From positions 5,317,342 to 5,381,341 of the forward strand of contig CP051237.1 in the NCBI GenBank assembly GCA_017794825.1: a stretch of DNA of 64,000 nucleotides. The letters run 5' to 3'. Below, piece by piece: positions 1 to 64,000 of the stretch. A model generated the notes under the pieces. That model ran no database searches, was not told the DNA's origin, and worked only from the letters and a program-made list of their open reading frames with translations. This stretch comes from Pararhizobium sp. GTDB lineage: Bacteria; Pseudomonadota; Alphaproteobacteria; Rhizobiales; Rhizobiaceae. A program made the position numbers and the translations under genes. Numbering within the stretch: position 1 is the first letter of the stretch; each line of letters opens with the position of its first letter.

Positions 1-659
1 TTTCCTCACTCAGCCCGCGTTCTACGGTCATGAACATTTTGTCGGAGCCGCTCGAGATACACGGGATTGGCAACCGGCAATGGCGTCGCGAAAGGGCCAA
101 GGAGCTCATGACGATGGTCGGCCTATCGCCGACTTTGCTTAACCGGTACCCTCACAGTTTCTCGGGCGGTCAACGTCAGCGAATTGGCATTGCGCGCGCG
201 CTAGCGCTGGATCCCGACCTTCTGATCTGCGACGAGCCGGTGTCTGCGCTTGACGTGTCGGTTCAGGCGCAGATTCTCAACCTGCTGACCCGGCTTCGAA
301 AAGAGCTGAACCTGACGTCCGTTTTCATTTCCCACAATCTGGCCGTGGTCAATTACGTCGCCGACCGCGTGGCTGTGATGCGAGGCGGGCGAATCGTCGA
401 AATTGCGCCGGGAGAAGTCCTGTTCCGCGATCCGATTCATCCCTATACACAGAATTTGTTCAAATCGATTCCCACTACCGATCTGGATCATCCGCTTTCG
501 CTGGAGCAGACAAATCTGCTTTCGGTCGGAACTCCTGACGAGTGGGACCAACGTTTCGTGCCTGAAGGACCGGGCGCGCCAATGGAGATGCTCGAAGTCG
601 GACCGGATCATTACGTCCTTGTTCGGCCGAGCAGCGTTACAAGGAGGATGGTGGCATGA
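1..659 (+). CDS. Peptide/nickel-type ABC transporter ATP-binding protein (OppF/DppF-like), 5' end cut by window edge
   Basis: The frame is open back to base 3. ABC signature FSGGQRQRIGIARAL, Walker B LLICDEPVSALD, H-loop FISHNL and the typical Opp/Dpp C-terminal tail are present. Confidence 0.9.
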   Translation, partial: SSLSPRSTVMNILSEPLEIHGIGNRQWRRERAKELMTMVGLSPTLLNRYPHSFSGGQRQRIGIARALALDPDLLICDEPVSALDVSVQAQILNLLTRLRKELNLTSVFISHNLAVVNYVADRVAVMRGGRIVEIAPGEVLFRDPIHPYTQNLFKSIPTTDLDHPLSLEQTNLLSVGTPDEWDQRFVPEGPGAPMEMLEVGPDHYVLVRPSSVTRRMVA

Positions 660-2557
660 AAAGGGGCCTGCTGTTCACACTGATGGTCTGTCTTTTGTCC
701 CTCGTCGGGGCTGCGCGCGCAGACCAGGCGTTGACGGAGCCGCCCATCCTCGCGCCGCTGGTCGAATCCGGCAAGTTGCCGCCCATGAAGGAGCGTTTGC
801 CGAAAGATCCGTTCGTGGTGGATTTCGAGAAGGAGTCCAAGACGATCGGCCGGTATTGTTGCCAACTCGTGACGCTCCTTGGCAGCGCCAAGGACATTCG
901 GATGATGTCGGTTTATGGCTATGCACGCCTGATCGGCTTCGGACCGGACTACAAACTCAAACCGGATATCCTGGAGAGTTTCGAGTCGGAAGAAGGACGA
1001 ATTTTCACCCTTCGTATTCGCGAAGGACACAAATGGTCCGACGGCGAGCCGTTCACCTCCGAAGATTTCCGGTATTTCTGGGAGGATGTAGCCAACAATG
1101 GAGAACTTTCGGGATCCGGCATACCGCAGGTTCTCCTTTCCAACGGTAAGCCTCCGAAGTTCGAAGTTATCGACGACAGAACCGTTCGATATACCTGGGA
1201 GGATCCAAATCCCGCGTTTCCGCTTGGCCTGGCGGGTCCGAGCCCGGAATACATTTACTTGCCTGCTCACTACATGAAGCAGTTCCACATCACCTACAAT
1301 GATTCGGACAAGCTTGCGAAGATGTCTGAGGAAGGCGGGTATCGAAACTGGGCCGCGATGCACACGGTCAAGGGACGGCAATACCGTATGGAGAATCCGG
1401 AGTTGCCGACCCTGCAACCATGGCGCAACACCACCGACGGACCGTCGAAGCGTTATGTCTTCGAGCGCAATCCCTACTATCATCGCGTTGACCCGAATGG
1501 TCAGCAGCTTCCCTATATCGATGAAGTGATCATCCTTACGGAGTCGGTCGATATCATTCCGGCCAAGGCGGGGGCAGGGGAAAGCGATCTGCAGGCCCGC
1601 TACCTGCATTTCGATGACTACACCTTCCTGAAGCAGGGCGAGGAAAACCAGGACTACAATGTTCTCTTGTGGCGCAACGGGGTCGCCAACCAGATTTCAC
1701 TCTATCCAAATCTCAATGTGAGCGATCCGGAATGGAACAAGCTCAATCAGGACGTCCGCTTCCGCCGCGCCCTTTCGCTCGGGCTCAATCGCGAAGAGAT
1801 AAACCAGCAGCTCTTCTTTGGTCTCGCGAAGCCGGGCGGCGATACGGTCATTCAGGAATCGCCGCTTTACAAGGAAGAGTATGCGACCGCCTGGACCAAT
1901 CACGATGTCGACGCGGCAAACGAGCTTCTTGACGAGATCGGCCTGACGGAACGTGACGGCAAGGGGATTCGTCTGTTGCCGAACGGCAAGCCGATGGAAC
2001 TGATTGTCGAAAGCGCTGGCGAGAGCACTGAGGAAACCGATGCGCTTGAACTCGTTCGCTATCACTGGGAACAGCTTGGCATCCAGGTATTCACCCGCAC
2101 CCTGCAGCGCGATATTCAGCGTCGTCGCTTTCTGACGGGTGAAACCATCATGACGATATCCAAGGGACTGGATATCGGTCTGGCGACGCCTGAAACCAAT
2201 CCTGAACAGCTTGCGCCTGTGTCGCCGTCGCAGCCGAACTGGCCGCAATGGGGACAGTATACGGAGACGAACGGAAAGGCTGGCGCGCCGGTATCGCTGC
2301 CGGCGGCGGAGCGGCTGCTGGAACTGTACAATTCCTGGAGGCAGTCAACCAATGTCGAGCAGCAGGAAGCGATTTGGGCGGAAATGCTCCAGATCTATTC
2401 CGAAAACGTCTTCTCGATCGGTGTTGCGCGGGAAACGATCCAGCCTGTCGTCGTCGACAAGAAACTGCAGAATGTTCCCTCTGACGCGATATTCGCCTGG
2501 TCGCCGACAGCCTTCTTCGGCATCTTCCGGCCGGATACATTCTGGTTCGACGGATAG
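656..2557 (+). CDS. ABC transporter substrate-binding protein, family 5 (peptide/opine/nickel type)
   Basis: 633 aa with an N-terminal signal peptide (LLFTLMVCLLSLVGAARA). AAGGAGG at 641-647. ATGA start/stop overlap with the upstream ATPase at 656-659. Confidence 0.9.
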   Translation: MKRGLLFTLMVCLLSLVGAARADQALTEPPILAPLVESGKLPPMKERLPKDPFVVDFEKESKTIGRYCCQLVTLLGSAKDIRMMSVYGYARLIGFGPDYKLKPDILESFESEEGRIFTLRIREGHKWSDGEPFTSEDFRYFWEDVANNGELSGSGIPQVLLSNGKPPKFEVIDDRTVRYTWEDPNPAFPLGLAGPSPEYIYLPAHYMKQFHITYNDSDKLAKMSEEGGYRNWAAMHTVKGRQYRMENPELPTLQPWRNTTDGPSKRYVFERNPYYHRVDPNGQQLPYIDEVIILTESVDIIPAKAGAGESDLQARYLHFDDYTFLKQGEENQDYNVLLWRNGVANQISLYPNLNVSDPEWNKLNQDVRFRRALSLGLNREEINQQLFFGLAKPGGDTVIQESPLYKEEYATAWTNHDVDAANELLDEIGLTERDGKGIRLLPNGKPMELIVESAGESTEETDALELVRYHWEQLGIQVFTRTLQRDIQRRRFLTGETIMTISKGLDIGLATPETNPEQLAPVSPSQPNWPQWGQYTETNGKAGAPVSLPAAERLLELYNSWRQSTNVEQQEAIWAEMLQIYSENVFSIGVARETIQPVVVDKKLQNVPSDAIFAWSPTAFFGIFRPDTFWFDG

Positions 2558-2565
2558 CAGGCGGT

Positions 2566-3564
2566 ATGCTCAGATACATCATCTTTCGCTTCTTCGCGAT
2601 GATTCCGACGCTGCTCATCGCCAGCGTCCTTATCTTCACGATCATCGAACTTCCGCCCGGCGACTATTTCGAGACGTATGTCGCGGAATTGCAGGCGTCG
2701 GGCGAGACGGTTGATCCGCAGAAGATCGAATATCTGCGCAAGGAATATGGTTTCGACAAGCCGGTCTGGCAGCGATACTTCAGTTGGGTCTGGGGCATGC
2801 TGCACGGCGATTTCGGCTATTCGTTCGAATATGAAAGGCCGGTTTCGGAGCTGATCGGCGCGCGGCTTATGCTGACGATGCTGTTATCCTTCGTGACTAT
2901 CATTTTCACATGGGTGGTCGCCTTTCCGATCGGCATCTACTCTGCCACGCACAAATACTCGATCGGAGATTACAGTTTCACCTTTCTCGGGCTGATAGGC
3001 CTTGCCACGCCAAACTTCCTGCTTGCGCTTGTGATGATGTATTTCGCCAAGGTCTGGTTTGGCACGTCCATCGGCGGTTTGATGGATCCGGTCTATATCG
3101 ATCAGCCGATGAGTTGGGGGAAATTCGGATCCATCGCCGAGCACATGGTCATTCCGGTCGTCGTGATCGGCACGGCAGGCACGGCCGCCATGATCCGGCG
3201 TATCCGGGCAAACCTGCTCGACGAGCTCAAGAAGCAATATGTGATAACCGCCCGCGCCAAGGGGCTGCCGCCAACCCGCACGGTTTTGAAATATCCGTTC
3301 CGCATGTCGCTTAACTTCTTCATTGCCGATATCGGCAGCATCCTGCCCAATATCGTTTCCGGCGCAGAAGTCGTTGCAATCGTTCTGTCGCTCGAGACGA
3401 CAGGCCCGCTGCTTATACGCGCTCTCAAAAGCCAGGACATGTATCTGGCTGGTTCGTTTCTGATGTTCCTTGCGGTGCTGACTGTCATTGGTGTGCTGAT
3501 CTCCGATATCGCGCTCGCGATCCTCGATCCTCGCATCAGGCTCCAGGGAAAACCGGAAAAATGA
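2566..3564 (+). CDS. ABC transporter permease (DppB/OppB-like)
   Basis: 332 aa, multi-TM, BPD-transporter-type EAA loop region (ITARAKGLPP), located directly after the SBP gene. Confidence 0.9.
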   Translation: MLRYIIFRFFAMIPTLLIASVLIFTIIELPPGDYFETYVAELQASGETVDPQKIEYLRKEYGFDKPVWQRYFSWVWGMLHGDFGYSFEYERPVSELIGARLMLTMLLSFVTIIFTWVVAFPIGIYSATHKYSIGDYSFTFLGLIGLATPNFLLALVMMYFAKVWFGTSIGGLMDPVYIDQPMSWGKFGSIAEHMVIPVVVIGTAGTAAMIRRIRANLLDELKKQYVITARAKGLPPTRTVLKYPFRMSLNFFIADIGSILPNIVSGAEVVAIVLSLETTGPLLIRALKSQDMYLAGSFLMFLAVLTVIGVLISDIALAILDPRIRLQGKPEK

Positions 3565-4739
3565 ACGATTCATCTTTGCCCAGACCGGGAAAGCCCCTTG
3601 GACACTATGTCTCCACCGCCGAATTCGACCCGTATTCGGTTGAGCAACTCACGCCCGAGCAGGAGAAGTACTTTTTCGCCTCGCAGCGACAGCTGATCTG
3701 GTGGAAATTCAAGAAGCATCGAGTGGCCTACTGGTCGGCGATGATACTGCTGTTCTTCTACGTGGTTATCGCCTTCGCGGAGTTCATCGCTCCTTACGAA
3801 CTGACTCGGCGCCATCAGGAATCGATTTATGCGCCGCCGCAAGGCGTTCATTTCTTCAAGGATGGCGAGTTCGTCGGACCTTTCGTCTATCAGCGCGTCC
3901 GCACGCTCGACATGGATTTGTTGAAACGCAAATACGCCGCGAATGAAGCCAAAACCTATCCAATCGGCTTTTTTTGCGACGGAGACGAATACAAGCTTTG
4001 GGGCCTGATTCCGTCCAGCAAGCATCTGTTTTGCGTCAGGGACGGAGGCACATTGTTCCTGCTCGGAACGGACAGGCTCGGGCGAGACCTGTTCTCCCGG
4101 ATAATCTACGGAGCGCGGATATCGTTGACGATCGGTCTGATCGGCGTCGCCGTGAGCTTCATTCTCGGCATCTCGATCGGCGGCCTTGCCGGATATTACG
4201 GCGGATGGGTCGACAACATCGTCCAGCGAATGATCGAAGTGCTCCAGTCGATACCGAGCATTCCGCTCTGGCTGGCGCTCGCGGCGATCATGCCGGTCAC
4301 CTGGAGTCCGTTGCTTGTCTATTTCGGCATCACGATCATTCTCGGCCTGCTTGACTGGACCGGGATGGCGCGCGCCGTGCGCTCAAAGCTTCTTTCGCTC
4401 AGGGAAGAGGACTACGTCATGGCTGCGCAGCTCATGGGGGCGCGGCCGAGCCGCATCATCGCGCGGCACCTGATTCCGGGCTTCATGAGCCACCTGATTG
4501 CGTCGGCCACGATTACCATTCCCACGATGATCCTGGGTGAAACCGCTCTCAGCTTCCTGGGTCTCGGCCTGCGGCCTCCGGTCACAAGCTGGGGCGTGCT
4601 TTTGAACGAGGCTCAGAACATCAGCGTAGTCGTGCTTTATCCGTGGCTGATCCTGCCGGTGGTGCCGGTCATCGTGGTGATCCTCGCCTTCAACTTCATG
4701 GGCGACGGCCTGCGCGACGCGGCCGATCCCTACCAGTAA
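3561..4739 (+). CDS. ABC transporter permease (DppC/OppC-like, long N-terminal/periplasmic extension)
   Basis: 392 aa. 4-nt overlap with the preceding permease. Conserved LGTDRLGRDLFSRIIYG and MAAQLMGARPSRII motifs. Confidence 0.9.
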   Translation: MNDSSLPRPGKPLGHYVSTAEFDPYSVEQLTPEQEKYFFASQRQLIWWKFKKHRVAYWSAMILLFFYVVIAFAEFIAPYELTRRHQESIYAPPQGVHFFKDGEFVGPFVYQRVRTLDMDLLKRKYAANEAKTYPIGFFCDGDEYKLWGLIPSSKHLFCVRDGGTLFLLGTDRLGRDLFSRIIYGARISLTIGLIGVAVSFILGISIGGLAGYYGGWVDNIVQRMIEVLQSIPSIPLWLALAAIMPVTWSPLLVYFGITIILGLLDWTGMARAVRSKLLSLREEDYVMAAQLMGARPSRIIARHLIPGFMSHLIASATITIPTMILGETALSFLGLGLRPPVTSWGVLLNEAQNISVVVLYPWLILPVVPVIVVILAFNFMGDGLRDAADPYQ

Positions 4740-4741
4740 AT

Positions 4742-5851
4742 CTAGCCGAGTTCCTTGATCGCCTTATCCAGGGTGGCCGCTGCGGCGGCCACGTCGTGGC
4801 GTGCTCGCACATATGCGGCTGCAGCCCCGCCGAGCGAGCGTCGTAGCGACGGATCAGCCAGAAGACGGCGAAGCGCCGCCGCCATGTCCTGTTTGTCGAT
4901 GGCAAGCAAGCCGGTCTTTCCGTTGTCGACGACGGAGGGGACGCCGGCGTTGTCGAGCGCGACGACAGGCACGCCACGGGATTGAGCCTCGAGATAGACC
5001 ATGCCGATGGGTTCGCGAATTCCAGGCCAGAAAAAGACATCCGAGCGGTCCATCAGGCCGAACATCATGCCGTGTTCGACATTGCCGAGCAGTTTCAGCC
5101 GCTCGGGCGCGATGAACGAAAGCAGGTCCGCGATCGTGTCGCGCTCCGGGCCGTCGCCCGCAACAACCAGGTTCCAGCGGTCATGGCCGATCGCCTTCAG
5201 GGAAGCGGCGAGTGACTCGTAGCACTGCAGCTTCTTTCCTGGCCGCATCATTCCGGCGGTCATTAACATCGGATCGTCGTTTGCGAACAGGGGCGGGGCT
5301 TGGTGCGCGACATCGGGTTGAACGGACAGGTCGAGGAATGGAGCCAGCCTGCGCGCCGTTCGCATATCCGGCAAAAAGCTGTCCAGATAGGTCCAGTCGC
5401 TCTCCTTCAAAACGAAGTTGATCGCAGCAGCTTTCACCGCTGCCTGGGTCGCCAGTCTGCCATTTTCCCAGGCCTCGTCACTGTCCTGCGCAGTACGGGC
5501 GGCTTCCGCGGTCGCATAGGGAATGCCGAATTCTTTCGAAAGATGCGGTCCCAGCCAGTCCGGTGATTTGCAGTACGGATGATAGGTGAACCAGAGATCC
5601 GGCCGCAATCGCGGGTTTTGCATCCAGCGTTCGTGAATTCGCGCCTTTTCGGCCTCCACTTCGTCATGGCGTCTGGAATAAAGATCGGGGTCGGCGCGCT
5701 TCTGGTAGCTCTTGACCTCAGAAGCAAGCGACACGTCAAAGCCTGCCTTTGAAAGGGCGCGCATCAGCAGGCGCGCTATTTCCCGGTCGCCCGACGGATG
5801 TGGATCATTCGGAGATTTCAGCGGCGCGTAGAACGCTATCTTTCTGATCAT
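4742..5851 (-). CDS. Glycosyltransferase family 4 (GT-B fold, Glycos_transf_1 type)
   Basis: 369 aa. C-terminal E-x7-E-like region (GMVYLEAQSRGVPVVALDNAGVPSVVDNGKTGLL). ATGA overlap with the upstream gene at 5848-5851. Confidence 0.85.
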   Translation of the reverse strand: MIRKIAFYAPLKSPNDPHPSGDREIARLLMRALSKAGFDVSLASEVKSYQKRADPDLYSRRHDEVEAEKARIHERWMQNPRLRPDLWFTYHPYCKSPDWLGPHLSKEFGIPYATAEAARTAQDSDEAWENGRLATQAAVKAAAINFVLKESDWTYLDSFLPDMRTARRLAPFLDLSVQPDVAHQAPPLFANDDPMLMTAGMMRPGKKLQCYESLAASLKAIGHDRWNLVVAGDGPERDTIADLLSFIAPERLKLLGNVEHGMMFGLMDRSDVFFWPGIREPIGMVYLEAQSRGVPVVALDNAGVPSVVDNGKTGLLAIDKQDMAAALRRLLADPSLRRSLGGAAAAYVRARHDVAAAAATLDKAIKELG

Positions 5852-7017
5852 TGGTCGCCACCCCCCGAAATCAGACGGCTCAGGATCTCGGCGGTTCTGG
5901 CGGCGCCGTCGGTTTCGATCGAACGCCAGTCGGGAGCCGGTTTTGCCATCACCCTTCGGATCGCGTTCGCCAGCATTTCGGGCGTCTTTTCCTCATGCCC
6001 AATCATTTCGACGAGACCGCGTTGTGACAGCAGTTCCGCCCGGCGCAACTGTTCAGTCTCCTTGTCGTTCCATTGCGGCGCTATGATCGCCCGGCATCCC
6101 GCGGCCATCAGGTCGGCGACCGTGTTGTAACCGGCAAGCGATATGGACAATTCGGCTTTCGACAAAACGGCGGGAAGGTCCGGGAGGAACGTGCGGAGCG
6201 TGACGTTTCCCCCTGCCGCAAGGTTGCCGAGCGCATTGAACTCTTCCCGCGCCATGTAGGGGCCGGCGCAGACACACCATCGGGCGTCCTTCAGGTCCGT
6301 ATGTTCGCGAGCCAGAAGTGCGGCGCGGATGAGTTCGCGGCCGAGCATGCCGCCGCCGGCCGTCACCACGACATCGAAATGCTGCTCCGGTTCGTTGTCG
6401 GGATTGATGCGGGGTGTGACGATCCCTGTGTAGTGCAGCTTGTCGCGAATTGTGTCGACGAGAGGGAAGGTGGTTTCGAGAGGCGTGAGGCGCGCGTCGC
6501 CATGGACGAGAACGCCGTCGAAGAACTGCTCGATGATATCGACTGTCTGTAAATCCTTGGAGGGCTTGTTGCCCTCCTGAAGGATATCGCGGATCGACGC
6601 GAGGATGATCGGTCGTTGCGCAAGCGTCGACGCCGTTTCGAAAAAAGGCAGAAGTTCAAAATGCATCTGACGACGACCGAAGGGAAAAGCTTCGGTAATA
6701 ATGATGTCCGGCCGGGTGTTCCGGAGAAGCTGAAGCAGCGCGTCGCGGCGCATGTCCTTGTAGGCTTCGCTCGCCGGACGCCCATCTGCGCCGAGCAGCC
6801 GCGTATCATCGGCTGCGGCCCAGCGCAGCGACGGCAGGTAGCGGATGTCCGCGCCACGGGAAACCATGTCCGGTATTTTTTCGCCGCCATGGGCGACGGT
6901 GACGTCAAATCCGGTTGCGACAAGCCTCTCGACGATACGCATTGTTCTGAAGACGTGACCAACCCCCAGAAGGTGCTGCACGTAGAACAGAACCCTATGC
7001 GTCGACCGTGACGGCAT
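5848..7017 (-). CDS. Glycosyltransferase, MurG/GT28-C-terminal-like (predicted glycosyl transferase family)
   Basis: 389 aa. N-terminal RVLFYVQHLLGVGHVFRT glycine-histidine motif and C-terminal GYNTVADLMAAG. Paralogous to 8260..9465. Confidence 0.72.
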   Translation of the reverse strand: MPSRSTHRVLFYVQHLLGVGHVFRTMRIVERLVATGFDVTVAHGGEKIPDMVSRGADIRYLPSLRWAAADDTRLLGADGRPASEAYKDMRRDALLQLLRNTRPDIIITEAFPFGRRQMHFELLPFFETASTLAQRPIILASIRDILQEGNKPSKDLQTVDIIEQFFDGVLVHGDARLTPLETTFPLVDTIRDKLHYTGIVTPRINPDNEPEQHFDVVVTAGGGMLGRELIRAALLAREHTDLKDARWCVCAGPYMAREEFNALGNLAAGGNVTLRTFLPDLPAVLSKAELSISLAGYNTVADLMAAGCRAIIAPQWNDKETEQLRRAELLSQRGLVEMIGHEEKTPEMLANAIRRVMAKPAPDWRSIETDGAARTAEILSRLISGGGDQ

Positions 7018-8263
7018 GACTGTGCTGAAGCGGCTGGATTCCGCTTTCCTCGAATAGTTTCACGAGATCGCGCGTCGTCGACGAATGGTCAAAGCGCGTC
7101 CTCACCTTTTGTTCGCCTTTTCTTGCGAACTCGTCGCGAAGCCCGGGATTGGAAATCAATTTCTCCAAGGCGTCGCGGAGACGGTCGATATCGTCCGGCG
7201 GCGTCAACAATCCGGTTTCTCCGTCTTCCACGAGTTCGACAATGCCCGACACCGGAGTGGAAATGCATGCGAGCCCTTGGCTCTGTGCTTCAATCAGCAC
7301 GTTCGGCAAGCCATCGCGGTCTCCGTCGCTGGCAATTCTGCTCGGCAATACGAAGAGATCGCTCTCCCGGCAGGCTAGCAGGATAAATTCCTGCGGTTTT
7401 GCGCCCAGCATTTCGGCGTGGTTTTCAAGACCAAGCTCGCGGATCTGTTTGGCCAGCTTATCCTTCAGCACGCCTCCGCCGATATGGGTCCAGCGCCAGT
7501 TGAGGTCCTTCGGCAACCGCGCGAGGGCTGCGATCAGGGTGTCCAGCCCTTTCTTCTCGACGGCCCTGCCGACCGTGAGGATGCGTACCGGCTCATTCCC
7601 GGTTCCGTCCCGCGTGGACGCCGGTCGCTCGAACGCGGGAAACCGGTTCAGATCGATGCCGTGATAGACCAGGCGCACACGGCTGGGATCCTCGGCGAGC
7701 GACTGTAGATGCCTGTGTCCCACCGCCGTGCAGGTGACGCACCAGCGCATGTCCGCCAGTTTTTCGCTCAGCTCCCAGTCCGGCGATGTCCAGATGTCCT
7801 TGGCATGGGCCGAACAGCTCCAGTCAAGCCCGACAATGGCGCAGCAGTAGCGCGCCACGGAACACGGGGTATGGATGAAATGCGCATAGATCCATGCAGT
7901 GTCCGGCGCCAGTTCGCGCGCCATGACCAGCGCTTGTCCGAACCGCCGCACCCGATTGCGCGTCGGGTCGCGTGCAAGATCCTTCAAAAACAGCCGGAAT
8001 GCCCGCATGAACCCCGGGCGTCGCACGCTGCTAGTCAAACCCTTGAAGACGCGGGCCGGCTCTTCGTGCAGATATTCCGGAAGGTAGCTGACTGGAGCCT
8101 CTATTTCCGCGTGGATCGGATGACGCGCCTTGTCCGTCGGATGCCTGAGAGAGATTAGGTTGAGGCGAAAGCCTGCGCGTTCAAGCGCCAGCAATTCCTG
8201 GGCGATGAAGGATTCCGAGAGGCGTGGATAGCCCTTCAGAACCACCGCTATGGTCTGGTTCAT
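6995..8263 (-). CDS. Glycosyltransferase family 4 (WcaL-like)
   Basis: 422 aa. N-terminal KGYPRLSESFIAQE motif typical of WcaL-like enzymes. C-terminal GLPNVLIEAQSQGLACISTPVSGIVELVEDGETGLL. Confidence 0.85.
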   Translation of the reverse strand: MNQTIAVVLKGYPRLSESFIAQELLALERAGFRLNLISLRHPTDKARHPIHAEIEAPVSYLPEYLHEEPARVFKGLTSSVRRPGFMRAFRLFLKDLARDPTRNRVRRFGQALVMARELAPDTAWIYAHFIHTPCSVARYCCAIVGLDWSCSAHAKDIWTSPDWELSEKLADMRWCVTCTAVGHRHLQSLAEDPSRVRLVYHGIDLNRFPAFERPASTRDGTGNEPVRILTVGRAVEKKGLDTLIAALARLPKDLNWRWTHIGGGVLKDKLAKQIRELGLENHAEMLGAKPQEFILLACRESDLFVLPSRIASDGDRDGLPNVLIEAQSQGLACISTPVSGIVELVEDGETGLLTPPDDIDRLRDALEKLISNPGLRDEFARKGEQKVRTRFDHSSTTRDLVKLFEESGIQPLQHSHAVTVDA

Positions 8264-9465
8264 CGCTCCGCCCTTGCGAGTTGGACGGAGTGGTCGCTGC
8301 GGTCGTGCAGGATGGTTTCGACGGCGTCGCCGATGCGCTCCAGGCCATGCGCGTCGATGCCGGAGCCAACCGGCTCTTTGTCGGCGATGAGCGCCCGGAT
8401 CGCCGCCGCAAAGTCAAGCGGCCGCGAGGCGACGGCCTCCGGCGCCATCCGGCACCAGCCGAGTTCCGCCGCCCGGCTCGCCCGGATATACTGCTCAAGA
8501 CGCGGCGTCTGGCGCGGCACGAACAACGCCTTCTTGTTGCGCGACACGACCTCGCAGAACGTGTTGTAGCCGCACATGCCGACAACCGCAGAGGCCCGGC
8601 GGATCAGGCCTTCCGGCTCCGAATCGAAGTCGATCACATGCATCCGCCCCGTGCCCTGCGCCCGCGCGCGGATCGAATGCGCCTGCCGCGGGTCCGCATA
8701 AGGCCCCAGAAGCAGCACCGCCGGCGTCGCAATCCCCGCGTCCTGCTCGTAGGCGTCGACCACCGCGTTCATCACGAAGTCGCCGTCGCCGCCGCCGCCC
8801 GCCGTCACCAGCAGATAGTCTTCGGGCAGATCGGCGGGAAGCGCCGGCGCGCCCGCCTGTCCGAGCGAGCGGTACAGAAAGCCCATGAAGCTGCAGCTCG
8901 ACAGAACGCTCGCCGGAAGGCCCATGTCGCGCAAGGGATGGTGGAAGCTCTCCGTGCCGTAGATCCAGATATGGTCGTACAGTCCCTCGATGCGCTCGTA
9001 GATGCCCTTGCGCTCCCATTCCGAGCGCAGCAGCGCCGTATCGTCCAGCACGTCGCGCAGACCGAGCACAAGCGTCGCGCCGCAGGCCTTCAGGTAGCCG
9101 AGCGCGGGCATCAGTTCGCCGCTCAGGCCCAGCGGCTCCTTGTCGGTGATGAAGATGTCGGCCGGGCGGCGCTTCAGCGCCTCCATGATGGCGTGGCTGC
9201 GCGCCTCGATCACCTGCTCGTAGGTCAGCCGGCGATCGGCCGGCCGGTAGCTGCCGTCCGGCTGCTTCTCGATCTGCGGGATCGGCGCGAAGTGAATGCG
9301 GTCATGGGCGGGAAACCGCGACGAAAGGTCCGAGCCGGTGATGATCGTCGCATGCGCGTCGCAAAACCGGTCGACCAGCGTCATCGCAATCTTGCGGCTG
9401 CGCCGCAGATGACCGAGCCCAAACGTGTCGTGGCTGTAAAGTACGATGTGGGGCGCGTCGTTCAC
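8260..9465 (-). CDS. Glycosyltransferase, MurG/GT28-C-terminal-like; paralogue of 5848..7017
   Basis: 401 aa. IVLYSHDTFGLGHLRRS N-terminal motif and GYNTFCEVVS C-terminal motif. ATGA-type overlap with the downstream gene at 8260-8263. Confidence 0.72.
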   Translation of the reverse strand: MNDAPHIVLYSHDTFGLGHLRRSRKIAMTLVDRFCDAHATIITGSDLSSRFPAHDRIHFAPIPQIEKQPDGSYRPADRRLTYEQVIEARSHAIMEALKRRPADIFITDKEPLGLSGELMPALGYLKACGATLVLGLRDVLDDTALLRSEWERKGIYERIEGLYDHIWIYGTESFHHPLRDMGLPASVLSSCSFMGFLYRSLGQAGAPALPADLPEDYLLVTAGGGGDGDFVMNAVVDAYEQDAGIATPAVLLLGPYADPRQAHSIRARAQGTGRMHVIDFDSEPEGLIRRASAVVGMCGYNTFCEVVSRNKKALFVPRQTPRLEQYIRASRAAELGWCRMAPEAVASRPLDFAAAIRALIADKEPVGSGIDAHGLERIGDAVETILHDRSDHSVQLARAER

Positions 9466-9507
9466 AAAGGCCTACCTGTCACAACAATTGTCATTCTGGA
9501 CCGGAAA

Positions 9508-9771
9508 TCAATGTGGACGTCGCCACGCCGACCAATGATCACACATGATGCCTCTGTTCAATCCCGCCCCAGAGTACTGTTGATAAACCATTCCACAGTG
9601 GTCGGCAAACGGGTAGTCCGGGAAACGGATGATCCGAAAATGCCTGATCTCCATGAAATCTTTGTGTCTGGCGCAACGGCGCCGACAGTAAAGCGCAGCC
9701 AAGAAATCCTCTGGCCAACAGGCAGGTTTGACTTCATAGTAGCGCCTGATGATTTCGATCACGTAATACAT
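9508..9771 (-). CDS. Hypothetical small protein (87 aa), Cys/Trp/aromatic-rich; tentative first gene of the glycosyltransferase operon
   Basis: ATG at 9771 preceded by AGGTGGGAA. The ORF is MYYVIEIIRRYYEVKPACWPEDF...SAWRRPH. No family recognised. The region is visibly AT-richer than its neighbours. Confidence 0.3.
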   Translation of the reverse strand: MYYVIEIIRRYYEVKPACWPEDFLAALYCRRRCARHKDFMEIRHFRIIRFPDYPFADHCGMVYQQYSGAGLNRGIMCDHWSAWRRPH

Positions 9772-9823
9772 TTCCCACCTGATCCGATGGCGCGCGGTTT
9801 TGGCGAATTCTGGCACTGCAAAA

Positions 9824-10672
9824 ATGCGACAAGGCTTAGACACCGTTTCGGATTTCGGCGTCCGGAAGGCGGGACCGCTGCCGTCGCTGATCTGGTGGCT
9901 GGCGACGCACAAATTGATCGGGCGGGAACAGCGCAAGATTATCCGCAAGCGGTTCGCCCGACGGTTCCAGGGGCCCTTCGATGTCGAGGCGGAAGGCGTG
10001 CGCATGCGGGCCTATCCGTTCGAGAACTATTGCGATCGCACGGTTGTCGGCAGAAAGGTCCTTCCGGAAATTCCCGAGCGACGTTTGATCGCTCCGATGA
10101 TCAGGCCGGGCATGGTCTTCGTGGACATCGGCGCGAATGTCGGCTCCTACAGCATGTTTGTCGCAAAGGCCTGCGGCGACCATGCGAGGATCCTGGCGTT
10201 CGAGCCGCACCCGCGCACTTTTTCCAAGCTTGTCTTCAATCTGGAAGCCAACGGGTTCCGGAGCGTGGAGGCGATCAATCGCGGGACGGGTCCGAAGTCG
10301 CAAAGGCTGAAGCTGTATTCGAGCGGTGGAACCAACATCGGAACGGCGTCCCTGCACTCCGAGGCGATCGCTGCGCGCGACCATGTGGAGATCAAGATCA
10401 CGCCATTGGCCGAAGCGCTCTCCCTGCGCAACATCGACCGGGTGGACCTGCTCAAAATCGATGTTGAAGGTTACGAGGATCAGGCGCTCTTGCCGCTGAT
10501 GGTTTCCGAGAATCGATCCCTCTGGCCGAAAGCCGTTCTGATCGAGACGGTGCTGCGCCGCCTCTGGAAAACCGACTGCCTCGAGCAACTCGAGTCCTTC
10601 GGCTACAGGGTCGCTGGCGCCACGTCGGAAAACACGTTGCTGACCTTGTCAGCCGATGACCGAAAAGCTTGA
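9824..10672 (+). CDS. FkbM family methyltransferase
   Basis: SAM-binding motif VFVDIGANVGSYS and C-terminal LLKIDVEGYE. The start is uncertain: the track ORF starts at TTG 9800, the first ATG is 9824, and ATG 10004 has a GGAAGG RBS. Confidence 0.8.
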   Translation: MRQGLDTVSDFGVRKAGPLPSLIWWLATHKLIGREQRKIIRKRFARRFQGPFDVEAEGVRMRAYPFENYCDRTVVGRKVLPEIPERRLIAPMIRPGMVFVDIGANVGSYSMFVAKACGDHARILAFEPHPRTFSKLVFNLEANGFRSVEAINRGTGPKSQRLKLYSSGGTNIGTASLHSEAIAARDHVEIKITPLAEALSLRNIDRVDLLKIDVEGYEDQALLPLMVSENRSLWPKAVLIETVLRRLWKTDCLEQLESFGYRVAGATSENTLLTLSADDRKA

Positions 10673-11959
10673 ATTCTGATTGATTTCCCGGTTTCTCGAA
10701 AATGCGCCGATTGAAATGTCCGCGTCGAGATGGTCGAGGTGGAACTGCACCGGGTCGCTGTCGTGATCATGGCCGTTCTCGCAGGCTTCAACCAGTTCGG
10801 CCATCATCTTGCCCGCGACCGGCGCGTTCTTGAACTGGTTTCCGCTGGTGCCGATCGCCATGTAGAAACCCTTCAGATCGCTCTTGTCGTAGATCGGCAT
10901 CCAGTCTTCGGTTACGTCGTAAAGGGCGACAACGCCTTTGGCTGCGCCCGGCAATCTCAGCGTCGGAATGCGCTGCGCAAGGCGCATGACCAGAATATTC
11001 CATTGTTCCGAGAAGTTCGTGTTGTAGTCGTCCGGATCGTCCACCCATTCCTTTTCATCACAAGCCGGATCTTCTGATCCGATCAGGATGTTGTTGCCCG
11101 TCTCCGGACGGCAATAGGTCGCGATATCGCTGTCGGAGTACACGAAGCCTTCCTTTTCGAAATCGACTCCTCTGGGAGAGGGCACATGGGCGACCTCATG
11201 GCGCAAGGCTCTCGTGCTGATCTTCATGCCATCAGCCACTCCGGCCAGCGCGTTGATCTTCGAAGAATGCGGTCCGGCGACGTTGATTACGACCGGCGCC
11301 GTTATTGTCGCGCCGTCCGTCAGGATGACGCCGCCGACGCGTCCATCCGCGTTGATGATCTCGCATACTTCGCGGTTGAACAGGAACTTTGCGCCCAGCG
11401 CTTCGGCCGCGCGTTGCGCGTTATGGGCCGCCAGTTTCGGATCGTTGACGTAACCGCCGCGGGGAAAGAACACGGCGCCGTTGACCGATTCGCCCGTGGG
11501 CGCGCCAAATCCTTCGTCGTCCGGGCGTTTTGCCGGTTCGAACCGATGCACGTCCGCGTCCGGCAGGCGCGACGGAATGTCCGGCGCCTCGATTTCCTCG
11601 TAGGGGCAGCCGATCCGGTCCATCATCTCGCACACCCGTGCAAGATTGTGGTTGTGATCGGTCTTTATGACGAGGCAGCCGGTGTCATGATAGCGGATGA
11701 GACCCTGTTCGTCGGTTCCGCCAACATAGTCCGACCAGTTTTTCCAGTAATGCCAGCCCTCATAGGCGAGCGCACAGGATTCAAAGGTCGAATAGTACGT
11801 GCGAATGATTGCGCAGGAACCCGAAGTCGATCCGTATCCAGCCTCGGGCAGCTTGTCGATCGAGAGCGTGCGCCGTCCCTTGCGCGCAAGTTCCAGCGCT
11901 ACACACGAGCCGATAACGCCCGCGCCGATGATGATGGCGTCGTAGGAGTGGCTGACCAT
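10649..11959 (-). CDS. FAD-dependent oxidoreductase (DAO / sarcosine-oxidase-beta-like)
   Basis: 436 aa with the N-terminal dinucleotide-binding motif YDAIIIGAGVIGSCVALELARKG. Confidence 0.85.
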   Translation of the reverse strand: MVSHSYDAIIIGAGVIGSCVALELARKGRRTLSIDKLPEAGYGSTSGSCAIIRTYYSTFESCALAYEGWHYWKNWSDYVGGTDEQGLIRYHDTGCLVIKTDHNHNLARVCEMMDRIGCPYEEIEAPDIPSRLPDADVHRFEPAKRPDDEGFGAPTGESVNGAVFFPRGGYVNDPKLAAHNAQRAAEALGAKFLFNREVCEIINADGRVGGVILTDGATITAPVVINVAGPHSSKINALAGVADGMKISTRALRHEVAHVPSPRGVDFEKEGFVYSDSDIATYCRPETGNNILIGSEDPACDEKEWVDDPDDYNTNFSEQWNILVMRLAQRIPTLRLPGAAKGVVALYDVTEDWMPIYDKSDLKGFYMAIGTSGNQFKNAPVAGKMMAELVEACENGHDHDSDPVQFHLDHLDADISIGAFSRNREINQNSSFSVIG

Positions 11960-12012
11960 GAAATCATCCTTTCAGTGACTGATTTGGTCCTACACGGCGG
12001 CCGAAAACGGCG

Positions 12013-12813
12013 TCAAGCGGTAGCAGGAACAGAGAGCCTTTGTGCGCTGTAGCGGCTTTCTATCACCGCATAGTCCTTAAGCCGCATCGGTGAGAAACCC
12101 GTCAGCAACAGATCGTCCCGCGTCTCTTCGTCGAGTCCCGCCATGGCTTCCACCACGGCGTTGTGGATACGGTCCGCAGAAAATCGCCGGTCGATTGCGC
12201 AGATAAAGGGCAAGCCGGGTGTGGGATGTGTTTTCGCGATGATCTTCAGCATCCGGGCCGCAGGCTCGTGACGCTGCGCCAGGCGCCAGCTGACCGCGTC
12301 AATGCTTGCAATATCGGCCGTTCCGTCCGCAACGCTGCGGATCGATGCGCGGTGCGAGCCGGTGCAGATCCATTCGGAGATGGCTTCTGCGCCGCGCCCG
12401 TGTTTCCGCAACGCGTGTCCAAAGGCTGAAAAGCCGGATTGGGACTGGGCGTTGTTGTAGGCGAAACGGAGACCGGCGAGATGGTCGAACCCAGTCGCCG
12501 AGCTGTCCGCGTGAACGACGATCACGCTGTAATAGCTGCCGGCGCCGCAGCCGATGTCGTAGGCCGGCGCGCCCAGCAATTGCACCTTGTCCTTCAGGCC
12601 AAGCACAAAGGGCAGTCCGCAGGTCTGACCGAGCACGAGGCCCGGTGCGTTCCAGATTTCCGTTTCGCTCAGGGTTCTCTCGAGCCGTTCCGGCGCGGCA
12701 ATGCCGTGTTCCGCCAGATTGGTCCGGATGGCGCGCCAGAATCGGTCGTTTGACGTTTGCAGTTCCGGCCAGTCATACATGGGCAGGGCGGCGATCGGAT
12801 CGCCGCCGCTCAT
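12013..12813 (-). CDS. PhnD/SsuA-like periplasmic-binding-fold protein lacking a signal peptide
   Basis: 266 aa. The N-terminus MSGGDPIAALPMYDWPEL has no hydrophobic leader. 4-nt overlap with the upstream desaturase (12810-12813). Confidence 0.68.
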   Translation of the reverse strand: MSGGDPIAALPMYDWPELQTSNDRFWRAIRTNLAEHGIAAPERLERTLSETEIWNAPGLVLGQTCGLPFVLGLKDKVQLLGAPAYDIGCGAGSYYSVIVVHADSSATGFDHLAGLRFAYNNAQSQSGFSAFGHALRKHGRGAEAISEWICTGSHRASIRSVADGTADIASIDAVSWRLAQRHEPAARMLKIIAKTHPTPGLPFICAIDRRFSADRIHNAVVEAMAGLDEETRDDLLLTGFSPMRLKDYAVIESRYSAQRLSVPATA

Positions 12814-13754
12814 CGGCCGCTCCCGTCGACCAGCGGATAGGGAACGGGCTCCTTTCGCCGAAAAGCGAACGCACGGATGATCTGCATGTAGTTGCGGTAC
12901 CTGTAGCCGCGATTGAGCGTCAGGAACCGGTCGCGATGCCGCGCATAGAGCGAAGGCAACTGATGCCAGGCTACGGACGGGTAGGCGTGATGCACGGCGT
13001 GCAGATTGTTGTTCAGGAAAAGCAGGCTCAGGGGCCCGCGATCCTCAATGATGACCGAGCGCCCGAGATGGCTCTCTTCAGCCTGGTGCTCGAGATAGGT
13101 TCGGATCATCAGTATGGACATGCCGAAATAGGCGGAAACGAAATAGAGCCAGAGAGGCATGCCGGAAATCCAGTGCACCGCTGCGAGCACCAAGACCATA
13201 AGCGGGAGATGCAAGGCCCAGGCGAAGATGACGTCGCGGTCTTTACCGAGAGCTGCCCGTCCGTCCGATATTGCAAGGCGAATGAGTGAAATGACGGGTC
13301 CGATCAGCATGCGGCCCGCGAGCGTGTTGTTGAACTCGAAAATGCTCTTCACGAAACGAGGCAGCCTGCTCCAGAAATCCTGCGCCAGATACCAGCTCTC
13401 CGGATCGTCATAGGGATCGCAGATATTGGCGTTCTGATGGTGATCGAGATGGGAATCCTTGAAACGGAAGTAAGGGATATAAAGTCCGATCGGCAGGACG
13501 ACGACGGCGTCGTTGGCTGCGGAATTGCGAAATGGATGGCCGTGGATGCATTCGTGCTGCAGCGAAGAGTGCAGCGTAATGACCGGACACAGGCAAATCG
13601 CCGCCACAATCCACGGCAGCCCGAACGGGTTCACGAGAAGAAACAGCCAGGCGGCGTAGCATAAAGTCAGAAGGCCGAGAGTGCGCCACTCGGCCCGGTC
13701 TTTGAGAATCACCGGAATTTGTCCCCTTGTTTGCATGGCACGATGCGCCTGCAA
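12810..13754 (-). CDS. Fatty acid desaturase family membrane protein
   Basis: Three histidine boxes (HECIHGH, HLDHHQN, HAVHHAYP) and multiple TM segments. Confidence 0.85.
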   Translation of the reverse strand: MQAHRAMQTRGQIPVILKDRAEWRTLGLLTLCYAAWLFLLVNPFGLPWIVAAICLCPVITLHSSLQHECIHGHPFRNSAANDAVVVLPIGLYIPYFRFKDSHLDHHQNANICDPYDDPESWYLAQDFWSRLPRFVKSIFEFNNTLAGRMLIGPVISLIRLAISDGRAALGKDRDVIFAWALHLPLMVLVLAAVHWISGMPLWLYFVSAYFGMSILMIRTYLEHQAEESHLGRSVIIEDRGPLSLLFLNNNLHAVHHAYPSVAWHQLPSLYARHRDRFLTLNRGYRYRNYMQIIRAFAFRRKEPVPYPLVDGSGR

Positions 13755-13826
13755 GTGATGATGGACAATGTGAGAATGAGCTCATAATAATGTTTATATG
13801 TAGAGCAATGTGGTAGAAACACATTT

Positions 13827-14714
13827 ATGATATCAAATGCTGTGAAAATACACCAGAATGACGAAAGCCATGGTGACAAGCGCGATGTCGCGGAGATCTT
13901 TCGCGATCGCATGGCCCTGCTTTTGGCGCAGAAGGGTTTCAATCTCAGCCAGTTCGCAAAGTCGATCGGCATTGACCGATCGGCGTTGAGCCAGTTTCTG
14001 GCGCCGGGTTCCACACGTCTTCCGAGAGCCGAGACCCTGTGCGCGATCGCTCGTACCTGCGGCGTGTCGCTCGACTGGTTGATGGGGTTGATCGCACGTG
14101 ATTCACTCGATAGCGAAACCGTGGAAATGCTGGAAATCCAGCGTGTCGATCAGGAGTCCGGCCGGCGAATCCTGTGCGAATGGCATAAGGAGGCCATGGG
14201 CTACAAGATCCGCTACGTGCCGAGTGAATTGCCTGACTTGCTGAGAACGGAAGCCGTGCGCAAGTTCGAGTTCAATCTGAAGAATCCGGACGAACGGGAA
14301 TCGCGGGAGCAGCAGGCGAAGGATCAGTTGACCTATTCGCGCCTTCCGGAGACCGACATGGAAGTGTGCATGCCGGTCCAGCGGCTAGAGCAGTTCGCGA
14401 GTGGGCAGGGGATGTGGAACGGCCTGAGCATGGACGTCAGGCGCGAACAGCTCATGCACATGGTTACGCTCATCGACGAACTTTACCCGACGTTCCGCCT
14501 GTTCCTCTATGACGGGCGTGAGGTCTATTCGGCGCCTTATACGCTCTTCGGGCCGCTGCGGGCGGCGCTCTATGTCGGCGACATGTTTCTGGTCGTCAAT
14601 TCGAAAGACCATATCCGCGCGCTCACCTCGCATTTCGACCATCTGATCCGAATGGCCCGCTTTGGCCCCGATCGCGTCGCCGGCAAGGTCATGGGGCTCG
14701 TCAAGACGCTTTGA
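13827..14714 (+). CDS. XRE-family helix-turn-helix transcriptional regulator with a C-terminal domain of unknown function
   Basis: HTH segment FNLSQFAKSIGIDRSALSQFL. Divergent from the desaturase operon across an AT-rich 72-bp gap. Confidence 0.75.
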   Translation: MISNAVKIHQNDESHGDKRDVAEIFRDRMALLLAQKGFNLSQFAKSIGIDRSALSQFLAPGSTRLPRAETLCAIARTCGVSLDWLMGLIARDSLDSETVEMLEIQRVDQESGRRILCEWHKEAMGYKIRYVPSELPDLLRTEAVRKFEFNLKNPDERESREQQAKDQLTYSRLPETDMEVCMPVQRLEQFASGQGMWNGLSMDVRREQLMHMVTLIDELYPTFRLFLYDGREVYSAPYTLFGPLRAALYVGDMFLVVNSKDHIRALTSHFDHLIRMARFGPDRVAGKVMGLVKTL

Positions 14715-14764
14715 GGTGAAAATTTTTTGCCGAGTGCAGAAAGAGAGCGCAATGTTGCTACGGC

Positions 14765-15199
14765 CTAATCCCGCAGGTAATGCTGCACTCTGCGAACATG
14801 CCTCAACGTGTCAGTGATCATTGCGGTCATCAGCCCGAACATCAGGAAGCCGTTGGCGCCTGTCATGCCGCCCAGAAGCCGCTGCTCTTGAGGGACAACG
14901 ATGTCGCCCAGGCCCAGAGTGGTATAGGCGACCAGGGAATAGTAGACCGCTTCTTCCAATGTACTGAAAACTGACATCTGTTGAAAAACAAGCGCCCACA
15001 ACCAGACTCCGAACGTTGTCATGCCCATCGTCGAAATTGCGACCAACGAGACAACAACGAATGACTTTATGTGATGGTTGGGACGACGAAGCCACGGCTC
15101 CATTCTGAGAAGCACTTCGTTGAGAGACCACCACATGAAAGCTCCTCCCAGCAAGGATACCAGTGTGATGACAGTTCCAAGCATCAATTGGCTCAACAC
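14765..15199 (-). CDS. Small potassium-channel-like protein (Ion_trans_2 type pore)
   Basis: 144 aa with TM helices flanking a pore-loop/selectivity-filter-like AYTTLGLGD. Confidence 0.7.
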   Translation of the reverse strand: MLSQLMLGTVITLVSLLGGAFMWWSLNEVLLRMEPWLRRPNHHIKSFVVVSLVAISTMGMTTFGVWLWALVFQQMSVFSTLEEAVYYSLVAYTTLGLGDIVVPQEQRLLGGMTGANGFLMFGLMTAMITDTLRHVRRVQHYLRD

Positions 15200-15438
15200 T
15201 ACGCATCCATCCTTTCGCTAATAAAACGGAACAGTCCAAACAGACTGTGTGATTCAACTTGTTTCAAGGCCAAGTTTAACGAGAATACGAGCCAGAGACT
15301 GCCGTTTCATTGATTTTTCGCAATGCAAGTTTCTATTTTCTTTGGCAAATCCCGCGCACAGGAAAGTCGCATATGGAATTGCGGCGGACGGAAAGTTGAG
15401 GCTAGATAGGCGTCTGGCTCGAAAAGGATGTATCACCC

Positions 15439-16629
15439 GTGACCGGAATGACCGACAAGCATCTGCCTTTTTCCCTCGATGAATACGCAGTGCGCCTTGG
15501 AAGAGTTCGCAAGGCGATGGAAGAAGCAGGAATTGAACTGCTTGTCGTGACAGACCCTTCCAACATGGCGTGGCTGACGGCCTATGACGGCTGGTCGTTC
15601 TACGTCCATCAATGCGTACTTGTTACACTCGACGACGACCCGATCTGGTTTGGTCGCCTGCAGGACGGCAATGGCGCGAAACGTACCGTCTACATGGATG
15701 ACGCCCACATCCTGAGCTATCCAGATCATTATGTGCAGTCTCCTGTTCGTCATCCAATGGTCGTGCTGTCGCAGATCGTTACCGACAGGGGCTGGTCGAG
15801 TCTCGTGATCGGGGTCGAGATGGATAATTACTACTTTTCGGCCGCGGCCTTCGCCGCTCTTTTGAAGGGCCTGCCGAACGCGGATTTCAAGGATGCGACA
15901 GGCCTCGTCAACTGGCAGCGCGCGGTCAAGTCTGAACGCGAACTCGACTACATGCGCATCGCCGGCCGCATCGTCGAAAAGATGCATCAGCGCATCTGGG
16001 ACACGGTCCGGCCGGGTATTCGCAAATGCGATCTGGTTGCGGAGATCTATGACGCCTCCATCCGCGGCGTCGGTGAATTCGGCGGAGACTATCCGGCGAT
16101 CGTGCCGCTTCTGCCGTCGGGCGAGGACGCGGCCGCCCCGCATCTGACCTGGGACGACAAGCCGATGCGCTCGGGAGAGGGAACGTTCTTCGAGATCGCG
16201 GGCTGCTACCGTCGCTATCACTGCCCGCTCTCCCGGACCGTGTTTCTCGGCAAGCCGACCCAAACCTTTCTCGACGCCGAGAAAGCCGTTCAGGAAGGGC
16301 TTGCGGCCGGTCTCGAAATGGCGAAGCCGGGCAATCTCGCGGAAGATGTGGTCAACGCCTATTTCGCCGTGCTGAAGAAATACGGCATCGTGAAGGACAA
16401 TCGCAGCGGATACCCGATCGGAATTTCCTATCCGCCGGACTGGGGCGAGCGAACCTACAGCCTGCGTCCGGGTGACAAGACGGTGCTCCAGGAGAACATG
16501 ACCTTCCATTTCATGACCGGACTATGGATGGACGATTGGGGCTTCGAGATCACCGAAAGCGTCGCGATCACGGATGGAGATCCGGAGTGCCTCGCCAATT
16601 TGCCCCGGGAACTGGTCGTAAGAGACTAG
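15439..16629 (+). CDS. M24 family metallopeptidase (creatinase / Xaa-Pro peptidase fold; ectoine-hydrolase DoeA-like)
   Basis: 396 aa. N-terminal creatinase-like domain (DPSNMAWLTAYDGWSFYVHQ) and C-terminal pita-bread domain. GTG at 15439, alternative ATG at 15448. Confidence 0.85.
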   Translation: MTGMTDKHLPFSLDEYAVRLGRVRKAMEEAGIELLVVTDPSNMAWLTAYDGWSFYVHQCVLVTLDDDPIWFGRLQDGNGAKRTVYMDDAHILSYPDHYVQSPVRHPMVVLSQIVTDRGWSSLVIGVEMDNYYFSAAAFAALLKGLPNADFKDATGLVNWQRAVKSERELDYMRIAGRIVEKMHQRIWDTVRPGIRKCDLVAEIYDASIRGVGEFGGDYPAIVPLLPSGEDAAAPHLTWDDKPMRSGEGTFFEIAGCYRRYHCPLSRTVFLGKPTQTFLDAEKAVQEGLAAGLEMAKPGNLAEDVVNAYFAVLKKYGIVKDNRSGYPIGISYPPDWGERTYSLRPGDKTVLQENMTFHFMTGLWMDDWGFEITESVAITDGDPECLANLPRELVVRD

Positions 16630-16631
16630 AA

Positions 16632-17804
16632 ATGCGGGCCGACGAAACTCCCCTGGACATGGCCGAAACGCAGCAGCGCACGATCGATATTCTTGATCAG
16701 CTGGTGCGCTTTCCGACGTTGTCGGGTGAATCCAATCTCGATATGATCGCTTTCGTCACCAGATTTCTGGCCGATCATGGCGTCGTGTCGTCCATCTCCC
16801 ATGACGAGTCCGGACAGCGCGCCAATCTGTACGCAACGATCGGGCCGGAAATCGACGGCGGCGTGCTCCTGAACGGTCACACCGACGTCGTTCCTGTGGA
16901 AGGGCAGGAGTGGTCCGCCGATCCTTTCACCTTGCAAGTCACCGACGATCGTCTGTATGGGCGCGGCAGCGTCGACATGAAGGGGTTCCTTGCCTGCATG
17001 CTCGCCATGACGCCGGAATTCAAGGCGATGCGGCTTGCAAGACCTGTCCATTTTTCGATGTGCTACGACGAGGAAAATGGCGGTTTCGGCGCGCCGGTGC
17101 TGGCGGGCGACATCGTTTCCAAATCCTGGCGCCCGTCCATCGCCATCGTTGGCGAACCCACGGAGATGCGCATGGTCGGGGCGCACAAGGGCGGGTTGGA
17201 GCTTCGCACCGAAATCACCGGGTTCGCCGCCCATGCCTGCGATCCGTCAAAGGGCGTCAACGCCATCATGATCGCTGCCGAGATGATCGCCCATCTTCGG
17301 AAAATGGCGAATGATCTTTCGCGGCAGATTGATTCCGAAAGTCCATGCGACCCGCCTCATGTCACTATCAACGTAGGCACGGTTCACGGCGGCGCAGCAC
17401 GTAATATTGTGGCCGGCGATTGCGCCTTCGATTGGGAAATCCGCCCGACGCGCAGCGGCCAGGCGGAGCAGTTGCTGGAAGAAATCAACAACCATTTCAG
17501 TGCGCGATTCATTCCGGACGGAGCTGCGTTCCAGACCACTGTTGAAGCCGTCGTGCCGCCGCTGATCTATGATCCTCAATCGGCCGCGGCTCAACTGGTC
17601 GGGAAACTGACCGGCATGAATTCCGTGGGAGCGGTGTCTTTCGGAACAGACGCGGGGCACTTTCAGGCCAACGGCATGTCGACCATCGTCTTCGGGCCGG
17701 GCTCCATCGATCAGGCGCATAAGCCGGACGAGTTCATAGAGCTCGAACAGATCAGGCAATGTCTGCGGTTTCTGCACAAGCTTGGCGGTGAACTCTCCGC
17801 CTGA
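16632..17804 (+). CDS. M20 family amidohydrolase, acetylornithine deacetylase (ArgE)-like
   Basis: ATG at 16632 lies 2 nt after the stop of the upstream gene; the track ORF start at 16524 would overlap that gene. Motifs LLNGHTDVVP and GRGSVDMKG. Confidence 0.85.
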   Translation: MRADETPLDMAETQQRTIDILDQLVRFPTLSGESNLDMIAFVTRFLADHGVVSSISHDESGQRANLYATIGPEIDGGVLLNGHTDVVPVEGQEWSADPFTLQVTDDRLYGRGSVDMKGFLACMLAMTPEFKAMRLARPVHFSMCYDEENGGFGAPVLAGDIVSKSWRPSIAIVGEPTEMRMVGAHKGGLELRTEITGFAAHACDPSKGVNAIMIAAEMIAHLRKMANDLSRQIDSESPCDPPHVTINVGTVHGGAARNIVAGDCAFDWEIRPTRSGQAEQLLEEINNHFSARFIPDGAAFQTTVEAVVPPLIYDPQSAAAQLVGKLTGMNSVGAVSFGTDAGHFQANGMSTIVFGPGSIDQAHKPDEFIELEQIRQCLRFLHKLGGELSA

Positions 17805-17883
17805 CCGGACTTCGGGCAAAGGCCATCATTCGACCAAATTGCTTTGACACCGTAATTTCATTGTCGAAAGACCGGAGTGGGCG

Positions 17884-18621
17884 ATGGGCGGCTCGATGAA
17901 TTCCGGAATTGTTGCAGATAGACTTTTCAGCGCGCAGATTGATCACAGCGGCTCATCCGCGACCGGGGTCGTGGCGTCCTTTCTTATTCACGCCGTCTTT
18001 TTTCTTTCCATACTGATGTTGCTGCCTTTTCCCGAAGCGCTGAACCCGCTCGTTCCTGACGCGGTTCGGGTGACCGTGGTGTCTACGATTCCGGCGCCCC
18101 TCCCGCAGCCTGCGAATGCGGTAGACCCAAGCGTGGCGCCGCTGCGTCCGGCAGAACCGGTTTCAATCGATCCTGAAAGGTTTCATCCACGTCCGCAGGA
18201 GCTTCCTCTTCGCAAAACCGCGCCGGAAGAAAACGAGATGATACGCGCCACGCAGATCTTTGCCGGCGCAGTGCTCGCAACGCCCGAAGCCCGACAGGCG
18301 CGGCTAGCCTTGCCGACGCTCATTGAAGAAGACCGGAAGCTTCAGCTATGCGGGCTGGAGGCCATGGAGCAGATTCATGTCTGGGATGAGGCGTTTGAGC
18401 CGGAGCGACTCGTCGCCTATGCGATGGAAGAGGCAAGGATCAGCGGACCCAGCGTTGTCGCCGACGGCGCGGCCTTCCGCAGCCGCGGCCGCTGGTTCAA
18501 TCTGCGATTTCGCTGCGAGGTGACGCCGGACATGCGTGATGTCGTCGCTTTCGAATTCGCGGTCGGCGAACCGGTTCCCTACGAGGACTGGCTGTCGCAC
18601 AATCTGGCGGCTGTTCATTGA
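17884..18621 (+). CDS. Membrane-anchored hypothetical protein (DUF930-like)
   Basis: 245 aa with one N-terminal TM (VVASFLIHAVFFLSILMLL), a Pro-rich linker and a C-terminal LCGLEAMEQIH...RFRCEV region. The family assignment is from memory only. Confidence 0.65.
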   Translation: MGGSMNSGIVADRLFSAQIDHSGSSATGVVASFLIHAVFFLSILMLLPFPEALNPLVPDAVRVTVVSTIPAPLPQPANAVDPSVAPLRPAEPVSIDPERFHPRPQELPLRKTAPEENEMIRATQIFAGAVLATPEARQARLALPTLIEEDRKLQLCGLEAMEQIHVWDEAFEPERLVAYAMEEARISGPSVVADGAAFRSRGRWFNLRFRCEVTPDMRDVVAFEFAVGEPVPYEDWLSHNLAAVH

Positions 18622-18668
18622 TAGAAGTTTCAAGAACAGTCCGCCAAATCTAGGCTAGGCGTCAGAGG

Positions 18669-19100
18669 TCATGAAAGCGGCGGTATCCTCAGCACCTGAC
18701 CCGGATAAATCTTGTCCGGATCGGACAGCATCGGCTTGTTTGCTTCGAAAATCGCGTTGTATTTCGATCCGTCGCCATAGGCCTTCTTGGCCACCGCCCA
18801 GAGCGTGTCGCCCTTTTCGACGGTGTGGAAGGTCGAGCCGTCAGCCGTGTCGTCCGTCTCTATATTTTCCTCGACCTTGGCGATGCCCTCGATGTTTCCG
18901 GCGGCGAGGATCAGCTTTTCCTTCACTTCCTGCGACGGAGCCTTGCCGTTGATGACGACTTTATCGCCCTCGACCTTCACGTCGAGATCGTCTTTCAGGC
19001 CAAGCATTCCTGCTTCCTTTGCGATGGCTTCGGAGGCGTCGTCATCGTCCGAGCCCCAAAGCTTCTTGCCTGCGTCCTTCACGAAATCGAATATTCCCAT
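18669..19100 (-). CDS. BON + LysM domain protein (YgaU/Kbp-like peptidoglycan-binding protein)
   Basis: ATG at 19100 preceded by AGGAGAGG. MGIFDFVKDAGKKLW N-terminus and C-terminal LysM (HTVEKGDTLWAVAKKAYGDGSKYNAIFEANKPML...IYPGQVLRIP). Confidence 0.85.
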   Translation of the reverse strand: MGIFDFVKDAGKKLWGSDDDDASEAIAKEAGMLGLKDDLDVKVEGDKVVINGKAPSQEVKEKLILAAGNIEGIAKVEENIETDDTADGSTFHTVEKGDTLWAVAKKAYGDGSKYNAIFEANKPMLSDPDKIYPGQVLRIPPLS

Positions 19101-19324
19101 GATAAGTTTCCTCTCCTGAAGCCATATTGTCACTCAAGTCGATATTACTATCTGAAAACTATGGAAATTTGACAAGTAACACCGTGTAAATGGCGAGCAT
19201 GTGATGTTTCCTGGCGTGGTTTTGTCTTTCTGGTGACGCAGCAAAACCAGTCGTCGATTATTTGGGAACCTGCGCGTTGCGAAACGGTTTATGTTGGATG
19301 CGCGCAAAGAGCCTGAATCCCGAC

Positions 19325-19927
19325 ATGACCAGCAAGACGCAAGACGACGCTGCGAGCGAATCTCCGGTGAGCGATCTTCTCGGTGCATTGCGAGGGAGCA
19401 GCGGCTCCGGCGATCAGGTGTCGATAGCCGCGATCGTGGAATCGCTCGGAACCGCCTCTCTTTCGGCGGTCATGCTCGTTCCGGCTCTCGTGGTCGTGAC
19501 GCCTCTTAGCGGAATTCCGGGACTTTCCTCGGTCTGTGGAATTCTGATCGCTCTTGTCGCGGCCCAGCGCGTCATCGGCAAACGTCACCTCTGGTTGCCT
19601 GAATGGCTGCTGTCTCGTCGCATCGAACGGGAAAAACTCGCCATTACGATCGCGTGGCTCGAAAATCCGGCCTGGTGGATAGACAGGCTGACGCAGCGAC
19701 GATTATCGGCACTGGTCCACAAACCGTTTTCGACCTTGATGGCTCTGAATTGCGTGCTGTGCGGTTTGGCGATGCCCGTGCTGGAGCTTGTGCCGTTCAG
19801 CTCGTCGATACTTGGAAGCGCCGTCAGCCTGGTGGCAATAGCATTGGTGGCGAAAGACGGAGCAGTCGGCTTTCTGGCCTTGCTGATCATGGGCGGGCTC
19901 GCCGCCGTGACCGTCAATGTTTTGTAG
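19325..19927 (+). CDS. exoD: Exopolysaccharide synthesis protein ExoD family
   Basis: TM-rich, ExoD-like core (VTPLSGIPGLSSVCGILIALVAAQRVIGKRHLWLPEWL). The start is chosen at ATG 19325; the ORF is open from 19262. Confidence 0.78.
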   Translation: MTSKTQDDAASESPVSDLLGALRGSSGSGDQVSIAAIVESLGTASLSAVMLVPALVVVTPLSGIPGLSSVCGILIALVAAQRVIGKRHLWLPEWLLSRRIEREKLAITIAWLENPAWWIDRLTQRRLSALVHKPFSTLMALNCVLCGLAMPVLELVPFSSSILGSAVSLVAIALVAKDGAVGFLALLIMGGLAAVTVNVL

Positions 19928-19960
19928 GGCGGAAGCGGTCATCGGTGATCCGCTTCCGCC
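19928..19960. terminator. Strong GC hairpin between convergent genes (putative bidirectional terminator)
   Basis: GGCGGAAGCGG (19928-19938) pairs perfectly with CCGCTTCCGCC (19950-19960) around an 11-nt loop. There is no clear U-tract on either strand. Confidence 0.45.
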
Positions 19961-19973
19961 GAAATGTGTGTTG

Positions 19974-20195
19974 TCATTCGGTCCAGACAAAGCGCCGTCT
20001 GGCTGATACGCCGAACATCACGTCGCCTTTCGCAATGGCGATATCGCGATACACATGCGGTGGCATGTCGAGCAGCGCTTCATTTTCCAGTCGGCTGCGA
20101 TTTGCAGCCCGCAGTCGTCCCGGCAGTCCGAAGATGCGATTCCACATCGAACCGCTCCGGCTTTTATCCGTTCCACGATCGATGATAGTAGTCAT
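19974..20195 (-). CDS. Small hypothetical protein (73 aa), possibly DUF1127-like
   Basis: Arg-rich small ORF, divergent from paaZ. Its C-terminal segment LLDMPPHVYRDIAIAKGDV loosely resembles the DUF1127 motif. Confidence 0.4.
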   Translation of the reverse strand: MTTIIDRGTDKSRSGSMWNRIFGLPGRLRAANRSRLENEALLDMPPHVYRDIAIAKGDVMFGVSARRRFVWTE

Positions 20196-20308
20196 TTCCC
20201 GTTTCCTTCCCGTTCAATTGGTGATCGGTGAGCCTGCAATATATGAGGGTTCTGCGCGAGGCTCTGTGAGAAATGTTACAGTGATTGAAATTGCCACTGC
20301 CATTCTGA

Positions 20309-20338
20309 TTGACCGAATGGTTGGTTAATTTATACTAT
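20309..20338 (+). promoter_or_regulatory. Putative sigma70-type promoter of paaZ
   Basis: TTGACC (20309-20314), a 16-nt spacer, then TATACT (20331-20336), which overlaps TACTAT (20333-20338). The ATG is at 20366. The core is nearly identical to the paaG promoter. Confidence 0.5.
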
Positions 20339-20365
20339 GAAAATGCGATCGGACGGGAGGAAACG

Positions 20366-22396
20366 ATGGGACTGATGCAGGTATCAAGCTTTGCGGCAGG
20401 GCAGTGGATTGCGCCTTCCGGAACAACGTCGACATTGTATTCGGCCGCAAATGGCAAGATCATCGGCGAGGCGGGCGCCGACAGTCTTGATTTCCAGAGT
20501 ATGCTGGATTTCGCTCGGGACAGGGGCGGACCGGCTCTCAGAAAGATGACCTTTCATGATCGCGCGCGAATGTTGAAGGCTCTGGCGCTTTATCTCAACG
20601 AGCGTCGTAACGGGCTCTATGCACTCTCCCACATGACCGGGGCGACCCTGCCCGACAGCCGGATAGATATCGACGGCGGTATCGGCACGCTGCTGGTATA
20701 CGCGTCCAAGGGCAGGCGTAAAATGCCCGATGATCACATCTATGTCGATGGCGAAACTGAAATGCTGTCGCGGGAAGGAACGTTCCTCGGTCAACATGTC
20801 TGCACGCCTTTGACCGGCGCGGCGATCCACATAAACGCCTTCAATTTTCCGGTCTGGGGCATGCTTGAAAAGCTGGCGCCGACATTGCTCGCCGGAATGC
20901 CGGCCATCGTCAAGCCGGCGACATCCACCTGCTGGCTGACCGAAGCCTGTTTCCGTCTGATGGTCGAAAGCGGGATTTTGCCAGAGGGATCCGTTCAGCT
21001 GGTCGCCGGCCGAACCGGCGATCTTCTCGACCGGCTGGACAGCCGGGACGCCGTCAGTTTTACGGGCTCTGCGGCGACGGCGCTGTCTCTGCGGTCAACG
21101 GACAATATCCTTGCAAACTCGGTGCGGTTTACGGCCGAGCAGGACAGCCTCAACGCCTCCGTGCTTGGAACGGACATCGAGCCCGGCTCACCGGATTTTG
21201 ATATTTTCATCAAGGAAGCGGCGAACGAGATGACCACCAAAGCCGGCCAGAAATGCACGGCGATCCGCAGGATCATCGCGCCGGCGTCACGGGTGGAAGC
21301 TGTTGTCGAAGCTCTGTCGAAGCGGCTTGCAGCTGTAACCATCGGCGATCCCGCGCTCAAGGAATCCAGAATGGGAGCGCTCGCCTCAGCGGCGCAGAAA
21401 CGCGATACGCTGGAAAACGCCGCTCGGATCGGAGCGGAGTGTGAGCGCATATTCGGCGATGAAGAGACGCCCGAATTGACGGGCGCCGGGATCGAGGGCG
21501 GCTACTATGTGAAACCGATGCTCTTCGTCTGCAATGACCCCGATGCCGCTCGGGCCGTGCATGAAGTCGAGGCCTTTGGCCCGGTTTCGACTGTCATGGG
21601 GTATCGCGATGCCGGTCACGCTATCGATCTGGCCAATCGCGGCGGCGGCTCTCTGGTCGCTTCCGTCATTACGCGTGATCCGCATACGGCGAGAGAATTC
21701 GTACTGGGGGCCGGGGCCTCCCACGGACGGATCTATTTCAACAACCAGGAATCGGCGAAAGAAGCGACCGGTCATGGTTCGCCCTTGCCGCACATGGTCC
21801 ATGGCGGTCCGGGCAGGGCAGGCGGCGGCGAGGAACTTGGCGGCGTGCGCGGCGTCATGCATTACATGCAGCGCACCGCAATTCAGGCCAGCCCCGACCT
21901 GATGACCGGCATCACCGGAAGTTGGGTGCGGGGCTCGAAGGAAATAGCGGCGCCTGCGCATCCCTTCACCCGAAGTTTTGGCGAACTGCAAATCGGGGAG
22001 ACCATTCATACGCCGTCACGGGAAGTGACACTGGAGGATATCGAGCACTTCGCCAACTTCACCGGCGATACCTTCTATGCGCATATGGACGAGGCGGCCG
22101 CCAAGGCCAATCCGTTCTTTCCGGGCCGTGTTGCACACGGCTATCTGCTGTTGAGCTTCGCCGCCGGCCTGTTCGTGGAGCCAAACCCGGGTCCGGTATT
22201 GGCGAATACCGGTCTCAACGGCCTGAGTTTTCAAAAGCCCGTCAGTCCGGGAGATGCGATCTCGGTGCGTCTCACGGTCAAGCGAAAGACGCCGCGCAAT
22301 GAGGAGTACGGAGAAGTGGCCTGGGACGTGGTGCTGACCAATCAGGACGGCGAGCGGGTGGCCGAGTACGAATTGCTGACCATGGTTTCCCTCTGA
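20366..22396 (+). CDS. paaZ: Bifunctional oxepin-CoA hydrolase / 3-oxo-5,6-dehydrosuberyl-CoA semialdehyde dehydrogenase
   Basis: N-terminal aldehyde dehydrogenase (HINAFNFPVWGMLEKLAPTLLAGMPAIVKPAT) plus a C-terminal MaoC hydratase domain, colinear with E. coli PaaZ. GGGAGG RBS before ATG 20366. Confidence 0.92.
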   Translation: MGLMQVSSFAAGQWIAPSGTTSTLYSAANGKIIGEAGADSLDFQSMLDFARDRGGPALRKMTFHDRARMLKALALYLNERRNGLYALSHMTGATLPDSRIDIDGGIGTLLVYASKGRRKMPDDHIYVDGETEMLSREGTFLGQHVCTPLTGAAIHINAFNFPVWGMLEKLAPTLLAGMPAIVKPATSTCWLTEACFRLMVESGILPEGSVQLVAGRTGDLLDRLDSRDAVSFTGSAATALSLRSTDNILANSVRFTAEQDSLNASVLGTDIEPGSPDFDIFIKEAANEMTTKAGQKCTAIRRIIAPASRVEAVVEALSKRLAAVTIGDPALKESRMGALASAAQKRDTLENAARIGAECERIFGDEETPELTGAGIEGGYYVKPMLFVCNDPDAARAVHEVEAFGPVSTVMGYRDAGHAIDLANRGGGSLVASVITRDPHTAREFVLGAGASHGRIYFNNQESAKEATGHGSPLPHMVHGGPGRAGGGEELGGVRGVMHYMQRTAIQASPDLMTGITGSWVRGSKEIAAPAHPFTRSFGELQIGETIHTPSREVTLEDIEHFANFTGDTFYAHMDEAAAKANPFFPGRVAHGYLLLSFAAGLFVEPNPGPVLANTGLNGLSFQKPVSPGDAISVRLTVKRKTPRNEEYGEVAWDVVLTNQDGERVAEYELLTMVSL

Positions 22397-22438
22397 ATCT
22401 GCGTTGCCAAAGCACCTGGCGTTACTGATACTGTCGGC

Positions 22439-22879
22439 ATGTGCGCACAGTCAGCGGAAATTCATGAAGGCGGATGCTTTTGCGGAGCCATCCGCTACAG
22501 GACGGTCGGCAAGCCGGACCGGGTATCCTTGTGCTCATGCGAATGGTGTACGAAGCGGACCGGCAGCGCCTTCGGGATTTCGGTCTACTTCCGCGAAGAT
22601 CAGGTCACCTTCTCTGGAGACGACTGGACGACATTCCGGCTGACTTCCGACGCCGGGCGATGGCTGGAAACCCGCTTTTGCGGAAATTGCGGTTCGACCG
22701 TGGGCTGGACGCTGGAGTTTCTGCCTGGCCATTGCGGCATTGCCGGCGGCGCCTTCGACAATCCGAAATTCTGGCACACCCCCGAACGGTACGGTTTCGC
22801 CCGCTCCAAACCCGACTGGCTCGAAATCCCGGACGGACTCCACGTTTTCCAAGGCATGCCCGGTTCGCCGAATGAGTGA
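22439..22879 (+). CDS. GFA family protein (glutathione-dependent formaldehyde-activating enzyme fold)
   Basis: Cys-rich zinc motifs GGCFCGAIRY, CSCEWCTKRTGSAF and FCGNCGSTV. Confidence 0.85.
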   Translation: MCAQSAEIHEGGCFCGAIRYRTVGKPDRVSLCSCEWCTKRTGSAFGISVYFREDQVTFSGDDWTTFRLTSDAGRWLETRFCGNCGSTVGWTLEFLPGHCGIAGGAFDNPKFWHTPERYGFARSKPDWLEIPDGLHVFQGMPGSPNE

Positions 22880-22888
22880 TGCGGCGGT

Positions 22889-23530
22889 TCAGCCGCCGAA
22901 CGGAACTACTGTTTCCCGTTCGGGCAGGACTTTATCTCTCTCCTGCGCAGTGGTGTTCTTCGTTACGCGACCGGTTCGCTTGTCAGCGACTGTTGTTTTC
23001 ACGACCGTATCGGTGCGTTCCGTGATTTCTTCCGTTTCGGCGACAACGCCTGTTCCTGTATCGACGATGACGGTGTCGACGTCTTCCTCGGTCGTGGTTG
23101 TTTCCTCGACGCGCTCGACAATCACGTCCTGCGTCTCGAGAATTTGGACGCTGGCGTCCGTCTCTCCCGGCATCCGGGTCACGCGCACTGCTTCAACGGT
23201 TTCTGCGGAGTCTGGCTCTTCAGGCGCTTTCTCCGCAACTATCTCGGAAGCCGCTGTTTCGGACGGTTTCGAAGCGTCTTCCACAGTCTCGGAGCTTGCT
23301 TCCGTCGTTGTCGTAGGTTGAGCATCCACCTTGCGGGAGGCCAGCGCAACCTTTGCACTGTCATCCTGCGTTGGAGGCGTCTCCGCCGCTGCGATTTGGG
23401 AAGGCGCTGTCACGACCGGGGGCGCAGACTGGGCGGTCGTCGCGGAATTGTGAGCGCTGCAGCCATGCAAAATGACGCTTCCTGCCAGAAGCAATGCGGT
23501 CTTCAAAATATACTTTGAACCGTGCGCCAC
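22889..23530 (-). CDS. Acidic Thr/Glu/Val-rich low-complexity lipoprotein (hypothetical)
   Basis: The ORF is open to 23770, but a lipoprotein signal with lipobox (KTALLLAGSVILHG-C) follows a GTG at 23530, so that start is inferred. The mature part is strongly acidic and low-complexity. Confidence 0.55.
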   Translation of the reverse strand: MAHGSKYILKTALLLAGSVILHGCSAHNSATTAQSAPPVVTAPSQIAAAETPPTQDDSAKVALASRKVDAQPTTTTEASSETVEDASKPSETAASEIVAEKAPEEPDSAETVEAVRVTRMPGETDASVQILETQDVIVERVEETTTTEEDVDTVIVDTGTGVVAETEEITERTDTVVKTTVADKRTGRVTKNTTAQERDKVLPERETVVPFGG

Positions 23531-23627
23531 TGGACCGTCCCCCGGTTGTATCCAGATGTTTGTGCATTCCGTCTTTCCTATAGTATGGCAAGTCACGGGT
23601 TTCTGCAATCGAGGAGAAAACAGGGCG

Positions 23628-24005
23628 ATGAAAACCGAAACAATCCGATCATTGGCATGCCAGGCTTTTGCAGCCCTCTGCGTGGTGCTGTCCTTGTCGG
23701 CCGCATCGCTTGCTGCGAGCTTCGACTGTTCGAAGGCGGCCGCGCCGGACGAAAAGGCTATCTGCGACAATCCCGATCTGTCGGCGCTCGATTCAGAGAT
23801 GGCGGGGTTGTACTATGGCTACAATGCTTTGCCTCTGCTCATGGGCGCGAGCGGCGTGCGGCAGGATGAGGCGCAGTCTTTCCTGAAGCAGCGGTCCGGT
23901 TGCGGCGCCGATGTTTCCTGCTTGCGAACAGCCTATACGCAACGCATCAGCGCTCTGAAATCCGACATTGCCGAAGGCGTGAAGAACTACTGCGTCGGCA
24001 ATTGA
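23628..24005 (+). CDS. LprI-like (DUF1311) secreted protein
   Basis: ATG 23628 after AGGAG. Signal peptide, then FDCSKAAAPDEKAICDNPDLSALDSEM and a C-terminal CLRTAYTQRISAL, typical of the lysozyme-inhibitor LprI family. Confidence 0.8.
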   Translation: MKTETIRSLACQAFAALCVVLSLSAASLAASFDCSKAAAPDEKAICDNPDLSALDSEMAGLYYGYNALPLLMGASGVRQDEAQSFLKQRSGCGADVSCLRTAYTQRISALKSDIAEGVKNYCVGN

Positions 24006-24018
24006 CGCGGGCTCGCTT

Positions 24019-25959
24019 CTAATCCTCGAGCAATAACTTGCCTGCGCGGGTGTAGTCCGTCTGCGCCTTTTCCGCATCGCCAATCTTCTCGTAGGCCGCA
24101 GCACGGTTGAGGAGCGTCTGGTAGTCATCGGGCTCCAGCTCCAGGGCGCGGTTGTAGTCTTCGATCGCCAGGGCGAATTGCCGGATGTCGAAGTAGGCGT
24201 TGCCGCGATAGGTGTAGGCCAGTTGATAATCCGGCGCGAGCGCGATCGCCTGCGTGAGATCGCTGATTGCGTTCTGGTTGGATTTTTCGATCCGGTGGGA
24301 CCAGCCCCGCATGAAATAGACATGGGCGGTGTTTTCGCCGAGGGAAATGGCCTTGCTGAAGGTTTCCAGCGCCTCCGGCACGTTCTGGCTGTCGAACTGC
24401 ACAAGGCCGAGAATATAGTAGGCGCTTGCAACTTCCGGATCGAGTTCAAGCACCTTGTCGATATCCGTGCGAGCCCGGTCGTAATCGCCCGTATCGTGAT
24501 AGGCGCTGGCCCTTTCGAGGTAGGACTCGACGTAGTCATCCCTGACGGCAATCGCCGACGTGTAGTATTCGATGGCCTTGTCGTAACGCGCCTGGGCGGA
24601 AAGAACATTGCCCTGGGCCACGAGATAGTCAGGATCCTCCGGCTGCAATATGGCGCCCTTGGCGAAGTCCGCGAAGGCAAGCGCATAGCGGCCGGCGCGA
24701 TAGTGAATATAGCCACGGTTGAACATGGCGCTCGACAGGGCGGGATCGAGCCTGAGCGCCGTGTCGTAGTCATCGAGAGCGGATTCGTCATCGCCCAGTT
24801 CGGCGTGAATGAAGGCGCGCCGGAAGAAGTAACGGGAGTGTTCCTTATTGAGCGCGATGGCCTTGTTTATGTCTGCGAGCGCAGCGTCTGCGTTGCCTCT
24901 TTCGTCGAGCAGTTCCGCGCGGAAAAAGTAAGCCTCTTCGTAGTTTTCGTCGTGTTGGACGGTTCTGCCGAAGTGCTCGATCGCTCTCTCGATATCGCCG
25001 GCGTCCTTGTAGAGAAGGCCGCGATTGAAATAGGCGTTTGCGTATTCCGGGTCGATCCGGATGGCGGCATCGTAGTCCATGGCGGCCAGTTCCGGTAAAC
25101 CCGTGCGATCATAGGTGACGCCGCGATTGTTGTGATAGGAGGCGACGGGTTTCAGGCCAATGGCCCGATCATAGGCCGTAATGGCGAGACGGTACTCTTC
25201 GATTTCGCCATAGGCGTCGCCGAGTTTCGCAAGGCAGGAATGATTTTCCGGTTCCATGTCAATGGCTTGCTCGTATGATTTCACGGCTTCGTCGAAGCGT
25301 TCCATCGCGAACATCAGATCGGCGAAACTTTCCCTGTAGTAGGATACCTCCGGCTCGATCTCGGAGGCCTTTTTGAGGTCGATCATCGCCTGCGTGTCGT
25401 TTCCGAGTTCGTGATGCGCCCAGCCGCGACTGTCGTAGGCGGCGGCGAATTTCGGATAGAGACGTATGGCTTCGTTGTAGTCGGGGATGGCCTTGCTGTA
25501 GTCCGATGAGAAAAAACGGGCTTCTCCGCGCCGGAAATACACGTCGGCGTCATGCGGATCGACCGCTGCCGCCAGCGTGAAATCCGCTATCGCCTTCTGG
25601 TAATCTCCCAGGGAGTACTGCGCCAGGCCGCGATGGTACAGGGCGTAGAAATAGCGTTCATTGTCCTCGAGCGCCTTGTTGAAGTCTTCGATCGCCCGTT
25701 CATAGTGTTCGCGATCAAGGCGATATTTGCCGCGGCGGGCAAATTCGTAAGGAGTTTTCGGTTCGATCTGAAAGGCTTCGTCGCCACGCTCGCGCTCCAG
25801 GCGGTCGATCTCGCGGCTTGAAGGCGAATCCGCGAGCCAAACCCGGTTCTCCGCTTCGCTGCAATGCTCCTTCCCCAAACACGCCGCCGGGCCGGTCGCC
25901 TCGTCGAGAGGAGCACTGAAGACAAACACTGAAACAAAGCCGAGGACGAGAGGTGTCAT
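24019..25959 (-). CDS. Secreted tetratricopeptide (TPR) repeat protein
   Basis: 646 aa with a signal peptide, then more than 12 consecutive 34-aa TPR units (recurrent A..Y..AI.L.P....AY..RG). Confidence 0.9.
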   Translation of the reverse strand: MTPLVLGFVSVFVFSAPLDEATGPAACLGKEHCSEAENRVWLADSPSSREIDRLERERGDEAFQIEPKTPYEFARRGKYRLDREHYERAIEDFNKALEDNERYFYALYHRGLAQYSLGDYQKAIADFTLAAAVDPHDADVYFRRGEARFFSSDYSKAIPDYNEAIRLYPKFAAAYDSRGWAHHELGNDTQAMIDLKKASEIEPEVSYYRESFADLMFAMERFDEAVKSYEQAIDMEPENHSCLAKLGDAYGEIEEYRLAITAYDRAIGLKPVASYHNNRGVTYDRTGLPELAAMDYDAAIRIDPEYANAYFNRGLLYKDAGDIERAIEHFGRTVQHDENYEEAYFFRAELLDERGNADAALADINKAIALNKEHSRYFFRRAFIHAELGDDESALDDYDTALRLDPALSSAMFNRGYIHYRAGRYALAFADFAKGAILQPEDPDYLVAQGNVLSAQARYDKAIEYYTSAIAVRDDYVESYLERASAYHDTGDYDRARTDIDKVLELDPEVASAYYILGLVQFDSQNVPEALETFSKAISLGENTAHVYFMRGWSHRIEKSNQNAISDLTQAIALAPDYQLAYTYRGNAYFDIRQFALAIEDYNRALELEPDDYQTLLNRAAAYEKIGDAEKAQTDYTRAGKLLLED

Positions 25960-26153
25960 TCCGATGCATCTGAAAATGGATTCTGTCCATAATAGAACCG
26001 CAGTCGCTCCGCCGTTTCAACTGCTAATCCGCGCGTCGGCGCTGCGTTTCGACGGTCAGGCCTCGGCGACGCATAAATTATGCCGGCCGCCACGATTGCA
26101 GAGGCGTGATATTGAAGCTAGTGCAGTGAATCTGTTCCGGATTCGAATGCGAA

Positions 26154-27338
26154 ATGGCACTGAGACGCACTGCAACGGTCATCCTCATTCTGCTGGCGGG
26201 TTTTTACGCTGGCGGCCAGTTGGGCAAGATAGCGCCGGTGGTGCTCTTGCTGCGGGAACAGCATGGCTATTCGCTGACCTATCTGGGCTGGCTCACGTCG
26301 CTGATCGGCCTGTTCGTTGCGGTCGCTGCGCTTCCCGTGGCTTTCGCCATTCGCCACTACGGCGTCCGCCTCTCGCTGAACGCCGGCGCGGTGTTGTTGT
26401 TTTTCGGCGCGCTGTTCCTGTGGCCGACCACTGACCAGTTCCTTGCGCTTTTCGCCCGCGGCATAGAGGCGGTCGGCTATGTCCTGGTCGTGATTGCGGC
26501 GCCGGCGGTGCTGAACGAGATTGCGCCCGAAAGGCTGAAGGCGCCGGCTCTGGCCGTTTGGGGCGGCTTCGTCCCGATCGGCTATGCGCTGGCGAACTAC
26601 CAGGCCGATGCGGTGCTGCCCGGTTTCGGGTTGTCCGGTTTCTATCTCAGCATGGCGCTGGGTTACGGACTTTTCGGCTTGCTGTCCGCGGCGATGTTGG
26701 CGACGCTGCCGCGCGTGTCGTCATCTGCGCCTGCAGCAGAGCCTGCGCGCCGATTTGGCGGTTTGCCTGCTCGAGCCTACTGGCTGTCGGGCGCTTTCGG
26801 GTTTTATGTCATCGCGTCCCTGCCGATGTTCACCTTTCTGCCGACCTATGTCGGTTCGCTCGACGACAGGCTGGCGCTTTCAGCGGCTGCAATCGCGCTG
26901 TTCGTTCCGGTTGGCAATATCGGCACGGGCTTCCTTGTCGCGGGCCGCCTGCGCAATCATACGGCCAGTCTGACGATGTTCGCGCTCGTGGCGCTCGCCG
27001 CGGGTACGGCGGCGGTATTCCTCGTCGCTTCGCCTTCCGTGCAACTCGCTGGAGCGATCGTGTTTTCTCTTTCGAGCGGCGTTGTGGGTTCAGCCGTTTT
27101 CGCCACGCTCCCTGCTATCGTCCGCGACGGTCAATCGGCCTCCATCGCAATGGGAGCGATCGCGCAGACAGGCGGTATTGGCACGGTGATCGGTCCGCCC
27201 ATCGCGGGGTTCGTCATCGAGGCCTATGGCTGGCCGGGCCTGAGCGTCTATGTCGTCATCGTCTGTTTTCTTGGCGTCGCGTGCGCCTGGAAGGCGGTGG
27301 AACAAAGGGGCAGTCGCCCGGTTGAAAGCAACACGTAA
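26154..27338 (+). CDS. MFS transporter
   Basis: 394 aa with about 12 predicted TM helices in a two-halves organisation. Confidence 0.85.
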   Translation: MALRRTATVILILLAGFYAGGQLGKIAPVVLLLREQHGYSLTYLGWLTSLIGLFVAVAALPVAFAIRHYGVRLSLNAGAVLLFFGALFLWPTTDQFLALFARGIEAVGYVLVVIAAPAVLNEIAPERLKAPALAVWGGFVPIGYALANYQADAVLPGFGLSGFYLSMALGYGLFGLLSAAMLATLPRVSSSAPAAEPARRFGGLPARAYWLSGAFGFYVIASLPMFTFLPTYVGSLDDRLALSAAAIALFVPVGNIGTGFLVAGRLRNHTASLTMFALVALAAGTAAVFLVASPSVQLAGAIVFSLSSGVVGSAVFATLPAIVRDGQSASIAMGAIAQTGGIGTVIGPPIAGFVIEAYGWPGLSVYVVIVCFLGVACAWKAVEQRGSRPVESNT

Positions 27339-27619
27339 CGTATATATTTGCCGTCGCCGCACTGTGCGCTATTTCATTGCCGCATATTTTTTGTGCACCA
27401 TGCCGCCCGCTGCAGCGTTTCTAGGCGCCACAGTCGCTTTACCCCTTCGAAAATCCGAAATTCCAGCTTGATCGCGACTTGGCATGGAACCTGCATCTTT
27501 TTGGGCGAGTAGAAGCGGTCAGGATTAACGGCAGTCCGGGACATTGCTCGGCATGAACATTGCGGAACAGGTGTCCAATGCCGTCTTCTATTTCACCAAG
27601 TAAAACTCTCCCAAGACTG

Positions 27620-27648
27620 CCGGGCAGACGCGTTGAGCGTCTGCCCGG
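27620..27648 (+). other. Perfect 12-bp GC-rich stem-loop in the 5' region of the ABC operon
   Basis: CCGGGCAGACGC (27620-27631), loop GTTGA, then GCGTCTGCCCGG (27637-27648). It lies 46 nt upstream of ATG 27694. No U-tract follows. Confidence 0.5.
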
Positions 27649-27693
27649 TGCTTTGGCGATGACGAAACGCCAGCAGTCACGAAAGGTAGTTCC

Positions 27694-28692
27694 ATGCTGA
27701 AACACTCAATGAAACTTTTGACCGGAGCAGCCTTGGCGGCAGTGCTGCACGTCACCCACGCCGGCGCGGCGGACAAGGTCGTTTACCAGCTCGACTGGTT
27801 GCCGGGTGGCGACAAGGCTCCGATCTACGTCTGCATTCAGAACGGGTTCTGCGAAGAGGAAGGCATCGAAGTCTCCATCGAACCCGGCAAGGGATCGACC
27901 GAGGCCATCACCAAGATGGCGACGGGAACGTCCGACATCGGAACGGCAGGCATCAGCGCGCTGATGGCCGCCAAAGCCAATGAAGATGTGCCGGTGACGG
28001 CCGTCATGTCCTATTTCAACAAGGGGCCGCACGCCTTCTTCGCGACCAAGGACTCCGGGATCGCCGACGTCGCCGACGTAAAGGGCAAGGAAGTCGCGAC
28101 GTCTCCCTTTACCTCCTCGAACGTATTCCTGCCGCTGGTATTGGAAGATGTCGGTTTGACGGAAGACGACATTACGCTCACCAAGGCCGACCCGGCAGCC
28201 CTCGGTCCGATGCTGATGACCGGCAGCGCCGACGCTGTTATCGCATGGCTCACCAATGTGACCGTGTTCACCAATCAGGCGAAGGAAGCAGGCAAGGAAC
28301 TTGTCGTTCTGCCGTGGTCCGCAGCCGGTCTCGATCTTTACGAGGCGAGCGTCATGGCGTCGGACAGGTTTCTGACAGAACGTCCGGACGTCGCGAAACG
28401 CTTCCTCAAGGCCTACAAGAAGTCCATGGAGTTCACCCGGGACAATCCGGAAGAGGCCGCCAAAGCGGTAACCGCGATGATTCCGGAGATGTCGAGCGCG
28501 GATGTCGCGGGCGGCATCAAGGACGCCTTTGTTCTGGTTTTCAATGACGTGACGGACAAGGACGGGTTCGGCGTGTTCGAGCCTGGCCGACTTCAGGCGA
28601 CCTGGGAGCGCGTTTCGGCGTCGCAGGGTCTGGAGCCGGGCGCGCTCGATCCGGAATCCATTGTCGACCGCAGCTACATGCCGGAGAGCTGA
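27694..28692 (+). CDS. ABC transporter substrate-binding protein (NMT1/SsuA/TauA-like)
   Basis: 332 aa, signal peptide LLTGAALAAVLHVTHAGA, NMT1-like fold signature (QLDWLPGGDKAPIYV). Confidence 0.85.
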   Translation: MLKHSMKLLTGAALAAVLHVTHAGAADKVVYQLDWLPGGDKAPIYVCIQNGFCEEEGIEVSIEPGKGSTEAITKMATGTSDIGTAGISALMAAKANEDVPVTAVMSYFNKGPHAFFATKDSGIADVADVKGKEVATSPFTSSNVFLPLVLEDVGLTEDDITLTKADPAALGPMLMTGSADAVIAWLTNVTVFTNQAKEAGKELVVLPWSAAGLDLYEASVMASDRFLTERPDVAKRFLKAYKKSMEFTRDNPEEAAKAVTAMIPEMSSADVAGGIKDAFVLVFNDVTDKDGFGVFEPGRLQATWERVSASQGLEPGALDPESIVDRSYMPES

Positions 28693-28694
28693 TA

Positions 28695-29474
28695 GTGACA
28701 TTGCCTGAAATACCTGCCCTCGAATTCGACGATGTAGGGCAGGTATTCGACACGGCCTCGGGCAAACTGGAAGCCCTCAGGGGCGTCAGCATGAAAGTGC
28801 GCCGCCACGAATTCGTGGCGGTTCTCGGCCCTTCCGGCTGTGGCAAGTCTACCTTGCTGCGCCTGACGTCCGGACTGATTGCGCCGACTTCGGGAACAGT
28901 CCGGGTCTTCGGCAAGGAGGTCGACGGGCCGCGCGATGACGTCGGCATCGTCTTCCAGAAGCCGACGCTGCTGCCCTGGGCCAATGTCGAGGACAATGTT
29001 GTCTTTCCGATCCGTCACAAGACAGGGCGCGTCAGGCCCGAACACCGGGAGACCGCCCGCGAGTTGTTGCGGAAAGTCGGCCTCGAAGGTTTCGAGAAGC
29101 GACTGCCTTCCGAACTTTCCGGCGGCATGCAACAGCGCGTCGGCATCGCCCGCGCCATGCTGCTCAATCCGGACATACTGCTCATGGACGAGCCGTTCTC
29201 GGCGCTTGATGCGTTGACCCGTGAGGAAATGGGTTTCGAGCTCCTCGATATATGGCAGGCGCAGCCCAAAACCGTCATGTTCATCACCCATTCGATTTCG
29301 GAAGCAGCCCTGCTGGCTGACCGGGTTCTGGTGATGAGCGAGCGTCCCGGCCACTTCGTCGCGGATTTCGAGGTGCCGCTTCCGCGACCACGAAGCGTCG
29401 AAACAAGCACGCGCAAGGAAATGCATGAATTCGCAGCAAAGCTCCGCAGCCTCCTCCTCAAGCGCGCAGCTTGA
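28695..29474 (+). CDS. ABC transporter ATP-binding protein (SsuB/TauB-like)
   Basis: GTG start 2 nt after the SBP stop. Walker A GPSGCGKST, signature LSGGMQQRVGIARA, Walker B ILLMDEPFSALD. Confidence 0.9.
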   Translation: MTLPEIPALEFDDVGQVFDTASGKLEALRGVSMKVRRHEFVAVLGPSGCGKSTLLRLTSGLIAPTSGTVRVFGKEVDGPRDDVGIVFQKPTLLPWANVEDNVVFPIRHKTGRVRPEHRETARELLRKVGLEGFEKRLPSELSGGMQQRVGIARAMLLNPDILLMDEPFSALDALTREEMGFELLDIWQAQPKTVMFITHSISEAALLADRVLVMSERPGHFVADFEVPLPRPRSVETSTRKEMHEFAAKLRSLLLKRAA

Positions 29475-30267
29475 GCAAAAGCAGGCAGGAAACCCGTTGA
29501 AGGCGATACTCGCACTGCCCATCCTGCGGCCGATTGCGACTTTCGCCGCTATCCTCGTTGTCTGGGAGTTGTCGACGATCGTCTTTGCTATCCCGTCCTT
29601 CCTGCTGCCGGCGCCGACGCGCATCGTCACCGGGTTTGACGCAGTCGAGTTTACACGCTGGATCGAGCACATATGGGCGACGCTTCGAGTCGCGCTCTAC
29701 GGCTATATCACGGCGATCGTCATCGCCCTGCCGCTGGCGATCGTGCTGTCGCGCTCCAAGGTCGTGTCCGACTGTCTATATCCGCTGCTCGTCGTGATCC
29801 AGTCGACGCCGGTCGTCGCCGTCGCGCCAATCATCATCGTGGTGCTTGGTTCAGGCGATGCGCCGCGGATCGTGATCACCTTCCTGATCACCTTCTTCCC
29901 GCTTGTCGTTTCCATGACGACAGGGTTGATGGCGACGCCACCGGAGCTGATCGAACTGTCGCGCAGCCTTCGCGCGCCAGTGTCGCGCGAGCTCAGCCAG
30001 ATCCGCATTCCCTACGCGATTCCCTACATATTCTCCGGCTTGAAAATCTCCATTACACTGTCGATCATCGGCGCCGTGGTGGCGGAGTTCGTCGCGGCGG
30101 AAAAGGGCATCGGGTACTTCATCCAGTTCTCGACATCCTATTTCAAGATACCGCAGGCCTGGGCCGGACTGTTCATTCTGGTGCTGATTTCGTTACTGTT
30201 ATTTCAGATCATCTCGGCAATTCAGAGACAGTTTTTTCCCTGGAGCCTGCCGAAGGATAACAACTGA
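29425..30267 (+). CDS. ABC transporter permease (SsuC/TauC-like)
   Basis: 280 aa with 6 TM-like segments. It overlaps the ATPase gene by 50 nt if ATG 29425 is used, so the true start may be later. Confidence 0.85.
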   Translation: MNSQQSSAASSSSAQLEQKQAGNPLKAILALPILRPIATFAAILVVWELSTIVFAIPSFLLPAPTRIVTGFDAVEFTRWIEHIWATLRVALYGYITAIVIALPLAIVLSRSKVVSDCLYPLLVVIQSTPVVAVAPIIIVVLGSGDAPRIVITFLITFFPLVVSMTTGLMATPPELIELSRSLRAPVSRELSQIRIPYAIPYIFSGLKISITLSIIGAVVAEFVAAEKGIGYFIQFSTSYFKIPQAWAGLFILVLISLLLFQIISAIQRQFFPWSLPKDNN

Positions 30268-30397
30268 CGAAAGGAGACCATAAAAGGCCAAACGGCCAGC
30301 AACGACTGTCAATGGCAACGGAGTAGAAGCAGTCAACGTCACACGACGTGGTCATTGCTCCATAGGAAACACGGGATTACCCGTATTGGAGAATAAA

Positions 30398-31399
30398 ATG
30401 AACACAACTGTATCCGAAAAGAACTACAGCCTCGACGAGCTGAACAAGGAAACGACGTTCGGCGGCGCGGGCTCGGAAAAGATACGCGACATTCCCCGCA
30501 TCGACCTGTCGGATTTTGACGCCCGAAAAGGCGAAATCGCCGATGCGCTCTGGTCGGCGTCGACCGACATCGGCTTTTTCCAACTCGTCAATCACGGCAT
30601 TCCCCAGGACATGATCGATGGCGCCTTCGAGGCTTCGGAAGCCTTCTTTACGCTTCCGGAAGAGGTCAAGGCGCGTTTTCCGCTTTTGTCCGGCACGAAT
30701 GCCGGCTGGGAATACAAGGCGCAGGTGCGCCCGTCGACCGGCACGGCGGACCAGAAGGAATCCTACCAGATCACGCTGCCGCGCATGACCGAGCTCTGGC
30801 CAAGCGAAGAAGAACTGGCCGGATTCAAGACCACCATGCTCGCTTTTGAAAGGGCAAACTGGGAACTCGGCATGCGGGTTTTGTCCTGCTTCGCCCTAAA
30901 GCTCGGTTTCGTCGAAGACTTCTTCACCGAGCGCCACGATCCCGCGTCGCCGGAATATCAGAGCACGCTCCGGCTTCTGCACTATCTCGCGCTGGTCAAC
31001 GCCAAACCGGAAGACTTCACGTCATTCTGGCGCGCCGGCGCCCATACGGATTTCGACTGCCTGACGCTGTTGCATCAGCGGCCGGGACAGGGTGGTTTGC
31101 AGCTTTGTCCGGGCAAGGAATCCAGCGAACTCGCCTGGACGGACGTCCCGCCGCTGCCTGGCGTCGTCACCTGCAACATCGGCGACATGCTGATGCGATG
31201 GAGCGACGACAAGCTGCAATCGACGCTACATCGGGTGCGGATGCCGAAGCCCGAAGAGTCGCGAGGATCACGCTATTCCATGGCCTTCTTCTGTCAGGCC
31301 AACAAGGATGCGATCATCGAGGGGCCGGAAAAGCATTACGCGCCGATCACGGCGCACGATTATCTCCAGCAGCGCATCGCCGCGAACTTCGCGAAGTAG
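30398..31399 (+). CDS. 2-oxoglutarate/Fe(II)-dependent oxygenase (isopenicillin N synthase-like family)
   Basis: ATG 30398 after GGAG. DIOX_N-type N-terminus (IPRIDLSDF...GFFQLVNHGIP) and an HxD...H facial triad region (GAHTDFDCLTLL...STLHRV). Confidence 0.85.
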   Translation: MNTTVSEKNYSLDELNKETTFGGAGSEKIRDIPRIDLSDFDARKGEIADALWSASTDIGFFQLVNHGIPQDMIDGAFEASEAFFTLPEEVKARFPLLSGTNAGWEYKAQVRPSTGTADQKESYQITLPRMTELWPSEEELAGFKTTMLAFERANWELGMRVLSCFALKLGFVEDFFTERHDPASPEYQSTLRLLHYLALVNAKPEDFTSFWRAGAHTDFDCLTLLHQRPGQGGLQLCPGKESSELAWTDVPPLPGVVTCNIGDMLMRWSDDKLQSTLHRVRMPKPEESRGSRYSMAFFCQANKDAIIEGPEKHYAPITAHDYLQQRIAANFAK

Positions 31400-31404
31400 C
31401 ATAC

Positions 31405-31442
31405 CAAAAAAGACAGTCCCGCCTTCATGCAGAAGGCGGGGC
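31405..31442 (-). terminator. Rho-independent terminator for the minus-strand methyltransferase-GNAT operon
   Basis: CCCGCCTTC (31418-31426) pairs with GAAGGCGGG (31432-31440) around a 5-nt loop. On the minus strand it is followed by ACTGTCTTTTTTG. Confidence 0.55.
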
Positions 31443-31451
31443 GCACTTGAA

Positions 31452-32036
31452 TTACTTGTGATCTCGTTTCACGAGCAGCACCCAGTTTTCGCCGTCGCAA
31501 TCCCAGCCGTCTTCCTTGACGATCGGCCGACTGTCGGTTTCAACATAGCCGGTTTTCTCGTAAAGGCGTCGCGCGCCGGTATTGCCGTCGGACACGATGA
31601 TGCTCATCGGGCGTCCGCCCGCCATTTGCTCGGCTTCAGCCAGAAGATGGGCGCCGCAGCCCATCCCGCGAAATTCCGGATGGGTCGCCAGCACGTTGAC
31701 GTACTGCGTGCCCGGGGCAAGGTTTTCCAGTTCCTGCAGCGGGACGAACATCGCCGGCATCGAATCGTAATCGATCGGCTCCGGCGTCTCCGTAAGCGGG
31801 TAGGTGACCAGGCAGGCGGCGACGTCTCCCCGAACTTCAGCGATCACCGCATTCCTGTAGGTGAATGCGCCCTCGCTGCGCCGGGCCCGAATGCGGCCGA
31901 ACTCCCACGGGTCCATGCCGTCTTCGGCGTTCTTGCTCCATACATGATAGGGCATGCCTTCGCCGGCATAGTTGATCAGGCGAGCCAGATGATCGGCGTC
32001 ATCCGGCGTCGCAGGTCTTGTCGGGAAACCAACCAT
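31452..32036 (-). CDS. GNAT family N-acetyltransferase
   Basis: Start ATG 32036 (MVGFPTRPATPDDADHLARL) sits in a TGATG overlap with the upstream stop. Acetyl-CoA motif HPEFRGMGCGAHLL. Confidence 0.8.
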   Translation of the reverse strand: MVGFPTRPATPDDADHLARLINYAGEGMPYHVWSKNAEDGMDPWEFGRIRARRSEGAFTYRNAVIAEVRGDVAACLVTYPLTETPEPIDYDSMPAMFVPLQELENLAPGTQYVNVLATHPEFRGMGCGAHLLAEAEQMAGGRPMSIIVSDGNTGARRLYEKTGYVETDSRPIVKEDGWDCDGENWVLLVKRDHK

Positions 32037-32998
32037 CAAGCGGCCTCTCTGTGTGCGAAACAGGCGTCGTGGATCGCCGCGACGTGGCGTATGTCCGTGC
32101 CGCAGCATCCGCCAAGGACGACGAGATTCGGAAGCATGTGCATGAGCTCGTGGTATTCGCGGCCCAGCTCATGCGGGTCTCCGGGGTCGAGTTCCTCGGC
32201 GTTGTCCAGTTCCGCATGGCTCATCTTCGACGCATTCGCCCTCAGGCCGCCGATGCGCGTCAGCCAGGCGTCCTTATTGCCAAGCACATCCTTGAAATGG
32301 GTCGGATGGGCGCAGTTGATCATATAGTAGACCGGGTAGTGTCCGGTTTCCTTGTCCGTCTGTTCGATTGCATCTGCAAGCGACTGGCCGGTCGGCAATC
32401 TGCCGTCCGTCTCAACGGTATACGCCAGAACAACCGGCATGTCCGCCCCTTTTGCCGCCTGGGCTATTCCGATCGCTTCCTCGACGTAGTTCAACGTCAC
32501 GGCCGAAATGATATCGACGCCGGCGTCGGCGAACAACCCGATTTGCCAGGAGTGATAGTCACGGGCTTCCTCGATCGACATCATCCCGGAAGGGCTGTAT
32601 CCGTCCCCGCGCGGGCCGAGATTTCCGCTGATGACAAACGGGGACTCCGTTGTCTCGTACGCGTCGCGGATTTCCCCAAGCAGCGCCACGCTGGCGCGAT
32701 TGGCCTGCTCCAGTTGCGCAGTGGAATATCCCAGAAGTTTGCCCCAGTCTGGGCTGGCCCGCCAGGTCGCGGATTCGAGAACAAAACCCGTCTTCTGCGC
32801 GCGCGCCAGTTCCGCGTAGGGGCGATAGTAGTCTATTGTCGCGTCGCGGCCTTCGGCGGTCTTCAGCACATCGAAAGAGGCGAAGTGTGGAAGATCCATC
32901 CCCTCGTGGAAGATCAGCGTGGTTTCCATGCCGCCGTCCGTCAGCATGGCCTTTCCATTCATCTGTGGCAGGCTGTTTCTGTATTTTGCGTTCAACAT
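32036..32998 (-). CDS. Homocysteine S-methyltransferase family protein
   Basis: ATG 32998 after AAGGAG. LTDGGMETTLIF N-terminus and C-terminal zinc-ligand motif LGGCCGTDIRHV. Confidence 0.85.
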   Translation of the reverse strand: MLNAKYRNSLPQMNGKAMLTDGGMETTLIFHEGMDLPHFASFDVLKTAEGRDATIDYYRPYAELARAQKTGFVLESATWRASPDWGKLLGYSTAQLEQANRASVALLGEIRDAYETTESPFVISGNLGPRGDGYSPSGMMSIEEARDYHSWQIGLFADAGVDIISAVTLNYVEEAIGIAQAAKGADMPVVLAYTVETDGRLPTGQSLADAIEQTDKETGHYPVYYMINCAHPTHFKDVLGNKDAWLTRIGGLRANASKMSHAELDNAEELDPGDPHELGREYHELMHMLPNLVVLGGCCGTDIRHVAAIHDACFAHREAA

Positions 32999-33247
32999 GA
33001 TTAGTCTCCTTGTGTTGCGGAGGGGTATAGCGGGTGGCGATCCAGGATTGCAGTGAGATTGCGGTGCAGATTTTGCGGCCTGTATTTCCTTTTTGAAAAC
33101 AATCATCTGTGAGAATTCGCACCGAATGCGCCTGATCCGCCCACAAAAAACTGCACCACAGGTACGGAAAATGGTTTGCGCAGCGCTGGCTTTGACTTAC
33201 GCCGCTACTCGCTCCATCAAAACGGATGGTCAGAAAAGGCGGATTGC

Positions 33248-34390
33248 ATGCGTTCATCGGTGATCATTTCGGCGCTCGTCGCAGTTTTGGTAGGTTTCGG
33301 AAGTTCAGTCGCCATCATCATCGCGGCGGCGCACGCCGTCGGAGCGACAGAAGCGCAAACGGCCTCCTGGATCAGCGGCGCGTGCGCAGCCACGATGTTT
33401 TCCACCGCCGTTCTCAGTTTCAGGTTCCGGATTCCGATTGTCGCCGCCTGGTCGACGCCTGGCGCCGCCATGATCGCAACGACGTCCGGAATCACGATGC
33501 CGGAAGCCGTTGGCGCGTTCATCCTAGCCGCCATGCTGATCCTGTTGACGGCGGCCTTCCGGCCGATCAACGCCATGATCGCCCGAATACCACAAGCCGT
33601 CGCGTCGGCAATGCTTGCCGGCGTTCTGTTCGGTTTCGTGGTCGCTGTTTTCGTGCATCTCAACGCCATTCCGCAGCTGGTGCTGCCGATGGTTCTCCTG
33701 TTCATCGTGGCGCGCATATTCTCGCCTTCCTGGGCGGTGCTGGCGGTGCTGGCGCTGGGCGTCGTGCTGGTCTATGCGCTGGGCATGGCCAAGCCTGTCG
33801 AGGAACTCGGTCTTTCGACATTCGAGATCATTGTCCCGGAGTTCAAGGCGTCTGTTCTGATTGGTCTCGGGTTACCGCTCTATCTCGTCACGATGGCGTC
33901 GCAGAACCTGCCGGGTTTCGCGGTTCTGCGCTCGGCGGGCTATGAGGCGCCGACGCGTTCGATCCTTGCTGTTACGGGATTCGGGTCGCTTGTAACCGCC
34001 GTTATCGGCGCGCACACGACAAACCTGGCCGCAATCACCGCGTCGATCTGCACCGGCGAGGACGCACATCCGGACAAGGACAAGAGATGGCTGACCGGTC
34101 CGGTCTATGCCGCCGGCTATGCCGTATTGACCCTGATCGGCGCATCGGTGGTGGTCATTTTCGCCAGCTTTCCGCCTGAACTTGTCGCGACGATTGCCGG
34201 CATCGCGTTGCTTGGGCCTCTGGTCGGGGCGCTCGGCAATAGCCTGGACGAAAAGGGGGACCGTTTTGCGGCGGTCATCACCTTCGTGGTGACGGCGTCC
34301 GGAATGACCCTTTTCGGCATTGGCGCGGCCTTCTGGGGGCTGCTCGCCGGGATTGCCGTCTATGGACTTGATAGCCTGCTCAAGCGGTAG
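33248..34390 (+). CDS. benE: Benzoate/H+ symporter BenE family transporter
   Basis: About 380 aa and highly hydrophobic. BenE-like motifs (PIVAAWSTPGAAMI, GLPLYLVTMASQNLPG). Confidence 0.8.
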   Translation: MRSSVIISALVAVLVGFGSSVAIIIAAAHAVGATEAQTASWISGACAATMFSTAVLSFRFRIPIVAAWSTPGAAMIATTSGITMPEAVGAFILAAMLILLTAAFRPINAMIARIPQAVASAMLAGVLFGFVVAVFVHLNAIPQLVLPMVLLFIVARIFSPSWAVLAVLALGVVLVYALGMAKPVEELGLSTFEIIVPEFKASVLIGLGLPLYLVTMASQNLPGFAVLRSAGYEAPTRSILAVTGFGSLVTAVIGAHTTNLAAITASICTGEDAHPDKDKRWLTGPVYAAGYAVLTLIGASVVVIFASFPPELVATIAGIALLGPLVGALGNSLDEKGDRFAAVITFVVTASGMTLFGIGAAFWGLLAGIAVYGLDSLLKR

Positions 34391-34393
34391 TCG

Positions 34394-34756
34394 TCACTTC
34401 AGTTCGACGCCAAGCGCCTTGCGCTGCGCTCGCGTGAGCTTGGCTGCGACAATCCTGTAGGCCGCCTCGATATAGTTTGCGATCTCGTCATCGGTGAGGG
34501 CGTCCGGGTCGCGCACCTGCACCCACTTGGCGCGCGCCAAATATGGCGCTGGAACGACGCCGTCCTGTTCGCACAGAACCGTGTAGGAGAAATCGCTGCA
34601 TTTGAAACTGATCGCGTCTTTTGTGTCCTTGCCCCAGTTCGAGCATATGGCGAATATCTTGCCGCCGATCTTCCAGACGGATGCGCCGCCCCATTGTTCG
34701 ACGCGGATAACGGCGGGAAGTTTGGCGCAGAACCGGTCGAACTCTTCGCGTGTCAT
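34394..34756 (-). CDS. MmcQ/YjbR family DNA-binding protein
   Basis: 120 aa with the characteristic EQWGGASVWKIGGKIFA segment. 4-nt overlap with the upstream gene. Confidence 0.85.
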   Translation of the reverse strand: MTREEFDRFCAKLPAVIRVEQWGGASVWKIGGKIFAICSNWGKDTKDAISFKCSDFSYTVLCEQDGVVPAPYLARAKWVQVRDPDALTDDEIANYIEAAYRIVAAKLTRAQRKALGVELK

Positions 34757-36030
34757 AGCAGTGCGCCGCGCGCGGCCAACGCCTTGTTCACGGCCTGTGC
34801 GGAGGCGGGTTTGGCCGAGGATGCGCTGAGGGCGGCCGCAGTTCCGGCGGCTTCGCCGGTGGCGAACGCCGTGCCCATAACCCGGATCGAGCCGTAGGCC
34901 CTGCCGTCGGCGCCGATGGTTCGTCCGGCGTACCAGAGATTGTCGAGGCCATCGGCGGTTATTGCGTCAAGCGGCACATGGCAGTAACCGTCGCCGCCAA
35001 CGGAGTGGTAGATGGGCTTGCCGGCCTCGCCGTGCAGTTCGATTGGCCATGCGGCGCGTGCGATTGGATGTTCGCATTTGCGGCCGCTGACGACGTCATC
35101 GAATGTCATCCGGTAGCGGGCTTTCGGATGTCGGCTTTCGCGAATGCCGATCTGCGGACCGGTCTGGGCCAGATAGGCGTCCTCGAAACCGTCGACATGG
35201 TCGCGAAGGGCCCGGACGAGCCCGTGCGCCATCACGCGGCCCTGCTGTTCCGCGCGTGTGAAGGAACTGGAGCTCAGATCATCGATCGGCAGGTCGACGG
35301 TCAGCCACCAGAAATCATCCGAACCCGGCACGCGCGTGTAGATGCCGCCGTCGCTTCGATTGATCTTCAGATCGCTTGTCTCGTTGTATTTTTCCGTCGT
35401 CGCAATGATGACCTGCCGGTCTATGCGTGTTCCCGGCGCCAGACCGCCGATCCTGAGCGGCATGGTCACGGCCTGAAGGTGGCCGTTCTCGTCGCCTGTC
35501 TGGCATTCCACGCCGGCAAGCAGTGCGAGATTGGCGTCGCCGCTTGCGTCCACGAAGGCGTCTGCGATGACGCGCCTGCGTCCGTCCATGCCCGCGAGCA
35601 TCACCGATTCAAGGTGGTGGCCGGTGCGGGAAACCGAGGCGACGCGGGTGTGCAGCAGAACATCGACGCCATGCTCGGCGCAGATGCGGTCGAGCGACAG
35701 TTTCAACACTTCCGGATCGAGGAGGATAATCCAGTTGCCGGTGGTCGGAGACCGGTAGGGTTTTGCGTCGAGACCGTGTCGACGCAATTCATCAAGCACC
35801 AGTTCGCCGGCGCCGGCCACCGCCTGCACAGGTTCGGGCGCCTGCTGAAAGAAACCGCAATAGGCCAGCACCTGCGCATTCGTCGCGGCGCCTCCGAGGA
35901 AACCGTATTTTTCCACGAGACACACCTTGGCGCCGGTGAGCGCGGCTCCGATAGCCGCTCCAACGCCAGCGGCGCCACCGCCGGCGACGACAACGTCATA
36001 GTCGGGCTGCCAGCTTTCGTCGGAAGACAA
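34753..36030 (-). CDS. FAD-dependent oxidoreductase (FAD_oxidored/GidA-like N-terminus)
   Basis: 425 aa. YDVVVAGGGAAGVGAAIGAALTGAKVCLVEK dinucleotide-binding motif. Confidence 0.85.
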   Translation of the reverse strand: MSSDESWQPDYDVVVAGGGAAGVGAAIGAALTGAKVCLVEKYGFLGGAATNAQVLAYCGFFQQAPEPVQAVAGAGELVLDELRRHGLDAKPYRSPTTGNWIILLDPEVLKLSLDRICAEHGVDVLLHTRVASVSRTGHHLESVMLAGMDGRRRVIADAFVDASGDANLALLAGVECQTGDENGHLQAVTMPLRIGGLAPGTRIDRQVIIATTEKYNETSDLKINRSDGGIYTRVPGSDDFWWLTVDLPIDDLSSSSFTRAEQQGRVMAHGLVRALRDHVDGFEDAYLAQTGPQIGIRESRHPKARYRMTFDDVVSGRKCEHPIARAAWPIELHGEAGKPIYHSVGGDGYCHVPLDAITADGLDNLWYAGRTIGADGRAYGSIRVMGTAFATGEAAGTAAALSASSAKPASAQAVNKALAARGALL

Positions 36031-36042
36031 TTGGCAATTCTC

Positions 36043-36882
36043 CTATCTGCGCCAGCGCAGGAAATACTGTTCGGCGAGCGAAATCAGGTAGCTGACGATC
36101 AGCCCGAGGATCGAAAGCAGAATGACGCCTGCAATGAGCTGATCGGTGGACATCAGGTTGCCTGCGAGCAGCACATAGGCGCCGATGCCGTATTCCGCGC
36201 CGATCATTTCGGCCGCAACCAGCAGAATAATCGAAATCGACGCCGAAATGCGCATGCCGTTGAGAATCGCGGGCAGGGCGCTCGGGAAGATGATTTTGCG
36301 AATGATCGACCAGCGCGACAGATTGAAGCTCTGTCCCATGTTGATCAGCGAGCGGTCCACCGCCTCTATGCCGCCATAGGTGGCGATAACCGTCGGGAAA
36401 AACGATCCGAACAGGATCGTTGCGACTTTTGACCCTTCGCCGATGCCGAACCAGATGATGAACAGCGGAAGCAGCGCGATTTTCGGTATTGGGAAGATGG
36501 CGGCGACGAGCGGTCGCAGAGCGGCGCGCGGATAGGACCAGAGCCCGATCAGCGCTCCTACGGCGAGACCGAGTATCGTGCCGCAGGTAAAGCCGATGAT
36601 GAGCCGGTAGAGCGAAGCGCTGAGATGTTTCCACAGAAGGCCGCTCTGGACGAGGTTCTTGAGCGCTTCAAGAACTTCCGAAGGCGAGGGCAGGACTATG
36701 GGCGGGATCATGCCGAAATGGCTTCCGATTTCCCATATGACGATAAGCACGAGGAAGACGATCGGAGCGATCAGCGCGCGCGGCTTGGGCGAGAAACCGC
36801 CGCCACGATAGCGGACCTTCCTGATTTCTTCCTCCGGGGTGGTCGTGACCACATCTTCGCGACGTTGTGCAAGATCAGACAT
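36043..36882 (-). CDS. ABC transporter permease (SsuC/TauC-like)
   Basis: 279 aa, multi-TM, EAA-like loop (MGQSFNLSRWSIIRKIIFPSALP). Confidence 0.9.
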   Translation of the reverse strand: MSDLAQRREDVVTTTPEEEIRKVRYRGGGFSPKPRALIAPIVFLVLIVIWEIGSHFGMIPPIVLPSPSEVLEALKNLVQSGLLWKHLSASLYRLIIGFTCGTILGLAVGALIGLWSYPRAALRPLVAAIFPIPKIALLPLFIIWFGIGEGSKVATILFGSFFPTVIATYGGIEAVDRSLINMGQSFNLSRWSIIRKIIFPSALPAILNGMRISASISIILLVAAEMIGAEYGIGAYVLLAGNLMSTDQLIAGVILLSILGLIVSYLISLAEQYFLRWRR

Positions 36883-37642
36883 CCGCCAACTCCCTGTCAG
36901 CTGAAAGCGCTTCTTCGCGCATCATCTCCCACAACTGGTCCTGAATTTCGATAAGTTCAGGGCTGCCGTGCTGTCTTTCACCGATCGGGACCGGTATCTC
37001 CACGACATTTCTGATAACGCCGGGACGACGCGACAGCACAATGATCTTGTGACCGAGTGCGACTGCCTCAGCCAGATTGTGCGTGACATAGCAGGCGGTG
37101 AACGCTTCGCGCTGCCAGAGCGCGACGAAATCATCCATCAGCAATTCGCGCGTCTGGCTGTCGAGCGCCGAAAGCGGTTCGTCCATCAGCAGAACCGCCG
37201 GATTGACGGCCAGGGCGCGAGCGATGGCCACACGCTGTTTCATGCCGCCGGAAAGCTGACGCGGGTAGGCGTTCGCGAATTCCGTCAGACGGGTGCGTTC
37301 GAGCACGTTTTCAATCCGCTCACGGACAGCTTGCGCGCCGAGTTTGTGTTCTTCCAGGACCAGCGAGATATTGCCCCACGCCGTGCGCCAGGGCAGAAGC
37401 GCGAAATCCTGGAAGATATAGGTCAGAGGGTTGAGGCTGTCGGCCGGAGGGTCGCCGATCTGGTAGACGCCTCCTGAAGTCGGTTCTTCAAGGCCGCCGA
37501 TCATCCTCAGAAGAGTGGACTTGCCGCACCCTGAAGGACCCACGATGCAGACGATCTGGCCACTGCGAATCTCCAGGCTGATGGACTTCAGCACTTGGAG
37601 ATCGTTGTATTTGTGGCTCAGATTCCTGATTTCGAGGTCCAC
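36875..37642 (-). CDS. ABC transporter ATP-binding protein
   Basis: Walker A GPSGCGKST, signature LSGGMKQRVAIARA, Walker B LLMDEPLSALD. Confidence 0.9.
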   Translation of the reverse strand: MDLEIRNLSHKYNDLQVLKSISLEIRSGQIVCIVGPSGCGKSTLLRMIGGLEEPTSGGVYQIGDPPADSLNPLTYIFQDFALLPWRTAWGNISLVLEEHKLGAQAVRERIENVLERTRLTEFANAYPRQLSGGMKQRVAIARALAVNPAVLLMDEPLSALDSQTRELLMDDFVALWQREAFTACYVTHNLAEAVALGHKIIVLSRRPGVIRNVVEIPVPIGERQHGSPELIEIQDQLWEMMREEALSADRELADV

Positions 37643-37669
37643 GGGCCGGCAATCTCCCTGTAAGATTGG

Positions 37670-38707
37670 TCAGTAAGTTTCGACGAAACTCGGGTCGACC
37701 ATCATTTCGATCGTCAGCGACGGGGAAACCAGTCCGGCGTCCTGGAACCACTTCATCTGCTTTTCGGCGTCGGTCAGATCCAGCGACGCATTGTCGTTCA
37801 GGTTCATGGCGCCGTTCTGGATGGAGGGCGCAGCCTTTTCAAAAGGCTGATCCTGATAAACGTACTTGTGGATCATCTTCGTCATGTCCTCAAGTTCCTG
37901 CGGATCGGCGTCTTTCGTCAGCATGACGCTGTTGAAATCGGCGATGCCCCTGGCGTAGGCCTTGATGAACCGCTCGACCATGTCCCGACGCTCTTCGGTG
38001 TTTTTCGTCGACGTAAAGAGAGCCGAAATCTGGTATTCCGCATAATCGTAGAGCCAGCCGAGCATCTTGGCGTCGCCGCTTTCGACGAGCGGCTTGGCGA
38101 TGTGCGGCACCATGATCATGGAATCGACCTGACCGCTCTTCAGCGCGCCGATCATCGAGCCGACCTTCTGCAGGGGCACGAGTTTCAGTTCATCGATCGA
38201 GTACCCGGATTTTTCGGCGATGCGGGCAGCCATGTAGTGGAAGGTCGAGCCAACCTGGGTCATCGCCACGGAGTGGCCCTTCAGTTTGTCGACGGAATCC
38301 AGACCGTTGTCATAGGCGTTGTTCGAGGCGAGGATCATCATGCCGTCGACGCCTATCTTCTCATGAAGCACGCCGGCGACGACCTTGACCGATCCCTTTT
38401 CGGCGAGGTTCATCAGTCCGCCGGTGAGACCCGCTATTCCAAAATCGGCGTCGCCCGCAGCCACCGCGACGGCGATCGGCTGGGCAGCCTGGAAGAACTT
38501 GAACTCGACATCGAGTCCTTCGTCCTTGAAGTAGCCTTTTTCGTAGGCGATGAAGCCTGCCGCGTGCGACGTGAAGCGTAGTGCGCCCACGATGACCTTG
38601 TCGTCCGCCAGCGCGTAACCGGTCGAGACGAGAGTGGCTGCAGCAACGGTTACTGCAAGGGTGGCGCGCCGCAGGAGCGCGGGAATTTCAAGAAATCTTT
38701 TCATCAT
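37670..38707 (-). CDS. ABC transporter substrate-binding protein (NMT1/SsuA-like)
   Basis: 345 aa. Signal peptide ending ATLVSTGYALA. Confidence 0.85.
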   Translation of the reverse strand: MMKRFLEIPALLRRATLAVTVAAATLVSTGYALADDKVIVGALRFTSHAAGFIAYEKGYFKDEGLDVEFKFFQAAQPIAVAVAAGDADFGIAGLTGGLMNLAEKGSVKVVAGVLHEKIGVDGMMILASNNAYDNGLDSVDKLKGHSVAMTQVGSTFHYMAARIAEKSGYSIDELKLVPLQKVGSMIGALKSGQVDSMIMVPHIAKPLVESGDAKMLGWLYDYAEYQISALFTSTKNTEERRDMVERFIKAYARGIADFNSVMLTKDADPQELEDMTKMIHKYVYQDQPFEKAAPSIQNGAMNLNDNASLDLTDAEKQMKWFQDAGLVSPSLTIEMMVDPSFVETY

Positions 38708-38803
38708 ATCCTCCTCAGGAAAGCCCTCGGTCTGTGCCGGGAGCCGTGGCGGGACTTTGGTTGACGCCGCTGTTATTTGGTAGGCAAGTCTGCTGTCAAA
38801 GCA

Positions 38804-38818
38804 ATAGCCTCAAGCTAT
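38804..38818. promoter_or_regulatory. LysR-type (T-N11-A) palindromic box upstream of the ABC operon
   Basis: Perfect inverted repeat ATAGC-N5-GCTAT. On the minus strand it sits 4 nt upstream of a TTGACA -35-like hexamer, about 100 nt upstream of the SBP start. Confidence 0.35.
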
Positions 38819-38833
38819 GGACAGTCACGACCT

Positions 38834-39676
38834 TCACAATTGCACGTCGAAGCCGGTTCGCAAAGCGAGTAGGGCAAATTGACCCCTGGCCATATCTTCT
38901 CCTGTCATGATCGGATTGCCGCGCGCGCGGGCCGCGCGCAACCACGAAGTCAGTCTGCCCGATGAGACGATATCCGCAATCAGGGCGTCGGACGACGCGG
39001 TATCGAGAGGGAAAATCTGCGTGTCGTCCAGGAGCCCGATGTCTGTTGCGTTCACTATCAGATTATAGGCGTCGAGGGCGTCAGGCCGGCCGCAGAACAC
39101 CGAAGCTCCGGTGTTTTCCGAGAGGAGAGACGCAAGTCGGCGCATTCTGTCTTCATCGGTGTCATAAAGCCGCAATTGCCTGGCGCCTGCGTCCGTCAGC
39201 GCAAGCGCGATGGCGCCGCCGGCGCCGCCGCAGCCAAAAATCATTGCTTCGCCGGAGGCTGGATCATGACCCTTGGAAATCATGGCGCGAACGAAACCGT
39301 CTCCGTCGACATTGTCTCCGGTCAGGCTTCCGTCCTCGTTTCGCGTCACCACGTTGACTGCTTGCAGCAGCGCGGCTCTCTGCGTCGCCTGGTCGACAAG
39401 ATCGAGGCAGGCCTGCTTGTGTGGCGCCGTCACCACTGCGCCATTGCAGTTGGTCCAGCCGCGCAGGAACCGGAAGAAGGCGCCGAGATCATCAGCGGGA
39501 ATATCCATGGGCGTCATCACCGCAGCCATGTTGTGATCCGCGAACCAGCTGTTGAATATGGCCGGCGACTTCGCGTGGGCGATCGGAGAGCCGATCATCG
39601 CCACCACCCGGGCCTTGCCCGTCAGCATGGCTCCGATCTCTTCTGTTTCCGCCGGATTGTCATAAGGTTTGTTCAA
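38834..39676 (-). CDS. Shikimate/quinate dehydrogenase family protein (AroE/YdiB-like)
   Basis: 280 aa. IGSPIAHAKSPAIFN substrate motif and GCGGAGGAIA NAD(P)-binding motif. Confidence 0.8.
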   Translation of the reverse strand: MNKPYDNPAETEEIGAMLTGKARVVAMIGSPIAHAKSPAIFNSWFADHNMAAVMTPMDIPADDLGAFFRFLRGWTNCNGAVVTAPHKQACLDLVDQATQRAALLQAVNVVTRNEDGSLTGDNVDGDGFVRAMISKGHDPASGEAMIFGCGGAGGAIALALTDAGARQLRLYDTDEDRMRRLASLLSENTGASVFCGRPDALDAYNLIVNATDIGLLDDTQIFPLDTASSDALIADIVSSGRLTSWLRAARARGNPIMTGEDMARGQFALLALRTGFDVQL

Positions 39677-39769
39677 CGCGCGCCTCTGGTCGGGAAGGAT
39701 CTATTAAATTGCTGACCCGGATCAACCATGATAGTTGTGCCGGCTTCCTGATTGCAGACATGTGTAGCC

Positions 39770-40675
39770 ATGCTTTCCTTTCGTCAACTGGAAGTATTCC
39801 GATCCGTCATGGTCAGCGGTTCCATCAGCGCCGCTTCGCAACAGCTCAACATCGCCCAGCCGACGGTCAGCAACACCATCAAGCGGCTTGAGGATGTTCT
39901 CGGCGTGCGGCTGTTTCATCGCAACGCCGGCCGTCTGACGCCGACGCGCACCGCCCGCCAGATCTTCGAGGTCGTCCAGCCGTCAATGACCGGCCTGGAG
40001 CAATTGTCGAGCACCGTCTTCGAAATCGCGTCCGGTCAGTCCGTCACCTTGCGAATGGGCGTTTCGCCAAGCGTCTCGCAGGCGCTTGGGCCAAAGGCGC
40101 TCGCCAAGCTCGCCCGCCGCAATCCGGGCGCCAAGCTGCGCATGGACACCCTGTCGCTGACCCAGATCAAGGATTATCTGTGGCTGGCGGAAGGCGATTG
40201 CGTCGTCACCATCTATCCGGTGAACGACGCCATGATCGTCTCGCAGAAGATCGCCGAGATTTCGATGGCCTGCATCGTGCCTCGCGATCATCCGATGGCG
40301 GACAACGACAGCGTCTACATCGACCAGCTTGCCGACGAGCGTCTGATCTTCTTTCACCCTAACACGCCGCACGGTCGCTGGGTGAAGGACATGTTCGAGG
40401 AACGTGACATCACGCCCAACATCACGATCGAGACCCGATTTGCGGAAAGCGCGATCTCCTTGATGTACGAGGATTTCGGCATCGCGATCGTCGATGAATT
40501 GACGGCGACCGGCGTTAGGGATCCCGCAATCAAGCCCATTCCGTTCGCCGACGGGCCGCGGCTTCCCGTTCTCCTGCACCACCACAAGGATCATGGCGCA
40601 AGGCGGGTCATTGAAACCATCCGTGAAAGTCTGACCGAAGCCGCGCGCGAGATCGGTCTCGAATATATAACATAG
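39770..40675 (+). CDS. LysR family transcriptional regulator
   Basis: MLSFRQLEVFRSVMVSGSISAASQQLNIAQPTVSNTIKRLE wHTH. Divergent from the AroE-like gene. Confidence 0.85.
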   Translation: MLSFRQLEVFRSVMVSGSISAASQQLNIAQPTVSNTIKRLEDVLGVRLFHRNAGRLTPTRTARQIFEVVQPSMTGLEQLSSTVFEIASGQSVTLRMGVSPSVSQALGPKALAKLARRNPGAKLRMDTLSLTQIKDYLWLAEGDCVVTIYPVNDAMIVSQKIAEISMACIVPRDHPMADNDSVYIDQLADERLIFFHPNTPHGRWVKDMFEERDITPNITIETRFAESAISLMYEDFGIAIVDELTATGVRDPAIKPIPFADGPRLPVLLHHHKDHGARRVIETIRESLTEAAREIGLEYIT

Positions 40676-40753
40676 CTTTACGCTATGCCGGCTGGTTGAT
40701 TTTGTGCTGGCGGCTGTCCGGTCTTCAAGCAAGTTTTCCCCGGTCAAACGGAG

Positions 40754-41929
40754 ATGATTGGAATGAAGATACCGGGAGGAGCCAGGAGCCTGCTGTCGGC
40801 TGCTGCGGACACCGACTTGCCTTTCGCCCTGTGGCGCAGGCCGGATACGGCTCACTGGGAGGCGCTCGTCAGTTGCAACGGCCTGACGAAACGGCCGGTG
40901 TTCGCCAAGTCGCACGAGCGGCCGTTCTTTGCGATCAACCGCGTCGATGTTGAAGACGCCAACCTGGCCGACGCCATCGAAGGCGATGTGCGGCTTGACA
41001 AGGACGGCGTAAAATTCTGGACCGGATCCGCCTACGGCGATGATCCTGTTTCCGACGATCAGAAAAGACTGCTGGAGCTTGCCGACGACCGGATGGATGT
41101 TCCCGTTCAGTCGCGGTCCAAAGTCGAGGGGCCGCTGGCGACCGACCGTCATACCTATGAACTGCTGGTGGAGCGCTGCGTCCAGCAGATCAAATCGGGC
41201 CGGATGCGCAAGCTTGTCACGTCGCGCGTGGAAAATCGCGCGCTGCCGCCGGAATATGATCTGCTCGATATGGCCGAACGGCTTGCAGCCAAGCTGCCGT
41301 CCGCGTTCGTCGCGCTCGTTCACCTGCCTGAAACGGGAAGCTGGCTCGTCGGTACCCCGGAGATCCTGCTTTCGTCCACCCCGGATGGCGTTGACACCAT
41401 GGCGCTTGCCGGCACGCAATGGGTCGGACCGGATCCGGATCTCAGAAATATCGGCTGGCCGGACGGGCTGATCGAGGAGCAGGCGCTTGTCAGCAATTAT
41501 ATACGGCGGGCTTTCCTGGAGCAGGGCATCGACGACTTCGAAGAAGTGGGGCCGCGCACGGTGTCGGCGGCAAATCTGGTGCATCTAAGAACGATATTCC
41601 GCAGAAAGGCGGACGGTCTCGACGAAGACCGGCTGGCCGGCCTCCTGCGAAGCCTGCATCCGACATCGGCCGTCTGCGGCATGCCGAAGCCGCCGGCAAT
41701 CGAATTCCTGAAGCGGTTCGAAGGCTATGACCGCGGCTACTACACCGGATATCTCGGACCGGTCGACTGGGACGGCTCGACGAAGCTCTACGTGAATCTG
41801 CGGACCGCCCAAATTCTTGGGCAGGAAATCAGTCTCTATGTCGGGGGCGGGATAGTCGAGACTTCGAACCCGGCCCGCGAATGGATCGAGACGGTCGAAA
41901 AGACCAAGACGGTCGGGTCGATTATCTGA
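40754..41929 (+). CDS. Isochorismate synthase (MenF/EntC family chorismate-binding enzyme)
   Basis: C-terminal chorismate-binding motifs (LHPTSAVCGMP, RGYYTGYLGPVD, VGGGIVETSNPAREWIET). The alternative ATG at 40763 has better RBS spacing. Confidence 0.8.
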   Translation: MIGMKIPGGARSLLSAAADTDLPFALWRRPDTAHWEALVSCNGLTKRPVFAKSHERPFFAINRVDVEDANLADAIEGDVRLDKDGVKFWTGSAYGDDPVSDDQKRLLELADDRMDVPVQSRSKVEGPLATDRHTYELLVERCVQQIKSGRMRKLVTSRVENRALPPEYDLLDMAERLAAKLPSAFVALVHLPETGSWLVGTPEILLSSTPDGVDTMALAGTQWVGPDPDLRNIGWPDGLIEEQALVSNYIRRAFLEQGIDDFEEVGPRTVSAANLVHLRTIFRRKADGLDEDRLAGLLRSLHPTSAVCGMPKPPAIEFLKRFEGYDRGYYTGYLGPVDWDGSTKLYVNLRTAQILGQEISLYVGGGIVETSNPAREWIETVEKTKTVGSII

Positions 41930-41936
41930 AGAGGAT

Positions 41937-41965
41937 GCGAGCAGGCGGGTGCTGCTCGCTTTTTT
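41937..41965 (+). terminator. Rho-independent terminator after the isochorismate synthase gene
   Basis: GCGAGCAG (41937-41944) pairs with CTGCTCGC (41952-41959) around a 7-nt loop, followed by TTTTTT (41960-41965). Confidence 0.7.
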
Positions 41966-42679
41966 CTAATTGTAGGTGCGGATGAGCCCGACGAGCTTGC
42001 CCTGGATCTTGACTTGGTCCGGTCCGAAGATCCGCGTCTCGTAGGCGGGGTTGGCGGCTTCCAGCGCAATGGACGCGCCCTTGCGGCGAAAACGCTTCAG
42101 CGTGGCTTCCTCGTCGTCGACGAGGGCGACGACGATTTCTCCGGGATTGGCCGTCGACGCGTTCTTGATCACCACCGTGTCGCCGTCAAAGATGCCGGCC
42201 TCAATCATCGAGTCGCCCTTGACCTCAAGCGCGTAGTGCTCACCATTGCCGAGCATTTCCGGCGGAACGTTGATATTGTGGGTATTGTTCTGGATGGCGG
42301 ATATCGGCACGCCGGCTGCGATACGGCCCATGACCGGCACGCTGACGGAAGAATTCGCTGCTTCCTTAGGCGCTTCCCGCACCGGTTTCGGCTGCGTCTT
42401 GCCGAGACTGCCTTCGATAACGCTCGGAGAGAAGCCCTTGCGCGGATGCAAACCCTGCGCCGCCATCTCCGGAAGCCTGATGACTTCCAGGGCTCTGGCG
42501 CGGTTCGGCAGGCGGCGAATGAAGCCGCGTTCCTCGAGCGCCGTAATCAAGCGATGAATGCCTGATTTGGACGCGAGATCGAGCGCGTCTTTCATCTCGT
42601 CAAATGACGGCGGTATTCCGGATTCCTTCATCCGTTCGTGAATGAACAGAAGCAGTTCGTGCTGCTTGCGCGTTAACAT
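41966..42679 (-). CDS. lexA: LexA repressor
   Basis: [29 protein letters not shown] wHTH, a long alphaproteobacterial linker, and a C-terminal S24 peptidase ([11 protein letters not shown]...[13 protein letters not shown]). Confidence 0.93.
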
Positions 42680-42726
42680 GCCCAATCCTCCGAATCGGCG
42701 AAACAAATACAGAACATACACTATAT

Positions 42727-42741
42727 GTTCCAGTTGTGTTC
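42727..42741. promoter_or_regulatory. Alphaproteobacterial SOS box (LexA operator)
   Basis: Perfect GTTC-CAGTTGT-GTTC (GAAC-N7-GAAC on the gene strand), 48-62 nt upstream of the lexA ATG. A second imperfect copy, AAAC-N7-GAAC, lies at 42701-42715. Confidence 0.8.
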
Positions 42742-42889
42742 TGCAAGTGTATTGCGCAATTTGGTTAAGAATGGATTGAAGGCGACGGCGCCGACGCAAG
42801 AGGATGCGTCGGCGTCGAACATATTCGCTGATCTGAATCTATTTCATTCGACCGGGCGCGGTTTGTGACTGCGCCAGACGTTGCGGTCT

Positions 42890-45124
42890 CTATTTCACCG
42901 GAAAGGGAATTCGCAGGTTGAGCGTGCCGCCGTAGGATGTGGATTCGTCGTTGTAGGCGGCGGTGAACCGGCCCGTCAGGCTGGCTTTGCCGTCGAAGTC
43001 GATCGCAAGCTCGGCGCCGCCGATGAAGAACGTTCCGTCGATATCGCCCGGTCCTGCGAAACTCGTCGACGAGCCGATCGCAGACACCGTGAAGGCGTCG
43101 TCGCTGAAACCGGCGAAGGTTACGCCAGCGAATGGCTTGAAGCGGATCGTGTTGCCGCCTGACTGCATCTCGAAGGGCAGGCCGGCTTCCAACGTACCGA
43201 AATAGTAGGCCGAATCTCGCGCTCCGATCGTCGCGCCGTCGAAGCCGGAAACCCGGTAGCTGTCGGCCCAGTTCCACAGTGCGCCTGCCTGACCAAGCAG
43301 TTCCAGGCCGACATAGCCGCCCATTTCGGACGCCGGGATATCGTAGGCGACACCGCCGGTCGCCGCCAGGAACGAGCCGTCGCCCGAGCCGCTGCCGGTG
43401 CGATAGTCGGGGCTCGACAGGCTGGTCTGCGTGACGCCTCCCAGGATGGCCGCATTCAGCGTGAACCGGCTGTTCGGGAAGTAGAAGGCGCGAACGCCGC
43501 CAAAGCCGGAGGTCAGATCCGTGTCGTGTTCGCCGTCGTCGATGCTTGAAGAATAGGATGCGCCGCCACCGAACAGGCCGATGGTCCACATGGCGTTCAC
43601 GGCGTGATCATACCCGCCGACGCCGCCTGCGCCGGATGTGTCGTAGCCGCTGTAAACGGTGGAAGATTCGAAATCCGTCGCGCTGCCGAACCCGGTCAGC
43701 CAGAAGCCGCTTTCTCCAGCTTCAGGGCGGTCGTGATAGAGCGTGTCGGTCATGTCGAAGAAGAACGAACGCATCAGCGCGTCGCCGCTCTGGAAGGGCG
43801 CGGGATCGATCGTTGCGATTTGCGTTGGCGTCACGATCGCCGCAAAGCCGTTCAGGTCGACGATTTCCGGGGCAGAGACAAAATTGACGAGGGACGCGAC
43901 GGGGCTGTCCACGATGAAGCTGTCCGTTCCGTCGCCGAGTTCCACGAGGCCGACGATCCGCGAACCGGTTCCGATCTGCAGTGCGTCGTCGCCTTCGCCG
44001 AGGTTGATCGCGACGCCGCCGAAACCTTCGAGATAACCGTAGTTGTAAACGGTTTGCGACTGCGTGTTGAGGGGATCGGTGTTGATTGCATGGTAGCCGA
44101 TGATGCTTCCGGTGTTCGTGACAAAGGAAGGCGCTGCGCCGTCTTCATCGAAGTCGACGCCGTCTTGCGAATCGGCCCCGCCGTTCTCCACCTCTATGAG
44201 GCCGGTGTTCAGCACCACCCCGTCGTCGAGGTCGATGCCGTCCTGCGGGTCGCCGGCGTTGTAGGGAATATAGATCGAGCCGTTGTTTTCGATCCGGGAA
44301 TTGGTTGCTGTGTGAATGCCGTCGTCAAGGGCGGTGATCGAGCCGTTGTTGATGACCACGGCGCCGTCCGCGTCCAGGTTTATGCCTTCGTCCGTGGCGT
44401 AGATCGCGCCATTGTTGATCGCGGTGCTGTTCAATTCCGCCTGGATGCCGTCGTCGGAGGCGTTCAGCGTTCCGTCATTGACGATATACGCGCCGTCGCC
44501 TGCGTTTATTCCGTCACCGTCATAGGCGGTCACGGTTCCCGTGTTGACGATCTCGCCGTCGTTCTCGACCTGGATCCCGTCATCGGAGCCGGTTGCTGTT
44601 CCTTCATTGAGGATATAGGCGCCGTCGGCGGCCTTCAGGGCGTCGCCGTCATTTGCGGTGACTGTACCCTCGTTGATGATCTCTCCATCATCCTCGACCT
44701 GCACGCCGTCGTCCGCTCCGATGATTTCACCGGTTTTGCTGTTGAGGACGTAGGTGTCGTCATCGACGTTGACGCCATCGCCATCGCCGTCGATGACGCC
44801 GTTGTTCGTGACGCTGGCTTCGTCGCCGCCCTGCACGCCATGCTCGCCGCCGCCCGATAGGATCGTTCCGTCGTTGGTCAGAGTTCCATTGTCGCCAAAC
44901 CGGAATCCGCGGTCTACGACGGCGCCTTCCTCGACGATAACCGTCACGTCATCCACATTCTCGTCCACGAAACCGGTGCTCGGACCGGTGCAGATCACCG
45001 TTTGGCCGTCGGTCGGCGAGGCGGGGTCGCAATCGGCCCGGGCGGTCGATACGGAAATGACTGTCAAGCAAGCGACGCCACACAGAAGTTGCGCCGCAAT
45101 TGACGCCAAAGATCTCGATTTCAT
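42890..45124 (-). CDS. Autotransporter (type Va) with repetitive Asp/Gly/Asn-rich passenger and C-terminal beta-barrel
   Basis: ATG 45124 gives the signal peptide MKSRSLASIAAQLLCGVACLTVISVSTARA. Passenger with 42-aa repeats. The C-terminal roughly 280 aa show alternating-hydrophobic barrel strands ending in LNLRIPF. Confidence 0.85.
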   Translation of the reverse strand: MKSRSLASIAAQLLCGVACLTVISVSTARADCDPASPTDGQTVICTGPSTGFVDENVDDVTVIVEEGAVVDRGFRFGDNGTLTNDGTILSGGGEHGVQGGDEASVTNNGVIDGDGDGVNVDDDTYVLNSKTGEIIGADDGVQVEDDGEIINEGTVTANDGDALKAADGAYILNEGTATGSDDGIQVENDGEIVNTGTVTAYDGDGINAGDGAYIVNDGTLNASDDGIQAELNSTAINNGAIYATDEGINLDADGAVVINNGSITALDDGIHTATNSRIENNGSIYIPYNAGDPQDGIDLDDGVVLNTGLIEVENGGADSQDGVDFDEDGAAPSFVTNTGSIIGYHAINTDPLNTQSQTVYNYGYLEGFGGVAINLGEGDDALQIGTGSRIVGLVELGDGTDSFIVDSPVASLVNFVSAPEIVDLNGFAAIVTPTQIATIDPAPFQSGDALMRSFFFDMTDTLYHDRPEAGESGFWLTGFGSATDFESSTVYSGYDTSGAGGVGGYDHAVNAMWTIGLFGGGASYSSSIDDGEHDTDLTSGFGGVRAFYFPNSRFTLNAAILGGVTQTSLSSPDYRTGSGSGDGSFLAATGGVAYDIPASEMGGYVGLELLGQAGALWNWADSYRVSGFDGATIGARDSAYYFGTLEAGLPFEMQSGGNTIRFKPFAGVTFAGFSDDAFTVSAIGSSTSFAGPGDIDGTFFIGGAELAIDFDGKASLTGRFTAAYNDESTSYGGTLNLRIPFPVK
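44455..44720 (-). repeat. Tandem ~126-nt (42-aa) coding repeats inside the autotransporter passenger
   Basis: Two adjacent near-identical units encode DDG(I/V)QVE(N/D)DGEI(V/I)N.GTVTA.DGD....DGAYI.N.GT. More diverged copies flank them. Confidence 0.8.
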
Positions 45125-45274
45125 GTATTCCCCCGACTGGATATATGATGATCTGCTGGAACCAGCAGGACTTTTGTAGGGTGGCTGCATGACACTTATG
45201 CGACAGCTTGATGATCGCGGACTGTCTGGCGCCGCGGCGGTCCTGCTGGAACGAAATCGGAATAAAAAGATTCA

Positions 45275-45302
45275 TTGACCGGTCGGTCGGTTTAAGTACT
45301 AT
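45275..45302 (+). promoter_or_regulatory. Putative sigma70-type promoter of paaG-paaI-paaK(-paaX)
   Basis: TTGACC (45275-45280), a 16-nt spacer, then TACTAT (45297-45302). The ATG is at 45332 after GGGAGGAG. Confidence 0.5.
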
Positions 45303-45331
45303 TGCAGACGGTGCGCAGGGAGGAGACGCCA

Positions 45332-46117
45332 ATGAGCGACGGTTCAGTCAAGGTCGAAAAGCAGGACGGTTATGTCGTGATAACACTCGACAGGTCGGAC
45401 AAGCTCAACGCCTTCAACGAAACCCAGCATGTCAGCCTGAGAGACGCACTCGCAGAGGCGGAAGGAGATCCGTCCTGCCGGGCAATATTGCTGACGGGCG
45501 CCGGCCGTGGCTTTTGCGCCGGCCAGGATCTCTCCGAACGGGATCCCTCCCAGAAGGACATCGATCTCGGCCTGACCATCGACACACTGTACAATCCTCT
45601 CGTCCGCAGGATCCGGTCCATCGGAAAGCCTGTGATTTGCGCCGTGAACGGCGTGGCCGCCGGGGCAGGGGCCAATATCGCGCTCGCCTGCGACATCGTG
45701 CTTGCCGCACGCTCGGCGAAATTCATCCAGGCGTTTTCCCGCATCGGCCTGGTGCCGGACAGCGGCGGCACATGGACCGTGCCGAACCTCATCGGCGAAG
45801 CACGCGCCAAGGCGATCATGTTCACCGGCGAGCCGGTGTCGGCGGAACAGGCGGCGGATTGGGGCATGATCTGGAAAGTCGTGGACGACGACGACCTCAT
45901 GGCGGAAGCCGCGGCTCTCACAGCTAATCTCGCGAAAGGTCCGACAAGAAGTCTCGGCCTGACGAAGGGCCTGATCCAGCAGGCCGGCGACAACACGCTC
46001 GATCGGCAGCTTGACCTGGAGCGCGATACGCAAAGGGAAGTAGGTCAAGGAACGGACTACGCCGAAGGCGTGCGCGCCTTCATGGAAAAGCGTCCGGCGA
46101 AATTTACGGGGCGATAG
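45332..46117 (+). CDS. paaG: 2-(1,2-epoxy-1,2-dihydrophenyl)acetyl-CoA isomerase (crotonase family)
   Basis: Colinear with E. coli PaaG (LLTGAGRGFCAGQDL, YNPLVRR, KPVICAVNGVAAGAGA, EQA..WGMIW.VVDD, DLERD). Confidence 0.9.
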   Translation: MSDGSVKVEKQDGYVVITLDRSDKLNAFNETQHVSLRDALAEAEGDPSCRAILLTGAGRGFCAGQDLSERDPSQKDIDLGLTIDTLYNPLVRRIRSIGKPVICAVNGVAAGAGANIALACDIVLAARSAKFIQAFSRIGLVPDSGGTWTVPNLIGEARAKAIMFTGEPVSAEQAADWGMIWKVVDDDDLMAEAAALTANLAKGPTRSLGLTKGLIQQAGDNTLDRQLDLERDTQREVGQGTDYAEGVRAFMEKRPAKFTGR

Positions 46118-46120
46118 ACC

Positions 46121-46582
46121 ATGTCGAACGATACTGCGCAGAGGCCGCTTTCGGCGGAGGACCTGGCGAAAGCCAGCGCCGAGGCGATGTGGCGGGAGGA
46201 CCGCGCCTCGCAGCATATGGGCATGGAAATCATTGATATCGGTCCGGGTCGGGCGACGTTGCGCATGCCGGTGCAGGACCACATGGTCAACGGGCTGGAT
46301 ATCTGCCACGGCGGTTTCGTCTTCACCCTGGCGGACAGCGCGTTCGCCTTCGCCTGCAACAGCTACAACCAGTATGCGGTCGCACAGCATTGCGCGGTAT
46401 CGTTTCTGCAGCCGGCGCGGCGCGGCGAGGTGCTGACAGCAATCGCAAACGAAGTTCACAGGACGACCCGCAGCGGCATTTACGACATCCGGGTGACGCG
46501 GGATGACGGGACGGTTGTGGCCGAATTTCGCGGCCACTGCCGGACCATCAAGGGAACGCACGTGCCGGAGGCGGCTGAGTAG
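46121..46582 (+). CDS. paaI: Hydroxyphenylacetyl-CoA thioesterase (hotdog fold)
   Basis: 153 aa. CHGGFVFTLADSAFAFACNS motif as in PaaI. Confidence 0.9.
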   Translation: MSNDTAQRPLSAEDLAKASAEAMWREDRASQHMGMEIIDIGPGRATLRMPVQDHMVNGLDICHGGFVFTLADSAFAFACNSYNQYAVAQHCAVSFLQPARRGEVLTAIANEVHRTTRSGIYDIRVTRDDGTVVAEFRGHCRTIKGTHVPEAAE

Positions 46583-46605
46583 CAGACCGATCGACGGAGG
46601 AGACA

Positions 46606-47922
46606 ATGCAGACAAAGACGACAGGCGGATACAGCGCCGGCCTTGATGCGATCGAAACGGCGTCACGGGACGAGATTTCGGCGCTTCAGCTCAGGCGCAT
46701 GCGCGAGACATTGCATCGCGCCTACGAGCACTCGCCATTCTATCGGAAAAGCTTCGACGCGCATGGCGTTCATCCGGATGATCTCGGAACGCTCGAAGAT
46801 CTGTCGAAATTTCCCTTCACCGTGAAGCAGGACCTGAGGGACAATTATCCGTTCGGCATGTTCGCCGTGCCGCGGGAGAAGCTTGCGCGTCTCCACGCTT
46901 CGTCGGGCACCACCGGCAAGCCCACAGTGGTCGGCTACACGCTTGGCGATATCGACATGTGGGCGCAGATGGTCGCCCGGTCGATCTACGCCAGCGGAGG
47001 CCGTCCCGGCGATCTCGTTCATGTCTCCTATGGGTACGGCCTGTTCACCGGCGGGCTCGGCGCCCATTACGGCGCGGAGAAGCTCGGCTGCACGGTCGTG
47101 CCGATATCCGGCGGCATGACCGAGCGGCAGGTGATGCTGATCGACGATTTCAAGCCGCGCGTCATCATGGTCACGCCGTCATACATGCTCTCCATTCTCG
47201 ACGAGTTCCGTAATCAGGGCCTCGATCCGAGGGAAAGTTCGCTCAAGGTCGGCATATTCGGCGCCGAGCCCTGGACCAATTCCATGCGCGAGGAGATCGA
47301 AACGGCTTTCGACATGGACGCCGTCGATATTTACGGCCTGTCCGAGATCATTGGTCCGGGCGTCGCCAACGAGTGCGTCGAGACCAAGGACGGCCTGCAT
47401 GTCTGGGAGGATCATTTCTATCCGGAAGTCATCGATCCGGAGACGGGCAAGGTGCTGCCGGACGGCGAGATGGGGGAACTGGTGTTCACCTCGCTGACGA
47501 AGGAAGCCTTTCCGATCATCCGCTATCGCACCCGGGATCTCACGCGCCTGCTGCCGGGCACAGCCCGGTCGATGCGCAGAATGGAGAAGGTCACGGGCCG
47601 TTCCGACGACATGATGATCATCCGCGGCGTCAACGTGTTTCCGACCCAGATCGAGGAGCAGATCCTCAAATGCCGGATTCTTGCGCCGCACTACCAGATC
47701 GAGCTCACGCGGGACGGGCGGATGGACCGCATGGCGATCAAGGTCGAGGCGACAGGATCCGGTCTTGGCGCGCAAGACCGCAAGCAGGGAGCGGACGAGC
47801 TTCGTCATCACGTCAAGAGCGTCGTCGGGGTGACCGTCGAGGTCGAGGTGCTCGATCCGGGCGGCGTCGAGAGATCCGCCGGCAAGGCGCGGCGGGTCGT
47901 GGATCTGCGCGGCAAGCAATAG
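46606..47922 (+). CDS. paaK: Phenylacetate-CoA ligase
   Basis: 438 aa. HASSGTTGKPTVVGYT AMP-binding motif and the PaaK-specific N-terminus (LQLRRMRETLHRAYEHSPFYRKSFD). Confidence 0.93.
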   Translation: MQTKTTGGYSAGLDAIETASRDEISALQLRRMRETLHRAYEHSPFYRKSFDAHGVHPDDLGTLEDLSKFPFTVKQDLRDNYPFGMFAVPREKLARLHASSGTTGKPTVVGYTLGDIDMWAQMVARSIYASGGRPGDLVHVSYGYGLFTGGLGAHYGAEKLGCTVVPISGGMTERQVMLIDDFKPRVIMVTPSYMLSILDEFRNQGLDPRESSLKVGIFGAEPWTNSMREEIETAFDMDAVDIYGLSEIIGPGVANECVETKDGLHVWEDHFYPEVIDPETGKVLPDGEMGELVFTSLTKEAFPIIRYRTRDLTRLLPGTARSMRRMEKVTGRSDDMMIIRGVNVFPTQIEEQILKCRILAPHYQIELTRDGRMDRMAIKVEATGSGLGAQDRKQGADELRHHVKSVVGVTVEVEVLDPGGVERSAGKARRVVDLRGKQ

Positions 47923-47965
47923 GGCGGCGCTTGATCGCGCAGCTCTTCGCGGCGATAAGTGCGGC

Positions 47966-48868
47966 ATGAGCGAGTCTGCGCACAGCCATGTCGAACGTCT
48001 GATCGACGCCTTTCACGGGCAGGAGCGCATCCGCGTCTGGTCGCTGGTCATCACGATCTTCGGCGACGCCGTCAATCCGCGCGGCGGCGAGCTCTGGCTC
48101 GGCTCCCTGCAGGATTTGATGTCCCGACTGCGCGTCGAACCAAGCGCGCTGCGCGCCGCCATGTCGCGTTTGACCTCCGACGGCTGGCTGCTTCGTATCC
48201 GCGAGGGGCGTAACAGCTACTACCGCCTGGCCGAGGCCGGGCAGGCCGAGTTCGCCGAAGCGACGACCCGGATCTATGCGCCCGGTCCAGTTTCCTGGGA
48301 CGGTCTATGGACGATCATTGTGTCGAATGGTCCAAACGACCGGAAACGCGAGGCGCGCCGCTCGGCGTTGCAGTCCGCCGGTTTCGGCGCCCTGTCGCGA
48401 GGGCTGTTCCTGCGTCCTTCCGACGGCGCGGAAAAGATTGCCGCCCAACCGGACGAGTTCATCTTTTCGGCGCGCCTCCGGGAGGATTCCAATGTCGGCG
48501 CGTTGATCGCAAAAGCCTGGTCGGAGGTCGACGCGCAGCGTTCCTATGCTTCCTTTGCCCAGGATTTTCGCCCGCTCGAGGCAACGCTTCGCACCAGGAA
48601 CGATCTGGATCCGCTTTCGTCCATGGCCGTCCGGACACTGCTGATCCACGCATTCCGCCGCGCCGCCTTGCGCGATCCCAACCTGCCGCCTGAACTGACG
48701 CCGGACGCCTGGAAGGCGGACGAAGCCCGCCGGATTGCATCTTCGATTTACGGCGCCATCGCCGGGCCAAGCGAACGCTGGCTCGACGAATGCAAACGGT
48801 CCGGAGACAGGACGCTCGCCAGTCCCGAAATCGATATCAGTCGAAGATTTCGCGCCCCATCCGCCTAA
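47966..48868 (+). CDS. paaX: Phenylacetic acid degradation operon negative regulatory protein
   Basis: 300 aa. PaaX N-terminal wHTH ([15 protein letters not shown]...[14 protein letters not shown]) and the PaaX C-terminal domain. Confidence 0.9.
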
Positions 48869-48871
48869 TTC

Positions 48872-48908
48872 GTTACGAAAACACCATTGAACTATTCTAT
48901 TTCGTAAC
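48872..48908. promoter_or_regulatory. 9-bp perfect inverted repeat with a 19-nt spacer over the paaA promoter (candidate PaaX operator)
   Basis: GTTACGAAA (48872-48880) and TTTCGTAAC (48900-48908). The right arm lies in the -35/-10 spacer. Confidence 0.45.
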
Positions 48909-48915
48909 ATATAAT
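48887..48915 (+). promoter_or_regulatory. Putative sigma70 promoter of the paaA operon
   Basis: TTGAAC (48887-48892), a 17-nt spacer, then TATAAT (48910-48915). The ATG is at 48943 after GAGGATGAGGAG. Confidence 0.6.
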
Positions 48916-48942
48916 GGTGGCGAGGATGAGGAGCACGCTTCC

Positions 48943-49938
48943 ATGTATTCGCAGGGATTGATTGGCGCTGACGGCCGTACCGACGAAGACGAAGCCTTTC
49001 TGCAGGCGTTTCAGGACCGGATTGACGCTGAACTGAAGATCGAACCGAACGATCCGATGCCGGAAGGCTATCGCAAGACGCTGGTTCGCCAGATTTCACA
49101 GCACGCACACTCCGAAATCATCGGCATGCAGCCGGAAGGCAACTGGATCACGCGCGCGCCGACGCTGCGTCGCAAGGCGGCGCTGCTCGCCAAGGTGCAG
49201 GACGAGGGCGGTCACGGTCTCTATCTCTATTCAGCCGCGGAAACGCTTGGCGTCAGCCGTGAAGAGATGACCGATCAGCTCCTGTCGGGCGCCGCCAAAT
49301 ATTCCTCCATCTTCAACTATCCGACGTTGACCTGGGGCGATATCGGCGCAATCGGCTGGCTGGTCGACGGCGCCGCCATCATGAACCAGATTCCCCTGTG
49401 CCGGTGCTCCTACGGTCCCTATGCGCGGGCCATGATCCGGGTCTGCAAGGAAGAGAGCTTTCATCAGCGTCAGGGTTACGAGATCATGATGACGCTCGCC
49501 CGCGGATCGGACGAGCAGAAGGCCATGGCCCAGGACGCGCTCGACCGCTACTGGTGGCCGTCGCTGATGATGTTCGGACCGTCCGAAGGAAGCTCCGTTC
49601 ACTCCAGCCAGTCCATGGCGTGGAAGATCAAGCGGTTCACCAATGACGAACTGCGCGACAAATTCATCAACGCCACCGTGCCGCAGGCCGAATATATCGG
49701 CCTGACCGTGCCGGATCCCGACCTCAAATGGAACGAGGAACGGCAGAGCTATGATCACGGCGAGATCGACTGGGATGAGTTCTGGCGTGTCGTGAAGGGC
49801 GATGGTCCCTGCAATCGCGAAAGGCTTCGCAATCGCAACCGCGTTCACGACGAAGGCGCCTGGGTGCGCGAGGCCGCGCTTGCGCACGCCGAAAAGCGCC
49901 GGGAACGTGCCGAAGCCGCAAAGATCGCAGCGGAATAG
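48943..49938 (+). CDS. paaA: 1,2-phenylacetyl-CoA epoxidase subunit A
   Basis: 331 aa with di-iron ligand regions ([31 protein letters not shown]). The track ORF start at 48790 would overlap paaX. Confidence 0.93.
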
Positions 49939-49948
49939 GATTGCGGTC

Positions 49949-50404
49949 ATGCATCTGGCTGAACTGAATATCGGCAGAACCCGATACGATCTCGACGATC
50001 CGCGCATGGCGGATTTCGTCAACAGGCTTGATGCCGTCAACGCGCTTGCCGAACGCAGCAAGGGGTTCGTCTGGCGCCTGACCGATGAAGCGGGCGAAAC
50101 CGTCGCGCTGGAAAGCGATCCGCATGTGATCGTCAACCTTTCCGTCTGGGAAACGGCGGAGGACCTTGAACACTTCGTCTGGAACACGGTGCATCGCAAG
50201 GTCTATGGCCGTCGCGGCGAGTGGTTCGAGACGATGGGCAAGGCCCACTTCGTGATGTGGCGTGTCGAGAAAGGCTCAGTGCCGACGGTCGCAGAGGCGA
50301 TGGCTCGCCTTGAACATCTCCGACGACACGGCCCGAGCGATCATGCCTTCGGGTGGGAAGGCCTGCCGAATCTCAAGACCTGGTTTGAAAAACGCTGCGC
50401 ATAG
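49949..50404 (+). CDS. DUF3291 domain protein inserted between paaA and paaB
   Basis: ATG 49949 lies 10 nt after the paaA stop. 151 aa: MHLAELNIGRTRYDLDDPRMADFVNRLDAVNALAERSKGFVWRL. The stop is 10 nt before paaB. Confidence 0.75.
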   Translation: MHLAELNIGRTRYDLDDPRMADFVNRLDAVNALAERSKGFVWRLTDEAGETVALESDPHVIVNLSVWETAEDLEHFVWNTVHRKVYGRRGEWFETMGKAHFVMWRVEKGSVPTVAEAMARLEHLRRHGPSDHAFGWEGLPNLKTWFEKRCA

Positions 50405-50414
50405 GACAACGACG

Positions 50415-50699
50415 ATGAGCGAAACGACGCCACTTTGGGAAGTCTTCATCAGGGCGAGGAACGGCCTCAACCACAAGCACGCCGGTTCGCTGCACGCAGC
50501 CGATGCGGAGCTGGCGCTGCAAGCCGCCCGCGACGTCTATACCCGACGGGGCGAGGGCCAGAGTATCTGGGTGGTGCGCTCCAGCGACATCGTCGCTTCC
50601 GACCCTCAGGACAAGGACATGATGTTCGAGCCGACGGCGACGAAGATCTATCGGCATCCGACCTTCTATGAAATTCCCGACGAAGTGGGCAACATGTGA
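50415..50699 (+). CDS. paaB: 1,2-phenylacetyl-CoA epoxidase subunit B
   Basis: 94 aa. LWEVFIRARNGLNHKHAGSLHAAD...YRHPTFY is typical of PaaB. Confidence 0.9.
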   Translation: MSETTPLWEVFIRARNGLNHKHAGSLHAADAELALQAARDVYTRRGEGQSIWVVRSSDIVASDPQDKDMMFEPTATKIYRHPTFYEIPDEVGNM

Positions 50700-51451
50700 T
50701 GTCTGACGACCTGTTCCGGTATGTGCTGAGACTTGCCGACGACCATCTCGTACTTGGTCAGCGGTTGGGCGAATGGTGCGGCCAGGCCCCCAGCCTCGAG
50801 GAAGATCTGGCGCTCGCCAATATCGGTCTCGATTGTCTTGGTCAGGCGAGGGCGCTCTACACCTATGCCGGAAAGGTCGAAGGCAAGGGCCGCGACGAGG
50901 ATGCTCTCGCCTTCCTGCGTCCCGAAAGGGAGTATTGCAACGCGCTTCTCGTGGAGCAGGCGAACCGGGATTTTGCCTGGGCGATCGCCCGACAGTTCTA
51001 TTTTTCGGCGTTCATGCTCCCGTTCTGGCGCGCTATGGCCAAATCCGGTGACGATGATCTGCGCGCCATCGCGGCCAAGGCCGAAAAGGAAGTCGCCTAT
51101 CATCTGCGCCATTCCGCAGAATGGGTCATTCGTCTGGGAGACGGCACGGAAGAAAGCCGCCGACGCATGATCGAGGCGCTGGAAGAACTCTTCATCTACA
51201 CGGGCGAACTCTTTGAAATGGACGACGTTGCGCTCGCCATGGTCTCCGAAGGCGTCGGCGTCGACGCGTCTGATTTGCTCGACGAATGGCGGCGCACGGT
51301 TGACGGCGTGCTTGCCGAAGCGCATCTCGAAGCGCCCGACGCAGCTTACGCCCAGACAGGCGGACGCGCGGGACGCCACACCGAACATCTCGGGCATCTC
51401 CTGAGTGAGTTGCAATACATGCAGCGCGCCTATCCCGGGCTGGAATGGTGA
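50699..51451 (+). CDS. paaC: 1,2-phenylacetyl-CoA epoxidase subunit C
   Basis: About 250 aa. LRLADDHLVLGQRLGEWCGQAPSLEEDLALANIGLD. TGATG overlap with the paaB stop; a GTG at 50696 is also in frame. Confidence 0.9.
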   Translation: MSDDLFRYVLRLADDHLVLGQRLGEWCGQAPSLEEDLALANIGLDCLGQARALYTYAGKVEGKGRDEDALAFLRPEREYCNALLVEQANRDFAWAIARQFYFSAFMLPFWRAMAKSGDDDLRAIAAKAEKEVAYHLRHSAEWVIRLGDGTEESRRRMIEALEELFIYTGELFEMDDVALAMVSEGVGVDASDLLDEWRRTVDGVLAEAHLEAPDAAYAQTGGRAGRHTEHLGHLLSELQYMQRAYPGLEW

Positions 51452-51458
51452 GGATGCC

Positions 51459-51980
51459 ATGGGCGTTGTCGTCGCAGGTGCGCTGAACCCGTCGAATGTC
51501 CGCTCCCGTCGCGCCTGGGACGTGGCGGCTGCCGTGCCTGATCCTGAAATTCCGGTCGTCACCCTGGCCGATCTCGGGATCCTGCGCGGCGTCGAATGTA
51601 ACGACGACGGCGCCGTCATAGCCAGGGTCACGCCGACCTATTCCGGTTGTCCCGCCACGCGACTGATTGAACAGATGGTTCTTGAGGCGCTGAAGAGAGA
51701 CGGTTTCGAAAATGTACGGGTCGAGAGCGTGATGAGCCCCGCCTGGACGACAGACTGGATCACTGCGGAAGGCCGCGAAAAGCTGCGCGCCTTCGGCATC
51801 GCGCCGCCTGTGAAGTCTTCCAATTCGATACGCGCCCTCTTCGGCGAGACGGCGGTCAATTGCCCGTTGTGCGATTCCGGGGACACCGAGCGCATCAGCG
51901 AATTCGGTTCGACGCCCTGCAAGGCGCTTTACCGGTGCCGAACGTGCCTGGAGCCGTTCGACTATTTCAAATGCCTTTGA
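51459..51980 (+). CDS. paaD: 1,2-phenylacetyl-CoA epoxidase subunit D
   Basis: 173 aa. VPDPEIPVVTLADLGILRGV (MIP18/SufT-like) and a C-terminal Cys cluster CPLCDS...CKALYRCRTC. Confidence 0.88.
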   Translation: MGVVVAGALNPSNVRSRRAWDVAAAVPDPEIPVVTLADLGILRGVECNDDGAVIARVTPTYSGCPATRLIEQMVLEALKRDGFENVRVESVMSPAWTTDWITAEGREKLRAFGIAPPVKSSNSIRALFGETAVNCPLCDSGDTERISEFGSTPCKALYRCRTCLEPFDYFKCL

Positions 51981-51990
51981 GGATCAGGCG

Positions 51991-53076
51991 ATGGCGCAGT
52001 TTTACCCGTTGAAGATCAAGCAAATCGTTCGCGAAACGCAGGACGCCGTCTCCGTCAGTTTTGACGTGCCGGAGGAGGCAAGGGAGCGGTTTGTGTTCGT
52101 GCCTGGCCAGTATCTCACGCTTCGCGCCAAGATTGCGGATGAGGATCTGCGCAGAACCTATTCTATTTGCAGCGGAATCGATGATGGTGATCTGCGCGTG
52201 GCCATCAAGCGCGTGGATGGCGGCGTGTTCTCCGGATTTGCCAATGACAATCTCGAAGTGGGCATGGAAATCGATGTGATGCCGCCGCTGGGGCGCTTCA
52301 CGAACGAGGCTGATCCGTCCGCCCGCAACGAGTATGTGGCCTTCGCAGCAGGTTCCGGCGTCACGCCAGTGCTTTCGATCGTCAAGTCCGTGCTTACCCG
52401 TGAGCCCGCCAGCACCTTCACGCTGTTCTATGGCAATCGCGACCGCAATTCGGTGATTTTCCGCGAGGAACTCGAGGATCTGAAAGACCGGTTCATCGAC
52501 CGGTTTACGCTGGTGCATGTGCTCAGCCGGGAGGCGCAGGACGTCGATATTCTGCACGGACGCATCGATGCGGCCCGCATCCGGAAATTCGCGGAGAGCA
52601 AACTTTTCGATCCGCGTTCCGCCACAAAAATCTTCCTGTGCGGTCCTGGCGACATGATCGATGACGCGCGTCGGGTTCTGGAAGATCTGGGCGTGGAGCC
52701 GGATCGCATCCGGTTCGAATTGTTCACGCCGGCCGACGGAGGCGCTGCAGCGAAAAAAGGCGCGGTCACTCCGCCATCCGAGGCGCACAGCAAGGGCGTG
52801 GCTGTTGAAGCCGTCATGGACGGCGTACGGTCAACGTTCACGATGGAGGGCGCAGACGGCAATGTCATCGACGCCGCGCATCGCCAGGGGATTGAACTGC
52901 CCTATTCCTGCAAGGGCGGCATGTGCTGCACCTGCCGTTGCAAGCTGGTCGAAGGCAAGGTCGAGATGGCCGAAAACTACTCCCTCGAACCGTGGGAGTT
53001 GGACGCCGGCTACATCCTGTCCTGTCAGGCGCGACCGCTGACGGAAAAGGTCGTGCTGGATTTTGACGACGTGTGA
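51991..53076 (+). CDS. paaE: 1,2-phenylacetyl-CoA epoxidase reductase subunit E
   Basis: 361 aa. FNR-like FAD/NAD domains (RTYSICS, GSGVTP) and a C-terminal plant-type 2Fe-2S motif (CKGGMCCTCRC...C). Confidence 0.9.
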   Translation: MAQFYPLKIKQIVRETQDAVSVSFDVPEEARERFVFVPGQYLTLRAKIADEDLRRTYSICSGIDDGDLRVAIKRVDGGVFSGFANDNLEVGMEIDVMPPLGRFTNEADPSARNEYVAFAAGSGVTPVLSIVKSVLTREPASTFTLFYGNRDRNSVIFREELEDLKDRFIDRFTLVHVLSREAQDVDILHGRIDAARIRKFAESKLFDPRSATKIFLCGPGDMIDDARRVLEDLGVEPDRIRFELFTPADGGAAAKKGAVTPPSEAHSKGVAVEAVMDGVRSTFTMEGADGNVIDAAHRQGIELPYSCKGGMCCTCRCKLVEGKVEMAENYSLEPWELDAGYILSCQARPLTEKVVLDFDDV

Positions 53077-53181
53077 ACCGTCCGGCCTTTTGTGCAATCA
53101 ATAGAGGAAAATATCTGTCATTCAGCCTAAGGCTGAACTAGTCTCCGCGGTGGTCATAAACCCAGTGGAGCCCACGCAGAT

Positions 53182-53685
53182 ATGTTTTTCAAAAAATTCT
53201 TTGTCGCAATTGCCGTTCTTCTGATTTCCATTCCGCTTGCCCGGGCGCAAGCGCCGCAATCGTGCGAGCCGTTTACCGTTGTCGGTCACGCCAAGCGGAC
53301 CATGACATTTATCGATCTCGGCGAACCCGGGACCGGTCCGGGCGATGAGCGCATTGGCAAACGCGTCATCTACGACGCAAGCGATACTGAGATCGGCGTT
53401 CTCACTTGGGTCGTGAAAACCATCACAAACCCGACTGAGGACGAAGCCGGCGTAGGTCACTTCAGCGGACATTTCGAGTTTCCTGACGGCAGTATCAGTT
53501 ACCTTGGCATCCTGCGCACAAACTACCATGCCCACGAAACACGAGCCGCTTCGTTCGACAAATCCCAGGAGAACGCAATTCTCGGAGGGACCGGCATATT
53601 CACCGGAGCAGAGGGAACGATCGAATCCGCGCCTGAGGCCGATCGCAAGCGCATGGTCTACACCATAGACATTCGATGCGACTGA
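53182..53685 (+). CDS. Secreted hypothetical protein (167 aa)
   Basis: Classic Sec signal MFFKKFFVAIAVLLISIPLARA-QA. A GGTGIFTGAEGT motif near the C-terminus is reminiscent of dirigent/allene-oxide-cyclase-like barrels (weak). Preferred over the antisense ORF 53122..53904. Confidence 0.6.
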   Translation: MFFKKFFVAIAVLLISIPLARAQAPQSCEPFTVVGHAKRTMTFIDLGEPGTGPGDERIGKRVIYDASDTEIGVLTWVVKTITNPTEDEAGVGHFSGHFEFPDGSISYLGILRTNYHAHETRAASFDKSQENAILGGTGIFTGAEGTIESAPEADRKRMVYTIDIRCD

Positions 53686-53873
53686 CCGATTGGCAGATGA
53701 GATCTGATTGGACTCGGCCAGTCGAGATATGTGATCGCCTATACGAACGGTCGACCAGACAGGGTCTTTTTGGCGGTTTATCCGTCGATTAGGAATTCGG
53801 AGGTATGCGTGCTCCGGCAGTGCGAATAAGTTGACATGCATTCCGCCACGCGACAACCGGGTCGCAACGACGT

Positions 53874-54644
53874 ATGGGCAGGTGTGATATTCTATCCAAA
53901 GCATTGAAATTCATCATCTACGCTGTGGCAACGGTATTTTGTCTTATCGCGGCTTACATCGCGGCTGCGGCAATCGGAACCGTATGGCGGACGGCGCCGA
54001 CGGAAACGCTCAACGAACAGACGACGACGGCCTATGTGCTTTCCAACGGTTTCCACAGCGATATCGTTCTGCCTCTCAAAGGAGGAACGCTTCCGGTCGG
54101 CTTTCCGGAATTGCAACAGGATCTCGATGTGTCCCTCGCAAATAAGGATTATCTGATCGTTGGGTGGGGTTCGCAAACCGCCTACACCAGTCTTTTGGAA
54201 TTGTCTGATCTGACCGCCGGAATAATCGCAAAGGCGTTGTTCTTCGATCGTTCGGTTCTTCACATCCAGCCCTATTCCGGGTCATTGCAGGGACCCGGAG
54301 TCTATCGTCTGGAGCTTGACAGCGCGCAGTTCGATCAGCTTTGGAGCTTTGTCGGCCAGACATTTGTTGTCGACAGCAACGCGGCTCCGATGCTCATACC
54401 GGACGTCACGCACGGTTATGGGGACGTGTTCTATCGGGCGGAGCCTCGATTCAGCCTTTTCTACGGATGCAACGCCTGGGTCGGAGAGGCGTTGCGTAGC
54501 GCGGGGATATCATTCGGACGCTGGACGCCTTTCGCACAATCCATCGAATGGAATATGGAACGTCTGCAGCAAAATTCCGTGGCGGGGCCGGCGATTGACG
54601 TCGATCCTGCTTCAACAGAGATGCAGGCGACAAAGAACGAATAG
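53874..54644 (+). CDS. DUF2459 / TIGR02117-like membrane-anchored hypothetical protein
   Basis: 256 aa with an N-terminal TM. Motifs NGFHSDIVLP, VGWGSQTAY and FYGCNAWVGEALRSAGI. The family assignment is from memory. Confidence 0.65.
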   Translation: MGRCDILSKALKFIIYAVATVFCLIAAYIAAAAIGTVWRTAPTETLNEQTTTAYVLSNGFHSDIVLPLKGGTLPVGFPELQQDLDVSLANKDYLIVGWGSQTAYTSLLELSDLTAGIIAKALFFDRSVLHIQPYSGSLQGPGVYRLELDSAQFDQLWSFVGQTFVVDSNAAPMLIPDVTHGYGDVFYRAEPRFSLFYGCNAWVGEALRSAGISFGRWTPFAQSIEWNMERLQQNSVAGPAIDVDPASTEMQATKNE

Positions 54645-54675
54645 GGAACAAATTGATGCATCGCCGGCAGTTTTG

Positions 54676-54684
54676 TGTTATAGT
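54676..54684 (+). promoter_or_regulatory. Extended -10-like element (TGTTATAGT) pointing into the repeat array
   Basis: TG-N-TATAGT lies 32 nt after the DUF2459 stop codon. No good -35 element. Tentative. Confidence 0.25.
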
Positions 54685-54721
54685 GCCGCCGTTTCTACAT
54701 CCTGTGAAACGATCGTTCTTT

Positions 54722-55043
54722 TGGAGAAATCGTACGATTTTGCGAATTCCCGAAACAAAGCCAAACGCGCTCGGCGCAAGCAAATTTAGAACCCCGAGAG
54801 CACGGAAATTGCAAAATCCCGAAACAAAGCCAGTGAGGTCAGTACCCCGAAAAGAGTGAATTCCCGAAACGAAGCCAGACGGTTTTTGACAATTGCACGG
54901 TCGGAAATCTCGGAATCCCGAAACAAAGCCAACAGGGTCACAAGACCCGAAAATCGTGATTTCCCGAAACAAAGCCAGATTATGTATTCAGGTTCGCCAG
55001 GCGCTGGAAATCGGAGATCTACAGAATCCCGAAACAAAGCCAG
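54722..55043 (+). repeat. Array of six direct repeats with invariant 16-nt core CCCGAAACAAAGCCA(G/A) and degenerate hairpin-like 5' arms
   Basis: Cores start at 54749, 54818, 54863 (one A>G change), 54917, 54963 and 55028, giving spacings of 69/45/54/46/65 bp. Each core is preceded by (C/G)GAAA(A)T(C)-N2-8-GA(A/T)T(T/C). Unit 1 contains the perfect palindrome AAATCGTACGATTT (54727-54740). Confidence 0.9.
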
Positions 55044-55094
55044 ATTTTAAAAAGAAAATAAAAACAATAGCATAAGTAATTTCAAAACTTGTCT

Positions 55095-56330
55095 TCAGGG
55101 ATGAATAACAGCGGAATCCTGCCTCAGAAGGATGACCCGACAGGGGTCGCCTTTCTTTGCCGGTTCGGCGAATGGCGCGCGGATCGTCAGGCAGTCGGAT
55201 TGCGCGAAGACACGCGTCATGGAGGAATCCTGCCGTTCGAAAGGCAGGGCGATCAGGTCTCCGTCTGGCCCGCGTTCGATCTTTGAGCGCAGATAGTCCT
55301 CGCGTCGGTCATTGGCTGGAAGATCCTTTCCAAGAACGGCGGTCCGTTCCAGATCCGGCGAAGCCTGTCCGCGAAGGCGCGCTATCAGCGGGCGCAGGAA
55401 AAGATGCGAGCAGACGATGCTTGAAACCGGGTTTCCGGGAAACCCCAGCACGTGCAGGTGTTCGAGGCGGCCATACATCAACGGTTTGCCGGGACGCATG
55501 GCGATTTGCCAGAAATCAAGTTCCATGCCCCGCGCGACGAGCGTCTCCTGAACGAGATCGTGATCGCCGACGGAGGCTCCGCCAAGCGTCACCAGTATAT
55601 CCGCGCTGCCCTGCAAGGTCCTGTCGATTGCGTCTTCGATGGATGCGCGCGTATCCACGGCGATGCCGAGATCCAGGGCAGTCGCTCCGTCGGCTTGCGC
55701 AATCGCCGCCACGCCGTAGCCGTTCGAGGCGATGATCTGGTCGTCCTTCGGATCGGATCCCGGCGGAACCAGTTCGTCGCCGGTCGCCAATATCGCGACA
55801 TGGGGTCGCCGCCTCACAGGCACGGTTGGATAGTTCATCGAAGCGGCGACCGTGAGGCGTCCAGCGTCCAGTATGTCGCCGCTCTGAAGCACCACGTCGC
55901 CGGCGGCGAAGTCGAGACCTACCGGACGCACATAGACGCCTTTCCCGGCGCCCTGGTTGATCCGAACGCGATTGGATCCAAGCGTTTCGGTGTTTTCCTG
56001 AATGACGATCGTGTCGGCGCCGTCCGGCAAAGGCGCGCCGGTGAAGATGCGCACCGTTTCTCCCGCAGCGACGGCGCCTTCAAAACGGTGGCCGGCAGGC
56101 GCCTGACCGATGACGGACAATTCGACGGGCGTGGATTCGACGTCGGCGGCGCGTACGGCGTAGCCGTCCATGGCCGACGCCGAGAAGGGCGGTTGCGAGC
56201 GTCGCGCGACCAGGTCTTCGGCCAATACCCTTCCGGCCGCGTCAGCGAGCCCGACGCTTTCGCGCTCGTCAATGGTTTCGGCATTGGCGAGAATGCGGTT
56301 GCGGGCGTCCTCGACGGAAACGAGGCTCAT
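55095..56330 (-). CDS. moeA: Molybdopterin molybdotransferase
   Basis: ATG 56330 is in an ATGA overlap with the moaC stop. [14 protein letters not shown]...[14 protein letters not shown] is the MoeA signature. The track ORF extension to 56930 is a shadow across moaC. Confidence 0.9.
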
Positions 56331-56815
56331 GGGTGACGCCGCCAGGCGCCGGACTTTCCGCCGGTTTTCGATACGAGCCTGATGGAGCCGATTTCCATAC
56401 CCCGGTCGACAGCTTTCGCCATGTCGTAAATGGTCAGGCAGGCCACCGAGACGGCCGTCAGCGCCTCCATTTCCACGCCGGTCTTTCCCGTCAGCTTGAC
56501 GGTCGCTTTGACATGAAGGCCGGGCAGGGCGTCGTCCTCGGAAATATCGACGGTCACCTTGCTCAGCATGAGCGGATGGCAAAGCGGGATTAGAGTCGAC
56601 GTCTGTTTGGCCGCCATGATGCCGGCCAGGCGCGCTGTGCCGATCACATCGCCCTTCCTGGCGTCGCCATCGCGGATGAGCGCCAGGGTTTCCGGCGCCA
56701 TGGTCACATGACCTTCGGCGACGGCTATGCGCTCGGTTTCCGCCTTGTCGCCGACATCCACCATATGCGCCTCGCCGGATGCGCCGATATGGGTGAGTTT
56801 GTCCGGCCCTGCCAT
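56327..56815 (-). CDS. moaC: Cyclic pyranopterin monophosphate synthase
   Basis: 162 aa. [18 protein letters not shown]...LIPLCHPL...[13 protein letters not shown]. Confidence 0.93.
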
Positions 56816-56818
56816 CGC

Positions 56819-57616
56819 TCAGACGGTTTCCGCGAGCAAGTCGCGCGTCGCCGCTGCGACGTCGGCCTTGCGCATCAGGCTTTCGCCGACGAGGAAGGAG
56901 TGAATTCCGACATTGGCGAGCCGTTGACAATCGTCATGGGTGAAGATCCCGCTTTCGCCCACGAGAAGCCGGTCATCGGGCGCCATTGCGGCCAGCTTTT
57001 CGCTCGTCTCCAGACTGGTTTCGAAGGTCCGCAAGTTCCTGTTGTTGATCCCGAGAAGCTTCGAACTCAGGGCAAGAGCGCGCTCCATTTCGGCTTCGTC
57101 ATGGACTTCGATGAGGCTGTCCATCCCAAGTTCGGCGGCCGTGTCTTCCAGGAGACGCGCTTCGTCGTCGCTGACTGACGCCATGATGATGAGGATCGCG
57201 TCGGCGCCCCATACACGGGCCTCGTAGACCTGGTAGGGTTCGAACATGAAGTCTTTGCGCAGGGCGGGCAGGGATGTCACATTTCTCGCCTGGCTCAGAA
57301 ACTCCGGCGCTCCCTGAAACGACGGCGTATCGGTAAGGACCGAAAGGCAGGACGCGCCGCCGGTCTCGTAAGCGCGCGCGAGCGCCGGCGGGTCGAAGTC
57401 TTCCCGGATAAGTCCTTTCGAGGGGCTGGCCTTCTTGATTTCCGCGATCAGCCCGAAACCGCCGCGGGCCTGTTTTTCCGCGAGGGCCCTGTGAAAGCCG
57501 CGCGGCGCGTCACAATCGGCAAGCATCGCCTTCAATTCTGAAAACGGCCTGGAGACTTTCGCCGCGGCGATTTCCTGGCGTTTGTATTCTTCGATCTTTT
57601 TAAGGATGTCCGCCAT
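56819..57616 (-). CDS. trpC: Indole-3-glycerol phosphate synthase
   Basis: 265 aa. [13 protein letters not shown]...[13 protein letters not shown]...LRKDF...GINNRNL. Confidence 0.93.
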
Positions 57617-57619
57617 GGA

Positions 57620-58648
57620 TTATTCCGAAGACTTCACATTCGATTTCGAAGTTCTGACCAGCGTTTCCAGCACCGCGCTCGCCGCGCCGCTGTCGATGGA
57701 GTGCGCCGCCTGCTCGATGCCTTCGGAAAGATCTTCCGCTTTGCCGCCGATCACGAGCGCCGCGCCCGCATTCAGCAGTGTGATGTCGCGATAGGCGTTC
57801 TTTGCGCCGTTGAGCACTTCCTTCAGCGCGGCCGCGTTCTGTTCGGCGTTGCCGCCACGCAGGTCATCAAGATCGACGCGTCGAAGGCCGAGTTCTTCCG
57901 GCGTTATTTCAAATTGGGTGATCTCGCCATTCTGAAGCGCGGAAACCTTTGTCACGCCAGCCGTCGTCATTTCATCCAGTCCGTCGCCATGAACGACCCA
58001 GACATGTTCCGAACCGAGGTCGCGAAGCACTTCAGCCATGGGCTCGCACCAGTAGGGGTCGTATACGCCAACGAGCTGGCGTTTGACGCCTGCGGGGTTG
58101 GACATCGGTCCGAGCAGGTTGAAGATCGTTCTGGTGCCGAGTTCGACGCGCGTCGGTCCGACATGGCGCATGGCCGAATGATGCGCCGGCGCGAACATGA
58201 AGCCAATCCCGGCCTCGCGTATGCAGGCGGCGATTCCAGCCGGCGGCAGATCGAGCTGAACGCCCAGCGCCGCGAGCGTGTCGGCCGCGCCGGATTTCGA
58301 AGTGAGCGCACGGTTGCCGTGTTTGGCGACGGTCAGCCCTGCGCCGGCTGCCACGAAGGCGGCGCAGGTCGATACGTTGTAACTGCCCGATGCATCGCCG
58401 CCGGTGCCGACGATGTCGATCGCGTCGTCTGGAGCATCTACGCGAAGCATCTTTTTGCGCATGGTGCTGACTGCGCCGGCGATCTCGGATACGCTTTCGC
58501 CGCGCACCCGCAGCGCCATGAGAAAACCGCCAATCTGTGACGCAGTTGCTTCGCCGGACATCATGATGTCAAACGCTTTGCTGGCTTCGTCACGGGTCAG
58601 CGGTCGTCCGCTGGCGGCGATGCCGATGTAGTCTTTCAGTTCAGACAT
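57620..58648 (-). CDS. trpD: Anthranilate phosphoribosyltransferase
   Basis: 342 aa. [52 protein letters not shown]-like motifs. Confidence 0.93.
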
Positions 58649-58662
58649 TTGGAAATCGACGC

Positions 58663-60558
58663 CTAGTAGCTTTGCGAGAGGGTGAGGTCTGCGAGCCTGG
58701 TATTCACCGTCACGCCGAATTCCTCCTGCATCATACGAACAGCCTGTCCGAGAATGTCATTCGATATGCTGTCCGAAATCGCGGAGGCAGCGGCCGGTGG
58801 CAGTTGCCTGTCATCCGCCGGCGAGGGTGTCGTGACGCTCTGAACCTTCAGCAGTATCCGCGCTGTATTGTCCGGATCGCTGGCGAGCGCAACATGTCCC
58901 TGTGGCCCCGCGAAGGAGGCGTTGAGCGCATCTGCGCCGAACAGCGCGTCCTGGTCGTTGCGGCCGATATCGTATTTCGTATCCGGAGTAAGTCCGTATT
59001 CAGCGCCGATTGCAGCCAGTTCCTCGCCATCGGTCAGGCGTTTGCGCAGTTCCTCGCCAAGTTTGGCCAGTTCGACGTCCGTCTGCTGATTTTTCCAGTC
59101 TGCGACAACCTGGTCGCGCACTTCGTCCAGTGTCCGGTCGCGGGAAGGCGTGATGTCGTTGACTTCGTACCAGAGGAAACCGTCGGAACCGATGCTGATC
59201 GGCGGAGAGTCGAGCGCGACGTCCGCTTCGAACGCTTCCTGCAAGAGCGTCCCTCTTTCCGGCAGGTCATTTATCAGTTGCCCGTTGGCGTCCCGGCCGG
59301 TGCGGTCTACGGCGTCGATCGTTACCGGATTGAGCTGTTGCTTGGTCGCCGCCTCGACAAGCGTGTCGCCGCCCGCGCGGGCGTCTTCATAGGCGTCATG
59401 CACGTCGAGAAGAATATTCCCGGCGTCGACGAGCGCCATTTCCTGACGGATCTCCGGTTCGACTTCCTCGTAACTTTTGGTCGCGCCCGGCGTGATCGAA
59501 GTCACGCGAAGGATGACCGGGCCAAAGGCGCCGTCCACCACGCCAGATGTCCCGCCCTGGCTTGCTATGGAGAAGGCGGCGTCCGCAATCAGTTGGTCCG
59601 GCACCGAAGCCCTGGAGAACGTGCCAAGATTGACGTCCTCAGTCGTCTTGCCCTGTTCGCTGAGGAGTTCGTCGAAGCTCTTGCCCTGTTCCAGTTCGCT
59701 GACGGCGGCTTCGGCGTCTTCACGAGACGCGAAATTCAGCTGTTCGATGGTCCTCTCTTCAGGCGTCGTGTAGCGGTCTTTGGTGCGTTCGTATTCATCC
59801 CGCACAAGATTCTCAGCCACTGCGGCTGGGTCCGAGATATCCTCGGCCGTCAGCGTGACATAGCTGATCTTGCGATACTCCGGCGCCCTATAGTTCTGCT
59901 TGTTTTCTTCGAAATATTGCGACACCTGTTCGTCGGTGGGATCGGAGATTTCTCCGATCAGCGTCCGGTCCAGAAGAAGGTATTCCACCGTCCTCTTTTC
60001 GTTCTGAAACATGTTGAACGCATCGAGCAGGGCCGTCGGAGCCTCATATCCATCCGCAATCGCGTCGACGATCTGTGTTCTGATGGCTGCGTTCTGCTGA
60101 CTTGTGATGAAGCTGTCCGGTGTAAAGCCTGAATTGCGCAGAACCGCGTCGAACGTGTTTTCGTCGAATCGTCCGTTGATACCCTGAAACGCCGGATCGT
60201 CGCGGATGATGCCGGCGAGACGATCTTCCGAGAGACCCAGATTCATCCGCCGCGACTGCTCGTCGAGAGCGGCGGAGGTGGCGACTATGCTCAATGTTTG
60301 CGCTTCAACGCCCATGGCGCGCGCCTGTTCACGCGAAACGTAACGCTGCAGTTGCTGGGAAATCAGCGAAATCTGCCTGTTGTAGGCGAGCAGGAACTCA
60401 TTTTGCGTCACGCGGGTATCGCCGACCGTCACGATCGAATTGCCGGCGCCCTGGAACATCGTGCCGCTGATGCCCCATACACCGAATGAGAGCACGAGCA
60501 CGATGAGAAGGAGTTTGGCGAGCCAGGACTGCGCGGCGCGACGAAGGGTGTCTAGCAT
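58663..60558 (-). CDS. ppiD: Periplasmic chaperone / peptidyl-prolyl isomerase PpiD-like (SurA N-terminal domain protein)
   Basis: 631 aa with an N-terminal membrane anchor ([19 protein letters not shown]). The stop is 14 nt upstream of trpD. Confidence 0.8.
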
Positions 60559-60760
60559 GTAATTTCCATTCCAACCCGGAAAGCCGGCGTATAACGAACA
60601 CCGGCGATATTTGCGTTTGTTGATCGTCTTTTAAGCGGCGGGCAGGCCGCTAGCAAGACCCGCATGGCGACAGCGACAGATTCAAAATGCGGCGGCCGGT
60701 CTTTGAATTCGCCCGCCGACCTGATACGTCGTGCGCAATAACGGTTTGAGGGATACGGGA

Positions 60761-61522
60761 ATGACACCGGGAGTGAAACCGCTGGTAGCCGGCAACTGGA
60801 AAATGAATGGCGATCGCAACGCTCTGGATGAGATAACCGCAATCGCCACCGGCATTGACGGTGTGCTTGGCGAGAAGATCGACGCAGTCATCTGTCCGCC
60901 CGCAACGCTGCTCTATCTTGCTGCGGGAAGCGTGCTGGATACGCCGCTTACGATCGGGGCGCAGGATTGCCACCAGTCCGCATCCGGGGCGCATACCGGC
61001 GATATCTCGGCGACGATGATCAAGGACACCGGCGCCTCTCATGTCATCGTTGGCCATTCCGAACGCCGAACCGACCACCATGAAGACGATGCCCTGGTCC
61101 GCGTAAAGGCGATTGCCGCGCATGAACAGGGACTGGTTTCGATCGTCTGTATTGGCGAAACGAAGGAAGAAAGAGAAGCGGGCGAGACGTTGACTATCCT
61201 CGGCGCGCAACTTGCGGGGTCGCTTCCGGACAATTGCACGGAATTCAATACCATTGTGGCTTACGAGCCGGTCTGGGCGATCGGCACGGGTCTGACGCCA
61301 GGCATCGAGGATATCGCGGAAGCGCACGCTTTTATACGCGGCAGGCTTGAAGACAGGTTCGGCGAGGCCGGCAGCAAGATGCGTCTTCTGTATGGCGGTT
61401 CGGTGAAACCCGCCAATGCTTCGGAACTGATGGCGGTCGTAAACGTCGATGGTGCGCTTGTCGGCGGCGCCAGCTTGAAATCAGCGGATTTCCTCGCCAT
61501 CTGTGAATCATATCGAAGTTGA
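60761..61522 (+). CDS. tpiA: Triose-phosphate isomerase
   Basis: [15 protein letters not shown] and [11 protein letters not shown] motifs. Start chosen at ATG 60761; an in-frame GTG lies at 60731. Confidence 0.92.
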
Positions 61523-61640
61523 CCCACATCGGCGGACGCCGTCGTTTCAATCTCCGAGATTATGGGTTGGAATAATCAACGGCGTCGTGTAAAGAGCCGC
61601 CCAATCCCTACATTCGCCAGACTTCGGCAGGAAAAGGTTC

Positions 61641-62015
61641 ATGCAAACGGTTTTGATCGTTATTCATCTCATGGTGGTCGTCGCGCTCGTCGCCGTCGTT
61701 CTGCTGCAACGCTCCGAAGGCGGCGCTCTCGGTATCGGCGGTGGAGGCGGTTCCGGCTTCATGTCAGCCCGCGGCGCTGCGGATGCGCTTACCCGGACAA
61801 CCGGTATCCTGGCGGCGGCGTTTTTCGCGACGTCTATCGCATTGGGCATCTGGGCGCGTTACGAATCCCGGCCGACGGATATCCTGGATCGCATCCAGCA
61901 GACGCAGCCGAGCGAAGGCACGAGCGTTCTGGATCAACTCGGCGGACCGTCCGAAAGTGAAGGCGAAGCCGACGGAAACAGCAATTCCGACGGGCAAATT
62001 CCGACAGGGCAATAA
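61641..62015 (+). CDS. secG: Preprotein translocase subunit SecG
   Basis: 124 aa with two TM helices. LLQRSEGGALG Gly-rich loop. Confidence 0.9.
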   Translation: MQTVLIVIHLMVVVALVAVVLLQRSEGGALGIGGGGGSGFMSARGAADALTRTTGILAAAFFATSIALGIWARYESRPTDILDRIQQTQPSEGTSVLDQLGGPSESEGEADGNSNSDGQIPTGQ

Positions 62016-62035
62016 TCAGCGCCAGTGAACGAATG

Positions 62036-62065
62036 ATCGGCGGCTCCAGCGGGCCGCCGATTTTC
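62036..62065 (+). terminator. Rho-independent terminator after secG
   Basis: ATCGGCGGC (62036-62044) pairs with GCCGCCGAT (62053-62061) around an 8-nt loop, followed by TTTC. Confidence 0.7.
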
Positions 62066-62152
62066 ATGTGAGGATTCGGCAAGCCGGTTCCGAATGAAAA
62101 ATCTGCGGCTTCGTGGCAAATGGGGCTGGTGGAATCACTTTGAAAGCGGTAA

Positions 62153-63793
<1,641 letters not shown>

Positions 63794-63805
63794 ATCCGGT
63801 TAGCC

Positions 63806-64000
63806 TCAATCGAGCTGGGCGATCCATTCTTCAAGCATTTCCACGGCTTCTTCATGGACCATGGAGCGGCCGAGTTCCGGCATCATGACTCCGGGATCGA
63901 GGCTCTTCATGCGATAGATCAGGATCGATTCTTCCGGTTTGCCCGGTACAATATCGAATTTGTGGTCACCAGATCCGCGCCCTGCTGCGACCGGGCGTTT
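63806..64000 (-). CDS. Hypothetical protein, C-terminal fragment (gene continues beyond the window)
   Basis: The minus-strand frame is open from the window edge to TGA at 63806-63808 and translates to ...GKPEESILIYRMKSLDPGVMMPELGRSMVHEEAVEMLEEWIAQLD. Not in the ORF track because the start lies outside the window. Confidence 0.5.
   Translation of the reverse strand, partial: KRPVAAGRGSGDHKFDIVPGKPEESILIYRMKSLDPGVMMPELGRSMVHEEAVEMLEEWIAQLD

Follow-up and report, generated by a model that had tools for sequence, protein, structure and literature searches.

An array of six direct repeats behind a predicted LexA-controlled promoter in the DUF2459–moeA gap belongs to a dispersed family of repeat arrays

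Several described systems present a short nucleotide motif in multiple copies. Sponge small RNAs (CsrB/RsmZ for CsrA, and CrcZ for Hfq/Crc) are encoded by stand-alone non-coding loci with their own regulated promoters and carry several copies of a short motif, with variable copy number and spacers and with multiple paralogous loci per genome. The REP/BIME elements of enterobacteria and pseudomonads are dispersed, extragenic and clustered, lie mostly at gene 3′ ends or between convergent genes, and differ in copy number between orthologous sites. Iteron origins and direct-repeat centromeres, such as the lambda origin and R1 parC, consist of ~19–22-bp direct repeats in helical register, with an adjoining AT-rich tract and a promoter reading towards or through the repeats. 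In type III toxin–antitoxin systems, the ToxI locus comprises short direct repeats of ~35 nt under one promoter and is linked genetically to a single protein gene. In Alphaproteobacteria the SOS box reads GTTCN7GTTC (PMC9578287; PMC6237742, with reference to da Rocha 2008 and Erill 2004), and a study in Caulobacter found no SOS box near mitomycin-induced sRNAs (PMC6237742). The known members of the alphaproteobacterial LexA regulon are protein-coding, and no description of LexA-box-headed non-coding loci in Alphaproteobacteria was found in the literature searched.

The array analyzed here lies in a 64-kb stretch of DNA (the window) and resembles each of these repeat systems in the features listed above, its own promoter being a predicted one. 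Although it has traits of sponge sRNAs and of iteron arrays, it is a member of neither. Unlike the sponge sRNAs, the array and its relatives have a motif of 19–31 nt that does not lie in hairpin loops, a LexA operator and a ~11-nt register, with no evident intrinsic terminator and no Rfam match; the motif is CCCGAAACAAAGCC rather than the GGA in loops or the AAnAAnAA of the Csr/Rsm/Crc systems. Unlike REP/BIME elements, the units are all direct and non-palindromic, with no self-complementary halves in a logo of 81 copies, are counted in tens instead of hundreds, carry a promoter and operator, and are associated with one particular gene, termed X, at its 3′ end. Compared with iteron origins and centromeres, the arrays occupy many loci per chromosome at conserved housekeeping positions, their spacing varies over 3–11 helical turns instead of being uniform, and no Rep, ParR or ParB gene adjoins them, the flanks in the window being DUF2459 and moeA. 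The differences from ToxI are that the repeats follow X or stand alone and are neither identical nor contiguous, that no same-strand gene lies downstream of the window array, and that X is not a ToxN-like nuclease as judged by PADLOC and Foldseek. A CRISPR array was also considered and rejected, with gaps between cores of ~5–106 nt (core spacings 18–120) and no cas genes in the flanks.

The core search of the window identified six plus-strand copies of TCCCGAAAC(A/G)AAGCCA inside the 450-bp gap between the DUF2459 gene and moeA (Table 1). With up to two mismatches allowed, seven core matches were observed in the 64-kb window against 0.59 expected, and none of 100 shuffles reached seven. The seventh match, at 25928, was dismissed as chance, having two mismatches, no head and no neighboring copies, and nhmmer with the unit profile found no additional copies in the window. 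The original prediction of six same-strand copies with one substitution, and with none noticed elsewhere in the window, was thus confirmed in the core starts and in the A>G of the 54863 copy, the sole substitution among the six. Pfam likewise supported the predicted identities of the two flanking genes, which end at 54644 and 55095; the listed 611-aa moeA ORF is over-extended at its 5′ end. The gap was correctly described as lacking a credible ORF: the ORFs it contains are short, and the frames in which they traverse the units differ. A coding repeat was ruled out by the occurrence of units in all three frames, by a 19-nt tandem form that cannot code and by the short gap ORFs. The 14-bp palindrome AAATCGTACGATTT was also found at 54727–54740 as predicted. 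Tandem Repeats Finder reported nothing for the window array, the Rfam 15 covariance models gave no match in the gap at E values up to 10 and none at the arrays of 12 family loci, and no paper in the searched literature contains the motif string. A plasmid origin was discarded after PLSDB gave no match.

Table 1. Coordinates of the features in the window.
Feature	Positions	Strand	Evidence and remarks
Upstream gene, DUF2459/TIGR02117 family	53874..54644	+	Pfam 4e-36; context only
SOS (LexA) operator GAACGAATAGGGAAC	54635..54649	+	Exact GAAC-N7-GAAC; overlaps DUF2459 stop codon
-35-like hexamer GATGCA	54655..54660	+	Conserved column in head alignment; family consensus nnTGCA
TG-extended -10-like element TGTGTTATAGT	54674..54684	+	Hexamer TTATAG/TATAGT
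Leader	54685..54734	+	Promoter to unit 1; includes start of the palindrome
Unit 1	54735..54767	+	Core 54749-54762; core search, spacing, unit profile
Unit 2	54804..54836	+	Core 54818-54831; core search, spacing, unit profile
Unit 3	54849..54881	+	Core 54863-54876; A>G variant, common across family
Unit 4	54903..54935	+	Core 54917-54930; pairs with unit 1 of ortholog L096 in alignment
Unit 5	54949..54981	+	Core 54963-54976; core search, unit profile, L096 comparison
Unit 6	55014..55046	+	Core 55028-55041; core search, unit profile, L096 comparison
AT-rich tail	55047..55094	.	~80% A+T in a 59% G+C window
Convergent moeA	55095..56330	-	Three Pfam domains in MoeA; context only
Candidate intrinsic terminator	55133..55149	+	Hairpin then CCTTTCTTT, inside moeA 3′ end
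lexA and its promoter	41966..42741	-	ATG at 42679

The array is headed by an exact SOS operator, followed after 5 nt by a −35-like hexamer and after a further 17 nt by a −10-like element. The extended −10-like TGTTATAGT at 54676–54684 had been noted in the original prediction; it is present, and in the family it is conserved at a fixed distance from the SOS operator, an element that had been missed. The order of the head is the same across the family: GAAC-N7-GAAC, nnTGCA 8–9 nt on and TGnTATA ~17 nt further, so that in most arrays TGnTATnn lies 41–42 nt after the start of the box and 63–85 nt before the first core. About 70% of the arrays begin with the LexA operator, which at its fixed position is exact in 11 arrays and has one mismatch in 4 more (15 of ~20), an enrichment over the background frequency of these loci with a binomial P of ~1e-21 to 1e-25. 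Arrays that lack the box still have a sigma-70-like −35/−10 promoter at the same place, as seen in L045 (TTGATC-N16-TATAAT) and L046. The leaders of different arrays are unrelated in sequence, and their lengths cluster at ~63, 73 and 85 nt. When ~1 Mb of sequence was searched with a head profile, only array heads and the heads of gene-X loci were matched. The window promoter escaped a simple scan for the sigma-70 consensus, and sigma-54 and EcfG readings of the head were dropped by hand because their spacings do not fit.

Three exact GAAC-N7-GAAC matches occur in the 64 kb, at the array head, in the lexA promoter and inside the DUF2459 gene. The lexA promoter reads CTTGCA-GAACACAACTGGAAC-A-TATAGT, with the same operator as the array head, and is accompanied by a second, imperfect operator, GTTCTGTATTTGTTTC; CTTGCA is also the −35 hexamer at the gene-X loci. 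The LexA protein of the window is 99% identical to the annotated LexA of Hoeflea sp. CAU 1731. The array operator is identical both to the alphaproteobacterial consensus and to the lexA operator of the window, and an exact box at a promoter-like head, by which a member of the LexA regulon is recognized in sequence, is present at the array. Unlike the known members of the regulon, the array operator fronts non-coding repeats and precedes the −35 (at about −56 to −42), whereas the lexA operator lies between −35 and −10, indicating that the geometry of repression at the array would not be classical. Judging from the operator and its placement, the array promoter is predicted to be LexA-repressed, with LexA as the presumed trans-acting repressor.

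The genome-wide pattern search suggested by the original prediction was carried out as an exact 16-mer scan with one genome per species, in which the counts refer to the matches listed. Among these, three genomes (Hoeflea sp. CAU 1731, Flavimaribacter sediminis WL0058 and the Rhizobiaceae MAG OZ245773) contained numerous copies of the 16-mer, as a rule clustered on one strand, and outside them there were only scattered single matches. The fetched loci comprise at least 22 arrays of 2–7 units in addition to single-unit loci, with at least 8–10 dispersed, extragenic array loci per genome. The window array is one member of this dispersed, previously undescribed family. Most of the resolved arrays sit between convergent genes, and one between divergent genes; the flanks are ordinary housekeeping genes (EamA/ArgB, an ORF with no Pfam match/MFS, FolC/TrxA, PBP/PMM and DUF2459/MoeA). 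In every array all copies lie on one strand. Of the possibilities raised originally, a REP/BIME-like cluster thus agrees with the dispersed, extragenic and mostly convergent positions and disagrees with the non-palindromic units, which never alternate in orientation.

The logo of the 81 copies revealed a ~31-nt non-palindromic block, (G)AAAA-n-n-g-C-g-R-ATT-CCCGAAAC-R-AAGCC-AGAtt, with two common polymorphisms, both A/G. In one array, L088, the bare 19-nt unit AGATTCCCGAAACGAAGCC is repeated five times head to tail. The sequence preceding the core had been interpreted as a degenerate hairpin arm; across the 81 copies it is instead the conserved non-palindromic block (G)AAAA-n-n-g-C-g-R-A-T-T, and folding compared with shuffles gave a mean z of −0.43 for the arms and −0.09 for whole units, indicating that a hairpin arm does not characterize the family. 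A stable fold of the whole gap was no better than shuffles on either strand, so the RNA folding proposed as a check showed no excess structure for gap, arms or units. The GGA triplets pointed out in several arms are not conserved across the family. The sense strand of the arrays is composed of 37% A, 27% C, 22% G and 15% T.

The window array has an ortholog, L096, downstream of moeA, and the comparison of the two gaps, which had also been proposed, showed that three aligned cores are 100% identical, while moeA is ~92% identical and the spacers only ~45–55%. Selection on the core, as suggested originally, is supported by these values. The window array has six units and L096 three, i.e. three extra in the window. 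The window DUF2459 protein is 87% identical to its F. sediminis counterpart; a search for further orthologous loci via DUF2459 homologs was abandoned, as synteny is lost at ~59% identity, where the gaps are 38–63 nt and array-free. The difference in copy number between orthologs, together with the apparent recent slippage expansion of L088, would suit a minor alternative in which the arrays are a selfish or neutral repeat, left over from decayed copies of a mobile X cassette that no longer contain X, functionless and tolerated in permissive convergent gaps. The island-like surroundings of some X loci described below would also agree with it. Cores, operator and −10 element are nevertheless kept where leaders, spacers and tails have diverged beyond recognition, spacer length is constrained, and orthologous array sites are found in three genomes assigned to different genera, and we consider a neutral relic improbable.

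Gene X is an unannotated gene of ~185–190 aa with a unit just after its stop codon and, in many cases, an SOS box upstream. The MAG locus L077 consists of a head, a ~190-aa ORF (X), two units and an AT tail, in this order, and the tblastn analysis showed that the single scan matches at L089 (Aestuariivita), L040 (Maritimibacter), L083 and L108 are the 3′ ends of X homologs. Depending on the locus, the unit at these four lies after the X stop or in different reading frames, which marks it as an element of the nucleotide sequence. Protein similarity alone retrieved five independent X loci (the L112 type, L123, L124, L125 and L127), and in all five a unit is found ~15–45 nt from the X stop; its orientation relative to X is constant in every X locus. 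A copy of X (P0049) is present on the chromosome of the window, outside the window. Within the clade that has arrays, X loci are syntenic and run from the head CTTGCA-N17-CTATGA through X and two units to an AT tail. Outside this clade, X comes second, behind an overlapping ORF, Y. An exact SOS box precedes Y at L089 (Rhodobacterales) and at L124 (metagenomic), and the boxes of L040 and L083 are less clearly placed. The X family is widespread, and Y-X is common in marine Rhodobacterales and Hyphomicrobiales.

No match to X was obtained in Pfam, PHROG, NCBIfam, PADLOC or a PDB sequence search, or with the Rep or Par families, and Y had no PADLOC match. The AlphaFold model of X (pLDDT 86) consists of short N-terminal helices and a long coiled-coil hairpin, for which Foldseek returned no significant structural match. 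A small hairpin downstream of X covaries between loci (CAAC/GTTG, CAGC/GTTG and CAATC/GATTG). In other taxa X occupies island-like surroundings, next to IS110 transposases and a tRNA gene, and L111 and L112 differ by a breakpoint 41 nt after the unit. The IS110 transposase was rejected as a partner of X because it is found only in the L111/L112 type and is incidental, and a phage origin of X was rejected on just one partial IMG/VR match. This link to a protein-coding gene family elsewhere had been overlooked by the original prediction.

Our preferred explanation, held tentatively and with a little less than even confidence, is that 54635–55094 forms a LexA-repressed, self-contained unit of non-coding transcription, offering repeated recognition motifs to a partner that is probably X/Y. 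The SOS operator lies directly upstream of a promoter with a weak −35 and a good −10, with a predicted start near 54691, and the transcript would comprise a ~55-nt leader, six ~31-nt non-palindromic units and an AT-rich end zone. Upon DNA damage, LexA would be cleaved and the array promoter would fire. Six ordered copies of (ATT)CCCGAAACAAAGCC(AGATT), embedded in A/C-rich sequence with little structure, would then be offered to a motif-specific partner, which might be the product of X/Y or a factor that acts on the mRNA of X. The X-less arrays may serve as multi-site decoys or scaffolds switched on together with X, following the sponge logic of the CsrB/CrcZ type. As the X locus of this clade shares the promoter head, the unit and the tail, and a unit always stands 3′ of the SOS-linked X, which usually belongs to an operon Y-X, these two candidates are the most economical guess for the partner.

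The orientation of the units relative to the head is constant in every array. This, together with the operator and promoter and with the unit right after X, suggests that the units serve as transcribed elements under SOS regulation; a single-stranded ligand-binding RNA would be in keeping with a sense strand that is rich in A and C and unstructured. A sponge RNA is recognized by its own promoter and a repeated motif, and the family loci have a promoter-like head and 1–7 motifs each. The non-coding RNA proposed among the original possibilities is thus consistent with the promoter and the constant promoter-to-unit orientation, its transcription being a prediction from these. Several observations weigh against an RNA unit: most arrays lack an intrinsic terminator, the sigma-70 scan missed the promoter, X shows no hint of nucleic-acid binding, and a conserved unit of 31 nt is long for a protein-binding motif in an sRNA. 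If the promoter prediction holds, a whole family of operator-headed repeat arrays, predicted from sequence alone, would be added to the SOS field, and the arrays provide a handle on the unannotated SOS-linked Y-X operon, of which a conserved 3′ nucleotide element is now defined.

Evidence for a different reading comes from the spacing. The core spacings in the window are 69, 45, 54, 46 and 65, exactly as given in the original prediction; the multiples of 3 remarked on among them are not a feature of the family. Across the family the core-to-core distances are 19, 32–36, 43–46, 52–57, 64–69, 78, 112 and 120, with none at 37–42, 47–51 or 58–63. After removal of orthologous duplicates, the best period was 10.75–11.0 (Rayleigh R = 0.67, n = 38), which was reached by 0 of 5000 random sets. 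The operator-to-first-core distances cluster as well, at 105–106, 114–116 and 126. Since the spacer sequences are unrelated, it is their length that is kept, and the quantization of the cores at ~11 nt with leader steps of ~10 nt is more natural for helical phasing on duplex DNA than for a flexible RNA. The conserved promoter and the 11-nt register together make the family a clean test case for RNA versus DNA.

The main rival to a transcribed unit is accordingly a phased array of duplex-DNA sites, iteron- or centromere-like, in which 19–31-bp units are bound on one helix face, possibly by X/Y, the AT-rich flank provides for unwinding or bending, and the SOS promoter licenses or clears the array instead of making a functional RNA. 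The core distances of ~34, 45, 56, 66, 78, 112 and 120, the iteron-like unit length and the adjoining AT-rich tract argue for a reading on duplex DNA, and the unit resembles the second lexA operator (GAAACAAAGCCAGATT against GAAACAAATACAGAAC, 12 of 16 positions identical). A DNA site, however, has no need of a conserved promoter and a strict promoter-to-unit orientation, and at least 8–10 loci per chromosome at stable orthologous positions are unlike origins or plasmid centromeres. In addition, the 19-bp tandem copies of L088 are out of phase with the ~11-bp register, and X is not recognizably DNA-binding. The iteron-like option of the original prediction therefore agrees with the register and the AT-rich flank and fails on the lack of an adjacent initiator or adaptor gene; we regard phased DNA sites as a serious explanation that is nonetheless unlikely. 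Its most far-reaching form, in which X/Y and the unit make up an SOS-licensed nucleoprotein system, X/Y assembling once LexA is cleaved on helically phased duplex arrays at 10 or more fixed chromosomal sites that each adjoin an AT-rich tract, appears quite unlikely. If it were true, the arrays would be damage-inducible landing pads with an origin-like, fork-handling or chromosome-organizing role, and the X-less arrays of Flavimaribacter and Hoeflea would represent the expansion of the single X-accompanying site found in many alphaproteobacteria.

If the units are transcribed, as we favor, two further roles may be considered for the RNA, both minor. The arrays might encode sibling sRNAs that act by base pairing, the core being a seed for mRNAs with GGCUUUGUUUCGGG-like sites and the unit after X a 3′-UTR-derived version. 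An invariant single-stranded core next to the small covarying hairpin downstream of X would suit this role, as would the two A/G polymorphisms, which are compatible with G-U wobble, and nine contiguous nucleotides show complementarity to the lexA leader immediately before the Shine–Dalgarno sequence. This 9-mer, however, is simply the conserved second lexA operator and occurs in Sinorhizobium too. No complementary site was found elsewhere in the window, the conserved block of 31 nt is far longer than the usual seed, and the 11-nt register would remain unexplained, leaving seed pairing a rather poor prospect.

The other role is suggested by the composition of the arrays and by their ends. Most family arrays are followed by a 35–60-nt tract of 50–84% A+T in genomes of ~59% G+C; no shared motif was found in the array tails, and no canonical intrinsic terminator was found on the array strand after 19 of 24 arrays. 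A rut-like array, whose unstructured RNA with C in excess of G would load Rho and whose polymerase would be released in the AT-rich tail, might serve to insulate convergent genes or, while the SOS response lasts, to titrate Rho. A regular spacing of C residues has been described for rut sites, and the ~11-nt register of the arrays is near this spacing. The excess of C over G, the high A content and the lack of excess structure are in line with Rho loading, as are the UCCC and GCC that lie 12 nt apart in each core, the convergent position of most resolved arrays and the general absence of an intrinsic terminator where there is yet an AT-rich zone. On the other hand, a rut site requires a composition and not an invariant sequence of 14–19 nt across alphaproteobacterial orders, the lone unit after X is too short for one, and the quantized leader length is left unexplained; Rho loading is accordingly judged improbable. 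For the transcript that our preferred explanation predicts in the window, the hairpin and following tract inside the moeA 3′ end (Table 1) are only a possible end, put forward as a candidate from the sequence. This terminator is also kept in L096, as is expected for a sequence that is part of the moeA coding region.

The promoter of lexA in the window carries two operators, and Hoeflea sp. CAU 1731, Hoeflea sp. TYP-13, a Sinorhizobium and an alphaproteobacterial MAG share its entire sequence, together with the leader, almost without change. In reverse complement, the second operator (window 42701-42716, GAAACAAATACAGAAC) matched the repeat unit GAAACAAAGCCAGATT at 12 of 16 positions, and the SOS box at the head of the array in another family locus, L042 (GAACAAAGACAGAAC), is also close to the unit, differing by one extra A. 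A LexA operator may have been the source of the unit or a model that it mimics. The third exact SOS box of the window precedes the array head by approximately 400 bp and is probably a chance occurrence, because 2.45 exact GAAC-N7-GAAC boxes are expected per window.

Features of the window and of the compared loci.
Feature	Location	Strand	Description
lexA with double operator	window 41966-42741	minus	CTTGCA-GAACACAACTGGAAC-A-TATAGT, then GTTCTGTATTTGTTTC
Third exact GAAC-N7-GAAC	window 54239-54253	minus	GAACGATCGAAGAAC, within DUF2459 coding region
moeA ORF as listed	window 55095-56930	minus	611 aa, over-extended
Terminator-like hairpin and T-run	window 55133-55149	plus	Antisense to last codons of moeA
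Second head (SOS box and promoter) before truncated X paralog	L119 3426-3851		F. sediminis; paralog of 126 aa
Head-to-tail copies of 19 nt	L088 6696-6801		AGATTCCCGAAACGAAGCC; five and one partial, purely tandem

On the other side of the array, the terminator-like hairpin lies 91 nt past the last core. It is also kept in L096, the orthologous array downstream of moeA, as expected since the site is moeA coding sequence. The MoeA domains are confined to the final ~411 residues of the listed ORF, and its upstream part overlaps a MoaC-like ORF (56327-56815).

Further features lie 3′ of the unit at loci of X, the unannotated gene followed by a unit. In the Rhodobacterales-type loci (L111/L112 5553-5617; L040, L089 and L127), a second conserved motif, ATGCC(C/T)GATAA(C/T)GC, lies downstream of the unit. 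L111 and L112 are identical until just past this motif and unrelated beyond it; a tRNA gene then follows in L112, as if a mobile island ended here. A small hairpin is located 8-25 nt after the unit in L123, L124, L125 and L127, with compensatory changes (CAAC/GTTG, CAGC/GTTG and CAATC/GATTG), and may be part of the 3′ end of the X mRNA.

Residues 1 to ~40 of X (RNRANAxKSTGPRTxxGKxxxxxNARRHG) recur as an N-terminal module in soil and sediment metagenomes (loci L132-L202), on many proteins that are unrelated in their remaining sequence. The module is widespread and lacks annotation. In F. sediminis, the second head and truncated paralog precede the full X locus by 2.4 kb, and two more unannotated genes come after the paralog.

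The tandem copies in L088, another family locus, have neither arms nor an SOS box and do not keep the 11-bp register; this array looks like a recent slippage expansion. The exact 16-mer core also gave at least three separate matches (L012, L056 and L059) in one unrelated genome, Planctomycetaceae MAG OY970189. Weak partial matches recur periodically, ~80-130 nt apart, around L012 and L056, and the matches in this MAG probably represent a different repeat, possibly a coding one.
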